Translations under genes and position numbers: made by a program
Notes under the pieces: model-generated
The model's database searches: none
Told to the model about the DNA's origin: nothing
The model's input: only the letters and a program-made list of their open reading frames with translations
Shown here: positions 1 through 64,000 of the stretch, in pieces
Layout: every line of letters starts with the position of its first letter
How positions within the stretch are numbered: the stretch's first letter is position 1
Assembly: GCA_963744145.1 (NCBI GenBank)
Contig: CAVUSO010000001.1
Span: forward strand, 5,152,001 to 5,216,000
DNA length: 64,000 bases
Direction of reading: 5' to 3'
Origin: an uncultured cyanobacterium
GTDB taxonomy: Bacteria > Cyanobacteriota > Cyanobacteriia > Cyanobacteriales > CAWUOF01

Positions 1-122
1 AAGCTAAACATCTAAATGAAGAGCAGGAATATCAGGATGAAATTGACCTTGATGCTTTAGATTATGTTTCTTTAGCTGGGTTAAAATTTGATTGGTTACT
101 CAAACGCTTACAAGCAAATTAA
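1..122 (+). CDS. 3' end of cyclic-nucleotide-binding protein associated with NHLP bacteriocin transport (TIGR03896-like), partial
   Basis: Frame 3 reads ...DEIDLDALDYVSLAGLKFDWLLKRLQAN* and resembles the C-terminus of this family; lies directly upstream of the HlyD gene. Confidence 0.6.
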   Translation, partial: AKHLNEEQEYQDEIDLDALDYVSLAGLKFDWLLKRLQAN

Positions 123-133
123 AGTAGACATAT

Positions 134-1573
134 ATGCTTGAAAAAAAGCGTAAAATATTCCGGAAAGAGTCTTTAGAACGATTATCATCTCCGGAAAGAT
201 TAGATCGACTAATGCAAGTCATTAGTCCGAAGGGTTGGTTAAATTTAGGAGCTTTTACTTGTCTGATTTTATTAGGATTAGGTTGGAGTGTACTCGGAAA
301 AATCCCGATTACTGTGACTGGTAAAGGAGTCATTGTCAATCCTCGTCAGATGATAGAATTACAATCACCAATTACGGGACAGTTACAGAAATTAAATATC
401 AAAGTAGGAGATTGTTTTAAGAAAGGAGATATTTTGGCTGAATTAGCACAACCGGAATTACAAAAACAACTGCAACAACAACAAAATAATCTGGCTGAAT
501 TACAAAAACAAGATCGACAATTAAGTGCGATCGCAACAGCTAGAATTGAGATAGAAAAGCAAAATTTAGCCCAGCAAAGACAAAATAAACTGCAACGTCA
601 AAGAGATCAGGGGGAATTAGCGATCGCAGTACGTGAGCAAGAAGTAAAAGCAATCCAAAAAGAGCGAGAAAATCTCAAACAACAGCTAGCAAATAATCAG
701 GGATTAACACCGATATTAGCACAAAGATTAAAAATTCGCCAAGATTTAAAAATTGAAGGTGCGGTTTCAACTGATAATCTGTTAGAAGCAGAACAAGCTT
801 ATCGGAATAATCTGAATGAAATTGCTAATTTACAAGCTCAAATTCAGGAACTAGAAGTTAGAGAAATTAAAGCTAATCAAACCTATAAAGACACCCAAAG
901 TCAAATTAGTGATTTAGACTTCCAATTACAACAGCTCAATAGTCAAGAAAAAAACCTGATTCAACAAAATTTAGAAGCGATCGCAACTCGGAGTAATAAA
1001 ATCCAAGAAGTAAAACGAGCGAGCGCTCAACTCGAACTGCAATTGCAACATAATAGTAAAATTATTTCACCCCAAACTGGCTGTATGCTAGAAATGACGA
1101 TGAACAATGGACAATTTATTACACCTGGGACTAAACTAGGTACGATCGCAACGCAAGATTTAACTAATAAAATTGTCAGTTTAACTTATTTTCCCATTAA
1201 AGATGGTAAACAAATTAAACCGGAGATGACGATCCAAATTACTCCTGACACTGTACCCCGAGAGCGATTTGGAGGAATTATCGGTAATATTGTTTCCATT
1301 ACCCCATTTCCGATTACCAAAGAAGAAATATCGAGAATTGTGGGTAATCCGGAAATTGCTCAATCCCTCGTCTTTGAAGGAGGACAAATTCAAGTTATGG
1401 CCGAAATGAAAAGGAATTATAGTAATATTAGTGGTTATCAGTGGTCTTCTTCCCATGGTCCAGATTTGCAAATTACCACTGGAACTACTACTACAGCTCG
1501 AGTAACTGTAGGAGAACGGGCACCTATCACCTTTATTTTACCATTTTTGAGAGCTAATACTGGAATTTATTAA
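134..1573 (+). CDS. NHLP bacteriocin system secretion protein (HlyD/membrane fusion protein, TIGR03794-like)
   Basis: N-terminal FRKESLERLSSPERLDRLMQV motif, one TM helix, long coiled coil, C-terminal YQWSSS.GP motif. Confidence 0.92.
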   Translation: MLEKKRKIFRKESLERLSSPERLDRLMQVISPKGWLNLGAFTCLILLGLGWSVLGKIPITVTGKGVIVNPRQMIELQSPITGQLQKLNIKVGDCFKKGDILAELAQPELQKQLQQQQNNLAELQKQDRQLSAIATARIEIEKQNLAQQRQNKLQRQRDQGELAIAVREQEVKAIQKERENLKQQLANNQGLTPILAQRLKIRQDLKIEGAVSTDNLLEAEQAYRNNLNEIANLQAQIQELEVREIKANQTYKDTQSQISDLDFQLQQLNSQEKNLIQQNLEAIATRSNKIQEVKRASAQLELQLQHNSKIISPQTGCMLEMTMNNGQFITPGTKLGTIATQDLTNKIVSLTYFPIKDGKQIKPEMTIQITPDTVPRERFGGIIGNIVSITPFPITKEEISRIVGNPEIAQSLVFEGGQIQVMAEMKRNYSNISGYQWSSSHGPDLQITTGTTTTARVTVGERAPITFILPFLRANTGIY

Positions 1574-3871
1574 TATTTAGATTTTGCCAGGATGATGGAA
1601 AAGCTCCTCAACTATCTTAGGTCTTTTTATCTCCTATTGCTCAGGTTCAAAACCAAAATTCAAACATCTTTATTCCCCAACTTCTACCAGTATCGAAAAC
1701 GGGAAAGAACTCCGACAGTATTACAAATGGAAGCAGTAGAATGTGGTGCTGCTGCTTTAGGAATTATCCTAGGTTACTACGGAAGAATTGTCCCATTAGC
1801 AGAATTACGCAAAGAATGTGGAGTCTCAAGAGATGGTGCTAAAGCTTCTAATATTCTCAAAGCTGCTAAAAATTATGGACTCACCGGTAAAGGATTTAAA
1901 AAAGAGCTAGAAGCAATCAAAGAAATTCGCTGTCCTTATATTGTATTTTGGAATTTTAATCATTTTTTAGTAGTAGAAGGATTTAGTAAAAAACGAGTTT
2001 ATCTAAACGATCCAGCGACGGGACCTCGTCCTGTTACTTGGGAAGAATTTGACGAATCTTACACCGGAGTCATCCTGGTGATGGAACCAGGAGTAGACTT
2101 TGTTAAAGGTGGACGTAAACCTAATATTATCTTCGCATTATGGGAAAGATTACGGGATTCATTAGGAGCGATCGCTTACTGTTTGTTAGCAGGATTACTA
2201 TTAGTTATTCCTGGATTAGCTATCCCAGCTTTTACCCAGATATTTGTTGATCAAATTTTAATTCAAAACCGACAAGAATGGTTAAATCCCTTGCTTTTGG
2301 GTCTGAGTGCGACAGCTTTAATTCGGGGATTATTAGCTACATTGCGGTTTAAATATCTCCGCTATTTAAAAATTAAACTAGCTGTCACCATGTCGAGTGA
2401 ATTTATTTGGCATATTTTGCGTTTACCGATTAGTTTTTATGCTCAAAGATTTGCAGGGGAAATTGCCAATCGAGTCCGGATTAATGATCAAGTTGCTGAT
2501 ATCCTATCAGGTCAATTAGCGACAACTATTATTGATATGATTATGATGATTTTTTATGGAATTGTCATGAGTGAATATGATTTAATTTTGACCATGATCG
2601 GGATTTTTTTCGCTAGTATTAATTTAGTCGCTTTAATGCAACTATCCCGTTGGAGAGTAGATGCTAATTTACGGTTAGGACAGGAAGAAAGCAAAGCATC
2701 AGGATTTGCGATCGCGGGATTGCAAAGTATTGAAACTATAAAAGCATCTGCACTAGAATCAGACTTTTTTTCCCGGTGGTCTGGTTATTATGCTAAAACT
2801 ATCAACGCTCAACAAGAACTAGACCTGCAAAACCAAGCATTGGGAACTTTACCAATCTTTCTAAATGCAATTACCTCGATTTTAATCTTAGTAATTGGTG
2901 GGTTACGAGTCATAGAAGGTAATTTGAGTATTGGGATGTTAATTGCTTTTCAAAGTTTGATGGAAAGTTTTCTAGAACCAATTAACCGTTTCGTTAACTT
3001 GGGGAGTAAAATCCAAGAACTAGAAGGTGATTTAAGTCGTCTAGATGATGTTCTCAACAACCCCATTGATCCGCAAATGAAATTAATTGAGAACCAAACC
3101 CAATTATCCGGAGCTGCTAGATCGACCACAACATTGATGGACGATTATCGGTTACAAGGTTATGTGGAACTGCGAAATATTTGCTTTGGGTACAGTCCAG
3201 TTGATGCACCTTTAATAGAAAATTTTAATCTCCAAATCTACCCCGGACAACGAGTAGCATTAGTAGGAGCAAGTGGTTCAGGAAAATCGACAGTTGCTAA
3301 ATTAATTAGCGGATTATACAATCCTTGGGAAGGAGAAATTCTGTTTGATGGAATACTCCGGGAAGAAATTCCCCGAGCAGTCTTAATTAATTCGATCGCT
3401 ATGGTAGATCAAGAGATTTTATTATTTGCTGGTACGATTCGCGAAAATTTAACTTTGTGGGATAATTCGATTCCCGATCGATATTTAATCCAAGCTTGTC
3501 AAGATGCAGCGATCGCTGATGTAGTAATATCTTTAGAAGGTGGTTATAATGCTTACCTACTGGAAAGTGCAGGAAATTTAAGTGGTGGTCAACAACAGCG
3601 ATTAGAAATTGCTCGTGCTTTGGTAAATAATCCCAGGATTCTGATTATGGATGAAGCAACCAGCGCTCTTGATCCGGAAACTGAAAAAATTATTGACCAA
3701 AACCTGCGACGACGCGGTTGTACTTGTATTATTGTCGCTCATCGACTTACCACAATTCGTGATTGTGATTTAATTATGGTATTTGAAAAAGGCAAAGTAG
3801 TTCAACAGGGAACCCACGAAGAATTATGGCAAGAACAAGGTATATATGCAGAATTAATTAGCAGCGAATGA
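1428..3871 (+). repeat. 2.44-kb direct repeat, copy A (HlyD 3' end + ABC gene)
   Basis: Near-identical to 12787-15230 at a constant offset of 11359. Confidence 0.97.
1592..3871 (+). CDS. NHLP bacteriocin export ABC transporter with C39 peptidase/permease/ATPase (TIGR03796-like), copy 1
   Basis: QMEAVECGAAAL (catalytic Cys), NHFLVV, TM domain, Walker A GASGSGKS, LSGGQQQR, DEATSALD. Confidence 0.95.
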   Translation: MMEKLLNYLRSFYLLLLRFKTKIQTSLFPNFYQYRKRERTPTVLQMEAVECGAAALGIILGYYGRIVPLAELRKECGVSRDGAKASNILKAAKNYGLTGKGFKKELEAIKEIRCPYIVFWNFNHFLVVEGFSKKRVYLNDPATGPRPVTWEEFDESYTGVILVMEPGVDFVKGGRKPNIIFALWERLRDSLGAIAYCLLAGLLLVIPGLAIPAFTQIFVDQILIQNRQEWLNPLLLGLSATALIRGLLATLRFKYLRYLKIKLAVTMSSEFIWHILRLPISFYAQRFAGEIANRVRINDQVADILSGQLATTIIDMIMMIFYGIVMSEYDLILTMIGIFFASINLVALMQLSRWRVDANLRLGQEESKASGFAIAGLQSIETIKASALESDFFSRWSGYYAKTINAQQELDLQNQALGTLPIFLNAITSILILVIGGLRVIEGNLSIGMLIAFQSLMESFLEPINRFVNLGSKIQELEGDLSRLDDVLNNPIDPQMKLIENQTQLSGAARSTTTLMDDYRLQGYVELRNICFGYSPVDAPLIENFNLQIYPGQRVALVGASGSGKSTVAKLISGLYNPWEGEILFDGILREEIPRAVLINSIAMVDQEILLFAGTIRENLTLWDNSIPDRYLIQACQDAAIADVVISLEGGYNAYLLESAGNLSGGQQQRLEIARALVNNPRILIMDEATSALDPETEKIIDQNLRRRGCTCIIVAHRLTTIRDCDLIMVFEKGKVVQQGTHEELWQEQGIYAELISSE

Positions 3872-3931
3872 AATACAATCTTTATATAATTTGAATAAAT
3901 CCCCAAGAATTGCATCATTTAGGACAAAACC

Positions 3932-4534
3932 ATGACACAAGTTAACTTATCCCAAATCATTGCAGTCAATATCCCACCCATCCTAACACTGAAAATTACC
4001 CACGAACAATTTATTGAGTTAACGCGAGTGAACCGAGACTTACAATTAGAAAGAACTAGTACAGGAGACTTGATTATTATGCCACCAACAGGAGGTACTA
4101 CAGGTAATAGAAATTTAGATATTGAAGGACAACTCTGGTTATGGAACCGTCAAACAAAACTTGGTAAAACATTTAACTCTTCGACAGGTTTCCATCTCCC
4201 TAATGGTGCCAATCGTTCCCCTGATGCAGCTTGGGTAAGTCAAGACCGATGGGACACACTCACCAGAGAGCAACAAGATGAATTTGTCCCTCTTTGCCCT
4301 GATTTTATAGTAGAATTGCGTTCCAAAAGCGATAATATGGAACCACTACGAGCCAAAATGAAAGAATACATAGAAAATGGTACTCGTTTAGGTTGGTTGA
4401 TTGACAGAAAAAACAAAAAGGTGGAAATTTATCGACCCGATCGGGATGTGGAAGTCCTTAATCATCCGACAACTTTGTCTGGTGAAGATATCTTACCTGG
4501 GTTTATGTTAGATTTAACAGAAATATGGCAATAA
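3932..4534 (+). CDS. Uma2 family putative endonuclease (DUF820)
   Basis: SPDAAWVS, CPDFIVELRS, GTRLGWLID motifs. Confidence 0.92.
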   Translation: MTQVNLSQIIAVNIPPILTLKITHEQFIELTRVNRDLQLERTSTGDLIIMPPTGGTTGNRNLDIEGQLWLWNRQTKLGKTFNSSTGFHLPNGANRSPDAAWVSQDRWDTLTREQQDEFVPLCPDFIVELRSKSDNMEPLRAKMKEYIENGTRLGWLIDRKNKKVEIYRPDRDVEVLNHPTTLSGEDILPGFMLDLTEIWQ

Positions 4535-4723
4535 TTATTTGGTGAGTCATTGAATAGCCTCGATCGCGTCAAAAATTTTTAAAATTGAGGTAAAATCAGA
4601 TGACAAGAACCAATTATTTTAGTTTTAAGATTGGCGATCGCCAAGACAAGGATAGGTATTTTTCCCAGTCTCAGAGTCGAGTGTAGATTGTGATGTCAGT
4701 GGAGGATTGTTCAGTCTTGAGGT

Positions 4724-4768
4724 TGATAGAACCAGAGCGAATTTTGTATTTAGCAGTTACGATAGATA
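4724..4768 (+). pseudogene. xisH: XisH internal fragment interrupted by a MITE
   Basis: Encodes IEPERILYLAVTID; identical 45 bp at 12658-12702; MITE left end starts at 4769. Confidence 0.7.
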
Positions 4769-5120
4769 CAGCGGATGACCTGTTGATGAAGTACAGTAAG
4801 ATTTGGCATGAATGGCGATCGGTTAAAGTCGCTTGTGAGTGATCTGTGTTGGTTGGGCAGGTTTATGATAGTTATCTGTTTGCAGCAGAATTAATTGGTG
4901 AACCTGCCCCTACAAATCCCGGTTGATTGTGATCATAAATTCATTCACCTGCCCCTACAAATCCTGTTAATCTTGTAATCCTCTAATCCTGATCGATTTT
5001 TTGGTGAATCCCTGTAGGGGCGGGTTCACCGATGAACTTGCTACACACAAATAACCCTTGTGCCGAGCGTAGTCGAGGTATTAATGAACCCGCCCTGCCC
5101 CACAGATCACCTTGATGAAC
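4769..5120. mobile_element. MITE family A, copy 1 (right end lost), carrying GTAG-type REP hairpins
   Basis: Begins CAGCGGATGACCTGTTGATGAAGTACAG and aligns by eye to 44088-44508 and 51572-54133. Confidence 0.8.
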
Positions 5121-5169
5121 TTCATAAACCTGGAATAGGCTGTATCTCCCAAAATATCCTTAAACGAAC

Positions 5170-5422
5170 CGTATTGCAAGTGATATTTGATCAGGAACGC
5201 GATCGCTATCAAGTTCTTAATATTGGTTGGCAAGAGCTAACGCGAGTATTTGGTTGTATTATTTATGTAGAAATCAAAGATGGTAAAATTTGGATTGAAC
5301 GGGATGGGATAGAAATCGGTGTTGCCAATGAATTAGTAGAAGCTGGAGTTCCTAAGCAAGATATAGTTCTGGCATTTCAAGCTCCCTATAGACGGAAATT
5401 TACTGAGTTTGCGGTTGGTTAA
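5170..5422 (+). pseudogene. xisI: XisI, 5'-truncated
   Basis: IFDQERDRYQVLNIGW...IKDGKIWIE.DG.E.GVANELVEAGVPKQDIVLAF; the ORF N-terminus (5060-5170) is MITE-derived or unrelated sequence. Confidence 0.8.
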
Positions 5423-5660
5423 AGTACTAGGTGGGATGTGTTCAGTTATGTTTTAGAAAGACGATTAAGTTATTGGGGTGATATTTTCCTTCCTTTAGAG
5501 AATGCGAAAGATTATTTCTTACTGATTTAATCGGGTATTTTTAGTGAGCGATCGCTCACTTTACAGTTTTTTGATGAGTTAGACTAAGATAGGTTGGTGA
5601 GGTTGGGAGTTGGTGGATATCTATGCCATAATTATGAAAGAATTAAATTAACGATGAACC

Positions 5661-5873
5661 ATGACAACTAATGTTGAAATTAACGAAGAATTAGTGAAAG
5701 TGGCATTGCAGTTAACCCAGTTCAAAACCGAAAAAGAACTGATTGAATTTGCTTTGCAAGAATTAATCCGTACCCGTAAAAAGCCAAATCTACTTGATTT
5801 AAGTGGACAAATTCAATTTGCACCTGACTACGACTATAAAACCTTGCGGTCAAACCGAAATGTTTCTGATTGA
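5661..5873 (+). CDS. vapB: VapB-type antitoxin
   Basis: MTTNVEINEELV...ALQELIR, RHH-like; overlaps a PIN toxin gene. Confidence 0.85.
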   Translation: MTTNVEINEELVKVALQLTQFKTEKELIEFALQELIRTRKKPNLLDLSGQIQFAPDYDYKTLRSNRNVSD

Positions 5874-6267
5874 TACCTCAGTCTGGATTGGTGTTTTTCG
5901 CGACAGAACAGGTAAAGTTCGTCAATCCCTCGAATTAATAATCCATGATGAAAGTATTTTTCTGAGCCGATTTACTCAGATGGAACTTTTACAAGGTTGT
6001 CGAGATGAGCGCGAGTGGATACTATTACAAACTTATCTCCAACAACAAGACTACATTGAGCCAATGCCTAATACTTGGGTAGCGGCGGCTAGGATTTATT
6101 ATGATTTGCAACGACAGGGGTTAACGGTTAGAAGTAGCATTGACTGCTGTATTGCTCAACTCGCGATCGAACACCAACTTATTTTAATTCATAACGATCG
6201 GGATTTTGAAACAATTCAGAGGGTGCGATCGTTAAATTGCTTGCACTTCCGACCTGAAAATAATTAA
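5860..6267 (+). CDS. vapC: VapC PIN-domain toxin
   Basis: ATG at 5860: MFLIDTSVWI...SIDCCIAQLA...HNDRDF. Confidence 0.9.
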   Translation: MFLIDTSVWIGVFRDRTGKVRQSLELIIHDESIFLSRFTQMELLQGCRDEREWILLQTYLQQQDYIEPMPNTWVAAARIYYDLQRQGLTVRSSIDCCIAQLAIEHQLILIHNDRDFETIQRVRSLNCLHFRPENN

Positions 6268-6293
6268 AGGAAACAATAATGCTATGCTATTCT

Positions 6294-6398
6294 GCTAAAG
6301 CAGTAGTCCGACGGCAAGGTTTACTCAACTCTAAGAAAACTAAAACTCCAGTAACATTACCCATTGACAGCGATGTATTGGAGTAGTTCAAATCTCAA
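6294..6398 (+). pseudogene. BrnA-type antitoxin fragment
   Basis: AKAVVRRQGL...KTPVTLPIDSDVLE*FKSQ; stop codon where the family usually has Trp. Confidence 0.65.
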
Positions 6399-6450
6399 GT
6401 TTGCCCTGATCCGACTCAGAAATGATCAAAATTGAAAATAGGTAAAAACG

Positions 6451-6675
6451 ATGTCAACAGTTTATCATTTAAAAGCCAGTGAACTAGGTCATGATTTTTT
6501 AGAAGACATCAAAGCAACTTTTGGAGATAAAGAGATTGAAATAATTGTCTCTGAATTTGATGAGACCAAATATCTTTTGAAATCAGAAGTCAATAAGAAC
6601 CGACTTTTGAGAGCCATTGAAAATGTTAAAAATGGTAAAAATTTAGTTGAAGTTAACTTACAGGATTTGCAATAA
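6451..6675 (+). CDS. Small antitoxin-like protein (YoeB-partner type)
   Basis: DETKYLLKSEVNKNRLLRAIENV resembles a YefM C-terminus; followed by a 9-codon YoeB-like stub (ISRRIFFES, 6672-6698). Confidence 0.6.
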   Translation: MSTVYHLKASELGHDFLEDIKATFGDKEIEIIVSEFDETKYLLKSEVNKNRLLRAIENVKNGKNLVEVNLQDLQ

Positions 6676-6841
6676 GTAGAAGAATTTTTTTTGAATCCCT
6701 ACTATATACAGATCGCAACCTATAAAAGTTTGGTTAAAAGCTTGGGGTACAGCGATCGCAAAGACAAGGATAGAAATTTCAGTCTAGATTACCAGTCTAT
6801 TAATCCCGATTAACAAAAGCAACATAATATATATGTTTAAA

Positions 6842-6935
6842 GTAGGAGCGAACGCGAAAGCGTGCTGTAGATATCAGCATTCCAGCAGATCAGTTATAGA
6901 TTAAAACCAGGAATTTATTTCTGGAATGCTTCGCC
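6842..6935. repeat. Degenerate GTAG-type REP doublet
   Basis: GTAGGAGCGAA...GCATTCCAG...CTGGAATGCTTCGCC inverted arms; related to 11148-11222. Confidence 0.5.
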
Positions 6936-7008
6936 ATTCTTCCTAATTGTTTGAGGTAGTCCGGGTAATAAAATGCGAACTGAACCACAGTGTAATCATC
7001 GCTTTTCA

Positions 7009-7242
7009 TTAACCTGGAATAGGCTGTATAGGCATCACCAATAACGTAATTCCTGCACGACCAACAACACAGACAGACTGATTAGGAATTAAAGTCATTT
7101 GATACTCTAATTTGTAAAGTCGTGCTGGCCAATAAGTTCCCTGACATTTGACTCTCCCTGGATGTTTTGACGAAATTGTTTCATTAACAATTCCTTCAAT
7201 TGCTTCAGGAAATAATTCCGGTTTATCGTTACTAAAAAACAT
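7009..7242 (-). CDS. NfeD-like C-terminal OB-fold protein
   Basis: GRVKCQGTYWPARL...V.VVGR.GITLLVMP. Confidence 0.85.
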   Translation of the reverse strand: MFFSNDKPELFPEAIEGIVNETISSKHPGRVKCQGTYWPARLYKLEYQMTLIPNQSVCVVGRAGITLLVMPIQPIPG

Positions 7243-7278
7243 TCTGTTTTACCTAAAAATATCCTAAAAAATCTGAGT

Positions 7279-7893
7279 TTAAAAGTTGTTAATAATTACG
7301 GGTGGACTTGATCGCGCAGGTGGATAATTTGGATATACTGGTTGCAAGTAAATCGGTTGTTGATAAGGTGGTTGCGGGTAGTTTGGGTATGTTGGTTGTT
7401 GATAAGGTGGTTGCGGGTAGTTTGGGTATGTTGGTTGTTGATAAGGTGGTTGTGAATAGTTTGGGTATGTTGGTTGTTGATAAGATGATTGTGGATAATT
7501 TGGATATGGTGATTGTTGATAAGGTGGTTGTTGATAAGGTGGTTGTTGATAATTTGGTTGTGGATAATTTTGTACTGGATTATTTGGATATCCAGACTGG
7601 TCATAATTTGGTGTTAGGATACTTGGATATCCTGCTGGTGAATTATCGCCAATTCCTGGAATACCAGTTACATTATTTGGAGGATTGATATATGGTTGAT
7701 TAGCGGGTAATCGTTGGGTACTGGAACCACGCAATATACCATCTACAGCATTGCGTCCCAAAATATCAAGTATATTTTTAAGAGGTATGGCTAAAGAACT
7801 TTGGGCATTAAAAATAACCATGGGAATGGATATTATGATCCCGACAGCTATTTGACCAAATTGCTTTTGAAATCGATTAGTTTGAGTAATCAT
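7279..7893 (-). CDS. Secreted protein with Q/P/Y/N-rich tandem repeats
   Basis: Sec-like signal peptide ending SSLA; 13-aa repeats YQQPTYPNYPQPP. Confidence 0.75.
   Translation of the reverse strand: MITQTNRFQKQFGQIAVGIIISIPMVIFNAQSSLAIPLKNILDILGRNAVDGILRGSSTQRLPANQPYINPPNNVTGIPGIGDNSPAGYPSILTPNYDQSGYPNNPVQNYPQPNYQQPPYQQPPYQQSPYPNYPQSSYQQPTYPNYSQPPYQQPTYPNYPQPPYQQPTYPNYPQPPYQQPIYLQPVYPNYPPARSSPPVIINNF
7362..7570. repeat. 39-bp coding tandem repeat
   Basis: GATAAGGTGGTTGCGGGTAGTTTGGGTATGTTGGTTGTT twice exactly, one near-exact copy, then degenerate units. Confidence 0.9.
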
Positions 7894-7994
7894 GTTTTTA
7901 CTCGCTTTTTTAGCTAAAGACTTGAGATTAAGAGGGCGATCGCAATTTCTATAGGAATCGCGATCGCCAAGTTTAGTTAACGTTTAATTGCTAC

Positions 7995-8447
7995 TTACCA
8001 TCCACGCTTCCGCATAAAAGCATCTGCATATTGATTTGGCATTCGCTCATAGCAATTGGCTTGACCATTTTCAACTCGCATCGCAATAGTCCATCGCATG
8101 GCAGTTTTGATAGCACCATTTCGCCAACCTGTGTAGTAAGTGTCTGCGACTTTGTTAACACATCGGTCAACTAAAACTCCGTCTGCACGACTACGGTATT
8201 GGTTTTGAACAGCTTGTGTTTCCTGTGGACTCAGGTTAGTCATAAATACTTGTTTGTTCCAAGGAGTCCAAAGATTGCTGACTATTGCGTTCCAGTTATC
8301 ATTAAGAAAATTGGCTGCTTCACTCAAAGAAACGGCTTGAGCAGATTGGGTGTTGATGCTGGTTAAACTTAAAACAGTGGTTGTAGAAAGAACAGCAACA
8401 CCAGCCGCAAATTTAGTAAAACAACGAGCAGTTTTGTTGTTTAGCAT
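7995..8447 (-). CDS. Secreted hypothetical protein
   Basis: Likely start ATG 8447 with GAGGA upstream; signal peptide ending AQA; two Cys in the mature part. Confidence 0.7.
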   Translation of the reverse strand: MLNNKTARCFTKFAAGVAVLSTTTVLSLTSINTQSAQAVSLSEAANFLNDNWNAIVSNLWTPWNKQVFMTNLSPQETQAVQNQYRSRADGVLVDRCVNKVADTYYTGWRNGAIKTAMRWTIAMRVENGQANCYERMPNQYADAFMRKRGW

Positions 8448-8773
8448 TTGGAAATCCTCATGTACTTGTTTGAAAATGGAGCCGATGGTTTCTCTGCATA
8501 CCTGTAGCAAGTTGCTGCTAAGTAGTTGTGGTGTGCAGGAGCATCTGAAAAAATCTTCTGGTAGTTATCAGGTTTTGTCGTGGGGAGAAAAAGGAGTTAA
8601 GAACGGACTTAAGATTTTCTGATAAAATCGTGAAAAGCTAGAGACAGAGAGACTTTCCTCACTGTCAAATTTAGATATTAAAATCCTTAACTACCTTAAA
8701 ATCGAGAATAAAGCTCTTATCTGCCGTAGGGATGACCCAAGTCCAAAAATTCTGATTTAAGAGACACAATTAC

Positions 8774-11110
8774 ATGACTCAACAAAAAGCAAGACGCGAT
8801 CGCGGTCGCATATTAACTGACAAAGGATTGAAAAAAGTCTGGGATGCTATCAACGAAAAATTTCCAGATAAGCCCACATTTCAAGCCATATCGGATCTGA
8901 CTGATCCATTGATCAATCCAAATTCCGTCTATTCTGTTTCTGTTGATACTGTTTCTAATATATTGAATCGACGAGCTGGGGCTGACAAAGTAAGGATTGA
9001 AAGCCTTTTTACTGCTTTTGGGCTAAAACTAGATGCAAATGACCATATTTCGGTCAAAGATTATGATTTTGCGGAGAGTGAAAGGGCGATCGCAATTCCT
9101 TTAGGGCCAAACATGAATTTTGTGGGACGTGAAGGGGCGATCGCTGATCTTAATACTCGTATTCAACAAGGTGCAAAAATTATCGTTATACAAGCATCTG
9201 GTGGTGTGGGCAAAACGACTTTAGCACAAAAATATCTTAGAGCTGGAAGTTTTGACTTGGTGTTGGAATTTCTGATGGCAAAGGAGAAAGAAAATATTAC
9301 CCCTGTTGAAAGTGTGATTGAAGAATGGCTGAAGTCGGACTTTCAGGAAGAACCTGGGCGGGAATTATCCATAATGCTAGGAAGACTGAAAAGACAACTC
9401 CAGACACGCCGAGTTGGGGTGTTAATTGATAATCTGGAACCCGCACTAGATGGACAAGGCAGATTTATTGAACCTCATCGTCGCTATGTTGAATTGTTGC
9501 GAGTTTTGGCAGACGATTCAGTACAGTCTGTGACGCTCATTACCAGCCGCGAACCTTTGGCTGAATGTGTAGGTGTTACCAAATATTCGTTACCTATTCT
9601 TGACTACAAATCCTGGCAAGATTTTTTTAGCCACCGCAATATTGATATAGATGAGACAACTCTAAAAGAAATCCATAAAGCTTATGGTGGTAATGCCTTA
9701 GCGATGACTATTTTATGCGAGCCAATACAACAAGATGGAGGAATGGTAGCTTATTGGCAAGAACATAAAGTTGAAGCTGACTTATTGGTGGAGCTAGCTG
9801 TAGAAAACCTTGTAAAAGAGCAGTTTAATCGTCTCGAAAAAATTGACCCCGAAGCATATAAACTTCTATATCGTTTGGGATGCTATCGCTATCAAGATGT
9901 GCCGAGAGTACCCAGAGAAGGTCTATTGTGCTTACTTTGGGATGTGCCAAAAACACACAATAGACGAGTTATTGAATCTTTGCGAAGTCGGTCTTTAGTT
10001 GAGTGTGAACAGGGAGAGTATTGGTTGCATCCAATTATTCGGATAGAGGCAATCAGACGATTAAGAACAAATAAAGATTGGGAGAAGGCGAATCGTAAAG
10101 CAGGGGAATTTTGGACAGAACATATTAAGACAGTTGAAACTGTAAAAGATGCACTAACAGCCTTTGAAGCTTACCATCAATATAGAGAAATTGGGGATTT
10201 TAATCTGGCTGGCAATGTTATTACTAACGAGAAAAATAATAAATGGAGTAATGAGGAATTAGGCCGTTCATTCCACAGATTCGGGTTATTGCAACAAATG
10301 AGTACTGCGATTAATAAAATAATAAATGACCTTAGTGACAATACGGATAAAGGTAGAATATATAATATTTTAGGTGATATTTATTGGTCAATCGGATATA
10401 TTAAGCATAGTATTGAAGTACATGAAAAATCTAAAAATATTGCAATTATTATTCAAGATAAAGAACTGGAAATTGTTGCTTATTTTAATATAGGGCTTTG
10501 TTGTATAGATTTATTAGAAATGCAACAAGCAGTAGATTTTTTTGAAAAAGTTATATTATTTTCAGAAAATACAGAATACTCTAAATATGGAGTCCAGTCA
10601 TGGTATTGCCTAGCATTTTTAAAATCATTTTTTGGCTTTAAACAAGAAGCATTTTACTTAGTTGAAAAGAGCCAAAATGAAATTATATTTGATGATTGGA
10701 CTGCATGGGCTAAAGGATCTAAGTTTTTATTTTTGGGTCAAACATACAATAATTTAGAAGAATCTGAAAAGTCTTGTGAAATGTATCACAAAGCAATAAC
10801 TTTTGCTGAAGAAAGTTATTATACTCAAATAAAAGCTAAAGCTCTCACAGGTTTAGCAGAGCTTTATCGAAAACAGAAAGATTTTCAATCTGCTCTTTTA
10901 AATCATTCAAAATCAATCGAACTTCTGGATAAAATTGGTGCTAAATGTGACTTGGCTGATGCCTACTATCAGCTTGCTTTAACTTATCAAAAGATGGGTA
11001 ATTCTGACAAAAGTCAAACTGAATTTCAAAAAGCAATTAAACTATTCAATGAAATAGAAGCACCGAAACAAGTTGCAAGGGTACAGCAGGCAATGGGTAT
11101 AAATTGTTAG
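8774..11110 (+). CDS. STAND/NB-ARC NTPase with N-terminal HTH-like domain and C-terminal TPRs
   Basis: NFVGRE, Walker A GGVGKTTLA, Walker B VLIDNLE, LITSRE, GGNALA, HPII, then TPR repeats. Confidence 0.88.
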   Translation: MTQQKARRDRGRILTDKGLKKVWDAINEKFPDKPTFQAISDLTDPLINPNSVYSVSVDTVSNILNRRAGADKVRIESLFTAFGLKLDANDHISVKDYDFAESERAIAIPLGPNMNFVGREGAIADLNTRIQQGAKIIVIQASGGVGKTTLAQKYLRAGSFDLVLEFLMAKEKENITPVESVIEEWLKSDFQEEPGRELSIMLGRLKRQLQTRRVGVLIDNLEPALDGQGRFIEPHRRYVELLRVLADDSVQSVTLITSREPLAECVGVTKYSLPILDYKSWQDFFSHRNIDIDETTLKEIHKAYGGNALAMTILCEPIQQDGGMVAYWQEHKVEADLLVELAVENLVKEQFNRLEKIDPEAYKLLYRLGCYRYQDVPRVPREGLLCLLWDVPKTHNRRVIESLRSRSLVECEQGEYWLHPIIRIEAIRRLRTNKDWEKANRKAGEFWTEHIKTVETVKDALTAFEAYHQYREIGDFNLAGNVITNEKNNKWSNEELGRSFHRFGLLQQMSTAINKIINDLSDNTDKGRIYNILGDIYWSIGYIKHSIEVHEKSKNIAIIIQDKELEIVAYFNIGLCCIDLLEMQQAVDFFEKVILFSENTEYSKYGVQSWYCLAFLKSFFGFKQEAFYLVEKSQNEIIFDDWTAWAKGSKFLFLGQTYNNLEESEKSCEMYHKAITFAEESYYTQIKAKALTGLAELYRKQKDFQSALLNHSKSIELLDKIGAKCDLADAYYQLALTYQKMGNSDKSQTEFQKAIKLFNEIEAPKQVARVQQAMGINC

Positions 11111-11147
11111 AAATTGGAGTTTCTAAGCCAATCCAGTTCAGTTAATT

Positions 11148-11222
11148 GTAGGGGTGAAGCATGTTTAGCGACAATTGAGCGATCGAACGAGTAACATTAT
11201 ATCCGAATGATTCGCCCCTACA
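11148..11222. repeat. GTAG-type REP doublet
   Basis: GTAGGGGTGAAGCAT...ATGATTCGCCCCTAC inverted arms. Confidence 0.7.
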
Positions 11223-11359
11223 CTTAACCGTATTTAGTTATTATATAGCGATCGCACCGATCGCACTAATCCCCCAACAAATTTTAGTAATACTAAACTC
11301 CAGTAATAATATAATGACTAAATAATAGCAATTATGTCCCCAATCAAAAAATCAGGGCT

Positions 11360-11452
11360 ATGACCCAGCTTAAACAGCTATTTCAAAACTTTGAAGAGTA
11401 TTTGTCCTATGACGATGGTACAAAAAACCTGTAGGAGCTTTTTAATGGAGAA
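11360..11452 (+). pseudogene. Uma2 family 5' fragment
   Basis: MTQLKQLFQNFEEYLSYDDGTKNL*ELFNGE matches the N-termini of the Uma2 genes at 44812 and 46643. Confidence 0.7.
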
Positions 11453-11607
11453 TGCTCAAGTTTTTGCAGTAGGATAAGCTAATACGCATCTAAATTTGAT
11501 CTTGCTACTATTGTTATAATATAGAGATGCCCTGGCAATTAGAGGGCATAAAAGTGTTAATGGATGAATACACTATCCATTTCGTCTAAGCTAGGTTGGT
11601 TTAAATA

Positions 11608-11928
11608 ATGCAAACTCAAGAACCCCTTAAGCAAAATCTACCCACAGAAAAATCCATTCGAGAACAAATTATTCAAGAGATTGAACAAACTCCCGACCCA
11701 ATTTTGGCGATCGCATTGGAATTTCTGCTATTTTTAAAGTCGCGATCGCCCCACTCATCTTTTTCCGTGCAAAAACCACCATCGACTGGAGCATCAATTC
11801 TCAAAACCCTAGAGCGAATTGGTAAATGGGAAGGAGATGATTTAGAAGAATGTTTAGATTTAATGTATAAATCTCGTAGTCGGATCTACATTCCTAGCAC
11901 TGATCGTGAAGATGGAGACTTGGAATAA
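11608..11928 (+). CDS. Antitoxin (DUF2281-like)
   Basis: EQIIQEIEQTPDPILAIALEFLLFLK; GKWEGDDLEECL; upstream of a PIN toxin. Confidence 0.7.
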   Translation: MQTQEPLKQNLPTEKSIREQIIQEIEQTPDPILAIALEFLLFLKSRSPHSSFSVQKPPSTGASILKTLERIGKWEGDDLEECLDLMYKSRSRIYIPSTDREDGDLE

Positions 11929-11942
11929 GGCTAAATTGGATC

Positions 11943-12398
11943 ATGTATTTGTTAGATACTAATCACTGTAGTTTAGCAATTCAAAATGAACCAAATATCC
12001 TTTCTAGGTTGGCGGAAATTGGCCAATCTCAGATCGCAACTTGTGTCATTGTAGAGGCTGAACTGATTTATATGGCAGAAAATTCCCAAAAAAGAAATAG
12101 CAATCTTAATCGAATAAATGAGTTTTTAAAAGATATTTATATCTACAAAATCGACTCAATAACTGCTGGCATTTATGGGAAATTTCATGCTGAACTGATG
12201 CAGAGATTTGGTCCGAAGGAAAGAAGTAAACGAAGGAGAACTCGTGTAATTGATCTAGGCTTTAGTCAACATGATTTATGGATTGCATCAATCGCCATCC
12301 AACACGGATTAACAATTGTTTCGACTGATCGCGATTTTAAAAGAATCCAAGAAGTAGGATCATTTGAAATAGAAACCTGGTATTCACATCCAACATAA
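11943..12398 (+). CDS. vapC: VapC PIN-domain toxin
   Basis: MYLLDTNHCS...HDLWIASIAIQHGLTIVSTDRDF. Confidence 0.92.
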   Translation: MYLLDTNHCSLAIQNEPNILSRLAEIGQSQIATCVIVEAELIYMAENSQKRNSNLNRINEFLKDIYIYKIDSITAGIYGKFHAELMQRFGPKERSKRRRTRVIDLGFSQHDLWIASIAIQHGLTIVSTDRDFKRIQEVGSFEIETWYSHPT

Positions 12399-12450
12399 GT
12401 TAACCTTGGATAGATGATTAATTAAAGTATTTGCGATCGCTTAATAAAAA

Positions 12451-12513
12451 CCGATTGTGCTTGATCCTAATATAGTGTCTGAACTGATGCACCCCAACGG
12501 CTCGTCGGTAGTT
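12451..12513 (+). pseudogene. VapC N-terminal fragment
   Basis: IVLDPNIVSELMHP resembles MIVLDTNVVSELMRP; lies between two HIP1 sites. Confidence 0.55.
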
Positions 12514-12593
12514 GGTCAGCGATCGCTCTACATCATATAGAAGTTCGTGGGCAGTAAAAAAATGTAGTTACAATATATAGTGACAATCAAGGT

Positions 12594-12647
12594 ATGGACT
12601 TTGAATGGGATGAACAACAAATTTACTTTTCGCAAATCTCAACCTGA
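12594..12647 (+). pseudogene. BrnT toxin N-terminal fragment
   Basis: MDFEWDEQ start, preceded by the palindrome TGTAGTTACA. Confidence 0.55.
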
Positions 12648-12657
12648 CTGGCAACGC

Positions 12658-12932
12658 TGATAGAACCAGAGCGAATTTTGTATTTAGCAGTTACGATAGA
12701 TATTTACGATGAATTTTTTAGTCGCAAATTTATTCAAAGAGTAATTGCCGAACATCAACTAAAATTACTGATCTTTAATTCTGAACTTAGTGGTTATCAA
12801 TGGTCTTCTTCTCATGGTCCAGATTTGCAAATTACCACTGGAACTACTACTACAGCTCGAGTAACTGTAGGAGAACGGGCACCCATCACCTTTATTTTAC
12901 CATTTTTGAGAGCTAATACCGGAATTTATTAA
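12658..12932 (+). pseudogene. Chimera of XisH C-terminal part and the duplicated HlyD 3' end
   Basis: EPERILYLAVTIDIYDEFF...LKLLIFNSE is joined in frame at 12787 to SGYQWSSSHGP...RANTGIY. Confidence 0.85.
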
Positions 12933-15230
12933 TATTTAGATTTTGCCAGGATGATGGAAAAGCTCCTCAACTATTTTAGGTCTTTTTATCTCCTATTGCT
13001 CAGGTTCAAAACGAAAATTCAAACATCTTTATTCCCAAACTTAAACCAGTATCGAAAACGGGAAAGAACTCCGACACTATTACAAATGGAAGCAGTAGAA
13101 TGTGGTGCTGCTGCTTTAGGAATTATTCTAGGTTACTATGGAAGAATTGTCCCATTAGCAGAATTACGCAAAGAATGTGGAGTATCAAGAGATGGTGCTA
13201 AAGCTTCTAATATTCTCAAAGCTGCTAAAAATTATGGACTTACCGGTAAAGGATTTAAAAAAGAGTTAGAAGCAATCAAAGAAATTCGCTGTCCTTATAT
13301 TGTATTTTGGAACTTTAATCACTTTTTAGTGGTAGAAGGATTTAGTAAAAAACGAGTTTATTTAAACGATCCAGCGACGGGACCTCGTCCTGTTACTTGG
13401 GAAGAATTTGACGAATCTTATACCGGAGTCATCCTGGTGATGGAACCAGGAGCAGACTTTGTTAAAGGTGGACGTAAACCTAATATTATCTTTGCATTAT
13501 GGGAAAGATTACGGGATTCATTAGGAGCGATCGCTTACTGTTTGTTAGCAGGATTACTATTAGTTATTCCTGGATTAGCTATCCCAGCTTTTACCCAGAT
13601 ATTTGTTGATCAAATTTTAATTCAAAACCGACAAGAATGGTTAAATCCCTTGCTTTTGGGTCTGAGTGCGACAGCTTTAATTCGGGGATTATTAGCTACA
13701 TTGCGGTTTAAATATCTCCGCTATTTAAAAATTAAACTAGCTGTCACCATGTCGAGTGAATTTATTTGGCATATTTTGCGTTTACCGATTAGTTTTTATG
13801 CTCAAAGATTTGCAGGGGAAATTGCCAATCGAGTCCGGATTAATGATCAAGTTGCTGATATCCTATCAGGTCAATTAGCGACAACTATTATTGATATGAT
13901 TATGATGATTTTTTATGGAATTGTCATGAGTGAATATGATTTAATTTTGACCATGATCGGGATTTTTTTCGCTAGTATTAATTTAGTCGCTTTAATGCAA
14001 CTATCCCGTTGGAGAGTAGATGCTAATTTACGGTTAGGACAGGAAGAAAGCAAAGCATCAGGATTTGCGATCGCGGGATTGCAAAGTATTGAAACTATAA
14101 AAGCATCTGCACTAGAATCAGACTTTTTTTCCCGGTGGTCTGGTTATTATGCTAAAACTATCAACGCTCAACAAGAACTAGACCTGCAAAACCAAGCATT
14201 GGGAACTTTACCAATCTTTCTAAATGCAATTACCTCGATTTTAATCTTAGTAATTGGTGGGTTACGAGTCATAGAAGGTAATTTGAGTATTGGGATGTTA
14301 ATTGCTTTTCAAAGTTTGATGGAAAGTTTTCTAGAACCAATTAACCGTTTCGTTAACTTGGGGAGTAAAATCCAAGAACTAGAAGGTGATTTAAGTCGTC
14401 TAGATGATGTTCTCAACAACCCCATTGATCCGCAAATGAAATTAATTGAGAACCAAACCCAATTATCCGGAACTGCTAGATCGACCACAACATTGATGGA
14501 CGATTATCGGTTACAAGGTTATGTGGAACTGCGAAATATTTGCTTTGGGTACAGTCCAGTTGATGCACCTTTAATAGAAAATTTTAATCTCCAAATCTAC
14601 CCTGGACAACGAGTAGCATTAGTAGGAGCAAGTGGTTCAGGAAAATCGACAGTTGCTAAATTAATTAGCGGATTATACAATCCTTGGGAAGGAGAAATTC
14701 TGTTTGATGGAATACTCCGGGAAGAAATTCCCCGAGCAGTCTTAATTAATTCGATCGCTATGGTAGATCAAGAGATTTTATTATTTGCTGGTACGATTCG
14801 CGAAAATTTAACTTTGTGGGATAATTCGATTCCCGATCGATATTTAATCCAAGCTTGTCAAGACGCAGCGATCGCTGATGTAGTAATCTCTTTAGAAGGT
14901 GGTTATGATGCTTACTTACTGGAAAGTGCAGGAAATTTAAGTGGTGGTCAACAACAGCGATTAGAAATTGCTCGTGCTTTGGTAAATAATCCCAGGATTC
15001 TGATTATGGATGAAGCAACCAGCGCTCTTGATCCGGAAACTGAAAAAATTATTGACCAAAACCTGCGACGACGCGGTTGTACCTGTATTATTGTCGCTCA
15101 TCGACTCACTACAATTCGTGATTGTGATTTAATTATGGTATTTGAAAAAGGAAAAGTAGTTCAACAGGGAACCCACCAGGAATTATGGGAAGAACAAGGT
15201 ATATATGCAGAATTAATTAGCAGTGAATAA
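12787..15230 (+). repeat. 2.44-kb direct repeat, copy B
   Basis: Near-identical to 1428-3871. Confidence 0.97.
12951..15230 (+). CDS. NHLP bacteriocin export ABC transporter with C39 peptidase, copy 2
   Basis: 759 aa; about 9 aa differences from copy 1; all motifs intact. Confidence 0.95.
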   Translation: MMEKLLNYFRSFYLLLLRFKTKIQTSLFPNLNQYRKRERTPTLLQMEAVECGAAALGIILGYYGRIVPLAELRKECGVSRDGAKASNILKAAKNYGLTGKGFKKELEAIKEIRCPYIVFWNFNHFLVVEGFSKKRVYLNDPATGPRPVTWEEFDESYTGVILVMEPGADFVKGGRKPNIIFALWERLRDSLGAIAYCLLAGLLLVIPGLAIPAFTQIFVDQILIQNRQEWLNPLLLGLSATALIRGLLATLRFKYLRYLKIKLAVTMSSEFIWHILRLPISFYAQRFAGEIANRVRINDQVADILSGQLATTIIDMIMMIFYGIVMSEYDLILTMIGIFFASINLVALMQLSRWRVDANLRLGQEESKASGFAIAGLQSIETIKASALESDFFSRWSGYYAKTINAQQELDLQNQALGTLPIFLNAITSILILVIGGLRVIEGNLSIGMLIAFQSLMESFLEPINRFVNLGSKIQELEGDLSRLDDVLNNPIDPQMKLIENQTQLSGTARSTTTLMDDYRLQGYVELRNICFGYSPVDAPLIENFNLQIYPGQRVALVGASGSGKSTVAKLISGLYNPWEGEILFDGILREEIPRAVLINSIAMVDQEILLFAGTIRENLTLWDNSIPDRYLIQACQDAAIADVVISLEGGYDAYLLESAGNLSGGQQQRLEIARALVNNPRILIMDEATSALDPETEKIIDQNLRRRGCTCIIVAHRLTTIRDCDLIMVFEKGKVVQQGTHQELWEEQGIYAELISSE

Positions 15231-15404
15231 GACCTAATTGGTCAGATTAATTTTGTTGTCAATACTCGATGGCGATCGCTTCCCCTATTCTCTATAAAAT
15301 TATTCTCGTCACCAGCTTTCATCATGGCGATCAAGGAATAGTTAAATTTTGCAGTTGCACTCAGTGTACTATGGATAAAGGAATTAAGAGTAGAGTCCCT
15401 TCTC

Positions 15405-16835
15405 ATGAGTGCCAGCAGCAATTCAGGAAATATTGTATTTGGAACGGATGGATGGCGCGGGATCATTGCCCAAGATTTTACCTTTGCTAATGTGCGAAAG
15501 GTAACACGCGCGATCGCCGGCTATCTCAAAACCGCTTATTCCCAAGATCAACCAGTATTAGTCGCTTACGACACAAGATTTTTAGCAGATCAATTTGCAC
15601 GTAACGCTGCTGAAGTTTTAGTAGACCTAGGTTGGACAGTGAAAATTGTAGATCGCGATTGCCCCACACCCGTAATTGCCTACAACGCTCGCGCCCTTAA
15701 TTCCGCAGGGGCTCTGATGTTTACAGCTAGCCATAACCCAGCTCCCTATTGCGGCATTAAGTATATTCCTGATTATGCCGGTCCGGCTACTCCAGAAATT
15801 ACCGATGCGATCGTGGCTAATATACCATTGGCTGATGATGCCCCAGCATCTGGTCAAAATACCGATAAAATCTCCACCTTTGACCCTAAACCAGATTATC
15901 TCAAGTTTATCTATACTCTGTTGGATCTCGACCGGATTCGCAGTGCCCATTTAAAGGTCAAGTATGACGCGCTCTATTCTACTTCTCGTGGTTACTTAGA
16001 TGAGGTTTTAAACCAGTCCGGTTGTGAAACCGAAAGTTTCCATACTTATCGAGATGTATTGTTTGGGGGCGGAATGTCCGAGCCCAAAGGAGAACAATTA
16101 GTTGAATTAGTAGCCGCAGTAAAAAAAGATCAGGCTGATTTAGGTTTAGCCACAGATGGAGATAGCGATCGCTTTGGGATTGTGGATGAACAAGGTAATG
16201 TCCTGACTCCGAATACAGTGCTATTACTTTTGGCACGTCATCTGGTCAAAAATAAGGGTAAAACTGGTGCGATCGTTCGGACTGTAGCTACTACTCATCT
16301 TTTAGATAACTTGGCAGCGAAATACGGATTGCCGATTTATGAAACCGCAGTAGGCTTTAAGTATGTTGGCCAAAAAATGCGGGAAACCCAAGTATTAATT
16401 GGTGGTGAAGAATCTGGTGGCTTAAGCATTATTGGTCATATTCCTGAAAAAGATGGCATATTAGCTGATATGCTCGTCGCCGAAGCGATCGCCTATGAAG
16501 GTAAACCCTTGAGTCAGTTAGTGAATGAAGCCATCCGGGAAGCTGGTGGACCACTTTATAACCAACGTCTAGATTTACATCTCAGTGAAGCCCATAAAGC
16601 TGCGGTATTAGAGTTTTTTATTAAAACTCCACCCAGCGCGATCGCTGACATTCCAGTGAAAGAACTTGGTCGTAAAGACGGGATTAAGTTATACTTAGAA
16701 GATGGTGGCTGGGTGCTGTTGCGTCCTTCCGGCACTGAGCCTTTAATCCGAGTTTATTTAGAAACTAATTCTGAGCTAAAACAGACTCAAGTGGCCGAAT
16801 ATATGCAGAGCCTGATTAACAAATTAGGTAAATAA
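15405..16835 (+). CDS. Phosphoglucomutase/phosphomannomutase
   Basis: FGTDGWRG, TASHNP, DGDSDR, GEESGG, RPSGTEP. Confidence 0.95.
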   Translation: MSASSNSGNIVFGTDGWRGIIAQDFTFANVRKVTRAIAGYLKTAYSQDQPVLVAYDTRFLADQFARNAAEVLVDLGWTVKIVDRDCPTPVIAYNARALNSAGALMFTASHNPAPYCGIKYIPDYAGPATPEITDAIVANIPLADDAPASGQNTDKISTFDPKPDYLKFIYTLLDLDRIRSAHLKVKYDALYSTSRGYLDEVLNQSGCETESFHTYRDVLFGGGMSEPKGEQLVELVAAVKKDQADLGLATDGDSDRFGIVDEQGNVLTPNTVLLLLARHLVKNKGKTGAIVRTVATTHLLDNLAAKYGLPIYETAVGFKYVGQKMRETQVLIGGEESGGLSIIGHIPEKDGILADMLVAEAIAYEGKPLSQLVNEAIREAGGPLYNQRLDLHLSEAHKAAVLEFFIKTPPSAIADIPVKELGRKDGIKLYLEDGGWVLLRPSGTEPLIRVYLETNSELKQTQVAEYMQSLINKLGK

Positions 16836-16839
16836 TTCA

Positions 16840-16864
16840 CAGGGGCGTTCTCACTACGCCCCTG
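16840..16864. terminator. GC-rich hairpin (REP-like) after pgm
   Basis: CAGGGGCGT-7 nt-ACGCCCCTG; no clear U tract. Confidence 0.45.
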
Positions 16865-16878
16865 AACGATTTACTATT

Positions 16879-17154
16879 ATGCAAGTTATCCCCAATCTAA
16901 TTGCAACTTTCATGATCGCGATTGGGATCATGGCGATCGCCATCCTCTCAGTCCAAAATGCGACACCAATAGAACTAAAATTTCTCGTTTTTAAATCCAT
17001 TCAAATTCCCTTGGGCATAGTTTTAGCCGGTAGTATTGCTGGGGGAACCTGGTTGGGAATTATGGTGCAAATGACGATCATCAACCATCCTGGTCTTGAT
17101 AAATTTACCGAGACTGAATCAAATTCTGCTCAAAAAGAAGATGAAGAGCGCTGA
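16879..17154 (+). CDS. LapA/DUF1049-like small membrane protein
   Basis: ILSVQNATPI.LKFL...IQIPLG; two TM segments. Confidence 0.75.
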   Translation: MQVIPNLIATFMIAIGIMAIAILSVQNATPIELKFLVFKSIQIPLGIVLAGSIAGGTWLGIMVQMTIINHPGLDKFTETESNSAQKEDEER

Positions 17155-17200
17155 TCAATTTGGGAGAATTGCTCTTCACTTCCATCGGGTTGATTGGTTG

Positions 17201-18136
17201 TTAAAATGAATATACTTGACCATCAATCAACAGACGAGTAATGCCTTTAGCTTGCAAATAAGGACCTGCCTTTTGGAGCATTCTCCCATCGGGAATTTTG
17301 ATGATTCGTTGAGCGCGAGTTGAGAAACGACGAGCTACCCGATGATTATCAAAAATCGGTAGAGTCTTTTCCATCACTTCTTGGTGAGGAATTTGGCCTA
17401 AGTCGCTAAATTCTTTGAGAGGACGAACAATTAATTCTGCCGAACGGTCTATTACTAGATAGCAGATTTTGGGAATCGCAGCTTCCGAAAGAGGTAAAAC
17501 CTGAACCGCCACACCTGGTCTGAGTTTACGCGGCCATAGGGGTAAATCATCAAAGGAATCATCATCTAAATCCTCATCATCTAAATCCTCATCTAAATCG
17601 CCTAGATCCTCATCTTCCCGATCTAACAGGTCTTCTCCCAACATTTCTTCATAGGCACCTGGCAGGGGATCGTAAACATCATCGAAGGGATCTAAACTCT
17701 CAACTACTTTCTTAGTCCGAACCTCAATTGGTGGTAATTGGGGTTTGATCACAGGTGTTTTTAATGGGGGTTCAAAGTTATTTGATTCCGGTTCAGAGAC
17801 AAGAGAAGAACGTTTTCTAATTCGGCGATTAGCAGGGGGTAAAGAGAAGTCAGAGTCTTCATCTAGACGCGACGACGTTACTCGTCGCGTCTGAACAGGT
17901 GATTCAACTGCTGATGCCTGACTTTCGACTGCACTACCGTGCGAACGAGAAGAGCGCTTTTTTTGCTCAACTAGACTGCCATATTCGGGCTCAGATAAGC
18001 TACTTTTCAGAATACGGCTAATCGTCGAATTACTAACATTATAGCGATTGGCTAGGGTCAGAGTAGTTTCCCCAGGCTGTCGATATAGATTGAGTATTTC
18101 GGTTTTGTCTGCATCAGTAAGTTTTCGAGAAGTCAT
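17201..18136 (-). CDS. Conserved cyanobacterial protein with N-terminal HTH and acidic linker
   Basis: LTDADKTEILNLYR...LANRYNVSNSTISRILK; D/E-rich middle; conserved-looking C-terminus. Confidence 0.75.
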   Translation of the reverse strand: MTSRKLTDADKTEILNLYRQPGETTLTLANRYNVSNSTISRILKSSLSEPEYGSLVEQKKRSSRSHGSAVESQASAVESPVQTRRVTSSRLDEDSDFSLPPANRRIRKRSSLVSEPESNNFEPPLKTPVIKPQLPPIEVRTKKVVESLDPFDDVYDPLPGAYEEMLGEDLLDREDEDLGDLDEDLDDEDLDDDSFDDLPLWPRKLRPGVAVQVLPLSEAAIPKICYLVIDRSAELIVRPLKEFSDLGQIPHQEVMEKTLPIFDNHRVARRFSTRAQRIIKIPDGRMLQKAGPYLQAKGITRLLIDGQVYSF

Positions 18137-18151
18137 GCCGCGTACTTTGCC

Positions 18152-19261
18152 TCAGCTCTCAGTTGCTGCCTGATTCCGTCTGCGTCCAGTAGTCCGACGT
18201 GAACGGGTGGATAGATCGTGTTCCAAAATAGCACCAATCCCAAATAGAACGCCACTGAAAACGAAAAAAACCTCCAAAAGTTGTCCACTTTGGTAGTCCG
18301 GGATATTAGCACCAGCGTATTTGAACCACATATCTGCAATGTAAAGCGAAAACGTGGCTGCTGCAATCATGCGCCAAGATTGAGAAAAACGCCCACCCCA
18401 AAAAGCCAACAGTAGGGTGCTAGCAATAATTAACAAGAGAACATCTCCAACTATGTAAAATAAATTTACATAATTACTCAGAGGCTCAAGAATCTTTTCT
18501 AGCTTTTTGACCCAAGGGGGTACAGCCACTTCTTCCTCAGACGCGACGGTCTCTTCAGTTTTAGCTTTAGCTGGAGAGGCAGGCTTACTATTAGTTTTAG
18601 TAGCTGTAGGGATATTGGGTGCAGTTTCTTTAGCTGCTGGTTTGATGACAGCTGCAACTTTAGACTCTTTAGCTGTGGGCGCAGGGGCAGTTACAGCAGT
18701 ATGTTCAGCTTTTTTCGTCACAGCAGTATTTGGAGCTGGTGGAAAAGAGATCCAAATTGCTAAAGCAATCCCACCCGCAGCGATCGCACCGACAATTCCC
18801 CACTGTCTCCATTCCAAATTGAGCCGTCGGGAAATCACTGCTAGGATCATTCCCCAGGCAATAAATACATAGCTAATTATGTAAAACAAATCTCCTGGAG
18901 AAACGATCGGTTCTTGGTGCCAAACCTGTTCCCACCAGCCAAATAGGGAACTACCAATAAAATAAAACATCATTCCACAAGCCAAACCTCGCCAGACATT
19001 ACGTCCACTGACAATCTGGGGGTTTTGCCAGTTGCGCCAACAGAGAATGGTTGCCCCTAAAAAAGCCCCTAACTCAAAAATTAATGTGCCATAGGAATAC
19101 CAAGTCGGCAGTTCTTCTCCTGGTAGCGGTATACTACCGATCAGAAAGAACAAAAGTGCCGATACACCCCAAAATATTTCTAACAGGACGAGATTTTGAA
19201 CTGAAAATACTCCTGCTAAAAAAGATTTGGGTGTAGATGACTTTTCCGAAGTGCTGCTCAT
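18152..19261 (-). CDS. Multi-pass membrane protein with an A/P/T/K-rich loop
   Basis: Several hydrophobic helices; FWGGRFSQSW motif. Confidence 0.75.
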   Translation of the reverse strand: MSSTSEKSSTPKSFLAGVFSVQNLVLLEIFWGVSALLFFLIGSIPLPGEELPTWYSYGTLIFELGAFLGATILCWRNWQNPQIVSGRNVWRGLACGMMFYFIGSSLFGWWEQVWHQEPIVSPGDLFYIISYVFIAWGMILAVISRRLNLEWRQWGIVGAIAAGGIALAIWISFPPAPNTAVTKKAEHTAVTAPAPTAKESKVAAVIKPAAKETAPNIPTATKTNSKPASPAKAKTEETVASEEEVAVPPWVKKLEKILEPLSNYVNLFYIVGDVLLLIIASTLLLAFWGGRFSQSWRMIAAATFSLYIADMWFKYAGANIPDYQSGQLLEVFFVFSGVLFGIGAILEHDLSTRSRRTTGRRRNQAATES

Positions 19262-19400
19262 AGGAATTTAGAAAGAGATAAATAGCACAAACCTAAATTG
19301 GTCAAGGGAATCGGGTTTAAAAGTATCCGAATTTGTATCCCAGGGTTTCATCTAGCGTCGCAGATCTTGTCAATCCTCCACGAGAATTTTCCCAAATCCT

Positions 19401-20081
19401 TTAGCCTTTTGTCCAGAGCTTACTGATTTGGGGGGATTGCTTGAGCCAAGTGATAAACTGATTTCGTTCAGATGTTTGCATATCTTGCAGAGTCTCCATC
19501 ACCCGCTCCGTAAAACTGGGATTACCAAAATAAGCTTTCCCTAAACGATGTAATTCTTGCAATAAGACAATCAAATGATTCTCTTGCCAAGGTGGCATCT
19601 GGGGACTAGCGAGAGGATCAATAGACAGTAAAGAGTTTACCGATTCCAGTGAGGACGCCTGGGGAAATTGTCCTTTCTGAAATACGTTATAAATATCTTT
19701 CTGAAATGAGCCTGCTTGTCTAGCTCCTAATAAGTCCTCTACGTCAAAATAGACAGCCTGCAAGATGAGGAGACAGGCTTGGGTAAAGGTTGGTACCACA
19801 GCATCGGCACCACCACTACCGACTGGCTCCTCATTCAGCTGATCAATCCGGATTTTCCCCCAGACGCTATATCGATCTGGTTCTTCCAGCAGGACACAAG
19901 CTTTCCCACGGTTATCGGTTAGATCGCGCCAGAATGCTCTAGCTTCTTCCGCTTGCTGGGCGTTAAATACGCTAATCAAACGAAATGTCTGACCCTGATA
20001 ATTGAGAATCGGAATCTGCTGGCCCGATTTGGGGTGTTGAATACTGGAAATTTCAACATCCTGCCGTTTCAGAATAAACAT
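19401..20081 (-). CDS. Npun_F0813-family conserved cyanobacterial protein
   Basis: Start MFILKRQDVEISSIQHP (ATG 20081). Confidence 0.75.
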   Translation of the reverse strand: MFILKRQDVEISSIQHPKSGQQIPILNYQGQTFRLISVFNAQQAEEARAFWRDLTDNRGKACVLLEEPDRYSVWGKIRIDQLNEEPVGSGGADAVVPTFTQACLLILQAVYFDVEDLLGARQAGSFQKDIYNVFQKGQFPQASSLESVNSLLSIDPLASPQMPPWQENHLIVLLQELHRLGKAYFGNPSFTERVMETLQDMQTSERNQFITWLKQSPQISKLWTKG

Positions 20082-20411
20082 GAGACTTCCAATTAACTCC
20101 TCGTGGCCTGCGGGGTGCTGTGTAGGCAAAAAACGTTAACCCTAGCAATTGGATTGCCCATCGCTTGGTTAGTTGAGGAAACGGTCTCACGGTTGTAGTT
20201 GAGAACTGTTTCCGGTCGGGATAACGCGAATTGCATTGAATAACAGACTAGCTTATAAATTGCTTTATGATCTGTTGTTAGTTATAGTCAGGGCACCTCG
20301 AAAGTAAAAATTAGAGTGTAAATTCACTTCCTTCCTCTTTATGGTACAACATTGGCTCTGTCCTAAATGCTTTGGTAATTGATTAAATTAGCTTGGGTGA
20401 ATTTTTTTAAC

Positions 20412-20440
20412 TTGACTCGCTAGCACCAGTTGGTTAATAT
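20412..20440 (+). promoter_or_regulatory. Sigma70-type promoter for tRNA-Arg
   Basis: TTGACT-17 nt-TAATAT. Confidence 0.55.
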
Positions 20441-20486
20441 AGATATGGTGTTCTTTTTCCTATACTGTTAAAAACATTATCTTTAT

Positions 20487-20559
20487 CCTGCCGTGGCTGA
20501 GTGGATTAGGCAACGACCTTCTAAGTCGTTCTACGGAGGTTCGAACCCTCCCGGCAGGG
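20487..20559 (+). tRNA. trnR: tRNA-Arg(UCU)
   Basis: Acceptor CCTGCCG/CGGCAGG, anticodon arm ACGAC-CTTCTAA-GTCGT, T arm GGAGG-TTCGAAC-CCTCC; CCA not encoded. Confidence 0.9.
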
Positions 20560-20600
20560 CTGAACAAAGTTTTTAGATTTTGATGGGATAACTTAGGCTA

Positions 20601-22196
20601 ATGGCGATCGCGATCGATTTTGGCACTAGCAATACGGTAATTGCTCGTTGGGATCGGGCTACTAACCAGTCAGAAACTCTCAAATTACCAGGTTTATCCA
20701 CCTTCGCTGGATTAAATCCACCGTTAATTCCCAGTTTACTTTATGTCGAAAATGCGATTGGGCCTCAGTTGGTGGTTGGCCAAATGGTGCGCGATCGGGG
20801 CCTCGATTTAACCAATGACCCACGTTTTTTCCAAACATTTAAACGGGGAATTGGGACGGAGATTCCCGGTTTTATGCCCCAAATTGATGGTCGGGTGATT
20901 ACCTTTGAGCAGGTAGGTGAATGGTTTTTAGCGGCGATTATTGATCAATTACAAGCTAGTGATCCGGAAGTAGGTGAGTCCTTAATTCTCACTGTACCGG
21001 TCGATAGTTTTGAAGCTTATCGTCATTGGTTGGGTCGGGTTGGTCAATCCTTACCAGTAGAACAAATTCGACTGTTAGATGAACCAACCGCAGCAGCTTT
21101 AGGGTATGGACTAGGCGATCGGCAAATTTTATTAGTGATCGATTTTGGTGGTGGTACTTTAGATTTGTCTTTGGTGGAGTTAAATCAGCAAGTAAGTGAG
21201 CGATCGCGAGGTTTCCTGCTGAAATGGGGCCAAAAAATCCTCGCGGATAATTCCGCCCAAAAAGCAAAAATTGCCCGAGTTTTGGCTAAAGTTGGGCAGA
21301 ATTTAGGTGGAACGGATATTGATGCTTGGTTAGTAGATTATTTTGTTCGAGGGATAGGATTAACTCATTCTCCTTTAATAACTCGTTTAGCGGAAAGACT
21401 GAAAATTCAGCTTTCTCTCCAATCCCAAGCCAGTGAAGTATTCTTTGATGATGAAACTTTAGAAAGTATTGAATTAGCCCTAGATCGCGATCGCTTTGAA
21501 GAAATTCTCCAGCAACACCGTTTTTTTGACCAACTCGATGGAGCGATTGACCAAATATTTCAGCAAGCAAAACGACAAGGATTAAAAAATACAGATATTG
21601 ATGCAGTGTTGTTAGTTGGTGGGACGGTGCAAATTCCTGCGGTAATACGTTGGATTGAACAATATTTTAGCCAGACCAAAATTCGCTGTGAAAAACCTTT
21701 TGAAGCGATCGCCCACGGTGCGCTGCATTTAGTGCAAGGGATCGAAATTAAAGATTTTCTCTATCATAGCTATGGGATTCGGTACTGGGATCGTCGCCAA
21801 AATAGTCACAATTGGCATCCGTTAATTAAAGCAGGTCAATCTTATCCGATGAGTAATCCCGTCGAATTGGTTTTAGGTGCAGCGACAGAAAATCAACCTC
21901 GGATTGAATTAATTATTGGGGAATTAGGGGCTGAAACTGGTGGAACAGAGATCTATTTTGATGGCGATCGCTTAGTTACTCGTCATCTTGGTGTTGGGCA
22001 AACTTCAGTCCAACCATTGAACGATCGGGATGGGGCAAGGACAATTGCCCAGTTAACACCTCCCGGTTTTCCGGGTAGCGATCGGATTAAGGTTTTTTTC
22101 CAAGTTGATCAAAAACGTTTATTAAGGATGACCGTGGAAGATTTACTCACTAATACAACACTGGTGGAAAATCAAGTTGTGGTGGAATTGAGTTAG
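20601..22196 (+). CDS. Hsp70 family protein
   Basis: IDFGTSNT, EPTAAALGY, DFGGGTLD, LLVGG. Confidence 0.92.
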   Translation: MAIAIDFGTSNTVIARWDRATNQSETLKLPGLSTFAGLNPPLIPSLLYVENAIGPQLVVGQMVRDRGLDLTNDPRFFQTFKRGIGTEIPGFMPQIDGRVITFEQVGEWFLAAIIDQLQASDPEVGESLILTVPVDSFEAYRHWLGRVGQSLPVEQIRLLDEPTAAALGYGLGDRQILLVIDFGGGTLDLSLVELNQQVSERSRGFLLKWGQKILADNSAQKAKIARVLAKVGQNLGGTDIDAWLVDYFVRGIGLTHSPLITRLAERLKIQLSLQSQASEVFFDDETLESIELALDRDRFEEILQQHRFFDQLDGAIDQIFQQAKRQGLKNTDIDAVLLVGGTVQIPAVIRWIEQYFSQTKIRCEKPFEAIAHGALHLVQGIEIKDFLYHSYGIRYWDRRQNSHNWHPLIKAGQSYPMSNPVELVLGAATENQPRIELIIGELGAETGGTEIYFDGDRLVTRHLGVGQTSVQPLNDRDGARTIAQLTPPGFPGSDRIKVFFQVDQKRLLRMTVEDLLTNTTLVENQVVVELS

Positions 22197-22210
22197 ATGC
22201 CAGCTCAAAA

Positions 22211-22777
22211 TTACTCGTGAACGATCACAGGTGTGCCGATCGGAGCCCAGTTAAATAACCATTTAGCATGATTCACCGCGACATTAGTACAACCATGACT
22301 AACGGGAATCCCAAAATTGTTGTGCCAGTAAGCACCATGAATCGCATTGCCACCATCATAATACATGGTATAGGGCACATCGGGCACATCGTAGTCCGGA
22401 CCTTGCATCCGCGCCAATCGATACTTAGATTGAATGGCAAAAGTCCCAGTCCGGGTTGGGGTGGAATCTTTACCAGTAGAAATAATAATGGCATAAACGG
22501 GGGTTTTGCCTTCCCAAGCAATTAATCTTTGTTTCAATAGGTCAATTTCAATCCATTTTTGCTGGGATTGTTGCAAACTTTGCATTTGCCAAGCAATTTT
22601 ATCTTGTTGTTCGACTTCGGTAGCTAGAGTCGGTAACAATCCAGTCCAAGCAACTACTAGGGTTATTGTTGCACAGGTGCAAAAAATGCTAACTAAACGC
22701 AATTTATTTACCTCACCGCTGGGATTGATTGATGGTTTGACAGCGAAAATCAAAGATTTAAGACAAAAGCTAGACAC
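22211..22777 (-). CDS. L,D-transpeptidase (YkuD)
   Basis: AIHGAYW...SHGCTN...GTPVIVH. Confidence 0.92.
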   Translation of the reverse strand: MSSFCLKSLIFAVKPSINPSGEVNKLRLVSIFCTCATITLVVAWTGLLPTLATEVEQQDKIAWQMQSLQQSQQKWIEIDLLKQRLIAWEGKTPVYAIIISTGKDSTPTRTGTFAIQSKYRLARMQGPDYDVPDVPYTMYYDGGNAIHGAYWHNNFGIPVSHGCTNVAVNHAKWLFNWAPIGTPVIVHE

Positions 22778-22781
22778 TGCA

Positions 22782-23411
22782 TTAATTTGTAGCTAGGTTT
22801 TGTAAGAGGTGACGAGCAAGAGCAGTAATCGCATCCCAGTCTTGCTGGATGATTAACTTGTGGGGAAATAAATCTCCAGCTAACCCAACTGCGATTGCAC
22901 CACTGCGAATAAATTCCTGGGCATTTTTTTGAGTTACTCCTCCAGTCGGAATTAAAGGTATATGTCCTAACACTGGTGCTAAACTGCGAATATAGTTCAC
23001 ACCTCCGACAGCGGAAACAGGAAATACCTTAACTGCGGTTGCCCCTGCATTCCAAGCTGTGACGATTTCTGTAGGAGATAAGGTTCCCGGTATAATAGGG
23101 ATACCTCTTTCTAGGGCAATTTTAATCATAGATGAATCAACGTGGGGGGTAAATAAAAATTGACTACCGGAGGCGATCGCCAAATTTAGCTGTTCTATAT
23201 TTAATAGCGTTCCTGTGCCAATCTGACAGTGTGGTAATTCTGATCTTAACTGACTAATTAACTCTCTAGGCCGATCGCTATTCCAAGTAATTTCCAACCA
23301 ACGCATTCCACCCGTAGCTACAGCGTGGGCCATCTTGAGGCCGATGGACATTTCGGTCGATCTGATTACAGCGATTACTCGTTGCTGCTTTAATTTAGTT
23401 AACCAATCCAT
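22782..23411 (-). CDS. eda: KDPG/KHG aldolase
   Basis: IAVIR, EIT, GTGT, VKVFP, PTGGV. Confidence 0.92.
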   Translation of the reverse strand: MDWLTKLKQQRVIAVIRSTEMSIGLKMAHAVATGGMRWLEITWNSDRPRELISQLRSELPHCQIGTGTLLNIEQLNLAIASGSQFLFTPHVDSSMIKIALERGIPIIPGTLSPTEIVTAWNAGATAVKVFPVSAVGGVNYIRSLAPVLGHIPLIPTGGVTQKNAQEFIRSGAIAVGLAGDLFPHKLIIQQDWDAITALARHLLQNLATN

Positions 23412-23515
23412 TGTTTATTAAAAATTGATCATAAATACATATTCTCAATTATAGGGACAAGTCTAAATCGATCAGGGTCTTCCCATTGATCAATGTTCCT
23501 CTTTAGTCCAGGCTG

Positions 23516-23589
23516 GTAGGGGAGCAAAAGCCATACACCCTTACAGGTTAATCTACCATGGTAGGGGCGCAAAAGCCATACGCCCGTAC
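23516..23589 (+). repeat. Two tandem GTAG-type REP hairpins
   Basis: GTAGGGGAGCAAAAGCCATACACCCTTAC and GTAGGGGCGCAAAAGCCATACGCCCGTAC. Confidence 0.65.
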
Positions 23590-23632
23590 TTGTCATTTTC
23601 TTTCTTAGTGATAAAAACAGTGCTTGCTGCAG

Positions 23633-25414
23633 ATGATTTTGTGCATCAATCCTAGTTGTCCCCAACCTGTAAATGACGATTCGTCGCTCTTATGCCAAGC
23701 TTGTGGTTGGCAATTATTATTAGGGCAACGGTATCAAATAATTCGTCAACTTGGCAGTGGTGGTTTGGTGATGACATATCAAGCGAGCGATCGCGGTATG
23801 GCCAAGGTAATTAAAATTCTTACCTCCAATCATCCCACAGCTTTACAGTGGTTTAGTGAGCAAATCCGGGTATTTCGACAAATCAACCATCCGGGATTGC
23901 CAAAAATTGATAAATTCTTTACTTTTCAGCCAATCGATCGACCTAAACCTTGGCATTGTCTAGTGATGGAATATATTGATGGTAAAAATTTATCGCAATA
24001 TATTACTAATACTAGTATTCCTATTGAGCAATCAACGGTCTTAGATTGGCTCAATCAATTAATGCGAATTTTAGCAGAATTGCATCAACATCGGTTTTTA
24101 CATCGGAATATTAAGCCATCAAATATTATTCTTAAACATGATGGGCAATTGGTATTAATTGATTTTTATACAACGCGAACTTCATCCGGAAGTTCTCCCC
24201 GTCAAGTCACATCTGAATTAATTCCCTATTCAGCTTTTTCGAGTTATATATCTTTAGAGCAATTACAATTTCAAGCCGTACCCCAATCAGATTTCTTTGC
24301 TTTAGCTAGAACTTTTGTTTATTTAATAACTGCGAAGGAGCCGGAAACTTTATATAATGCTTTTACTCGCGAATTTAACTGGCGACAATATGCTCCCCAA
24401 ATTTCCCCATTAATTGCAGATTTATTAGATGAAATGATGGCAGATGTACCAACCCAACGTCCTGCTAGTGCTAAAGAAATTTTAGGGAGATTAAGAGAAA
24501 TTGACGCTGCTTTGCATCCGCGGTTATTACGTCCACAAATAAATAATACTCTTCCCGGTCATTCCCAGTGGATTACTTCTCTAGCTATTTATGAATCTGG
24601 TAAATTTTTAGTCAGTGGATGTTGGGATAAGACTATTAAAGTTTGGCATTTACAAAACGGCAGCTTAATTGGTACACTTACAGGTCATACCGATGGAGTT
24701 TTAGCGGTGGCGATTAGTCCGGTAAGTTCGATTTTAGTTAGTGGTAGTTGGGATCGAACTTTAAAAGTTTGGCAATTGAAAAATGGCAGATTAATTGGGA
24801 CTTTGACTGGACATTCGGATGCAGTTTTAGCGATCGCGATTAGTCCGGATGGAAAAACTTTAGTGAGTGGTAGTGGAGATAAGAGTTTAAAAATTTGGCA
24901 TCTAAAAACTGGAAAATTAATCCGGACTTTAATTGGTCATAATAGCTGGGTTCGCTCCATTGCGATTAGTCGTGATGGCAAAATCATGGCGAGTGCGAGT
25001 TATGATAAAACTATTAATATTTGGGATTTTCATAGCGATCGCTTATTATATCATCTGATTGGTCATACCGCACCAGTGACATCCGTAGCAATTAGTCCCG
25101 ATGGTCAAACTGTAGTCAGTGGTAGTTTTGATAATAGTATTAATATTTGGAATCTGAAAAATGGTCAATTATTAGGTAGCTTATTTGGTCATTCTAATAC
25201 AGTAACATCGGTGGCAATTAATCCAGATGGTCAAACTTTAGTCAGTGGTAGTGATGATAAAACTGTCAGAATTTGGGATTTAGATACGGGAGAAATGTTG
25301 TCTACTCTTCCTGGGCACTCTGCTCAAGTCACTTGTGTGACGATTAGCCCCGATGGTCAAACTTTAGTCAGTGGTAGTTATGATAATACGATTAAAGTTT
25401 GGCGATTACGATAG
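23633..25414 (+). CDS. Ser/Thr kinase-like domain plus WD40 repeats (probable pseudokinase)
   Basis: CINPSC zinc ribbon, HRNIKPSN, DFY, seven GH...WD-type repeats. Confidence 0.9.
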   Translation: MILCINPSCPQPVNDDSSLLCQACGWQLLLGQRYQIIRQLGSGGLVMTYQASDRGMAKVIKILTSNHPTALQWFSEQIRVFRQINHPGLPKIDKFFTFQPIDRPKPWHCLVMEYIDGKNLSQYITNTSIPIEQSTVLDWLNQLMRILAELHQHRFLHRNIKPSNIILKHDGQLVLIDFYTTRTSSGSSPRQVTSELIPYSAFSSYISLEQLQFQAVPQSDFFALARTFVYLITAKEPETLYNAFTREFNWRQYAPQISPLIADLLDEMMADVPTQRPASAKEILGRLREIDAALHPRLLRPQINNTLPGHSQWITSLAIYESGKFLVSGCWDKTIKVWHLQNGSLIGTLTGHTDGVLAVAISPVSSILVSGSWDRTLKVWQLKNGRLIGTLTGHSDAVLAIAISPDGKTLVSGSGDKSLKIWHLKTGKLIRTLIGHNSWVRSIAISRDGKIMASASYDKTINIWDFHSDRLLYHLIGHTAPVTSVAISPDGQTVVSGSFDNSINIWNLKNGQLLGSLFGHSNTVTSVAINPDGQTLVSGSDDKTVRIWDLDTGEMLSTLPGHSAQVTCVTISPDGQTLVSGSYDNTIKVWRLR

Positions 25415-25513
25415 GATTTTACCATAATCTTTCTACTGATCGTAGGTTTTTATGATATGCTGGAGACCAAAGTAACAAAAATTCTTTAAACAAACAGTGT
25501 TTAGCACTCATTG

Positions 25514-26020
25514 ATGAATTCAGGCTTGCAATATCCGATTTTTGGAGCGGAGATCCAGTGTCCCCACTGTCGTCAGACCATCCCAGCGCTGACGCTGACA
25601 GATACCTATTTGTGTACACGTCATGGTGCGTTTGAAGCAGATCCAAAAACGGGTGAACTAGTCCATGTCCAATCAGGACGACATTGGCGTTTATGGAATG
25701 GTGAATGGTATCGACAACATACTCATCCAGATGGAATTCGGTTTGAAATCCATGAAGCACTAGATCGACTTTATACTCAAGGCTACCGAGCCACCAAGGT
25801 AATTATTGCCCGACGCTATGAAGAGTTGATCGGTTCTTATTTAGAACGTAGCACACCTTGGCGCGGACAGCCAGACGGGGAACAACCAAGATTATATGGG
25901 CTACCAGTAGAATTTAGCCCAGAAACTGAAACAGACCCTTGTTGGGAAGTAATAAATTTTGATCTGGATAAAGAACCTGGTGTACCCATGCGATATCCTT
26001 ATTTCCGGTTATTTGAGTAG
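25514..26020 (+). CDS. TIGR02652 family cyanobacterial protein
   Basis: YPIFG.EIQCPHCRQTIPALTLTDTYLC. Confidence 0.85.
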   Translation: MNSGLQYPIFGAEIQCPHCRQTIPALTLTDTYLCTRHGAFEADPKTGELVHVQSGRHWRLWNGEWYRQHTHPDGIRFEIHEALDRLYTQGYRATKVIIARRYEELIGSYLERSTPWRGQPDGEQPRLYGLPVEFSPETETDPCWEVINFDLDKEPGVPMRYPYFRLFE

Positions 26021-26024
26021 TTTT

Positions 26025-26462
26025 ATGCACCATGTTTCGATTCGCACCGCAAATATTCATCGGGCAATCGCTTTTTATGAACAATTAGGCTTTCAAGTGA
26101 GCGATCGCTTTACTACGGGGATCACTCTAGCTTGTTGGTTGGAAGGATTAGGGGGAAGACTCGAACTAATCCAAATCCCTGAACCCAAACCAGCACCAGA
26201 TGCGTTTGGAGATGAACATTATGTGGGATATTACCATATATCCTTCGATCTGACTAATATTTGTGAAGATCTACCGAGTTGGTTACAGGAATTAGCACAG
26301 CGTTTTCAACAAGCAGCACAAATCAATCCAGAACAATTGCTACCGCTAAAAATTCTCTTAGCACCGAGTCAACAAATGATTAGCGATCACATCTATGAAG
26401 TAGCATTTATTGCTGATTCAGACGGATTACCCTTAGAATTGATCCGAACTTTATCTAAATAA
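26025..26462 (+). CDS. VOC/glyoxalase family protein
   Basis: MHHVSIRT...FYEQLGF...GYYHISF...DSDGLPLELI. Confidence 0.88.
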   Translation: MHHVSIRTANIHRAIAFYEQLGFQVSDRFTTGITLACWLEGLGGRLELIQIPEPKPAPDAFGDEHYVGYYHISFDLTNICEDLPSWLQELAQRFQQAAQINPEQLLPLKILLAPSQQMISDHIYEVAFIADSDGLPLELIRTLSK

Positions 26463-26640
26463 TTTTTTTTGAAAATGGTTTATTTCAGGTTTTCCCATCA
26501 GAAATTATGGGTGATTATTTGACCATAGTCCTGTGGATGGTTTGCCCTTGATTTAGTCAATTCTAAGCATTTCAAAAAGTATTTGACAAATTTGACAAAC
26601 TGTTGCTAATATTTTTATTAATCTGTAATATAGCAATTGT

Positions 26641-27384
26641 ATGATTAGAAAACCACTTCCTTCTTGCTTAAATGCTTATTATCCAGATTCGTTTAATTTA
26701 AAGCAGCACCTGAAAGAATTTTTGCATTGTGACTTAGAAACATTGGAAAATAGACTAACTATTGGTCAGCAACAGATGACTGAATTGGGTCATAAAGATT
26801 TTAATTGGGAAGAAGTAACAGTTTTTTATCGTGATCAGGTCAGAGAACTTTACTTATTTGAGTTGGGATCATGGCATTTAGACAGTTTTGAATATATAGA
26901 AGATACAATGTTGTTAGTTAGTGATCACGCTCAAGGTCGAGTATTAGATTTTGGTGGTGGGATTGGAACTCATACAATTGGAGCCGCTATTTGCCCAGAT
27001 GTTGATCAAGTAGTCTATTGTGATATCAATCCCATTAACCTTGAATTTGCGAAATATCGAGTGGAGCAAATGGGATTAACCCAAAAAATTGTTTTTTGTT
27101 CAGAGCTTCCTAGTAATGAAATTTTTGATACAATTATTTCTTTTGATGTTTTAGAACATTTGCCAGATCCAGAACAACAATTGTTAAAATTTCATCAATA
27201 TTTAACAAATCGAGGAAAAACTATCTTAAACTGGCGCTTTTTTAAAGGTTTTCATCAGGAACATCCTTTTCATTTGGATGATCCTCAATTGGTAGATGCT
27301 TTCTACCGTACACTGCAAAGTAAATTCCTAGAAATTTTTCATCCTTACCTAATTACAGCTCGTTGCTATTGTAAGTGGACTTGA
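26641..27384 (+). CDS. Class I SAM-dependent methyltransferase
   Basis: VLDFGGGIG, FDVLEHL. Confidence 0.88.
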   Translation: MIRKPLPSCLNAYYPDSFNLKQHLKEFLHCDLETLENRLTIGQQQMTELGHKDFNWEEVTVFYRDQVRELYLFELGSWHLDSFEYIEDTMLLVSDHAQGRVLDFGGGIGTHTIGAAICPDVDQVVYCDINPINLEFAKYRVEQMGLTQKIVFCSELPSNEIFDTIISFDVLEHLPDPEQQLLKFHQYLTNRGKTILNWRFFKGFHQEHPFHLDDPQLVDAFYRTLQSKFLEIFHPYLITARCYCKWT

Positions 27385-27509
27385 AGCCAAATAGTGAGAA
27401 ATGAAAGGAATAATTTTTATGGGTAAATTTCGTTGCATTGCGCTATTATCATTCAATTGATTTTCTGATTCACTACAACTACACCATAAATTTCGCTAAG
27501 GGGAACCAC

Positions 27510-28166
27510 ATGAATCCTATTTTGTTTGATATTAATCCTGATGTAAGTATAATTATACCCACCTATGATCGAGACAGTTATCTCCCGCGCTGCATTGATA
27601 GCGTAATTCAACAAACTTTTCAAAATTGGGAATTATTAATTGTGGATGATGGTAGTCATGACAATACATTTATGGTGATTGACTCCTATCTTGAGAAATT
27701 TCATAACATTCGCTACTTAAAACATAAAAATAGAAAGCTACCTTATAGCAGAAATGCAGGAATACAAGCTTCTTTTGGCAAATATATCACCTTTTTAGAT
27801 AGTGATGATGCCTACTTACCAGAACATATTGAAGTCAGATTTTTGTATATGCAAAACCATCCTGAAATTGATTTTATCGAGGGAGGATGTTTATTTGAAG
27901 AAGAGATTTTGGTAGTAGATTACTATAATACTGATCAATTAATTAAAGCCCAGGAATGTGTTTGCGGACCAACTTTTTTTGGTAAACGTAAAGTATTCTT
28001 TGAACTCCAAGGATTTCACAACATACTTTATGGTGAAGATACCCATCTATGGGAACGGGCTGAAAAACAGTTTGTCACCCAAAAGGTTAAAACTCTAGAA
28101 ACCTATTTATATACCAGGGCTGAAACAAGTATAACCAAAAATTTTCAAAAGCAACGCTCTTTATAG
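27510..28166 (+). CDS. Glycosyltransferase family 2
   Basis: VSIIIPTY, VDDGS, FLDSDD, GED. Confidence 0.92.
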   Translation: MNPILFDINPDVSIIIPTYDRDSYLPRCIDSVIQQTFQNWELLIVDDGSHDNTFMVIDSYLEKFHNIRYLKHKNRKLPYSRNAGIQASFGKYITFLDSDDAYLPEHIEVRFLYMQNHPEIDFIEGGCLFEEEILVVDYYNTDQLIKAQECVCGPTFFGKRKVFFELQGFHNILYGEDTHLWERAEKQFVTQKVKTLETYLYTRAETSITKNFQKQRSL

Positions 28167-28267
28167 TAATCCTCCGGCTCATTTTTGAATAGGAATGCGA
28201 TCGCTCCCATGATGCTAACAAAAGATGGCTATTTCTCCCTCAAATCTTGATGAGGATTTAAACATAC

Positions 28268-30508
28268 TTATTGCTCAATTTTCACTTGCTCTACCTTAGT
28301 AATATGTAACTCTTTTCGATCTCCGTTATCTTGAGGTTGAACATCAATAACTTGTAAGACTTTACCATTTAATTCAAACACAGGTGGAGCTTTAGGAATT
28401 TGATTAAGAATGGGCTGAGGTAACGTGACCAGATAGGTTTGACCTCCGGAAGCTTGTAAAGTTAAATTAATCACATCACCGATTGGTTGAACACCATTAA
28501 TTTTGCCAACAATTCCATCCGATTTAGTCAGAGTTTGAGTCTGATTACCACAGAATAAATTAACTGGATTTTGATTCAAATTAGTACAAGAGAGAATCTC
28601 ATCTACTCGATGAGTAATTTTAATAAACTCCGTATAATTATAAGCATCACCTTTAGCATAATTAGCTTGTTCTTGCAAGTTTGATGGAGCAGTTAATAAA
28701 GTTTCTTTGACTAAATTTTGTTCTTCTTTAGTGAGATTGGGAGACAAATATACCCCAGCTCCAGGAATGACCCTGCTGACACTAATCCGTCGGACTTTAG
28801 GATTATTTTTCACCACTGAATTAATTCCAGCTCCCACATCTACTTGACCTGATTCTACCTTATCAATGATTTTAGCCAGGGGATTACCTAAATCGAGATT
28901 AATAGTTTTACCATATAAATCATAAATAGGCTGATAAAAAGCAAACGCATCATTAAATTGTCCTAAAGCAATTTTTTGATTAGAAGTGATATCATTTAAT
29001 CCATGAATAGAACTATCAGCCCGAACGAAAAGAGCCGATTCGATCGCAGGAGTTGAGGGAAACATCCGGGCAGCAAATTCATAACCATTATCTTGAGCAG
29101 CAATAGAAAGCATGGGAGTGAGAGTAAAAGCGACATCCCATGTCTTATTAGCAATGTGACTTTTAGCTTCGGTTAAAGAATCTTTATTTTTAATTTCAAT
29201 TGCATCAACATCAGCTTTGATCTCAGCATTTAATTTTTTACTTAACTGACCTTTTAAGTAGTCAATCAGAGGAATATAGTTTTCTTTGGGAAATCTGGAG
29301 ATCATAATTACTCCGACAGTTAAAGGACGTTTAGTAATAGTTTTAATGGCTGAATCAACTAGGGGAGTGGGAGTCGGTTGAGAGCGATTTTGGTGCCAGA
29401 AAAATCCGAGCGCGATCGCACTAAATAAAGCAATTCCTAATCCACCAAATAAATACCAAGGTTTCCGAGGAGAAGGAGGAGGAGGAGGAGGAATAATACT
29501 TTGAATGGTTGGTGGTGGGATCAAGGGAGTAGATGCTAAAAACTGCTGCACATCTTGAGCAGATGGGAAACGTTGATCTAAGCGAACAGCTAACATCCGA
29601 TTTAAAGCTTGTGTTAACTGAGGACTAAGGGTTAATTCTCGCTCCCATAACCATTCTGCTGACATGGGATCACGCAGATTTTGGGGTTGTTTCCCAGTCA
29701 TTAAAAATAAAGCAGTAGCAGCTAAAGAATATAAATCACTGTGGGGAGCAACTACTCCTCTTGACATTTGCTCATCGGGAGCATAACCTGGTTTACCAAT
29801 TACGGTCGGACCACTCTGGGAAGCACTACTATTTTCTGCTGAAGCTAGTTGAGTTGCCACATTTAAAGCAACTTGTTTCACACCACCCAAATCAATTAAA
29901 ACCGGCATTTTGTCTATTTCACGCCGGATGATATTATCAGGAGAAATATCGCGGTGAATCACACCTTGACCGTGAAGATAGCTCAGAATTGGTAGAACTT
30001 GTCTAAAAAGTTCTAAAATTTCAGCTTCGCTAAAACGCTGTCCTTGTTGTAAACGTTGAGTTAATAGATTATAGTAGGTATGGCCTTCAATAAAATCCTG
30101 GACCAGATATAGCCCTTTACCATCGCGAAAAATTTCTCTAAACTTGGGGATTTGGGGATGTTGGAGCTGATAAAGCGTTTGAGCTTCTCTTTGAAATAGT
30201 TCTTCGCATTTTTTGAGTGCGAAAGTACCTTGAATACTAGGATTAAGTTCTTTAATGACGATCTTTTCATGAAATCGTCCGTTATCTTCTGCTAAGTAAG
30301 TTACCCCAAATCCTCCTCGAGCTAGTACCCGTAAAATTACATAGCGATCGCGCATTCTGGTCCCAACCGTTAACTCAGAGGGATGATTTTCTGGTGTTTG
30401 ACTAGCTGAACTAGGAGTAACTGGGGTTAAAGTTGTCCCACAATGAGAACAAAAAACCGCTCCGACCAGGTTTTGATTTCCACATTTAGCACAAGTAACC
30501 ATATTCAT
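28268..30508 (-). CDS. Membrane Ser/Thr kinase with C-terminal PhnD-like substrate-binding domain
   Basis: Zinc ribbon, HRDISPDN, DLG, poly-Pro linker, TM helix, periplasmic-binding-like C-terminus. Confidence 0.85.
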   Translation of the reverse strand: MNMVTCAKCGNQNLVGAVFCSHCGTTLTPVTPSSASQTPENHPSELTVGTRMRDRYVILRVLARGGFGVTYLAEDNGRFHEKIVIKELNPSIQGTFALKKCEELFQREAQTLYQLQHPQIPKFREIFRDGKGLYLVQDFIEGHTYYNLLTQRLQQGQRFSEAEILELFRQVLPILSYLHGQGVIHRDISPDNIIRREIDKMPVLIDLGGVKQVALNVATQLASAENSSASQSGPTVIGKPGYAPDEQMSRGVVAPHSDLYSLAATALFLMTGKQPQNLRDPMSAEWLWERELTLSPQLTQALNRMLAVRLDQRFPSAQDVQQFLASTPLIPPPTIQSIIPPPPPPSPRKPWYLFGGLGIALFSAIALGFFWHQNRSQPTPTPLVDSAIKTITKRPLTVGVIMISRFPKENYIPLIDYLKGQLSKKLNAEIKADVDAIEIKNKDSLTEAKSHIANKTWDVAFTLTPMLSIAAQDNGYEFAARMFPSTPAIESALFVRADSSIHGLNDITSNQKIALGQFNDAFAFYQPIYDLYGKTINLDLGNPLAKIIDKVESGQVDVGAGINSVVKNNPKVRRISVSRVIPGAGVYLSPNLTKEEQNLVKETLLTAPSNLQEQANYAKGDAYNYTEFIKITHRVDEILSCTNLNQNPVNLFCGNQTQTLTKSDGIVGKINGVQPIGDVINLTLQASGGQTYLVTLPQPILNQIPKAPPVFELNGKVLQVIDVQPQDNGDRKELHITKVEQVKIEQ

Positions 30509-30632
30509 AGAGAGACTTAATATATTTAGGTTTGGCTCAAATATCAGGTTTATGGCTAGTTATGTCCATCATAGCAGTTAAAAAGGTAATTTCAGCTTGA
30601 TTGACTACTTCTGTTTTTTCTTTGGTAACTGC

Positions 30633-33600
30633 TTAGGATGAGGTGAGGGAAAATTGTTGGCTATAAAACTGGGCAACGCGATCGCCTGGATTTTGATATA
30701 AACAATCAGCAAATAATGCACCTGCTTCAGGTAATTTACCTGCTTGATAAAGTGATAAAGCTTCCATAAATATTGGTAGAGTTGCTAATTTGCCAGCTTG
30801 AATTTCTGGTAAATCTCCATCAAATACTTCATAAACCGTCACTAATTCTGATTTACCCTTAACTTGAACTGTATCAATAGGACGAATAGCATAATTAGAT
30901 GGATCGCTTAATCTGACATAAGTCTGTTGGGTGATTAACAGGGATACCCCGTAATTTTTCGTCAAAGTTTCTACCCGTGAAGCTAAATTCACCGCATCAC
31001 TAATGACTGTGGTATCCATCCGATTTTGTCCACCGACAGTACCTAACATTAATGAACCTGTATTGATCCCGATCCCAATCGCGATCGGCGGCTGATCAAA
31101 ATTAACTCGCTCTTGATTGTATCCTTGGAGTTGATGCAGCATAGCTAAACCAGCTTTAACTGCATGATCAGCCTCACCACTAAATAGCGCCATAATCGCA
31201 TCCCCAATGTATTTGTCAATAAAACCATTATTTTCAATAATTGCTGATTCCATCCGCGATAGATAAGCATTGATAAACTGAAAATTATCGGCTGGAGTCA
31301 TCTTTTCTGATAGGGTAGTAAAGCCGCGAATATCAGAAAATAACACTGACATTTCTAACTGGACTTGATCACCTAATTGCACATCAATAATACTTGATTT
31401 TTCTAAAAATTGGAGAAATTGACGAGGCACAAATCGTCCATAAGCTTGGTTAAGTTGAAAAAGCTGATGAGTAAATTTTTCCCGTTCAGCTTCAGCTTTT
31501 TTGCGCTCTGTGATATCTTGAAAGGCAATAATCCCATAAGTGATATTGCCTTTTTGATCATAAATAGGTTTTCCCCAAACTTCGATGGGAATAATCTGGT
31601 CAGGTTGATGAATCTCCATATCATCAACCGTAGAGCTTTCACCATTTAAAGCTCGTACTGCAGGCATTTTTTCGATTGGATAAGGCTCAGAAGTATCGGC
31701 TAGATAAGCTTGATAAATATCGGCTAATTTTTCTGGTGTAGCATTGGGCGTAATTCCTTGACCCAAAATTTGCTGGGCTTTCTGATTAACATAGTTAGGT
31801 TGACCGCTAGGTTCAACTATCATTATCCCTGCTGGAATTGCTTCTAAAAATTGAGTCAATCTGCTTTCATTTTCTCTTACCTCTGTATAGAGTTTAGCAT
31901 TTTGCAAAGAAATAGCCGCTTGTCCTGATAACAATTGTAACACCTCGATGCGCTCTGGGGTAAATGCTCCCGTGGTCAGATTATTTTCTAAATAAACAAT
32001 ACTAATTAGCTGACCCTGATTAATTAATGGTACACACAATACTGATTTAGGCTGATGCTGTTTAATATAAGGATCGCTAGTAAATTTACCTGTTTGAGTA
32101 GCATCATTTAAGACTAAACTTTCTTGAGTACGTGCGACATAATTAACAATGGCTTCCGAAAGGATTTGAGTATTGGTAATCGGAGTCGATCGCCATAGGA
32201 TTACTGGTTGAATGATAGAACCTTCGGCTTCGATCATTAATTTGCCTTGATTAGACAAAATCAGACAACCCCGTTGTGCTCCAGCATTTTCGATTAAAAT
32301 TTTCATTAAACTAGACAGTAAATTATCTAGCATAATTTCGCCGGAAATAGTCTGATTGGCTTTGATTACTGTCGCAAAATCTAAATCGGAATTGCCTCCA
32401 GTTGTTGAAGATTTTCTACCAGTAATAGTTGTCCGCAAATCAGTTTGTTTATTGGCTGATTTATTAGACAAAAACTGTGGATATTTCTGCTCTAAATCCT
32501 CTACTTTACGTTTAGCCCCCCAAAGTTGGTAACCATAGTGAGCTTTGAGCATATAAAGTTGAGCAATTTCTTCTTTTCCTTTCCCTAACCAAAACTTAGC
32601 CGCTAATTCATTCCCTAAAGCTTCATTCTGAATATATTCATTTTCATGGGCTGAAGCGATCGCGCGATCATATAAATCTAGTGCAGCCATTTCTTGACCA
32701 GAAATCCGGGCAATTTCTGCTTCCACCAACAGATATTTATGCAGGAAATTTTCCGGACAACTATCTGCCCAAATTTTCATCTGTTGTTGGTTGGTTTCAA
32801 TTTGTTTTTGATAACTAACTTGGTCTGATTCACTAAAGGTTGGATAGAGAGCCAATAAAATTAAAGAAATATATAAATTGTTAACAGCATTAGTAATCAT
32901 CCCTTGCACATAAGGTAACATGGTTTGAGCTTCTTGGATACAATCTAAAGCGGTAACATTGTCGCCATACAAATAGAGAACTTGGGCTTTATAGGTTAAG
33001 TAGTTAGCAAGAGCAAAAAAGTTTTGATTAGTTCGACAATCTTCGATATAATCAGCTTCAGTGAGGGAATCACTGGCAAACTCTCTGGATTTGGGACTCA
33101 AGCCACTTAAATTATAAATGGGTAGTTGACAGGCGATTATGCTATGATAGGCTAATAAATTTTTCGTTTTAGCCGTGAATTTTAAATAATCATTAAGAAC
33201 CGCTAATATTTCACTAAAAATTTTACCAGAAACAAAAAAGTTAACCATTTGATGCAGAGCAATATAGCCGGAAAACTGTAACTCTCCTGACTCCAAACCT
33301 GCTTGATAACCTTTGTTATTAATCACCTCAGCTTTTTTCATTGGAATCACCCAATGTTGAACATGGTTAGCGATATTATTAGAGGCTTGCGCTTTCATGG
33401 ATGAGTCATTAAAACGCTCAGAAAGGTCTAAACCTAATTTAGCAAATTCATAGCCTGAGCGATATTCCCGTAAAACTGAACTCAGAATAATTCCATAACT
33501 AGTATAAACTTTAGCAGAAGCAGCAATCGGACCGTATTTAATCGAAATATAAGCCATTTTCGCAGCAATAATTCCATAAAGTTCGGTGTTACTAAAATAA

Positions 33601-36344
33601 GCCGCAGGGTCTACACTGACTAACAATTTTACAGCAGCTCTCATTTCCAGATTCGTCATTTCTGGTTGCTTTAGTAGGATGCTAATTTCTCTAGGTTGCC
33701 AAAGTTTCCGCACTTCTGCTAGTTCTTTTTGTAAAGCATTGGTGAAATCTTGATTAGTTAACTCAATCCCCAATAAATTTAAGGCTTGTCGAGCAGCATT
33801 AATAGCTTCTTCATATTTAGACATCATGGTTAACATGATAATTAAAACATTATAAATTTCGGCTTTTTCTAAATTAGTTTTACATTTGTCAATCACCAAA
33901 TAAATCAATTCTTCAGCATAATCAAAGTTACTGTTTAAATATTCAATTTCTGTTCTTTCTTTATGCAGATCCAGGGTCAGTTGATATTCCTCTTGCCAAC
34001 AATCATCACTTAATAAAGATATACCGATCTGCAAATATTCTTGCGCCGCTAAATAAGCATTTGAGTCTTTCGCTTTGCGAGCAGCGATTAAATTAAATTT
34101 GGCTAAGGCTATTTTTTCAGTTTGATCAGTAATTAACTCACGTCCAAGATTAAAATGTTCAACTATATCGAAAATTTTTGCCTCTTGCTCTGTCCCTGGA
34201 GTATTAACTTGTAACAAACGTCCAATTTTCAAGTGTACTGCTTTTTTTTCATTTTCAGCAATTAAAGTATAAGCAGCTTGCTGTACTCGGTCATGCAGAA
34301 ATTTATAATCTTGAATTAATAGGTTTTCATCTAACTCCGATGTTGGCAATATGTATCCAGCCTGAATTGCTGCAAATAGATCGGAAAAAATTATTTCTGG
34401 CGGTTGTTCACAAACAATCGACAGGGTACTTAAGTGAAAAGATGCGCCTATACAAGATGCTAAACGTAAAACCTGCTGTGTAATAGAAGGCAGTTTTTTC
34501 AAGTTGTTGATCATCAATTCTACGACATTATCTGTGATATTTTTTGCCTCAATTTGATCTATATTCCACTGCCAATTATGATGTTGCCAGTCAAAATTTA
34601 TCAGTTTTTCTGCGGCCAGAGTTTTCAGAAATTGATTGACAAAAAACGGGTTCCCTCCCGTTTTCTTCATTACCAGTTCTGCTAAAGATTTTACTGAGTC
34701 TGTGTCTCGATGTAATACATCCGCAATCAATTGGCTAATATTTTCTGGTTGTAAAGGTGCTAAGGTAATAAAATTGATAATTGCTCCCTCTTTACTCAAC
34801 CGATCAATCGTCATCATCAACGGATGAGTTGGGCTGACTTCATTATCTCGATAAGCTCCAATTAAAAACAGATATTGCAGCTCTGTATCTGTCATCATCA
34901 GTTCAATTAATTTGAGAGTAGCGGAGTCAGCCCACTGTAAATCATCGAGAAAAATAATTAAGGGATGCTCTTTTGTGCAGAATACTCTAATGAAATTACC
35001 AAAGACAATATTAAAGCGATTTTGTGATTCAGTTAATCCTAATTCTGGCACAGGTGCTTGTGGGCCGACTATTAGTTCTACTTCAGGAATTACATCAATA
35101 ATAACTTGACCATTCGCTCCAAAAGCACCTCGAATTTTTTCTCGCCATGCTTCCAGTTGTGTTTCACTTTCAGTTAACAGTTGCCGCACTAATCCTTGAA
35201 AAGCATTAACGATCGCTGAGTAAGGTATATTTTTTTGAAATTGATCAAATTTCCCACCAGTGAAATAGCCACACCGTCGGGTATTTGGTTTGTGAATTTC
35301 GGCCACGATCGATGATTTGCCAATCCCAGAATAACCCGCTACTAACATCATTTCTGTTTGGGATTTTTCTGGGTTTGCTACTCGCTCAAATGCTGTTAGT
35401 ATGGCTTCAACTTCTACCTCCCTTCCGTAGAGTTTTTGGGGAATTTGAAACTGATCGGAAATATCTTGAGTTCCCAACGGGAAATCTGATATATTTCCGG
35501 TTTTTTGTAACTGGGATAAACATTCTTCTAAATCTCCTCGGATTCCGAAAGCATTTTGATATCGCTCCTCAGCAGTTTTTGCCATTAGTTTCATCACCAG
35601 ATCTGACAAGACTTTAGGTATTTCTGGATTAATTTGATGAGGTGCTATGGGGACTTTGGCAATATGACAATGTACTAATTCTAATAAATCATTTGTTTCA
35701 AAAGGAAGTTGTCCTGTCAGTAATTCATAGAATGTGACTCCTAGGGAATAAAAATCGGTCCGGTAATCTAGGAAACGATTCATTCTTCCTGTTTGCTCTG
35801 GTGAAATATAAGCTAAAGTTCCTTCTAGGACATTGGGATTTTTGAGGGTAGGGTTTTCGCGGGTGAATTGAGTGGAAATACCAAAGTCTATGATTTTGAG
35901 TTGCTTGGTTTCTGGATTAAAAACAATATTGGCTAGATTAATATCTTTATGGACAATATATTTAGCATGAATCTGACCCAAAATCTCAGTAATTTTAATC
36001 GCAATACTTAGGAATTCCTCTAGGGAGAATAGCTCCTTCCCTGCTGCTCTCCTCTGATCCATTAAGTCTTTTAAAGATCTTGCACCAAAATCCTCAAGAA
36101 TGATGACCAAAGTCCGCTGATTGGGTTTTAATTCATAAGCTTTAATTACCCCATCTAGCTCCAGATTTCGGGTGATTTCATATTCCTGTTTATAACGGGT
36201 GAGTTCAGCAGGAGTAGGATAATCTTCTTTGAGGAATTTGAGGATAACAGGTTGCTGATCCTGTTGACGGATACCTCGATAAACAATGGAGTTGCTACTT
36301 TCGTAAATTTGAGTGAGAATTTGGTAGTTGTTAATGTTGATCAT
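30633..36344 (-). CDS. Ser/Thr kinase-AAA ATPase-GAF-PAS-class III adenylate cyclase
   Basis: HKDIN/DFG, GYSGIGKS, LDDLQWAD, GAF, PAS, FSDIRGFT, DKYIGDA, DAVNLASRVE. Confidence 0.92.
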   Translation of the reverse strand: MININNYQILTQIYESSNSIVYRGIRQQDQQPVILKFLKEDYPTPAELTRYKQEYEITRNLELDGVIKAYELKPNQRTLVIILEDFGARSLKDLMDQRRAAGKELFSLEEFLSIAIKITEILGQIHAKYIVHKDINLANIVFNPETKQLKIIDFGISTQFTRENPTLKNPNVLEGTLAYISPEQTGRMNRFLDYRTDFYSLGVTFYELLTGQLPFETNDLLELVHCHIAKVPIAPHQINPEIPKVLSDLVMKLMAKTAEERYQNAFGIRGDLEECLSQLQKTGNISDFPLGTQDISDQFQIPQKLYGREVEVEAILTAFERVANPEKSQTEMMLVAGYSGIGKSSIVAEIHKPNTRRCGYFTGGKFDQFQKNIPYSAIVNAFQGLVRQLLTESETQLEAWREKIRGAFGANGQVIIDVIPEVELIVGPQAPVPELGLTESQNRFNIVFGNFIRVFCTKEHPLIIFLDDLQWADSATLKLIELMMTDTELQYLFLIGAYRDNEVSPTHPLMMTIDRLSKEGAIINFITLAPLQPENISQLIADVLHRDTDSVKSLAELVMKKTGGNPFFVNQFLKTLAAEKLINFDWQHHNWQWNIDQIEAKNITDNVVELMINNLKKLPSITQQVLRLASCIGASFHLSTLSIVCEQPPEIIFSDLFAAIQAGYILPTSELDENLLIQDYKFLHDRVQQAAYTLIAENEKKAVHLKIGRLLQVNTPGTEQEAKIFDIVEHFNLGRELITDQTEKIALAKFNLIAARKAKDSNAYLAAQEYLQIGISLLSDDCWQEEYQLTLDLHKERTEIEYLNSNFDYAEELIYLVIDKCKTNLEKAEIYNVLIIMLTMMSKYEEAINAARQALNLLGIELTNQDFTNALQKELAEVRKLWQPREISILLKQPEMTNLEMRAAVKLLVSVDPAAYFSNTELYGIIAAKMAYISIKYGPIAASAKVYTSYGIILSSVLREYRSGYEFAKLGLDLSERFNDSSMKAQASNNIANHVQHWVIPMKKAEVINNKGYQAGLESGELQFSGYIALHQMVNFFVSGKIFSEILAVLNDYLKFTAKTKNLLAYHSIIACQLPIYNLSGLSPKSREFASDSLTEADYIEDCRTNQNFFALANYLTYKAQVLYLYGDNVTALDCIQEAQTMLPYVQGMITNAVNNLYISLILLALYPTFSESDQVSYQKQIETNQQQMKIWADSCPENFLHKYLLVEAEIARISGQEMAALDLYDRAIASAHENEYIQNEALGNELAAKFWLGKGKEEIAQLYMLKAHYGYQLWGAKRKVEDLEQKYPQFLSNKSANKQTDLRTTITGRKSSTTGGNSDLDFATVIKANQTISGEIMLDNLLSSLMKILIENAGAQRGCLILSNQGKLMIEAEGSIIQPVILWRSTPITNTQILSEAIVNYVARTQESLVLNDATQTGKFTSDPYIKQHQPKSVLCVPLINQGQLISIVYLENNLTTGAFTPERIEVLQLLSGQAAISLQNAKLYTEVRENESRLTQFLEAIPAGIMIVEPSGQPNYVNQKAQQILGQGITPNATPEKLADIYQAYLADTSEPYPIEKMPAVRALNGESSTVDDMEIHQPDQIIPIEVWGKPIYDQKGNITYGIIAFQDITERKKAEAEREKFTHQLFQLNQAYGRFVPRQFLQFLEKSSIIDVQLGDQVQLEMSVLFSDIRGFTTLSEKMTPADNFQFINAYLSRMESAIIENNGFIDKYIGDAIMALFSGEADHAVKAGLAMLHQLQGYNQERVNFDQPPIAIGIGINTGSLMLGTVGGQNRMDTTVISDAVNLASRVETLTKNYGVSLLITQQTYVRLSDPSNYAIRPIDTVQVKGKSELVTVYEVFDGDLPEIQAGKLATLPIFMEALSLYQAGKLPEAGALFADCLYQNPGDRVAQFYSQQFSLTSS

Positions 36345-36483
36345 TTTTAGGTTGTCATCAGATTAAGATTTGCCAAATTAGTCAAAGTCGGCTATATCAA
36401 CTTTCTTATAATCTTTAAGAATGGAAAATTTTTCCGATCAATCTGGGCAGCGCGATCGTTGTTTCTCGATTTCCCTGAAAAAT

Positions 36484-36590
36484 ATCAAGCGTAATTTGTC
36501 CTGGCTCAGTAAATTTGAGTGCATTGCTCAGTAAATTAATTAAAATTTGACCTAGTTTGATCTCATCTGTGCCGAGCTAGCGAGGGACAC
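36484..36590 (-). pseudogene. Histidine kinase HATPase N-box fragment
   Basis: VPR*LGTDEIKLGQILINLLSNALKFTEPGQITL. Confidence 0.75.
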
Positions 36591-36856
36591 TTTCTGTCCT
36601 CTGGAAGACTAACTTTAAACCCCATTAGGTACCTATAGATACCAATCCAGTAGTTGCCTTAATCGCAATTACACCAATTTGTAATTATAATAATAGGGAA
36701 TTGGTTTTTAGCGCAACACTGTAAAAAATACTTACGCGATCGCCAGTAGTCACAATCGGGTTAATCCTTGATGGTTGTCCTAGGGGGACTTAGTTTTTTA
36801 GCCGCTCCATTTGGCCCTCTTCATTGATTTGAGCCAAAATTTTCTCAAAAAAAAGC

Positions 36857-36885
36857 TTGCAATTTTAAATTGCCTATGTTACTAT
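36857..36885 (+). promoter_or_regulatory. Sigma70-type promoter for tRNA-Tyr/Thr
   Basis: TTGCAA-17 nt-TACTAT. Confidence 0.55.
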
Positions 36886-36905
36886 AATTATCCGTGGGTG
36901 AAAAA

Positions 36906-36987
36906 GGGTCGATGCCCGAGTGGTTAATGGGGGCGGACTGTAAATCCGCTGGCTACGCCTACGCTGGTTCAAATCCAGCTCGGCCCA
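36906..36987 (+). tRNA. trnY: tRNA-Tyr(GUA)
   Basis: GGGTCGATGCCCGAGTGG...GCGGA-CTGTAAA-TCCGC, long variable arm, GGTTCAAATCC. Confidence 0.97.
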
Positions 36988-37000
36988 TACCCACACTCAT

Positions 37001-37072
37001 GCCCGTGTAGCTTAGTGGTAGAGCACACCCTTGGTAAGGGTGAGGTCACGAGTTCAATCCTCGTCACGGGCT
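37001..37072 (+). tRNA. trnT: tRNA-Thr(GGU)
   Basis: GCCCGTG...CACCC-TTGGTAA-GGGTG...AGTTCAATCCT...CACGGGC. Confidence 0.97.
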
Positions 37073-37237
37073 TTAAAACAGACTTGATTGGTCATTTCCC
37101 CAGTCAATTAATCTAATTCAATGCGGTTTTTAGTTAATTGTAGATTAGCTGACTCTGGGTTAATTGAGCATGGTAGAATCGGAGGTAATGTATATTGAGA
37201 TTTGTTTAAAAATTAAAAAATTAAATAGGAGTCTTAT

Positions 37238-37834
37238 ATGTCCTATAGTGATTTTACTTTAGAAACTGTCAAAAAAAATCTACATCTTAATATTTATAGT
37301 AGAGAGAATATTTTTTCCGAAGTTGTGTCATTACCAGTGAGTGATTATTTACAGGAAACTTTAGCTTATAATGTGCCTTTTGCTTTGGCTAGTAATACCG
37401 AAAAATCTCGTTCAGAGATGATTATTACACCAATTTTATTAGAATTAACTAAAAAATTTACTAATCAAATTAGTTTGTTTTCTGGTGTCGAATTTAATAT
37501 TGAACCTAGTCAAGGTTTAAGTGGGAATTGTGATTTTTTAATTAGTCGCTCTCCCGAGTTTTTATTGATTAATGCACCAATAATTATCATTGTCGAAGCG
37601 AAGAAGGAAAATATTAAAGGAGGGTTGGGGCAATGTATAGCCGAAATGTATGCAGCTCGGTTATTTAATGAACGGGAAGGAAATGAAATTACAGAAATTT
37701 ATGGGGTAGTGACTACGGGAGAAATTTGGAAGTTTTTAAAGTTATCAGGTGAACGGGTACAGATTGATTTGGCTGAATATTTTTTAAATGATGTCAATAA
37801 AATCTTGGGAATTTTGGCGAGTGGTATAAAATGA
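37238..37834 (+). CDS. Conserved cyanobacterial protein with restriction-endonuclease-like fold
   Basis: G.CDFL...IVEAKKE...GQCIAEM...YGVVTTG..WKFL. Confidence 0.7.
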   Translation: MSYSDFTLETVKKNLHLNIYSRENIFSEVVSLPVSDYLQETLAYNVPFALASNTEKSRSEMIITPILLELTKKFTNQISLFSGVEFNIEPSQGLSGNCDFLISRSPEFLLINAPIIIIVEAKKENIKGGLGQCIAEMYAARLFNEREGNEITEIYGVVTTGEIWKFLKLSGERVQIDLAEYFLNDVNKILGILASGIK

Positions 37835-37888
37835 TTTTAGTTTTGAGTGATATTTGATGAGGTGGTAAAATCACTAAAGAAAACCTGT

Positions 37889-38190
37889 CTCATATCAATT
37901 AACTATGAAATTGCACTTAATCTGAGGTTGATCTGTTAGGTCAGGGCAGGTTTATAATGGTGATCTGTTGGTGGCAAAATTGACTGGTGAACCTGCCCCT
38001 ACCAATTTTATCCTCAATTTGCGGATTTCTGTAGGGGTGGGTTCGCCCAGATTTTTGAAATTTACCAATTAATTAGAAAAACCCGCCCGGGTTCACCGAG
38101 ATGTTTGACATTTACCTACTAATCATCAAAACCCACCCTCACCCACAGATCAATATACATCAATGTATCTTCATGGTGAATTGGTATCAG
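37889..38190. mobile_element. MITE-like element (family B ends) with the same REP core as family A
   Basis: Imperfect TIR CTCATATCAATTAACTATGAA / TTCATGGTGAATTGGTATCAG; internal GATCTGT...GGTGAACCTGCCCCTAC...GTAGGGGTGGGTTC...ACAGATC. Confidence 0.6.
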
Positions 38191-38499
38191 ATTATTGACC
38201 GTATTTTATTATGATCACCAGAGGAGTTTACACCTCTACTTTTACAACTTTCTCGCGACGAATTGATGACTAGATTCCAGTCAGAAAACGAAGGAGAATA
38301 AAATTATGGGCTTTGCTTAATTAGGTGATGAAAATACATAACTTGAACCCTAATGGGCGTATTACTATACGCCCCTACTGCGCGCCTCATTTTTTTATTT
38401 AGCAGGTTTAGTATTTTATTCCGTAAATCAGTAACACCAAAATTACCAATATCTCAAAATTCACCTCATAATTCTAAATTGGCTTCTGATGTTCTACAA

Positions 38500-40125
38500 T
38501 TAATCCAATTCAATTCGGGTTTTGGTTAATTGTTTATTAGCTGACATTGGGGAGCTAAAGAGATCATAAATGATTGATAGGTTACCATCTGGTTTGGCTT
38601 TTACTTGCACAATCCCAAAATTATTGTGACGACATAAATGTAAAGTTTGAAACTGATAAGGAATGTTGTCTGGAAAATCCAGCATATTACCTGTCTCTTT
38701 AACTGTTGTCTCTAAAAACCGACGATTAGTTTTAGTAGTTGTCCCATAACAAATTGGACTAGAGGTAAGTTGAAAAACTTTGGCTGTGGGAAATTGTTGA
38801 TGGGAGATTTTAAACGCTGCTCCCATATAAACATTACCACTTAAAAATACTACTGGACGTTGAGTTTCTTGGGAAAAATTAAATACCAGTTCTAATAATT
38901 TATTACGCTCTTTCCAATTTGACTCATGTTCCCAATTATCTCTGATTTCATCAGTGATTTTCAAATTTCCTAATTCTAATTTATTGACTGCAAATGTGCT
39001 AAAATGGACGATGGGTATGGCCGAAACAATAAAAATTATTTTGCTCGAAATAGAATACTGGGCATTAATCCACTTTTCTAAACGTCCCCATTGTTCTAAT
39101 CCTAAAATTCGTAATTCCTGACGATTAAAATCGTAGCTATACCGTTCATCTAAAACATAGAAATTACCAAAACCATAATTGAATTCATAATCAAATTCTT
39201 CTGCTTTTGGATCACTATCGGGATTATGGGAATGTTCATATTCTTGATAAACTCGCTTGGCTGCTTGAAACATTTGCTGAGTCAAATTGAGATTAAAATC
39301 AGGATTTCTTAATTGCCAAGAAGTATCTAATAATGCTGATAATTCCTCTAAGGTATAAGTACCCCATCGTTCTAGGATTTCATGGTCATTCCAAACCATA
39401 TAATTAGTAAAGCTCCGTAAAACCTTATGGATTGGTTCTACACCCCAGTAAGCTCGATAAATATCTCGATACCAAAGAACCATATCATAAATAGATGGTT
39501 TATTTTGTTTTACTTTCTTTAACCAATTCCAGATATTAAAATGTTCATTACCATCCACATAGATTTGATTACCAGCACCAATGATAAAACGAGCATTAGC
39601 ATGAGCTAATTCCACGGGAAACTGTTCCCACATTTCCAAATTTGCTAACTCTTTTCCTTCATAGGGAAAGTTACAACTGTAAATCCCAAAAACAATTTCT
39701 GAAGGATTTTCTGGGAAGGTTTGAAAAGAAAGTTTTTCCTGATGACCCATTTCCCAAGGGCGATTTTTATTATTATAAAAAAGTGCATAATAATAGCTGG
39801 TATTAGGTTCGAGATTTTTTAAATCTATAATATTCGTTAAATCCGTATCGTAACCAAATGTCAATCGTTGTATAATCGTTTTTCTGCCACTTTTACTGGC
39901 AGAATCTAAACTACCGCTATGACTATTTTCTTGATTATTTAATTGAGGAATTCCAATTCCTCCTAAAGGGTTTTTTGAGATAATCAGCAAGTATTCACCA
40001 GGATTAGAAACTCGAAACCACATTCTTACTGTGGTTGAAGTAGTATGTCCGATCACACTTCCACTGGTTAAAAAAGGATTAGGCCAATTTTTTTTCTGAG
40101 TGTTATAAAATTTTAACAGTACCAC
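38500..40125 (-). CDS. PhoD-like metallophosphatase-fold protein with degenerate active site
   Basis: YSCN, GNQIYVD, WNDHEI, LGLEQW..L..W, SGNVY, QLTSSP. Confidence 0.8.
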   Translation of the reverse strand: MVLLKFYNTQKKNWPNPFLTSGSVIGHTTSTTVRMWFRVSNPGEYLLIISKNPLGGIGIPQLNNQENSHSGSLDSASKSGRKTIIQRLTFGYDTDLTNIIDLKNLEPNTSYYYALFYNNKNRPWEMGHQEKLSFQTFPENPSEIVFGIYSCNFPYEGKELANLEMWEQFPVELAHANARFIIGAGNQIYVDGNEHFNIWNWLKKVKQNKPSIYDMVLWYRDIYRAYWGVEPIHKVLRSFTNYMVWNDHEILERWGTYTLEELSALLDTSWQLRNPDFNLNLTQQMFQAAKRVYQEYEHSHNPDSDPKAEEFDYEFNYGFGNFYVLDERYSYDFNRQELRILGLEQWGRLEKWINAQYSISSKIIFIVSAIPIVHFSTFAVNKLELGNLKITDEIRDNWEHESNWKERNKLLELVFNFSQETQRPVVFLSGNVYMGAAFKISHQQFPTAKVFQLTSSPICYGTTTKTNRRFLETTVKETGNMLDFPDNIPYQFQTLHLCRHNNFGIVQVKAKPDGNLSIIYDLFSSPMSANKQLTKTRIELD

Positions 40126-40171
40126 ATTTAATCTCCTGTCAACTAGATATCCAAAATATGCAGATTAAAGT

Positions 40172-40357
40172 CTATTTATCGGGATTATTGCTAACATCTT
40201 CCTCTGGATGGTTAGAGTTTTTTAGTGGGAAGTCTGAAGATAAATTTTCTGACTCTTCAGTAGGGATATTTAGAGCTGTTTTTTCTCTTTGTGCTGACCA
40301 TTCAACTAACTGTTGAAACATTTTTTCGGTAATCTGAAAAACTGGTTCTTGTGTCAT
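40172..40357 (-). CDS. Small hypothetical protein
   Basis: 61-aa ORF co-oriented between moeA and the PhoD-like gene, with AGGAAG upstream. Confidence 0.45.
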   Translation of the reverse strand: MTQEPVFQITEKMFQQLVEWSAQREKTALNIPTEESENLSSDFPLKNSNHPEEDVSNNPDK

Positions 40358-40379
40358 AGTTTTGGCTTTTACTTCCTAA

Positions 40380-41627
40380 TTAATTAATTGGTAAAACCCG
40401 GATAAAATCTCCGGGTGCGATCGCAGTCTGACCCATCTCCATGACCCCAAGACCATTAATCTGGGTGATGCTAAGTAAATTACCGGAATTTTGGCTACCA
40501 GGAGCGAGGTGAAACTCATATTCACCATCAACTAGATGGAGATGACCCCAATAGTAAGTTTCTTTCTTACTATCACTAGCAAGATGGGAAAGCGATCGCG
40601 CTTTGACAAATATAGGTTTCCATCCCGATGCTAATCCAGTCAGCTTTTTTATAGCAGGTTGGACAAAGCGCCAAAAAGTGACTAAAGTAGAAACCGGATT
40701 CCCTGGTAATCCAAAATACAAAATTTGACGATCAGCAGTGGGAGAGCGAAATGTCGCAACTTTTAAAGGTTTCCCTGGTTTAACCGCAACTGCTGTGATT
40801 TCGATTTTAGCACCTAAAGTCTTTAAAATCTCCTGAATATAATCATAATCGCCGACAGAAACCCCACCAGTAGAGATGATGATGTCAGCAGTTGATGTAG
40901 ATGCAGCGATCGCCTTGGTTAAAGATTCCCGATTATCTTCAATAATACCCAACATTTGCACTTTTGCATTCAGCGCGGCTAGTGCTGTCGCTAAAGCATA
41001 CTGATTGGAGTCAATAATTTTTCCTGGACTTAGCGGTTGGGTTGGTGCTACCAATTCATTCCCGGTAGAAAAAATTGTGACTCGGGGACAACGATATACG
41101 GATATTTTAGTTTGTTGAGTTGCTGCTAAGAGGGCAATTTCTGGTGCTTGTAATATAATTCCCGGGGACAGTAGGGGAGTACCAGCTTGATAAAAAGATC
41201 CTTGGGGTCTGACAAATGCACCTAATTGACTGGGAGGAGCGCAAATTTCTACATGATTCCCCTGTCTGTGAGTTACTTCCTGCATTATGACCGTATCTGC
41301 ACCCTCTGGGATCATTGCTCCGGTAAAAATCCTTGCTGCTTGACCAGATTTTAAGGTAATTTGGGGGTTAACTCCAGCCTGAATTTCTGCGACAATAGTT
41401 AAACTGGCTGGTTGTTGGGCGCTACAATCTTGGACATCAGCAAATTTTACCGCATATCCATCCATAGCTGAGTTATCCCAATGGGGAAAATCGAGATTGC
41501 TGGTAATCGGAATTGCTAAAATTCGCGATCGAGCTGTCAATAAATCAACTATTTCTACATCCTGATGGACATCTAAAGGTTGGACTAAGTCTAGAATGAT
41601 TGATTCCGCTTGATTTACGGTGATCAT
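40380..41627 (-). CDS. moeA: Molybdopterin molybdotransferase
   Basis: NSAMDGYAV, IFTGA.IP.GAD, STGNEL, GGVSVGDYD, GLPGNPVS. Confidence 0.95.
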   Translation of the reverse strand: MITVNQAESIILDLVQPLDVHQDVEIVDLLTARSRILAIPITSNLDFPHWDNSAMDGYAVKFADVQDCSAQQPASLTIVAEIQAGVNPQITLKSGQAARIFTGAMIPEGADTVIMQEVTHRQGNHVEICAPPSQLGAFVRPQGSFYQAGTPLLSPGIILQAPEIALLAATQQTKISVYRCPRVTIFSTGNELVAPTQPLSPGKIIDSNQYALATALAALNAKVQMLGIIEDNRESLTKAIAASTSTADIIISTGGVSVGDYDYIQEILKTLGAKIEITAVAVKPGKPLKVATFRSPTADRQILYFGLPGNPVSTLVTFWRFVQPAIKKLTGLASGWKPIFVKARSLSHLASDSKKETYYWGHLHLVDGEYEFHLAPGSQNSGNLLSITQINGLGVMEMGQTAIAPGDFIRVLPIN

Positions 41628-41709
41628 GGTTAGTTTTTTTGGTGAGATGGGTAATACATTATCAAGGTAAAATTAGGATCAGACCAATTATGATAGTTAA
41701 AGCAAAAAT

Positions 41710-42384
41710 ATGCAACCAGATAGTGAATTATACTTAGCGGAAACTCAGTCATCAGGTGATGTCAGTGGTGCAGGAACATCATCTCTTACTGCTGAACAAT
41801 ATCAACGAAAAATGCAGCGTCGTAAAGAAGTACAAGTCCAAAGATTAGAAAAAGCGATCCCAGAGAAAGGATTAATCATTGTTCATACGGGGAATGGGAA
41901 AGGGAAAACTACTGCTGCTTTAGGGATGGTAATGCGATCGCTCGGTCATGGTTATCGAGTTGCGATTATTCAATTTATTAAAGGTGCTTGGGAACCAGCA
42001 GAAAAAGCCGTTTTACAACATTGGCAAGATCAGTTAGAATTTCATGCGATGGGAGAAGGTTTTACCTGGGAGACTCAAGATCGCGATCGAGATATTCAAA
42101 AAGCACAGGAAGCATGGGCAAAAGCTTTAACATATATTAGTAATCCTGCATATAAGCTAGTATTGTTAGATGAAGTTAATGTCGCCATGAAACTCGGTTA
42201 TTTACAAGCTGAAGATATTTTAGTAGGATTGGAACAAAAATCACCAAATTCCCATATTATTTTAACAGGTAGAGGAGCGCCACCAGCATTAATTGAACGG
42301 GCAGATTTAGTGACTGAAATGACTTTAATTAAACATCCTTTTCGAGAACAAGGAGTTAAAGCTCAACCTGGGATTGAATATTAA
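41710..42384 (+). CDS. cobO: Cob(I)yrinic acid a,c-diamide adenosyltransferase
   Basis: TGNGKGKTTAALG, QFIKG, LDE, LTGR, HPF..G..AQ.GIEY. Confidence 0.95.
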   Translation: MQPDSELYLAETQSSGDVSGAGTSSLTAEQYQRKMQRRKEVQVQRLEKAIPEKGLIIVHTGNGKGKTTAALGMVMRSLGHGYRVAIIQFIKGAWEPAEKAVLQHWQDQLEFHAMGEGFTWETQDRDRDIQKAQEAWAKALTYISNPAYKLVLLDEVNVAMKLGYLQAEDILVGLEQKSPNSHIILTGRGAPPALIERADLVTEMTLIKHPFREQGVKAQPGIEY

Positions 42385-42404
42385 TAATTAGCAAGAAGCG
42401 TAAC

Positions 42405-43973
42405 ATGATATCAGGACAAATAAAAAGTCAAATAGATACAATTTGGGATACATTTTGGTCGGGAGGTATCTCTAATCCTCTCGAAGTTATTGAACAGATT
42501 ACTTATCTGCTATTTATCCGTCGTCTGGATGATCTACATACCCTAGAAGAAAAGAAAGCTAATCGACTAAAACGTCCAATCCAAAACTGGATTTTTCCAG
42601 AAGGTGAATTTCCAGAGGGTGAACTATTTGAGGATAAAAAAATTAAAAAACGCCCATATAATGATTTACGTTGGTCAAGATTTAAGCATTTTGAAGCAGC
42701 GGAAATGTTTACAGTAGTTAATGATTATGTTTTTCCTTTTCTGAAAACTTTGGGAGGAGATAAATCGACCTATTCACACCACATGAAGGATGCTCGGTTC
42801 ACAATTCCTACTCCATCCCTATTATCAAAGGTTGTGGATTTACTGGATGCTGTACCGATGGAAGATCGGGATACAAAAGGTGATCTTTATGAATATATGT
42901 TGGGCAAAATTGCCACAGCAGGACAGAATGGACAGTTTCGCACACCGCGTCATATTATTCAGTTGATGGTAGAACTAACTGCACCAAATGAACGGGATAT
43001 TATTTGTGATCCTGCTAGTGGTACTTGTGGTTTTTTAGTAGCTGCTAGTGAATATTTGCGATCGCATCATCCCGAAATTTTACTCGATCCTAAATGGAAA
43101 GAACATTTTCATAAAGAGATGTTTCACGGGTTTGATTTTGATAATACCATGCTGCGAATTGGTAGTATGAATATGTTATTGCATGGTGTGGAAAATCCTG
43201 ATGTGCGTTACAAGGATTCTCTAGCACAGGAGCATTCTGCTGATGAAGAATCTTATACCCTGGTTTTAGCTAATCCTCCTTTTGCTGGGTCGTTAGATTA
43301 TGAGAATACAGCTAAAGATTTACAAGCGATCGTTAAGACTAAAAAAACTGAGTTGTTATTCCTAGCACTATTTTTAAGATTGTTAAAACCGGGGGGACGT
43401 GCTGCGGTAATTGTGCCCGATGGTGTGCTTTTTGGTTCTTCTAAAGCACATAAAGAACTGCGTCGTCTATTGGTAGAGGAGCAAAAGCTTGATGGTGTGA
43501 TTTCTCTTCCTGGTGGTGTATTTAAACCTTATGCAGGTGTTTCTACTGCTATTTTACTATTTACTAAAACTAATTCTGGGGGAACCGATTTTGTTTGGTT
43601 CTACGATGTAAATGCTGATGGGTGGAGTTTAGACGATAAAAGAACACCTTTACTTGCTGATGATAAATTAGGTGCTGTACCTAAGACCGAATTAACAGCA
43701 GAAGAACATCCTAAAAATAATCTACCTGATGTATTAAATCGTTGGCAAGAGAGAAATACTATAGAACGAGAGCGATCGCGTACAGATCAAAGTTTTTCTG
43801 TACCAAAAGCGGATATTGCAGCTCAGGGATATGACCTCAGTTTGAATCGTTATAAGGAAGTAGTCCATGAAGAAGTGGAACATCGCGCTCCTCAAGATAT
43901 CCTTGCTAATTTGGCAAAATTGGAAGCGGAAATTCAGCAGGGGATGAAGGAATTAGAGATGCTACTGAAATAA
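42405..43973 (+). CDS. hsdM: Type I restriction-modification methyltransferase subunit
   Basis: GQFRTPRHII, DPASGTCGFL, ANPPF. Confidence 0.95.
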   Translation: MISGQIKSQIDTIWDTFWSGGISNPLEVIEQITYLLFIRRLDDLHTLEEKKANRLKRPIQNWIFPEGEFPEGELFEDKKIKKRPYNDLRWSRFKHFEAAEMFTVVNDYVFPFLKTLGGDKSTYSHHMKDARFTIPTPSLLSKVVDLLDAVPMEDRDTKGDLYEYMLGKIATAGQNGQFRTPRHIIQLMVELTAPNERDIICDPASGTCGFLVAASEYLRSHHPEILLDPKWKEHFHKEMFHGFDFDNTMLRIGSMNMLLHGVENPDVRYKDSLAQEHSADEESYTLVLANPPFAGSLDYENTAKDLQAIVKTKKTELLFLALFLRLLKPGGRAAVIVPDGVLFGSSKAHKELRRLLVEEQKLDGVISLPGGVFKPYAGVSTAILLFTKTNSGGTDFVWFYDVNADGWSLDDKRTPLLADDKLGAVPKTELTAEEHPKNNLPDVLNRWQERNTIERERSRTDQSFSVPKADIAAQGYDLSLNRYKEVVHEEVEHRAPQDILANLAKLEAEIQQGMKELEMLLK

Positions 43974-44087
43974 TTTGTGTTTTTAGATGCAAGCAAACTT
44001 TTAGTATGTATAAATCGGAGGTTTTGATATGGTTTTACATGAACTAATGGCTAAAAGTTCTAGAAGATTCTAAAATAAAAAATGATC

Positions 44088-44508
44088 CAGCGGATGACCC
44101 ATTGATGAAGTACAGTAAGATTGTGGGACAGGCATCTTGCCTGTCCGATCAATTTGTCAGTTAAAGTCACTTGTGATTGATCTGTGTTGGTTGGGCGGGT
44201 TTATGATGTTGATCTATTTGTGTCAGAATTAACTGGTGAACCCGCCCCTACAAATCCTGGTTGATTGTGATCATAAATTCATCGACAATACATTTTTATG
44301 ATTTAGTTTAATCTTGAATTTCAGATTTTTTGGTAAATCGTACAAGATGCGAACAGGTTTATCAACTGTAGGGGCGGGTTCACCGATGAATTTGTTACAC
44401 ACAAGTAACTTTAATGAACCCGCCCTGCCCCACAGATCACCTTGATGAACTCACCCGATCTGACATCACAGACAACACTGCTATAGTTCATAAATCGGTC
44501 ATACGCTA
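44088..44508. mobile_element. MITE family A, copy 2 (complete)
   Basis: About 28-bp imperfect TIRs CAGCGGATGACCCATTGATGAAGTACAG / CTATAGTTCATAAATCGGTCATACGCTA; GATC on both flanks. Confidence 0.8.
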
Positions 44509-44535
44509 GATCTAATCTGATACTTTAATAAAATC

Positions 44536-44757
44536 ATGACTAAATCCGAACTCGAACAACAACTCCTTCAGCTTTCACCGAACGATAAACTGTATATTAT
44601 CCAATTCCTGGCACAAAGTCTGACTACACCCAAGACTTCTATAGCGCAACCCATCACACCCTTAGAATTTTTCCGTCAATCTCCTTTAGCTGAATGCGCT
44701 GAAGAATTAGACCTTAACCGCGATCGCAGTCTAGCTCGCGATAATTTCAACCTATGA
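44536..44757 (+). CDS. Small orphan antitoxin-like protein
   Basis: LEFFRQSPL...ELDLNRDRS C-terminus typical of VapC partners; no toxin follows. Confidence 0.55.
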   Translation: MTKSELEQQLLQLSPNDKLYIIQFLAQSLTTPKTSIAQPITPLEFFRQSPLAECAEELDLNRDRSLARDNFNL

Positions 44758-44811
44758 ATCACATCCTTATTATTTTCATCAATCGATAGTCAAAATATAG
44801 GAGAAAAAGCC

Positions 44812-45381
44812 ATGATAGTTGCAGCCGCTAAAAAGATGACTCTAGAAGACTTCCTTAATTATGACGATGGGACGGATACTTTATATGAATTAGAAAATGG
44901 AGAATTAATTCCGATGCCTTCTGAAAGTAATATTAATCAACGGATCGCTGTATTTCTGTTGATTTATTTTTCTCAATTAGGAATACCATCTTCTCGATTG
45001 CGGATGAAAGTTGAGTTAGCGGTGAATAGTAGATATGTAGGTGTGCGCGTTCCTGATTTAGTGGTATTTTCTGAAGAGTTAGCAATCTCAATGGAGGGAG
45101 CTAGTCGATCGCTAGTTTTAATGGATATGCCCCCACCCTTGTTGGTCGTTGAGGTAGTAAGTCCAAATCAGGAAAATCGGGATTATCGTTATAAGCGATC
45201 GGAGTATGCAGCGCGGGGAATTGCGGAGTATTGGATTGTTGATCCGATCGCTCAAAAGGTGACAGTGTTGGAATGGGTGGAGGGTTTTTATGATGAGATG
45301 GTGTATATGGGGGATAGTGTGATCGCATCACCTGTACTTGGTAGTTTAGATTTAACAGTGGCGCAAGTTTTGATGGGATAA
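44812..45381 (+). CDS. Uma2 family putative endonuclease
   Basis: RVPDLVV, LVVEVVSP, DYRYKRSEYAARGI.EYWIVDP. Confidence 0.92.
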   Translation: MIVAAAKKMTLEDFLNYDDGTDTLYELENGELIPMPSESNINQRIAVFLLIYFSQLGIPSSRLRMKVELAVNSRYVGVRVPDLVVFSEELAISMEGASRSLVLMDMPPPLLVVEVVSPNQENRDYRYKRSEYAARGIAEYWIVDPIAQKVTVLEWVEGFYDEMVYMGDSVIASPVLGSLDLTVAQVLMG

Positions 45382-45396
45382 TGGTATAATTTTGCT

Positions 45397-45451
45397 AAGA
45401 TAATCTCAGCACCCTGATTCATAAACCCACTTTTAAAAACTTGGTAGGTGA
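45397..45451 (+). repeat. 55-bp copy of an hsdR internal segment
   Basis: Matches 54312-54366 with 5 mismatches. Confidence 0.85.
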
Positions 45452-45538
45452 TGTTAGCCAGGAAATTCCAAGTAGAAACGGTATAGTATCTTTATGAACA
45501 ACTAAACAGAATAACAGATAACATAGCAGGAGATTCAC

Positions 45539-46594
45539 TTGACCACACATCAGCGCCAGATTGACATGATCTTTGGATCTCTAGAGTCTGCTGGCTTTCC
45601 GCGCAGCTTACAAAATGTATTGCTGTCCGAGTGGGTAACTCCAGAAGTCCTCTCAGATGATTCAGCATCATCCGAACTCGCTATCATCCTTGCAAAGCGA
45701 TTGGGTCTGCGTGCGAGTCCTCTTTTTGCTGCAAACCCGCGAGTTGAATTGCTTCGACAACGTGACATAAAGTACAAGCGATCGATTCCAAACAAGTCTA
45801 AGAATCTAACTGCTGCAACATCAATTGCGGTTAGTGTGGCGGAATCTATTGCATCAGCGTGTCAAGTCGAATTCCGATCGTTTGTAGATAGTGCCCAAAC
45901 CCTTCGTCAAGAGGTACTTGCTTCTTTTCCAGGTCAATGGTTGGGATTAAAGAATTTGTTGATGAGCTGTTGGTCACATGGAATACCAGTGGTTTATCTG
46001 AGTGATATTGGTAAAGGTGTGGCGAAAATGGATGGCACGGTGGTATATACAGATAGTCGGCCCGTCATAATTTTATCAAAAACCTCACCGTTTTGGGCAT
46101 GGCAACTCTTAATTTTAGCCCACGAAATTGCCCATATTGCGCTTGGTCATCTGGCTCCCTACGAAATATTGGTTGACGAGGAAATAAGCGAAGACTCCTA
46201 TCTCTTGAAGGATAATGACCCGGATGAATATGCAGCAGATAGGTTCGCGATTGAGCTGTTAAACGGTAAATCAAACGTGATTTATCCTATTTTAGGTAAT
46301 CTGGTCAACTCCGCAGAGCTAGCGATCGCTGCATATAATTATGGTAATAAATATTATATTGATCCTGGGCACACTATATTGAATTTTGCGAATCATGCTG
46401 AAAAATGGGATGTTGCTGATGCCGCAGCAAAGGTGCTACAGAATAATGATTCTTCTGCACCAATGGTTATTAATGAAATAATGTGGCGCGAGATTGACTC
46501 GGAAGCACTACCACTGGACACTATAGAGTTCATTGCTAGGGTGACTGGTTCATCAAGCCGTGAGGTCGCTTGTGAGTCGGCTGATTTTGATTGA
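45539..46594 (+). CDS. ImmA/IrrE-family Zn metallopeptidase
   Basis: LAHEIAHIALGH and E.AADRFA.ELL; TTG start with AGGAG upstream. Confidence 0.8.
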   Translation: MTTHQRQIDMIFGSLESAGFPRSLQNVLLSEWVTPEVLSDDSASSELAIILAKRLGLRASPLFAANPRVELLRQRDIKYKRSIPNKSKNLTAATSIAVSVAESIASACQVEFRSFVDSAQTLRQEVLASFPGQWLGLKNLLMSCWSHGIPVVYLSDIGKGVAKMDGTVVYTDSRPVIILSKTSPFWAWQLLILAHEIAHIALGHLAPYEILVDEEISEDSYLLKDNDPDEYAADRFAIELLNGKSNVIYPILGNLVNSAELAIAAYNYGNKYYIDPGHTILNFANHAEKWDVADAAAKVLQNNDSSAPMVINEIMWREIDSEALPLDTIEFIARVTGSSSREVACESADFD

Positions 46595-46642
46595 TAACGA
46601 TGCCATTTTTAAACTGATAATCAAGACATAGAAGAGATAATT

Positions 46643-47212
46643 ATGACAGTTGCAATTGCTAAAAAGATGTCTTTTGAAGACTTCCTCAATTATAACGATG
46701 GGACGGAGACTTTATATGAATTAGAAAATGGAGAATTAATTCCGATGCCTTCTGAAAGTGAACTAAATTGTCGGATAGCGATGTTTTTAGTTGCCTATTT
46801 TCTGAAGTTAGGTATTCCATATTATCGGTTAAGAATGAAAACAGAAATTGCTGTCCATAGCCGAATGGTGAGTGTGCGTGTTCCTGATTTGACGGTGTTT
46901 TCTGAAGAATTAGCTCAAGTGATGGAAGGAGCTACACGATCGCTAGTTTTAATGAATATGCCCCCACCCTTGTTGGTGGTTGAGATAGTAAGTCCGAATC
47001 AGGAAAATCGCGATTATCGTTATAAGCGATCGGAGTATGCAGCGCGAGGTATTTCTGAGTATTGGATTGTTGATCCGATCGCCCAAAAGGTGACAGTGTT
47101 GGAATGGGTAGAGGGTTTTTATGATGAGATGGTGTATATGGGGGATAGTGCGATCGCATCACCTGTACTTGGTAGTTTAGATTTAACAGCGGCGCAAGTT
47201 TTGATGGGATAA
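46643..47212 (+). CDS. Uma2 family putative endonuclease (paralog of 44812)
   Basis: Same motifs; 3' half nearly identical at DNA level. Confidence 0.92.
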   Translation: MTVAIAKKMSFEDFLNYNDGTETLYELENGELIPMPSESELNCRIAMFLVAYFLKLGIPYYRLRMKTEIAVHSRMVSVRVPDLTVFSEELAQVMEGATRSLVLMNMPPPLLVVEIVSPNQENRDYRYKRSEYAARGISEYWIVDPIAQKVTVLEWVEGFYDEMVYMGDSAIASPVLGSLDLTAAQVLMG

Positions 47213-47276
47213 TGGTATAATTTTACTGATTGAGAAATTTTGCTCATTAAACTTATAGACCACTGGGATAAGTGCT

Positions 47277-47648
47277 ATGCAAATAACTTTAGAAATACCT
47301 GATGAGATTGCTTTAAATTTAGAGTCTCACAAGAATAATTTACCGCAGATTTTAGCTCTGGGTTTACGAGAAATGGCTGCTAATCCTTCTATGGGTTTTT
47401 CTGGTCTTACAGAGGTTTTGGAGTTTTTGGCAAAGTTACCTTCACCCCAAGAAACTCTCGCGCTTCGTCTTTCTCCTACAGTTCAAGCACAAATTGATGC
47501 ACTCTTAGACAAAAATCGGACTGAAGGATTAGATGAAAGCGATCGCTGTCTATGGCAATATTACGAGTTTATAGAACATCTTGTCCGTCTTGCAAAAGCT
47601 CAAGCTTTACTTAAATTACATCAAAGTTCTACAATAGTAAGCTATTAA
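47277..47648 (+). CDS. Hypothetical antitoxin-like protein
   Basis: MQITLEIPDE N-terminus; EVLEFLA.LPSP...EHLVRLAKA. Confidence 0.6.
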   Translation: MQITLEIPDEIALNLESHKNNLPQILALGLREMAANPSMGFSGLTEVLEFLAKLPSPQETLALRLSPTVQAQIDALLDKNRTEGLDESDRCLWQYYEFIEHLVRLAKAQALLKLHQSSTIVSY

Positions 47649-47765
47649 ATATCGGGTTCGCGATCGCGTTTTGGCTGAGGCAATTTATATATAAAGTGTA
47701 TATTTATTAAAAATAAATATCATACTTAAAAAAGTTATATTCATAGAATTGGAGAAGATATTGGA

Positions 47766-48965
47766 ATGAGTATATGGACTAAATTTAGGCTTGGTGATTG
47801 CTGCGAGATTATTTCAGGGTCAACTCCAAGCACTAATGTAGAATCTTTTTGGAATGGTAATATTTGTTGGGCTACTCCTAAAGATTTGAGTCAACTTGAT
47901 GGGGCTTACATTTCTGATACTCCACGTAAACTAACACAAGCCGGCTTAGATAGCTGTGGGGCTACAATTCTTCCTATTAATTCTGTTTTATTCAGTTCTC
48001 GTGCGCCGATCGGACACGTTGCAATTAATACTATACCGATGGCAACAAATCAAGGTTTTAAAAGCTTTGTACCGAAAGATAATAAAGTTCATGCCAAGTT
48101 TTTATATCATTGGTTACGCAAAAATCGCACCTATCTTGAAAGTTTTGGTAATGGTGCAACATTCAAAGAAGTTTCTAAATCGATTGTTTCACGCATTGAA
48201 ATTAATCTTCCACCATTAGAAGAACAGAAACGGATTGCAGAGATACTCGATCGCGCCGAATCACTCAGGTCTAAACGTCGGGAAGCGATCGGGCAACTCG
48301 ACACCCTCACCCAATCCATCTTTCTAGAAATGTTTGGCGATCCAGTTACAAATCCTATGGGGTGGAAAAGATTGCCTTTTGCTGAACTGCTGACAAACAT
48401 CGACAGTGGATGGAGTCCAGTTTGTCTAGATCGTCCAGTTTCTGGTGAAGAATGGGGCGTTCTTAAATTAGGTGCAGTTACATGGTGTGAATATAATCCT
48501 ACTGAAAACAAAGCTCTTCCACGTGGTATTAAACCACATTCTAATTTAGAAGTAAAAAGTGGTGATTTGCTGTTTACACGAAAAAATACTTATGAACTAG
48601 TTGGAGCTTGTGTGATTGTTCGAGAGACTCCTCCCAGACTTCTGATGCCCGACCTTATTTTTCGTTTCCGTTTGCGTGCAGATGCTAGAATAAACCCATA
48701 CTTTTTACATCAACTTCTGATTTACCCGACAAAGCGCCGCAATATTCAGAAGCTTGCAGGAGGTTCAGCCAGTTCAATGCCTAATATTTCTAAGGCAAAG
48801 TTGCAAACAACACTTATTGAAGTTCCTCCATTAGACCTTCAAAAAGAATTTGCCAACCGTATTGAAACTGTAGAAAAACTCAAAGCATCTCACCGCACCT
48901 CATTATCAGAACTTGATGCTCTCTTCGCATCGCTCCAACATCGTGCATTCAGAGGAGAGTTATAA
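47766..48965 (+). CDS. hsdS: Type I restriction-modification specificity subunit
   Basis: Two TRDs with PPLEEQKRIA and PPLDLQKEFA conserved regions; ends AFRGEL. Confidence 0.95.
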   Translation: MSIWTKFRLGDCCEIISGSTPSTNVESFWNGNICWATPKDLSQLDGAYISDTPRKLTQAGLDSCGATILPINSVLFSSRAPIGHVAINTIPMATNQGFKSFVPKDNKVHAKFLYHWLRKNRTYLESFGNGATFKEVSKSIVSRIEINLPPLEEQKRIAEILDRAESLRSKRREAIGQLDTLTQSIFLEMFGDPVTNPMGWKRLPFAELLTNIDSGWSPVCLDRPVSGEEWGVLKLGAVTWCEYNPTENKALPRGIKPHSNLEVKSGDLLFTRKNTYELVGACVIVRETPPRLLMPDLIFRFRLRADARINPYFLHQLLIYPTKRRNIQKLAGGSASSMPNISKAKLQTTLIEVPPLDLQKEFANRIETVEKLKASHRTSLSELDALFASLQHRAFRGEL

Positions 48966-48969
48966 TAAA

Positions 48970-49416
48970 GTGCCAGCAAAAGACTCGATTCACGAAATCG
49001 TAAAAAAAGCAGTTATCAAAGATGGTTGGGAAATTACCAACGATCCCTATGTGATTTCTTATGGTGAGCGTTTTTTATTTGTGGATCTTGGTGCAAGCAG
49101 TTTTATTGGAGTTCGTCAAGGAAACAAACACATCGCCATTGAAATCAAGCAATTTCGTAGTCAATCTCAAATAGCTGATTTAGAGCAAGCTATAGGTCAA
49201 TATATACTATATCGTCTGTTACTTAATCAAGTCGATCCAGAACGTGACCTTTATCTTGCCATTTCTGAAGCAACTTACAGCAACATCTTTACTGAGCCAA
49301 TTGGAAAACTAGCGATCGCTCAACTACCTTTAAAGCTGATTATTGTAGATTTAAAGAAAAAGGAAATAAGCCAATGGATACCATCACGACCTATAGAGAA
49401 ATCGTCAAGCAAGTAA
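48970..49416 (+). CDS. xisH: XisH family protein
   Basis: GTG start; PAKD.IH..VK.A..KDGW.IT.DP, DLGA, IAIEIK, AIGQY. Confidence 0.9.
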   Translation: MPAKDSIHEIVKKAVIKDGWEITNDPYVISYGERFLFVDLGASSFIGVRQGNKHIAIEIKQFRSQSQIADLEQAIGQYILYRLLLNQVDPERDLYLAISEATYSNIFTEPIGKLAIAQLPLKLIIVDLKKKEISQWIPSRPIEKSSSK

Positions 49417-49697
49417 TTAGCGATTATGCGAAACTGCGCCCATCTCACGGTAATATTCGCTTAGATGCCATCTTTGATGAGATGCGCGATCGCTATGCCC
49501 TTATGCAAGTTGGTTGGGATCAAGAAAAACGGATACGTGGCAATTTAATCTATGTAATTATCGAGAACGGTAAAGTAGTAATTGAATACGATGGTATGGA
49601 ATATGGAATTACTCAGGATTTAATTAAAAAAGGTATTCTTGAGCATGATATAGTGTTGGCTTTTCTAGCAGATTTGGAGACTGTTAGCAATTTCTAA
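49374..49697 (+). CDS. xisI: XisI family protein
   Basis: IFDE.RDRY.LMQVGW...IEYDG.E.GI...DIVLAF. Confidence 0.9.
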   Translation: MDTITTYREIVKQVISDYAKLRPSHGNIRLDAIFDEMRDRYALMQVGWDQEKRIRGNLIYVIIENGKVVIEYDGMEYGITQDLIKKGILEHDIVLAFLADLETVSNF

Positions 49698-49734
49698 AGA
49701 TTGTTCAGATGCGATCGCCTCGTCAATCTGTTCC

Positions 49735-49920
49735 TTATTTCCCGACTAATTCTAGAGCTTGATTAATGACGTGGTTAGACAGATACATCCCTGATAGACA
49801 TAATTGTTCTAAAACCGGACGGGCGGCTTTAATTTTTCCACATTGTTTGGCTATAATGACTAAACCGCCTTTGGTTAAAAAAATCAATGGGGATGTATTG
49901 ATAACTGGAATTTCAGCCAC
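49735..49920 (-). pseudogene. DUF3368 PIN-like protein with internal in-frame deletion
   Basis: N-terminal VINTSPLIFL joined directly to C-terminal AK..G.I...RPVLEQL...GMYLS; only 61 aa. Confidence 0.7.
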
Positions 49921-50164
49921 GTTCTAATTCTCGCTGGAGGTCGTCAAAGTCAACTCTAAAAACATCGACTTGTTCGCGAGCAAGACTTTCCAAGAAGTCC
50001 CGGCGATTTAAACCGGCAATCTGAGCAGCTTTTTCTTGAGAAATTGCAGCTTTTTGATACCAGTAGATAGCAGCAGCAAGGCGCATATCTCGCACAAATT
50101 CCACAGGGGGAAGACCACGGGCTGAAAATACTTCTTCGGGTAATTCAATGGTAACTATGGTCAT
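49913..50164 (-). CDS. UPF0175 family antitoxin-like protein
   Basis: LAAAIYWYQ...ISQEKAAQIAGLNRRDFL. Confidence 0.88.
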   Translation of the reverse strand: MTIVTIELPEEVFSARGLPPVEFVRDMRLAAAIYWYQKAAISQEKAAQIAGLNRRDFLESLAREQVDVFRVDFDDLQRELERG

Positions 50165-50210
50165 TGGGTTCTCTAATCTTTAAAATCTAAGATCATATAA
50201 TGTAAATGCT

Positions 50211-51515
50211 ATGCTAACCGAATTTACCCTCGACAATTTCAAAAGTTATAGCACAAGTCGATTGCCTTTAGGATCGCTAACTGTATTAATAGGAGCTAAT
50301 GCTGCGGGCAAAAGTAACGCCCTTGAAGGTTTGCGTTTTCTATCATGGCTAGCTCAAGGACAAAAACTTTCTAGTATTCAATATGCGGTGAATAGTGCAG
50401 AGCGAACTGTACGGGGTCGAGTAAATGATTTATGCCATCGGGGAGAGTCAAGTTTTACCATTGGTTGCCGTTTGGACTTAACAGAGTGGAACCAACTTGA
50501 TATCACCTTGAATGTGAGAGACGGAGAAATGCACATCAGTGGTGAGCGAATCATTGGCTCTACCAATAAAATCCCGCTATATGACCTAGTTCAGCCTTCT
50601 CAAGGAGTAGGTACTGATGTTAATGTCGCATATAACAACTTTTCCAAGGGTAAGAATAAACCACAAATAACTTGCAGTGATCAAATGGCTATATTCGTGC
50701 AATTAGATAGCCCTGCGAATTTTAATGCAAAGGATGACCATTCCCAAAAGATAATTCCTGAAACTGTCCGTGAATATCAACGAGTTTTAAAAAACATCCT
50801 ATTTCTCGATCCTGTTCCTGCCAAAATGCGTGAGTACAGTTTCAAATCTGATAAGCAATTACAAGAGGATGGGACTAATCTTTCCAGTGTTCTGTATCGC
50901 TTATGGGAAAACCAACCCGAAAATCAACAGGCAATTCTGAACTTAATCCAGAGTCTACCAGAACAGGCGATCGATGGGCTAGATTTCCTTTTTGGCCCAC
51001 GAGATGAAGTCATGGTGCAACTAGCTGAAACCTTTGGGAATACCCGTCGCTATTGTGAGGCTGCATTATTATCCGATGGTACTTTGCGAGTGTTAGCGAT
51101 CGCGGCTGCGATGTTATCAGCGACAGAAGGTAGTCTAGTAGTCATTGAGGAAATCGATAATGGTGTTCATCCCAACCGAGCCAAGCATTTACTCAGCAGT
51201 ATTCGAGATCTTGCCGAACGACGTAAATTAGGAGTGCTGCTTTCCACCCATAACCCAGCATTAATGGATGCTTTACCCGATGAAGCTCTTAAAGATGTTG
51301 TGTTTTGTTTTCGCAATCCAGAAGCAGGAGATAGCCGTCTGGTTAGACTTGGTGATATGTACGATTTTCCTAGTTTGATATTACAAGGACTTCTCGGACA
51401 ATTGGTCACGGCTGGAGTAGTGGATCGGTTTGTCAAGTCAGCCCACACACCCGAAGATAAAAAACAGCAGACTATGGCATGGCTATCTCGATTGCAGGAG
51501 TATGGCAATGAGTAG
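50211..51515 (+). CDS. AAA_21/ABC-type ATPase (defence-associated type)
   Basis: LDNFKSY, GANAAGKSN, LSDGTLR, IEEIDNGVHP, STHNP. Confidence 0.9.
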   Translation: MLTEFTLDNFKSYSTSRLPLGSLTVLIGANAAGKSNALEGLRFLSWLAQGQKLSSIQYAVNSAERTVRGRVNDLCHRGESSFTIGCRLDLTEWNQLDITLNVRDGEMHISGERIIGSTNKIPLYDLVQPSQGVGTDVNVAYNNFSKGKNKPQITCSDQMAIFVQLDSPANFNAKDDHSQKIIPETVREYQRVLKNILFLDPVPAKMREYSFKSDKQLQEDGTNLSSVLYRLWENQPENQQAILNLIQSLPEQAIDGLDFLFGPRDEVMVQLAETFGNTRRYCEAALLSDGTLRVLAIAAAMLSATEGSLVVIEEIDNGVHPNRAKHLLSSIRDLAERRKLGVLLSTHNPALMDALPDEALKDVVFCFRNPEAGDSRLVRLGDMYDFPSLILQGLLGQLVTAGVVDRFVKSAHTPEDKKQQTMAWLSRLQEYGNE

Positions 51516-51571
51516 TATTTGCCTGATTGATACGAGTATATTCTTAGTAATGCTTAACGTTCCCAACTATA
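51508..51571 (+). pseudogene. PIN-like gene, 5' stub only
   Basis: MSSICLIDTSIFLVMLNVPNY overlaps the ATPase stop and is cut by the MITE left end. Confidence 0.65.
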
Positions 51572-51592
51572 CAGCGGATTCTACTTTGATGA

Positions 51593-53459
51593 CAGCAATT
51601 CTCATTTTGAAAAAAATCAGAGAAAATTCTCTTATTTAAATAGAGAACTTGTGTCGAAGCATGATTTTTTGACAGATAATTATCATCCGACGCTGAAGAT
51701 AGACAAGTTTTCAGAAATTTGTCCATGAAAAATCGATTTCAACTGATACATCCAGATGAAATTCTCACCCATTTTTTAGGTTTTTTTTGATAAAAAACTT
51801 TCCCTTCCTCTTTCAATATATTGATATTTTTCAACTAGAATTTAGTTTTTTTAATGGGACATTCTCGGTGAGAATAAATGAGAATAAATCTGACCAATTT
51901 TTGAACCATAAATATTTTAATAAGGTCCGAATATCCTTAAAGAAAGTAGTTCGAGTTACTAATAGGTCACGAACTTTTTGATAGATGTAATTAACTAAAT
52001 CCAAAACAGTATGAAATAAAAAAGCTAGTAAATTCAAAGACAATAATAACTCGCACAAATGATTTTCACCATGACCAAAGTTATGCTCTAAATTATAACC
52101 GTGATTTTTAAGAACGTTATTACTTTCATTCTCAACTTTCCATCTGCTGCGCCCAGCTTTGACAATTTCTTCAATATTATTTTCAGTGATTTTATGATTA
52201 GTGATCCAATTATTTTGGTAGATAATTTTCTGTGTTTCCTCATTAATAACAGTCACTTCGTACCAATTAACTTCGAGACTTGATTCTTCATCTTTTAAGG
52301 GAACTCTATTAGCATAGCGATAACGATACAGGAGATTTTTTCGCCCATCCCATTGGGGCTTTTTAATGGTAGTAACTTCTCCACTTTTTTCTAAAAACTC
52401 TAGCCATTCATATAAAGTTTTATGCGAAGTTTCTCGACCAACAAAAATAAAATTATATCCTTGTTTTAGAGCTAATTCACAAATAGGTTGGTGGGCATAT
52501 AAGTCATCCCCTAAAAGGGTTACAGGATAACCATATTTATTTTGATGATTCTTATTCAACCATCTTTTAACCGCCGCATTTTCACAATCTTGTTTTTGAT
52601 GACCATCCAGGTTTTTAATAAATTCTGGCGCTAAACTAATCACTTGGTTTTGATTAGGAGAAACTACAATAGGTGTAACACAGCTATGAAAATAGGTGGT
52701 AGTTCCATTGCGATGATTACGACGGTTACAATGAGGACAATTTATTTTCTGTGATGAAAAATATTCGGTGCCATCTAAAGCCATTAAAATTTCTTCATCT
52801 AAGTAGAGAAACTTTTTCAAAACTCCGTTTTTATTTAACCATTCATAGACTTCTTGAAAAGCCATAAATATAGTAGCTGCTGGCACCGGATCTAACAAAT
52901 TTCTGATTTGATTATCACAGGGAATTTTCTTAATTGAAAATAAACTTTCTGCGTTATCTTTTCCTTTATTGCTTTTCATTAACCGCTGATGGTCTAAAAA
53001 AGATGCTGACTGAGTAAAAAAGATTGAAAATGCAGCCATCACTGCATCTTCTACCTGGTATTTCGTATTATTTCCAGGTTTCCTTTCATCAGGTAAGTCA
53101 TGTAATTGTTGACGTAAAAATTCGATTAATTCAGGGATTTCTAGGGTCGCTGCTTTTTGAGCCATGTTTGAGTAATTTAACGTGCTGTCAGATTTTTAAC
53201 TCACCGATTATACCTCATCTGATCACAATTATAAATTTTTATTTTCCTTGAATTCCCTATTCTAAAAACCGAACTATCAAACTGGATTTCCCTCGTTCGT
53301 TGTCAGGCCATCCTCGATTCTATTGAGTATTTATACTTAGATATTGACCCAATTGTTTTTTAGCCATTGCCTCTGCCTGAAAAACTGGTTATTTTGTACT
53401 ATATTTTCAATTCCCAAATCGGGATTAATACTCTATTTTTTTTAAAATGAGAATTGCTG
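51593..53459 (-). mobile_element. Insertion sequence (ISNCY-like DDE), 1867 bp
   Basis: 25-bp TIRs CAGCAATTCTCATTTT(G/A)AAAAAAAT; 9-bp target duplication CTTTGATGA (51584-51592 and 53460-53468). Confidence 0.93.
51831..53165 (-). CDS. DDE transposase
   Basis: ALDGT, LGDDLY, GRSRWKVENE..N.LK..GY.LEHNFGHG. Confidence 0.93.
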   Translation of the reverse strand: MAQKAATLEIPELIEFLRQQLHDLPDERKPGNNTKYQVEDAVMAAFSIFFTQSASFLDHQRLMKSNKGKDNAESLFSIKKIPCDNQIRNLLDPVPAATIFMAFQEVYEWLNKNGVLKKFLYLDEEILMALDGTEYFSSQKINCPHCNRRNHRNGTTTYFHSCVTPIVVSPNQNQVISLAPEFIKNLDGHQKQDCENAAVKRWLNKNHQNKYGYPVTLLGDDLYAHQPICELALKQGYNFIFVGRETSHKTLYEWLEFLEKSGEVTTIKKPQWDGRKNLLYRYRYANRVPLKDEESSLEVNWYEVTVINEETQKIIYQNNWITNHKITENNIEEIVKAGRSRWKVENESNNVLKNHGYNLEHNFGHGENHLCELLLSLNLLAFLFHTVLDLVNYIYQKVRDLLVTRTTFFKDIRTLLKYLWFKNWSDLFSFILTENVPLKKLNSS

Positions 53460-53695
53460 CTTTGATGATGTACAGTAAGATTTGGCGTGAATAGCGATCA
53501 GTTAAAGTCAATTGTGATTGATCTGTGTTGGTTGGGCGGGTTTATGATGTTGATCTATTTGTGTCAAAATTAACTGGTGAACCCGCCCCTACAAATCCTG
53601 GTTTATTGTGATCATATAATTCATAGACAATACATTTTTATGAGCTAATAAGGGCGGGTTCACCGATGAATTTTCACACACAAATAACTCTTGTG

Positions 53696-54095
53696 CCGAG
53701 CGCTTGCCCTGAGTTTATCCTGAGCGTAGCCGAAGGGCGAAGTCGAAGGGTAGTCGAGATATTGATGAACCCGCCCTGCTTGAATTTCAGATTTTTTGGT
53801 AAATCATACATAATCTGAACATTTTGATCACCTGTAGGGGCGGGTTCACCGATGAATTTGCCACATACAAATAACTCTTGTGCCGAGCGCTTGCCCTGAG
53901 CGTAGTCGAAGGGTAGTCGAGGTATTGATGAACCCGCCCTGCCCCACAGATCACCTTGATGAACTACCCCATCTGATTTCACAGACAACACTCGACTACC
54001 CCCTTCCCTTCGACTACGCTCAGGGTAAACTCAAGGCAAGCTTCGACTACGCCCTTCGGCTACGCTCAGGATAAACTCAGGGCAAGCGTTCGACA
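53696..54095. repeat. Cluster of ~20-bp CCTGAGCGTAGTCGAAGG / CTTCGACTACGCTCAGG palindromic units
   Basis: Many nested copies on both strands; also at 5063-5078 and inside hsdR. Confidence 0.85.
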
Positions 54096-54136
54096 CAAGC
54101 AAGTGCTATACTTTATCAATCGGTCAAACGCTATAT

Positions 54137-57100
54137 ATGAGCCAGTTTACCTTCCTCCAAACCGAATTCTCCGAAATTTACGAATCGGCTAACAAAGCAG
54201 TTAGTGCTGCATATCCCGATCCCCGCGCTGCTTGCTTTTATGCCCGTCGAGCCTTGGAATTAACTGTAAACTGGTTATATAAACACGATAATTCCCTAGA
54301 ACTGCCTTACCAAGACAATCTCAGCGCCCTAATTCATGAGCCCACTTTTAAAAACTTGGTAGGTGAAGCAGTATTTAATAAAGCAAGAGTCATTACTAAA
54401 CTGGGTAATCAGGCAGTCCACAGTTCCAGAGTGATCTCTGTTAATGATTCTATTAGTGCAGTCAGGGAGTTGTTTCACTTTACTTATTGGTTAGTACATA
54501 CCTACGGACGCAACACTAAACCACCATCAGGGCTAACCTTTAACCCCGACTTATTGCCCAAAACTACACCCGTACCTAAACAAACTATTGAACAACTCCA
54601 GAAACTAGAAACTCAACTGCGCGATCGCGATGAAAAACTCTCTACACTTCTAGCCGATAAAAATGCGATCGATGAGGAATTAAAGCAACTACGGACAGAA
54701 TTAGCAGCAGTTAAGAAAGCCAACGTCACCCAGCTCGATCGCCATGACTATTCTGAAGCACAAACCCGCGATCTATTTATAGACTTGTTATTAAAAGAAG
54801 CAGGATGGGCACTAGATCAACCGCGCGATCGCGAGTTTAAAGTTACAGGAATGCCCAACAAATCGGGTAAAGGTGTAATTGATTATGTTCTCTGGGGAAA
54901 TGATGGTAAACCCTTAGCAGTGATTGAAGCAAAACACGCTAAACAAGACCCAAGAGTAGGACAGCAGCAAGCAAAACTTTATGCTAATTGTCTTGAAACC
55001 CAATTTAGTCAGCGTCCCATTATTTTCTATACCAATGGTTATGAGCATTGGCTCTGGGATGACACCAATTATCCACCCCGACAAATACAAGGCTTTTACA
55101 AAAAAGCTGAATTAGAATTACTTGTACAGCGTCGTACTACTCGTAAATCCCTAGCAACAGCTACTATTAACTCACAAATTGCCGAACGTTATTATCAAAC
55201 TCGTGGTATTCGTCGCATTACTGAAGCTTTCGAGCAAGATAAAGACCGCAAAGCTCTGATTGTTATGGCTACTGGAGCAGGTAAAACTAGAACAGCGATC
55301 GCCTTAGTTGATCTGCTCATGCGTTGTAATTGGGTAAAACGGGTATTATTTTTAGCCGATCGCGTAGCCTTAGTAAATCAAGCCATTAATGTATTTAAGA
55401 AACATCTCCCTGATGCTGCTCCAGTTAACTTAGTCACCGAAAAAAATACTGAAGGACGAGTATTTGCATCTACTTATCCCACCATGATGGGGTTAATTGA
55501 TGATACCCGCGATGGTCAGCGTCGTTTTGGAGTTGGACATTTTGACCTAATTATTATCGATGAAGCTCATCGTTCAGTTTTCCAGAAATATCGTGCTATT
55601 TTTAACTATTTTGATGCTCTCTTACTCGGATTAACCGCTACACCCAAGGATGAAATAGATCGCAATACTTACGGATTGTTTGATTTAGAAAATGGAGTTC
55701 CGACCGATGCTTACCAGCTTGAAGATGCTGTAAAAGATGGCTTTTTAGTACCTCCTCAAGCTATATCTGTACCGCTAAAATTTCAACGGGAAGGAATTAG
55801 CTATAACGATCTTTCTGAAGCTGAGAAATTAGAGTGGGATACTCTAGAATGGAATGAAGAAGATCAGATACCCGATCGGGTGAAAGCTGAAGCTGTTAAT
55901 CATTGGCTATTCAATCAAGATACGGTAGACAAAGTATTAGAGCATCTGATGACTAGGGGATTAAAAGTTGCGGGTGGCGATCGCCTCGGTAAAACTATTA
56001 TCTTTGCTAAAAACCAAGATCATGCTGATTTTATTGCGGAACGATTCAATGCTAATTATCCGCATTTGAAGGGTGAATTTGCTCGGGTGATAACTTTTAG
56101 AACTACCTATTCTCAAAGTTTGATTGATAATTTTTCTAGTCAGGATAAAAATCCCCATATTGCGATCTCGGTGGATATGCTGGATACGGGGATTGATGTG
56201 CCAGAGGTAGTTAATTTAGTGCTGTTTAAACTTGTCCGCTCTAAGACTAAGTTTTGGCAGATGATGGGAAGAGGTACTAGATTATGTCCTGATCTCTTTG
56301 GATTAGGGCAAGATAAGCAATTTTTCTATCTGTTTGACTATTGCCAAAATCTGGAGTTTTTTCAGCATAATCTGAATCCTATTGATGCTCCATTAAGTAA
56401 GTCATTGGCTAAACAGTTATTTACTAAACGATTAGAATTAATTACATCGCTAGATAATACCAGCCTTCGACTACGCTCAGGCTACGTGGATAAAGTTAAT
56501 CGGTATGTGAGCGAAACCAAGGGCAAATATGATGCACCAAAGATTGATCAAGTGAATCGATGCCTGAGCGAAGTCGAAGGCACATCTAAAGAACCAAAGA
56601 CTGATGAAGAATTGCGTGATGAAGTAGCTAATTTACTTTGTAAAGAAGTTGCTGCTATGAATACCGAAAACTTCCTAGTGCGCCCAAAACGGAGATTGAT
56701 AGAAAAATACACTAATCCCGAAACCTGGCGATCGCTATCAAATGAAGATTTTACTGAACTGAGTCAAGAAGTAGCGGGTTTACCTTCCCAATTGGAAGTA
56801 GAAGCAGAAGAAATCAAGAGATTTGATGTACTGATGCTAAAGTTACAATTAGCAAATATACAGGCTAATTCTGCCTTTAAACGTTGGCAAGAACAAGTGA
56901 AATCAATAGCGGAGTTACTAGAAGAAAAATCTGCTATTCCATTAGTAAAAGAACAGTTATCTCTAATTCAGGATCTCCAAACTGATGAGTGGTGGCAAGA
57001 TGTCACATTACCCATGTTAGAAGTAGTACGCCAACGCCTAAGAGAATTAGTAAAATTTATTGAGAAACAAAAACGCCAACCTATTTATACTGACTTTGAA

Positions 57101-57628
57101 GATGTAATAGGAGATGAGGAAATAGTTGATCTACCTGGAGTTATAGGATCAGATAACTTTGAAAAATTCCGGATTAAAGCTCGTGCCTTTTTGCGATCGC
57201 ATCAGGATCATGTAGTTATTTTCAAACTAAGAACTAACAAACAACTCACTCCCTCTGATCTAGCTGAACTAGAAAAAATACTACTCGAGAACCACCTAGG
57301 TATTGAAGAGGATATAATCCGTGCTAAAGAAGAATCACAAGGATTAGGTTTATTCGTCCGCTCTTTAGTAGGATTAGATCGAGAAGTCGCCAAACAAGAA
57401 CTAGATAAGTTCATATCTGGGAAAAATCTTAACTCTAATCAAATTGAGTTTGTCAACATGATTGTAGACTACCTCACTGCACATGGTATAATGAACGGGG
57501 CAATCCTCTATGAATCTCCCTTTACCGACATTACATCATCCGGACCAGATGGATTATTTACCTCGACTCAAGTAGATGAATTGTTTTCGATACTTGAAGA
57601 AGTTTATAAAAGAGCCGCTGCATCATAA
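54137..57628 (+). CDS. hsdR: Type I restriction endonuclease subunit R (DUF4145 N-terminus, EcoAI/EcoEI-like)
   Basis: IDYVL...IEAK nuclease motif, ATGAGKT, DEAHRS, TATP, MLDTGID, QMMGRGTR. Confidence 0.95.
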   Translation: MSQFTFLQTEFSEIYESANKAVSAAYPDPRAACFYARRALELTVNWLYKHDNSLELPYQDNLSALIHEPTFKNLVGEAVFNKARVITKLGNQAVHSSRVISVNDSISAVRELFHFTYWLVHTYGRNTKPPSGLTFNPDLLPKTTPVPKQTIEQLQKLETQLRDRDEKLSTLLADKNAIDEELKQLRTELAAVKKANVTQLDRHDYSEAQTRDLFIDLLLKEAGWALDQPRDREFKVTGMPNKSGKGVIDYVLWGNDGKPLAVIEAKHAKQDPRVGQQQAKLYANCLETQFSQRPIIFYTNGYEHWLWDDTNYPPRQIQGFYKKAELELLVQRRTTRKSLATATINSQIAERYYQTRGIRRITEAFEQDKDRKALIVMATGAGKTRTAIALVDLLMRCNWVKRVLFLADRVALVNQAINVFKKHLPDAAPVNLVTEKNTEGRVFASTYPTMMGLIDDTRDGQRRFGVGHFDLIIIDEAHRSVFQKYRAIFNYFDALLLGLTATPKDEIDRNTYGLFDLENGVPTDAYQLEDAVKDGFLVPPQAISVPLKFQREGISYNDLSEAEKLEWDTLEWNEEDQIPDRVKAEAVNHWLFNQDTVDKVLEHLMTRGLKVAGGDRLGKTIIFAKNQDHADFIAERFNANYPHLKGEFARVITFRTTYSQSLIDNFSSQDKNPHIAISVDMLDTGIDVPEVVNLVLFKLVRSKTKFWQMMGRGTRLCPDLFGLGQDKQFFYLFDYCQNLEFFQHNLNPIDAPLSKSLAKQLFTKRLELITSLDNTSLRLRSGYVDKVNRYVSETKGKYDAPKIDQVNRCLSEVEGTSKEPKTDEELRDEVANLLCKEVAAMNTENFLVRPKRRLIEKYTNPETWRSLSNEDFTELSQEVAGLPSQLEVEAEEIKRFDVLMLKLQLANIQANSAFKRWQEQVKSIAELLEEKSAIPLVKEQLSLIQDLQTDEWWQDVTLPMLEVVRQRLRELVKFIEKQKRQPIYTDFEDVIGDEEIVDLPGVIGSDNFEKFRIKARAFLRSHQDHVVIFKLRTNKQLTPSDLAELEKILLENHLGIEEDIIRAKEESQGLGLFVRSLVGLDREVAKQELDKFISGKNLNSNQIEFVNMIVDYLTAHGIMNGAILYESPFTDITSSGPDGLFTSTQVDELFSILEEVYKRAAAS

Positions 57629-57701
57629 CTACTACCCATTTTTTTAAATGGCGATGTTTGGTTTGCCAAAATTGTCCCACATATTCGTAGCAGTGCCTCT
57701 G

Positions 57702-57732
57702 CGGTTGGTAAAAAAAATCTTTTTACCAACCG
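57702..57732. terminator. Perfect 13-bp hairpin between hsdR and valS
   Basis: CGGTTGGTAAAAA-5 nt-TTTTTACCAACCG. Confidence 0.5.
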
Positions 57733-57808
57733 ATTAGCTTATGCTCATTAAAGCTCAGCCCTGTGGCAAAATCTTAAGTAAGTCTGTCTGAAATTTAGTA
57801 ATTCTTCG

Positions 57809-60544
57809 ATGACCGTAACCAAACCAACCCTTGCTAGTCAATACGACCCATTTACCACTGAAGCCAAGTGGCAAAAGTTTTGGGAAGAAAACCAGACTTT
57901 TAAAGCTAATCCAGAAAGCGGTGGTGAGCCTTACTGTATCGTCATTCCCCCCCCGAACGTCACCGGTAGCTTACACATGGGACACGCTTTGGAAATGTCC
58001 TTAATTGACGCGACGATCCGCTATCGGCGGATGCGGGGGTATAATACACTCTGCCTACCCGGAACTGACCATGCTAGTATAGCTGTCCAAACCCTGCTGG
58101 AAAAAGAATTAAAAAAACAGGGTAAAACTCGCTATGATATCGGACGAGAAAAATTTTTAGAACTGGCTTGGGACTGGAAAGCTGAATCGGGAAACACAAT
58201 TGTGAATCAGCTGCGACGTTTAGGGGTTTCCGTAGATTGGTCGCGAGAACGCTTCACTATGGATGAAGGATTATCGAAAGCAGTCTTAGAATCCTTTGTC
58301 CGTCTCTATGAAGAAGGGCTGATTTATCGTGGTGAATATTTGGTAAATTGGTGCCCAGCTTCCCAATCGGCAGTTTCAGATGTAGAAGTAGATAACCAAG
58401 AAGTTAATGGACATCTATGGCATTTACGCTATCCTCTTATTGATGGTTCAGGTCATTTAGAAGTAGCGACCACCCGACCAGAAACTATGTTAGGCGATAC
58501 AGCGATCGCTGTGCATCCAAATGACGATCGCTATCAACACTTAATTGGCAAAAAAGCCTTGTTGCCGATTATGAATCGGGAGATCATCATTATTGGTGAT
58601 GAATTAGTTGATCCCAAATTTGGCACTGGCTGTGTAAAAGTGACTCCCGCCCATGACCCGAATGATTTTGATATGGGTGTACGTCACCATTTGCCATTGA
58701 TCAATATTATGAATAAGGATGGCACTTTAAATGAAAATGCCGGGCCATTTATCGGTCAAGATCGATTTGTAGCACGTAAAAATATTGTTAAACTTCTGGA
58801 ACAAGAAGGTGTGCTAGTGAAGGTAGAAGAATATAAACATACGGTGCCCTACAGCGATCGCGGCAAAGTTCCGGTCGAACCGTTACTTTCTACCCAATGG
58901 TTTGTTAAGATCCGTCCCCTAGCCGATCAAGCCTTGCAATTTTTAGACGAACAAAATTCCCCTGTCTTTGTGCCAGAACGCTGGTCAAAAACTTATCGTG
59001 ACTGGTTAGTTAAACTAAAAGATTGGTGTATTTCTCGTCAACTCTGGTGGGGACATCAAATTCCCGCTTGGTATGTAGTCAGTGAAACTGGGGGTCAAAT
59101 TACAGAGCGCACCCCTTTTGTGGTAGCTCGCACGACCACCGAAGCTGAAGCAAAAGCTAAAGCTCAATTTGGCGAAAAGATCAAGCTCGAACAAGATCCA
59201 GATGTACTTGATACTTGGTTTTCTTCGGGCTTATGGCCATTTTCGACCTTGGGATGGCCCGAACAAACCTTAGAGCTAAAAACCTACTACCCTACTAATA
59301 CAATGGTAACAGGGTTTGACATCATCTTTTTCTGGGTAGCACGTATGACCATGATGGCTGGGCATTTTACCAAACAAATACCCTTCCAAGATGTTTATAT
59401 TCATGGATTAGTTTTGGATGAAAACGGTCAAAAAATGTCCAAAACTAAGGGGAATGGGATTGATCCCTTGGTGCTAATCGATAAGTATGGTACTGATGCG
59501 TTACGTTATACTCTAGTCAAGGAAGTAGCTGGGGCGGGTCAAGATATTCGCTTAGAATATAATCGGGAAAAGCATGAATCATTATCAGTAGAAGCAGCAA
59601 GGAATTTTACTAATAAACTCTGGAATGCGGCTCGGTTTGTGATGATGAACCTAGATGGACAAACACCGCAACAGTTAGGACAAGCGGAGCTAACCACATC
59701 TGAATTATGCGATCGCTGGATTCTGTCGCGCTATGAGCAAGTAGTACAGCAAACCTGTAAATATATTGATAATTACGGTTTAGGAGAAGCAGCGAAAGGA
59801 TTGTATGAGTTTATTTGGGGTGATTTCTGCGATTGGTACATTGAGTTGGTAAAACCACGGCTCCAATTAGAAATCTCTAGTCCATCTAGACGCTCAGTCC
59901 AGCAAATTTTAGCTGTGATTCTGGAGGGGATATTAAAACTACTCCATCCCTTCATGCCCCATATTACCGAAGAAATCTGGCAAACTCTAACCTTAGCACC
60001 TGTCGGTGCTACACTATCTCTCCAATCCTATCCCCAGGCAGAAATATCCCTCATTGATTCTGATTTAGAAGCAAAATTTCAATTCTTAATCGATCTAATT
60101 CGCACAATTCGGAATTTACGAGTGGAAGCAGAGGTAAAACCTGGGGCAAAGATCAGGCTAGTTTTGCAAACGGAAAGTGAATCAGAGCAAGAGATTATTA
60201 CCTCTGGACGGGGATACATTGAAAATCTAGTGAAAGTAGAACAATTAACGATTACTCGAATTTTAGAACCAGAAATAGAGCCGGCGATCGCTGGAGTTGT
60301 AGGTACAGTCCAAGTGTTAATTCCCCTAGCAGGAGTGGTAGATATTAGCGCAAGACGTACCAAATTAGAAAAAAGCTTGAGTAAGGTAGAAGCAGAAGCT
60401 AATACCCTTTCGAGTCGTCTGGGCAATTCCAAATTTGTGAATAATGCTCCAGTCGAGGTGGTGCAAGCAGCACAAGCTGCTCTAGTAGAAGCCCAAAAAC
60501 AGGTGGAAATTTTGCGCGAGCAACTCAGCCGATTGGCTGGTTGA
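57809..60544 (+). CDS. valS: Valine--tRNA ligase
   Basis: [30 protein letters not shown]-terminal coiled coil. Confidence 0.98.
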
Positions 60545-60759
60545 TCAAGAATAGTTTACCGCCCAGATTGGTCTGATTAGTTAATTACTAATCATGATTA
60601 ACCGCAAAAGAGAGAAGCTCACATATTTAAAAAGTCAGGTTCTCTCTCGATTTCACCGCTGATTGAGCATCGTTAAAACCTAATATTTCCAACTGGAAAT
60701 AAATTATTTTAGCGATAATTCAATCCTTCCTTATACCTTAAATTCCGAGCAAAAAGGCG

Positions 60760-61434
60760 ATGTTATATTTAGCCCAGGTGCAAAAGAAAGGATTCTTAGG
60801 CAAACCTGCCGTGCGGTTGCTGGCTAGTCAAAAATCTGAAAATAACTGGGTTATTGTGACAGAGGAAAAAGTCGTTGAATGTCCACAAGCTACGACTTTT
60901 AGTGAAGGATTGCTGGTTTTAGCAGATGTTAATAATAATCGCCCAATTGTGATTAAAGATGCTACAGATTGGCTAGTGGATTTGGTAAAAAAATATCTGA
61001 CTGAAGATGCGACATCCCCTTTTTGGCAAGCTGAAAAAGAAAGAGCAGAACAATGGAGACAATCTTTAACTTTGCAAAGTCAAGATTTGGGTCGTCGTGC
61101 GATTGAAATTGAAGCACTACGGGAAAAAAATCAAGTTTTAGCAGATGAATTGAAAACTGAGAAAAAAGAAATTGATCAGATGACGCGATCGCTAAACATG
61201 AAACGTCAGGAAATAGAGCGTCTGGATGGAGAGTTCAAAGAACGAGAAAGAAAAGCGAGAGAGATTCTGAGTGCCCAAATGCAGGAAGTTAAACGTCAGA
61301 TTGAAGAAACTGAACGGTTGAGAAGTCGCAATAAACTATTAGAAGAAGAACTGCAACAATTAAAAAGTCAGCAATTAGAAAAAGTATCCAGATGGGAGCG
61401 TGAACCAGAACCACTTGATCCTTTTCAAACTTAA
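60760..61434 (+). CDS. Coiled-coil protein with HmpF-like N-terminus
   Basis: MLYLAQVQKK...LLA.Q; AEQWRQSLTLQSQDL; shorter than HmpF. Confidence 0.6.
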   Translation: MLYLAQVQKKGFLGKPAVRLLASQKSENNWVIVTEEKVVECPQATTFSEGLLVLADVNNNRPIVIKDATDWLVDLVKKYLTEDATSPFWQAEKERAEQWRQSLTLQSQDLGRRAIEIEALREKNQVLADELKTEKKEIDQMTRSLNMKRQEIERLDGEFKERERKAREILSAQMQEVKRQIEETERLRSRNKLLEEELQQLKSQQLEKVSRWEREPEPLDPFQT

Positions 61435-61566
61435 GCGTAGTTTTTACCTAATCAAGAATAGATAATCTAGAATATTAGCTGAGTTTCTAGTCATAGCAGC
61501 GAGGACAAGAATTATTGTAGGATAAAATAAACCTTAGTCTTTTCCTTAACTACGATTCACCTGAAT

Positions 61567-61941
61567 ATGATCAGCATTACATCGATAGAAATTGCTCAAT
61601 ATCGTTCTGAATTGTCCAATTATCCCCGCGCTTTACAAGCTTTGGATCTGATTGAAGATTGTGAGGGAGATTTGGAAGATGCAGCGATCGCAATGGCAAT
61701 TCAAGTGGGACAGGAACCGGATACATCTAATAATTGGTTAGAGGGATTAGCAAAAAGATGTCGGGTTGCGATTTGTGAAAAAGATTTGAGGGAAGATTTG
61801 TTAAATGGTAAATTAAGTACAGCGATCGCACATTTACAAACGACAAATCTTTGTCCTCCAATTTTAGCAACCCCTGTAGTTATTTATGCTGTTAAGACGG
61901 GAATCAATGATTTTTGTGAGCCTTTAGAGTTTAAACTGTAA
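61567..61941 (+). CDS. Conserved cyanobacterial hypothetical protein
   Basis: ALDLIEDCEGDLEDAAI motif; clean ORF. Confidence 0.7.
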   Translation: MISITSIEIAQYRSELSNYPRALQALDLIEDCEGDLEDAAIAMAIQVGQEPDTSNNWLEGLAKRCRVAICEKDLREDLLNGKLSTAIAHLQTTNLCPPILATPVVIYAVKTGINDFCEPLEFKL

Positions 61942-61963
61942 AGACTCGCATTGTGTAGTTTTG

Positions 61964-63565
61964 TTACACTTCATCCATTGCTAACATCTGAATCAGACGG
62001 GGTGTTCCTGGATCAAACCCAGCAATATCCCAAGATTTTGGATCTTTTGGATCAACTAAGGAGATATTGTAGGGAGCAAGTGCAATATAAATTGCTTTGG
62101 CATGGGGATTGATTTTATGGCGATATTCTGCTAAAGCTTGACTAGGATGTTTCTTTCCTGCCCAACTTTCACAATCAGTCCAAAAGCAAAATAGATCTGC
62201 TTTAAACTTGGTTTTAATTGCCCAATCGTAAGCGACAGATGCGTCAGTTCCACCGAAATTCTGGTTACTGGCTTTGGCGATCGCTTGACTAAAAGAATCC
62301 TGTGCGGTAATCTTTAAATCACGGAAATCAGTAGCAAAACCACGAATGACATAATTTTTTTCTGCTTTCGCAGTTGCTAAAGCCATGACGGTAGCAATTT
62401 CGCAACAAGTTAAGCCAATGGAACTAACAGTATTAAAGGACATGGAACCGGAAATATCAACAGCGTGTAAGAAAGTTTTCCCGGTTGGAGGAAGTACATC
62501 AAAAGCTAGTTCTAAGGCTTTCTCTAAGATATCAATAATCTGCCGAATTGGTTGCCAAGTTTTTTTACTCCGACCTAATTCTCCTCCTGATTGATAGGTT
62601 TTGATAGCTTTCAAGATGTCAATCGGATGAATCCGTCCTTTCTGTAAATGTTCCCGACTATTGAGTAACTTAGCAATACGCTTCAAATTAGACTGATGAT
62701 GAGTAGTTAAAACCTCTAATTGTGTTAATGATCCAAGATTTCGCAGCATCGCACCAATGGGCATTTCATTAAACAGCAATTGCCATGCTTTTTGATCCAT
62801 TTTACCTACAGGTGCAGCCATTTCATGGGTTAATCTTCCTTTCGCGATCGCTTCATGAGTTTTTTCTGGATGACGTTTTAACCATTCATACCACCAAATT
62901 TGTGCTAAGGGTTCAGCTGGAATTTTAGAGGGTAATTTATCCCATCCGTGCATTACCCACTTAAACAATTGATTATGGGTTTCAGTGATAGGTTTCACAT
63001 GAAATAAGCGCAACGCATCACGATGGGAAAAACCTTGACGTTGTTGGTATTTCAACAATTGATAAGCTAATTCTTGCACATTATCACGGGAAAACCAAGC
63101 TTTACCAGCTTCACGTACAATTTTACCAAAACCACGCATGGCTTTAGTGTAACCTAGCCATTCATAGAAATGACTACCAGTTCGTACTACTTGCAGAAAG
63201 ATTTCTCCAAAAGCTTGTTTAGCTTCTTGGGAATTGTCCATTGATAACAACACTAACGCAAATAAAGGGGCACTATTATTAATTGCGCGTCCATCACTAG
63301 CATAGAGAATTTCGGTAGCAACTTGGTTCGGATTAAGAGCGATCGCTTGTTTGAGGATTTCGACAAATTCGATCGTTAACTCATGTTTACCTGCATAATA
63401 GGTATTTTGAGCTGTACCAATTAACAAACAACGACGTAATACATTCCAAATATCAGCTTTAAACATCCAACCACCAGAACGTCCTGGAACCATTTCTGTT
63501 TCTCGACCAGGAATTGGTTGAGTCTGGGGGGTTTGATTTTTTACAAAAAACTTATAATTCATCAT
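61964..63565 (-). CDS. rsr: Ro60/Rsr ortholog (TROVE + vWA domain)
   Basis: RRCLLIG..TYYA, KYQQRQGFSHRD.LRL.H, A.LRNLG, RIHP, VDISGSM (MIDAS), GGTD, TD.E.W, GFD. Confidence 0.93.
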   Translation of the reverse strand: MMNYKFFVKNQTPQTQPIPGRETEMVPGRSGGWMFKADIWNVLRRCLLIGTAQNTYYAGKHELTIEFVEILKQAIALNPNQVATEILYASDGRAINNSAPLFALVLLSMDNSQEAKQAFGEIFLQVVRTGSHFYEWLGYTKAMRGFGKIVREAGKAWFSRDNVQELAYQLLKYQQRQGFSHRDALRLFHVKPITETHNQLFKWVMHGWDKLPSKIPAEPLAQIWWYEWLKRHPEKTHEAIAKGRLTHEMAAPVGKMDQKAWQLLFNEMPIGAMLRNLGSLTQLEVLTTHHQSNLKRIAKLLNSREHLQKGRIHPIDILKAIKTYQSGGELGRSKKTWQPIRQIIDILEKALELAFDVLPPTGKTFLHAVDISGSMSFNTVSSIGLTCCEIATVMALATAKAEKNYVIRGFATDFRDLKITAQDSFSQAIAKASNQNFGGTDASVAYDWAIKTKFKADLFCFWTDCESWAGKKHPSQALAEYRHKINPHAKAIYIALAPYNISLVDPKDPKSWDIAGFDPGTPRLIQMLAMDEV

Positions 63566-63569
63566 AATT

Positions 63570-63587
63570 TTCAGCCCGTCAGGACAA
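63570..63587 (-). promoter_or_regulatory. Ro60-site-like hairpin 4 nt upstream of the rsr start codon
   Basis: Minus strand TTGTCC-TGAC-GGGCTGAA can pair with a single bulged pyrimidine. Confidence 0.45.
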
Positions 63588-63604
63588 TTAAAAGTGTGGT
63601 AATA

Positions 63605-63731
63605 TGGTGTAGTGGAGCGGGAATTGCACCCGCATCTCGTCGATTAAGGGGGATGTCGTGTTACAGCGATAATCCTCAATCTGCGTCCCTTTCGGGCAAA
63701 AATTGCGCTTTACTATTAAGCTACCCACCAC
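63605..63731 (-). ncRNA. tRNA-shaped Y RNA candidate (YrlA-like, circularly permuted), 127 nt
   Basis: GTGGTGGG/TCCACTAC acceptor stem + A-CCA; D arm GCTT-AATAGTA-AAGC; T arm GCGGG-TGCAATT-CCCGC; about 70-nt insert instead of an anticodon arm; co-oriented 40 nt upstream of Ro60. Confidence 0.8.
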
Positions 63732-64000
63732 ATAAAAGGTACTTTTGACTTGTTACTGGTTTATTGTTTCTGTTGGTCTCCTTTGCTTTGATGAATCCAG
63801 ATTAAGCTGGTCAACTTCCCTGAAGCTAATTGTGCAAAAAAAAGCTAAAATCCATTGATAATTACTGTTTGAGACCTAGGGGAAGATCCTTGACTAGGGG
63901 ATTCCCTCAACTTTCTGATAACTTTTATAGGTCAATACTTTGGACACTTTTACGGTAAATCTAGAAACAACTGGTAGAGAGACTGGAATACTCAAGCTAT

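Follow-up and report, generated by a model that had tools for sequence, protein, structure and literature searches.

A probable tRNA-order Y RNA encoded upstream of Ro60 in an uncultured cyanobacterium

The 64,000-nucleotide stretch of DNA analysed here (the window) carries on its minus strand, at 63605..63731, a 127-nt gene whose product is probably a Y RNA in tRNA order, one that would carry Ro60 and act as a tRNA decoy in translation stress. The comparative basis of this explanation, the best overall, is the tRNA order itself, an open acceptor stem, an elbow under selection, near-exclusive same-strand linkage to Ro60, an alanine-type acceptor, and anticodon loops in sister units. The gene is the sole unit at its locus and belongs to the type A subtype of a larger family; it is defined by its exact sequence, by folding, by the Rfam tRNA model and by covariation. 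It had been proposed from the letters of the DNA, and the 127-nt sequence given in that sequence-only reading is exactly window 63731..63605 of the minus strand.

The RNA gene and its tRNA order

Minimum free energy folding of the RNA recovers every element that had been proposed for it: an 8-bp acceptor stem, a D arm, a CCC-GAAA-GGG hairpin, a GATTGAGG/CCTTAATC stem and a T arm. In this fold an 8-bp inner stem is capped by a small hairpin and the ACCA end is unpaired; the energy of -39.7 kcal/mol (z -2.18, with 4 of 200 shuffles as stable) is modest evidence alone. The Rfam tRNA model scores the RNA at 33.8 bits (cut-off 29), and its alignment has a 66-nt insert in the place of the anticodon arm, where an insert of about 70 nt had been claimed. 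Apart from the tRNA model, no Rfam family matched at the element, intron families included, and ARAGORN called no tRNA in the window RNA.

The 5' strand of the 8-bp acceptor stem (63724..63731, minus strand, as are all features of the RNA) contributes G1, U2, G3 and G4, numbered from the CCA end. The D arm that follows (63707..63721) has 4 bp and a 7-nt loop, with A15, and with A18 in place of G18. Near the other end, the T arm (63617..63633) has 5 bp and a 7-nt loop with G55, which covaries with the loss of G18, and the acceptor 3' strand (63605..63616) holds U70 of a G3·U70 wobble, discriminator A73 and an encoded CCA. The three tRNAs of the window lack an encoded CCA, just as the sequence-only reading had it; in the host genome an encoded CCA is found in 5 of 62 intron-less tRNA calls, none of those 5 in the window. 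A scan for Sigma-70 promoters and terminators gave no convincing minus-strand candidate, and among the sequencing runs listed for window 61900-64000 there was none of RNA. An upstream element at 63796..63820 (minus strand), common to 9 of 74 related loci, is a possible promoter, its pattern having been defined post hoc.

The order of the arms can be judged across the family. D arms were located independently of acceptor pairing, and of the 302 parsed units, 44 in which no D arm was called and another 26 whose acceptor had under 6 pairs are excluded from the subtype counts used below. Within their own unit, 224 of the 258 D-arm-bearing units show 7/7 acceptor pairing. When 165 neighbouring pairs are compared, Watson-Crick acceptor pairs are more numerous within than across units in 155, equal in 6 and fewer in 4. 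The acceptor stem of the window unit is thus open, as had been proposed: the D arm comes first, CCA is encoded, and pairing is within the unit.

Chen et al. (2014, PMC4201824) reported few cyanobacterial YrlAs, some of them with a longer "acceptor stem" that a second model was made to include. The Calothrix, Stanieria and Gloeocapsa sequences in Supplementary text 2 of that paper (PMC4201824) run from a GGNCGA motif through a T arm and a spacer to a D arm; inspected by eye, they consist of the last part of one unit and the first part of its neighbour. Rfam YrlA model matches likewise straddle neighbouring units, at no more than 52 bits (cut-off 69), and tRNA model matches fall within units. 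Both the 2014 listing and these straddling matches would be expected if the functional RNA were a canonical permuted YrlA, running from the GGNCG of one unit to the TTGCC of the next and closed, as in the 2014 model, by a long acceptor loop. That reading is scarcely credible, since the window unit has no neighbour and no D arm downstream, acceptor Watson-Crick pairs average 4.0 across units against 5.9 within them, the spacers to be bridged vary from 9 to 299 nt, and 114 of 232 full units encode a CCA immediately following the within-unit stem. Given the preference for within-unit pairing, it seems that the "long-acceptor YrlA" calls published for cyanobacteria extend over two units. The suspicion that such a variant had already been noted in cyanobacteria was right as to the loci, which were listed in 2014, but not as to the form, since they were read as permuted YrlA across units and not in tRNA order.

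Covariation upstream of Ro60 genes agrees with the proposed pairing. In an alignment of 23 window-subtype units, pairing holds in 95.6% of cells, and at 9 of 36 pairs both partners vary; none of 500 shuffles matched the covariation score, and slid controls were 42-50% paired. Among 43 diverse type B units (the larger subtype, described below), 25 of 35 pairs are compensatory, all 8 acceptor pairs included. The elbow covaries as well: at positions 18 and 55, 146 of 200 units combine a D-loop GG with U55, 51 have no GG together with G55, and 3 are exceptions. The Levitt pair 15:48 is G15:C48 in 115 and A15:U48 in 99 of 221 distinct units, and the window unit has the A18/G55 and A15:U48 states. 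The units are paralogues and kin, so that these family counts overstate their independence. The better within-unit pairing (155 of 165), together with the elbow covariation, argues that the tRNA order is real; selection for an L-shaped fold of the units is well supported by comparison of their sequences, and the window gene almost certainly encodes a structured RNA selected in tRNA order.

The internal Ro60 site and the linkage to Ro60

The insert contains, at 63684..63699, a bulged hairpin in which a YrlA 3'-end-like TTGCCC and a YrlA 5'-start-like GGGACG are joined through a GAAA loop, and which is the predicted Ro60-binding site. In the Rfam YrlA consensus these two strands correspond to the terminal segments, TTGCCC to the 3' end and GGGACG to the 5' start. 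In the window-subtype alignment this helix (helix 4) is 94.8% paired, with 2 of 5 pairs compensatory. After GGGACG come a helix strand and then YUAY, the same succession as in YrlA. The strand is the 5' side of a lower helix, GATTGAGG (63674..63681), identified by fold and covariation; the YUAY motif, TTAT (63669..63672), corresponds to the start of the YrlA "V" element and leads into a 3-bp hairpin (63656..63669) with an 8-nt anticodon-like loop, CTGTAACA, which is 7 nt long in most orthologues. The 3' strand of the lower helix, CCTTAATC, follows at 63642..63649; type B sisters have the corresponding strand on the 5' side of the Ro hairpin.

In the YrlA described by Chen et al. (2014, PMC4201824), a GNCGAAN0-1G motif lies near the 5' end and YUAY opens the V element. 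The sequence-only reading had claimed the Ro-binding ends of a Y RNA for this element. The ends are present, but the Ro motif, GACGCAG at 63681..63687, differs at one base from the published GNCGAAN0-1G. Strict GNCGAA occurs in just 60 of 232 units, so the motif of the family is looser than the published one. From the sequence and its comparison, it is probable that Ro60 binds the internal bulged hairpin of the window RNA.

The family divides mainly into two arrangements. In type B (160 of 232 units) the lower-helix partner is 5' of the Ro hairpin, and the module, 48-56 nt between tRNA positions 28 and 29, is a clean circular permutation of YrlA. In type A (62 of 232, the window unit among them) the partner is 3' of the motif, a second rearrangement, so that the window subtype is not a simple YrlA permutation. 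Of the idea that the YrlA ends were joined by a tetraloop, the joining of both motifs by a short loop survives, and simple permutation does not for this subtype. The Rfam YrlA model (RF02553), which had been put forward as a means of recognising the element, gave no match to its native form. With a YrlA-like profile HMM made from 14 fetched sequences, the window unit rises from 4.5 bits in native order to 15.8 bits when permuted, and permuted real tRNAs reach as much as 32.5; the type B medians rise from 16.5 to 34.1 bits, with many type A units unscored. The profile does not discriminate the window unit from tRNAs, since T and D arms dominate its score, and because the unit's permuted score falls below that of permuted real tRNAs, its homology to YrlA is argued from motif order and from type B.

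The Ro60/Rsr gene itself (61964..63565, minus strand) encodes 533 amino acids with TROVE and vWA_Ro60 domains and starts 40 nt downstream of the RNA on the same strand, so that the reported neighbour is indeed Ro60. The protein matches Xenopus Ro60 with an E value of 2.9e-74, like human and Deinococcus Ro60 it aligns with it along the full extent of the window protein, and the closest relatives of this protein are cyanobacterial, with 70-80% identity. A helix region, KYQQRQGFSHRDALRLFHVKP, can be aligned with Xenopus Ro60 and is presumably one with a role in Y RNA binding.

The conservation of the element beside other Ro60 genes, anticipated in the sequence-only reading, is extensive: the window sequence matches 76 of 80 related Ro60 loci, and 3 of the 4 unmatched loci include less than 200 nt of upstream DNA. 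A profile from 190 distinct units gave 323 matches in 79 of 82 sequences, 0 of the 323 on the opposite strand; as it was built from those very loci, its informative part is the strand and position of the matches. Between 1 and 8 units precede Ro60 at each locus, and at 49 loci another follows it. The 7.7-Mb host genome has 3 profile matches, every one beside either of its two TROVE genes. Of 151 sampled genomes of the phylum, 14 have a cyanobacterial-type full-length Ro60, and all 14 have a nearby long model match among the matches listed, at about 1.5 kb or less from Ro60 in 13 genomes and at 5.5 kb in 1. The model used for this survey, R2, gives ordinary tRNAs up to about 56 bits, for which reason only long hits among the matches listed were counted. 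A 146-nt match in a genome without a Ro60 match (G091) was rejected as a tRNA with a partial upstream duplication, the module being absent.

Relatives are also present in other bacteria and on viral contigs. When viral and metagenome contigs were scanned with a pattern, 180 matches, some of them overlapping, turned up at 127 loci: 114 are in tRNA order, 40 are without a T arm and 26 are of other kinds. Among the 114 in tRNA order, 80 have Ro60 on the fetched DNA and 34 do not, many of the latter being short; tRNA order was found at 4 of 5 viral loci.

Several further observations concern the loci themselves. Some tRNA-order units accompany Ro60 genes only distantly related to that of the window, with about 32-38% identity (L101, L102 (G082, G070), L110-L113, L117 and L128); there they form part of long tRNA arrays, at times near canonical YrlA matches, and in one case lie on a 427-kb viral contig. 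The host's second Ro60 paralogue (G000:C1:7521786-7522081, L081; 68% identical) is accompanied by a type B and a type A unit; it has no leader hairpin and starts directly after the last unit. A CCA-adding-type gene near this second locus was not counted as evidence. The unit found downstream of Ro60 at 49 of the loci L001-L080 (e.g., L036 4650-4764) has an open acceptor, a Ro module, a T arm and a T-rich tail without a D arm, and is possibly a counterpart of YrlB. L011 1483-2734 holds a threefold tandem repeat of a block in which a type A unit is followed by a type B unit. ARAGORN miscalls parts of units as tRNA-Tyr, tRNA-Asn and intron-containing tRNA-Ile (L112 2512-2582, L102 1942-2014 and G000:C1:7521785-7521927), so that tRNA annotations close to Ro60 genes may in some cases stand for such RNAs. 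Picosynechococcus PCC 7002 has three units before Ro60 on plasmid pAQ7, making it a tractable host for the study of tRNA-order Y RNA units.

Acceptor marks, anticodon-type loops and regulation

Numbered from the CCA, the window acceptor reads G1-C72, U2-A71, G3·U70, G4-C69 and A73. Among distinct 8-bp units, an encoded ACCA accompanies G3·U70 in 53 of 55 and G3-C70 in 7 of 74; after clustering at 50% shared words, G3·U70 is found with ACCA in 23 and without it in 2, and G3-C70 with ACCA in 6 and without it in 31. U70 and ACCA lie within 7 nt of each other and thus may be inherited as a block. G3·U70 and A73 are the keys to AlaRS recognition and are conserved in tmRNA (PMC3968760); by its sequence, the window acceptor carries an alanine-type signature. 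Full likeness to tRNA-Ala is contradicted by U2-A71, present in 68 of 69 ACCA units, where the host tRNA-Ala genes and tmRNA have G2-C71, and by the acceptor length of 8 bp in the window RNA versus 7 bp in the host's housekeeping tRNA-Ala genes and tmRNA. Charging of the window RNA with alanine by AlaRS, as occurs with tmRNA, is suggested tentatively by these marks and is on balance doubtful. A different arrangement, G-1:C73 directly before the CCA as in tRNA-His, occurs in 8 distinct units at L001-L080 (e.g., L024 854-983), so that other units may mimic other identities.

The loop that follows YUAY resembles an anticodon loop most closely in type B, where 129 of 160 units have a 3-bp stem and a 7-nt loop. 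U33 is present in 125 and a purine at position 37 in 124 of these 129, which together display 18 triplets. The loops also obey the context rules of anticodons, with G36 followed by G37 in 33 of 34 cases and U36 by A37A38 in 34 of 35, and many are identical to real tRNA loops of the host genome. A single kind of type B acceptor can bear Gly, Asn, Lys, Met, Thr, Arg or Pro triplets; because such unrelated triplets share an acceptor, the type B loops are mimics and not decoders. The window loop, 8 nt long and of GTA type, is at the tip of the long inner stem, unlike an anticodon arm. The long insert and the 13-bp acceptor-T arm of the RNA make ordinary decoding unlikely.

Canonical permuted YrlAs have been described as lacking an anticodon loop (Wang et al. 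2018, 10.1101/312249). Their V arm often consists of a 3-bp stem capped by an anticodon-type loop of 7 nt (triplets GTT, CTT, CCG, GAT or CAG), as seen at L096 2980-3112, L097 3033-3162 and 3294-3422, L087 3487-3620 and L089 1535-1830.

A direct repeat over the -10 box marks the cyanobacterial translation-stress regulon (PMC8421152) and is bound by TrcR (PMC10272220). Within 200 nt before the first unit, a TrcR-type repeat is found exactly in 29 of 74 arrays, and with one mismatch allowed in 48 of 74, against 0.5% and 2.5% of control windows (both strands). The repeat is absent at the window locus; in the host genome it is present at rtcB and at one tRNA array. The host rtcB (G000:C1:2070820-2072592), with the repeat upstream, consists of two matching pieces about 660 nt apart in one open frame, and its interruption is possibly an intein.

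A lone second Ro-site hairpin lies just before the Ro60 start codon (63570..63587, minus strand) and is a candidate autoregulatory operator. Hairpins of this kind occur within 45 nt of the Ro60 start at 68 of 79 loci versus 22 of 4552 control ORFs, and at most loci they overlap a GGAG or GGGAG ribosome-binding site; the fold alone is weak (z -0.49). Whether RNA-free Ro60 would repress its own translation through this start-codon hairpin is an evenly balanced question on such comparisons.

Other features of the surroundings are recorded here for completeness. A 129-nt segment is duplicated with 93% identity at window 63803-63931 and at G000:C1:5216789-5216917, upstream of the RNA and of a NACHT gene, respectively. 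Just past the window end, G000:C1:5216290-5216510 is a frameshifted, truncated gene copy with a paralogue at C1:3880617-3880832; it is interrupted by a short repeat abundant in the host genome, and it gave no Pfam match. The copy may resemble a ribbon-helix-helix regulator. Within the window, a type I restriction R-subunit-like gene (54137-57628) adjoins an ORF (57809-60544) that is valyl-tRNA synthetase-like by its sequence.

Proposed function, alternatives and relation to known systems

The RNA and Ro60 would likely be made as one transcript, from which the unit is likely to be excised in the manner of a pre-tRNA; there is a strong presumption that it is expressed and matured by RNase P and 3' trimming. 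Ro60 is predicted to grip the internal bulged hairpin in the anticodon-arm position, and the particle would present a tRNA elbow, a CCA end and an array-wide panel of anticodon loops to tRNA-acting enzymes in translation stress. As to its main role, the RNA could perhaps be a bait for anticodon nucleases or other tRNA-attacking enzymes, recruiting Ro60 and partners such as PNPase or RtcB, a proposal held with somewhat less than even confidence; against it, Salmonella YrlA was uncut by the one anticodon nuclease studied. The fullest version, in which the G3·U70/ACCA subgroup would be alanylated while carrying Ro60, the arrays would serve as toxin bait, and Ro60 would tune itself through its own site over the ribosome-binding site, is unlikely as a whole, although not negligible. 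If true, tmRNA would no longer be the only natural class of non-decoding RNA to be alanylated, but one of two.

Three alternatives to the decoy remain to be weighed along with the cross-unit YrlA considered above. The unit might be mainly an RNase P site and Ro60 sensor, a cis-acting leader that controls Ro60 expression and frees an RNA with little role of its own. The RNA does end 40 nt from the Ro60 start codon on the same strand, and a Ro-site hairpin precedes that start at 68 of 79 loci; but a leader would not need up to 8 diverged units per array, an extra unit downstream of Ro60 at 49 loci, anticodon-loop rules or alanine marks, and some units sit inside tRNA arrays as far as 16 kb from Ro60. 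It is accordingly rated improbable as the main explanation. A similarly low rating goes to decay, by which the family would be real and the window copy a relic left after loss of the remaining array. Here there is a single unit versus two in the closest relatives, one base pair is lost at the base of the anticodon stem, the loop has 8 nt, the motif has its mismatch and no TrcR-type repeat is found; moreover, the 129-nt upstream segment is duplicated 1 kb off and a frameshifted gene fragment lies just past the window. All the same, no base pair is missing from the acceptor (8), the D stem (4) or the T stem (5), with U-A in place of C-G at acceptor pair 5. Orthologues share the motif variant, the lost pair and the A18/G55 state; Ro60 is full-length, and the upstream element of the clade is retained.

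The insert might also be an unusual intron of a spare tRNA: once it was spliced out and the ends were ligated, with RtcB as one candidate ligase, a tRNA able to decode under stress would result. For type B the arithmetic of such an excision is striking, since removal in silico of the 48-56-nt insert yields an ARAGORN tRNA in 127 of 129 cases as against 1 of 232 native units, and related units do occur within tRNA arrays. For the window unit it fails: 0 of 732 single deletions give a canonical anticodon arm of 5 bp and 7 nt, 21 having given some ARAGORN call, so that the window RNA does not behave as an intron-containing tRNA, in agreement with the sequence-only reading. In type B the acceptor identity and the anticodon would be mismatched, the same acceptor bearing varied triplets; no intron family matched in Rfam, and no splicing endonuclease has been reported from bacteria (Wang et al. 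2018, 10.1101/312249). An intron is thus very improbable, and the Ro60-carrying decoy in tRNA order stays the preferred explanation.

A literature search, with key reviews and the b7a-tRNA paper outside its coverage, found no description of a tRNA-order Y RNA. New here are the link between G3·U70 and ACCA, the anticodon loops of sister units, the TrcR-type repeats at arrays and the Ro-site hairpin before the Ro60 start. The arrays, the alanine-type acceptor, the anticodon-type loops and the leader hairpin had escaped the sequence-only reading. Both primary YrlA papers leave the purpose of the tRNA-like half open and treat a closed acceptor and a missing anticodon loop as typical, with charging unlikely to be general. 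A free CCA, alanine marks and real anticodon loops invert those premises, and G3·U70, U33 and the bulged hairpin offer single-base tests. The cyanobacterial YrlA predictions are re-read, and Ro60 is tied to the TrcR translation-stress regulon in many cyanobacteria. The family also bears on the origins of Y RNAs, since a type B unit amounts to an entire tRNA into which, between positions 28 and 29, a Ro module has been inserted.

The closest known relative is YrlA (RF02553; PMC4201824; 10.1101/312249). The two share a Ro60 neighbour within 4 kb on the same strand, several copies per locus, D and T arms with tRNA tertiary pairs, and the succession of a GNCG-type motif, a helix strand and YUAY, with a TTG(T/C)C-type complementary strand. 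They differ in that YrlA has its T arm 5' of its D arm and a loop-closed acceptor, whereas here the D arm comes first and the acceptor is open, often with an encoded CCA. In YrlA, and in Y RNAs generally, the Ro site is formed by the paired RNA ends, and here it is an internal hairpin closed by GAAA; single units, unlike YrlA, are unmatched by the Rfam model, and the window subtype has its lower-helix partner 3'. The window RNA is therefore set apart from canonical YrlA by arm order and open acceptor, by the internal place of its motif, terminal in YrlA, and by its model score. The "long acceptor stem" YrlAs of Chen et al. 2014 (Supplementary text 2, Table S1) come from the same kind of locus and have the same motifs, but were read across two units. 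The YrlA of M. smegmatis is cut by RNase P, receives CCA and has an open acceptor while bound to Ro60 (Chen et al. 2014, PMC4201824); there the gene is permuted and the product comes in two pieces, whereas here a single continuous strand is encoded in tRNA order.

Two groups of unusual tRNAs also invite comparison. The b7a-tRNA of Burroughs and Aravind (2016), as related by Wang et al. (2018, 10.1101/312249), is like an authentic tRNA and lies beside Band-7 and RtcB genes, at times with Rsr. Overlap with the tRNA-order Y RNA family is possible and is the main risk to novelty. The allo-tRNAs and irregular tRNA polycistrons (PMC5389517) likewise have long acceptors, diverse anticodons and arrays, with some G3·U70 members tested for AlaRS charging; their branches are of 12 bp (8/4 or 9/3) versus 13 bp in the window RNA, and the text available from that source mentions neither a Ro60 link nor a Ro module. 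With the tRNA-like domain of tmRNA and with tRNA-Ala, the window RNA has in common G1-C72, G3·U70, G4-C69, A73 and CCA, and with the former the want of a decoding anticodon arm; it differs from them in U2-A71, an 8-bp acceptor and a full D stem, and in having neither a tag frame nor pseudoknots.
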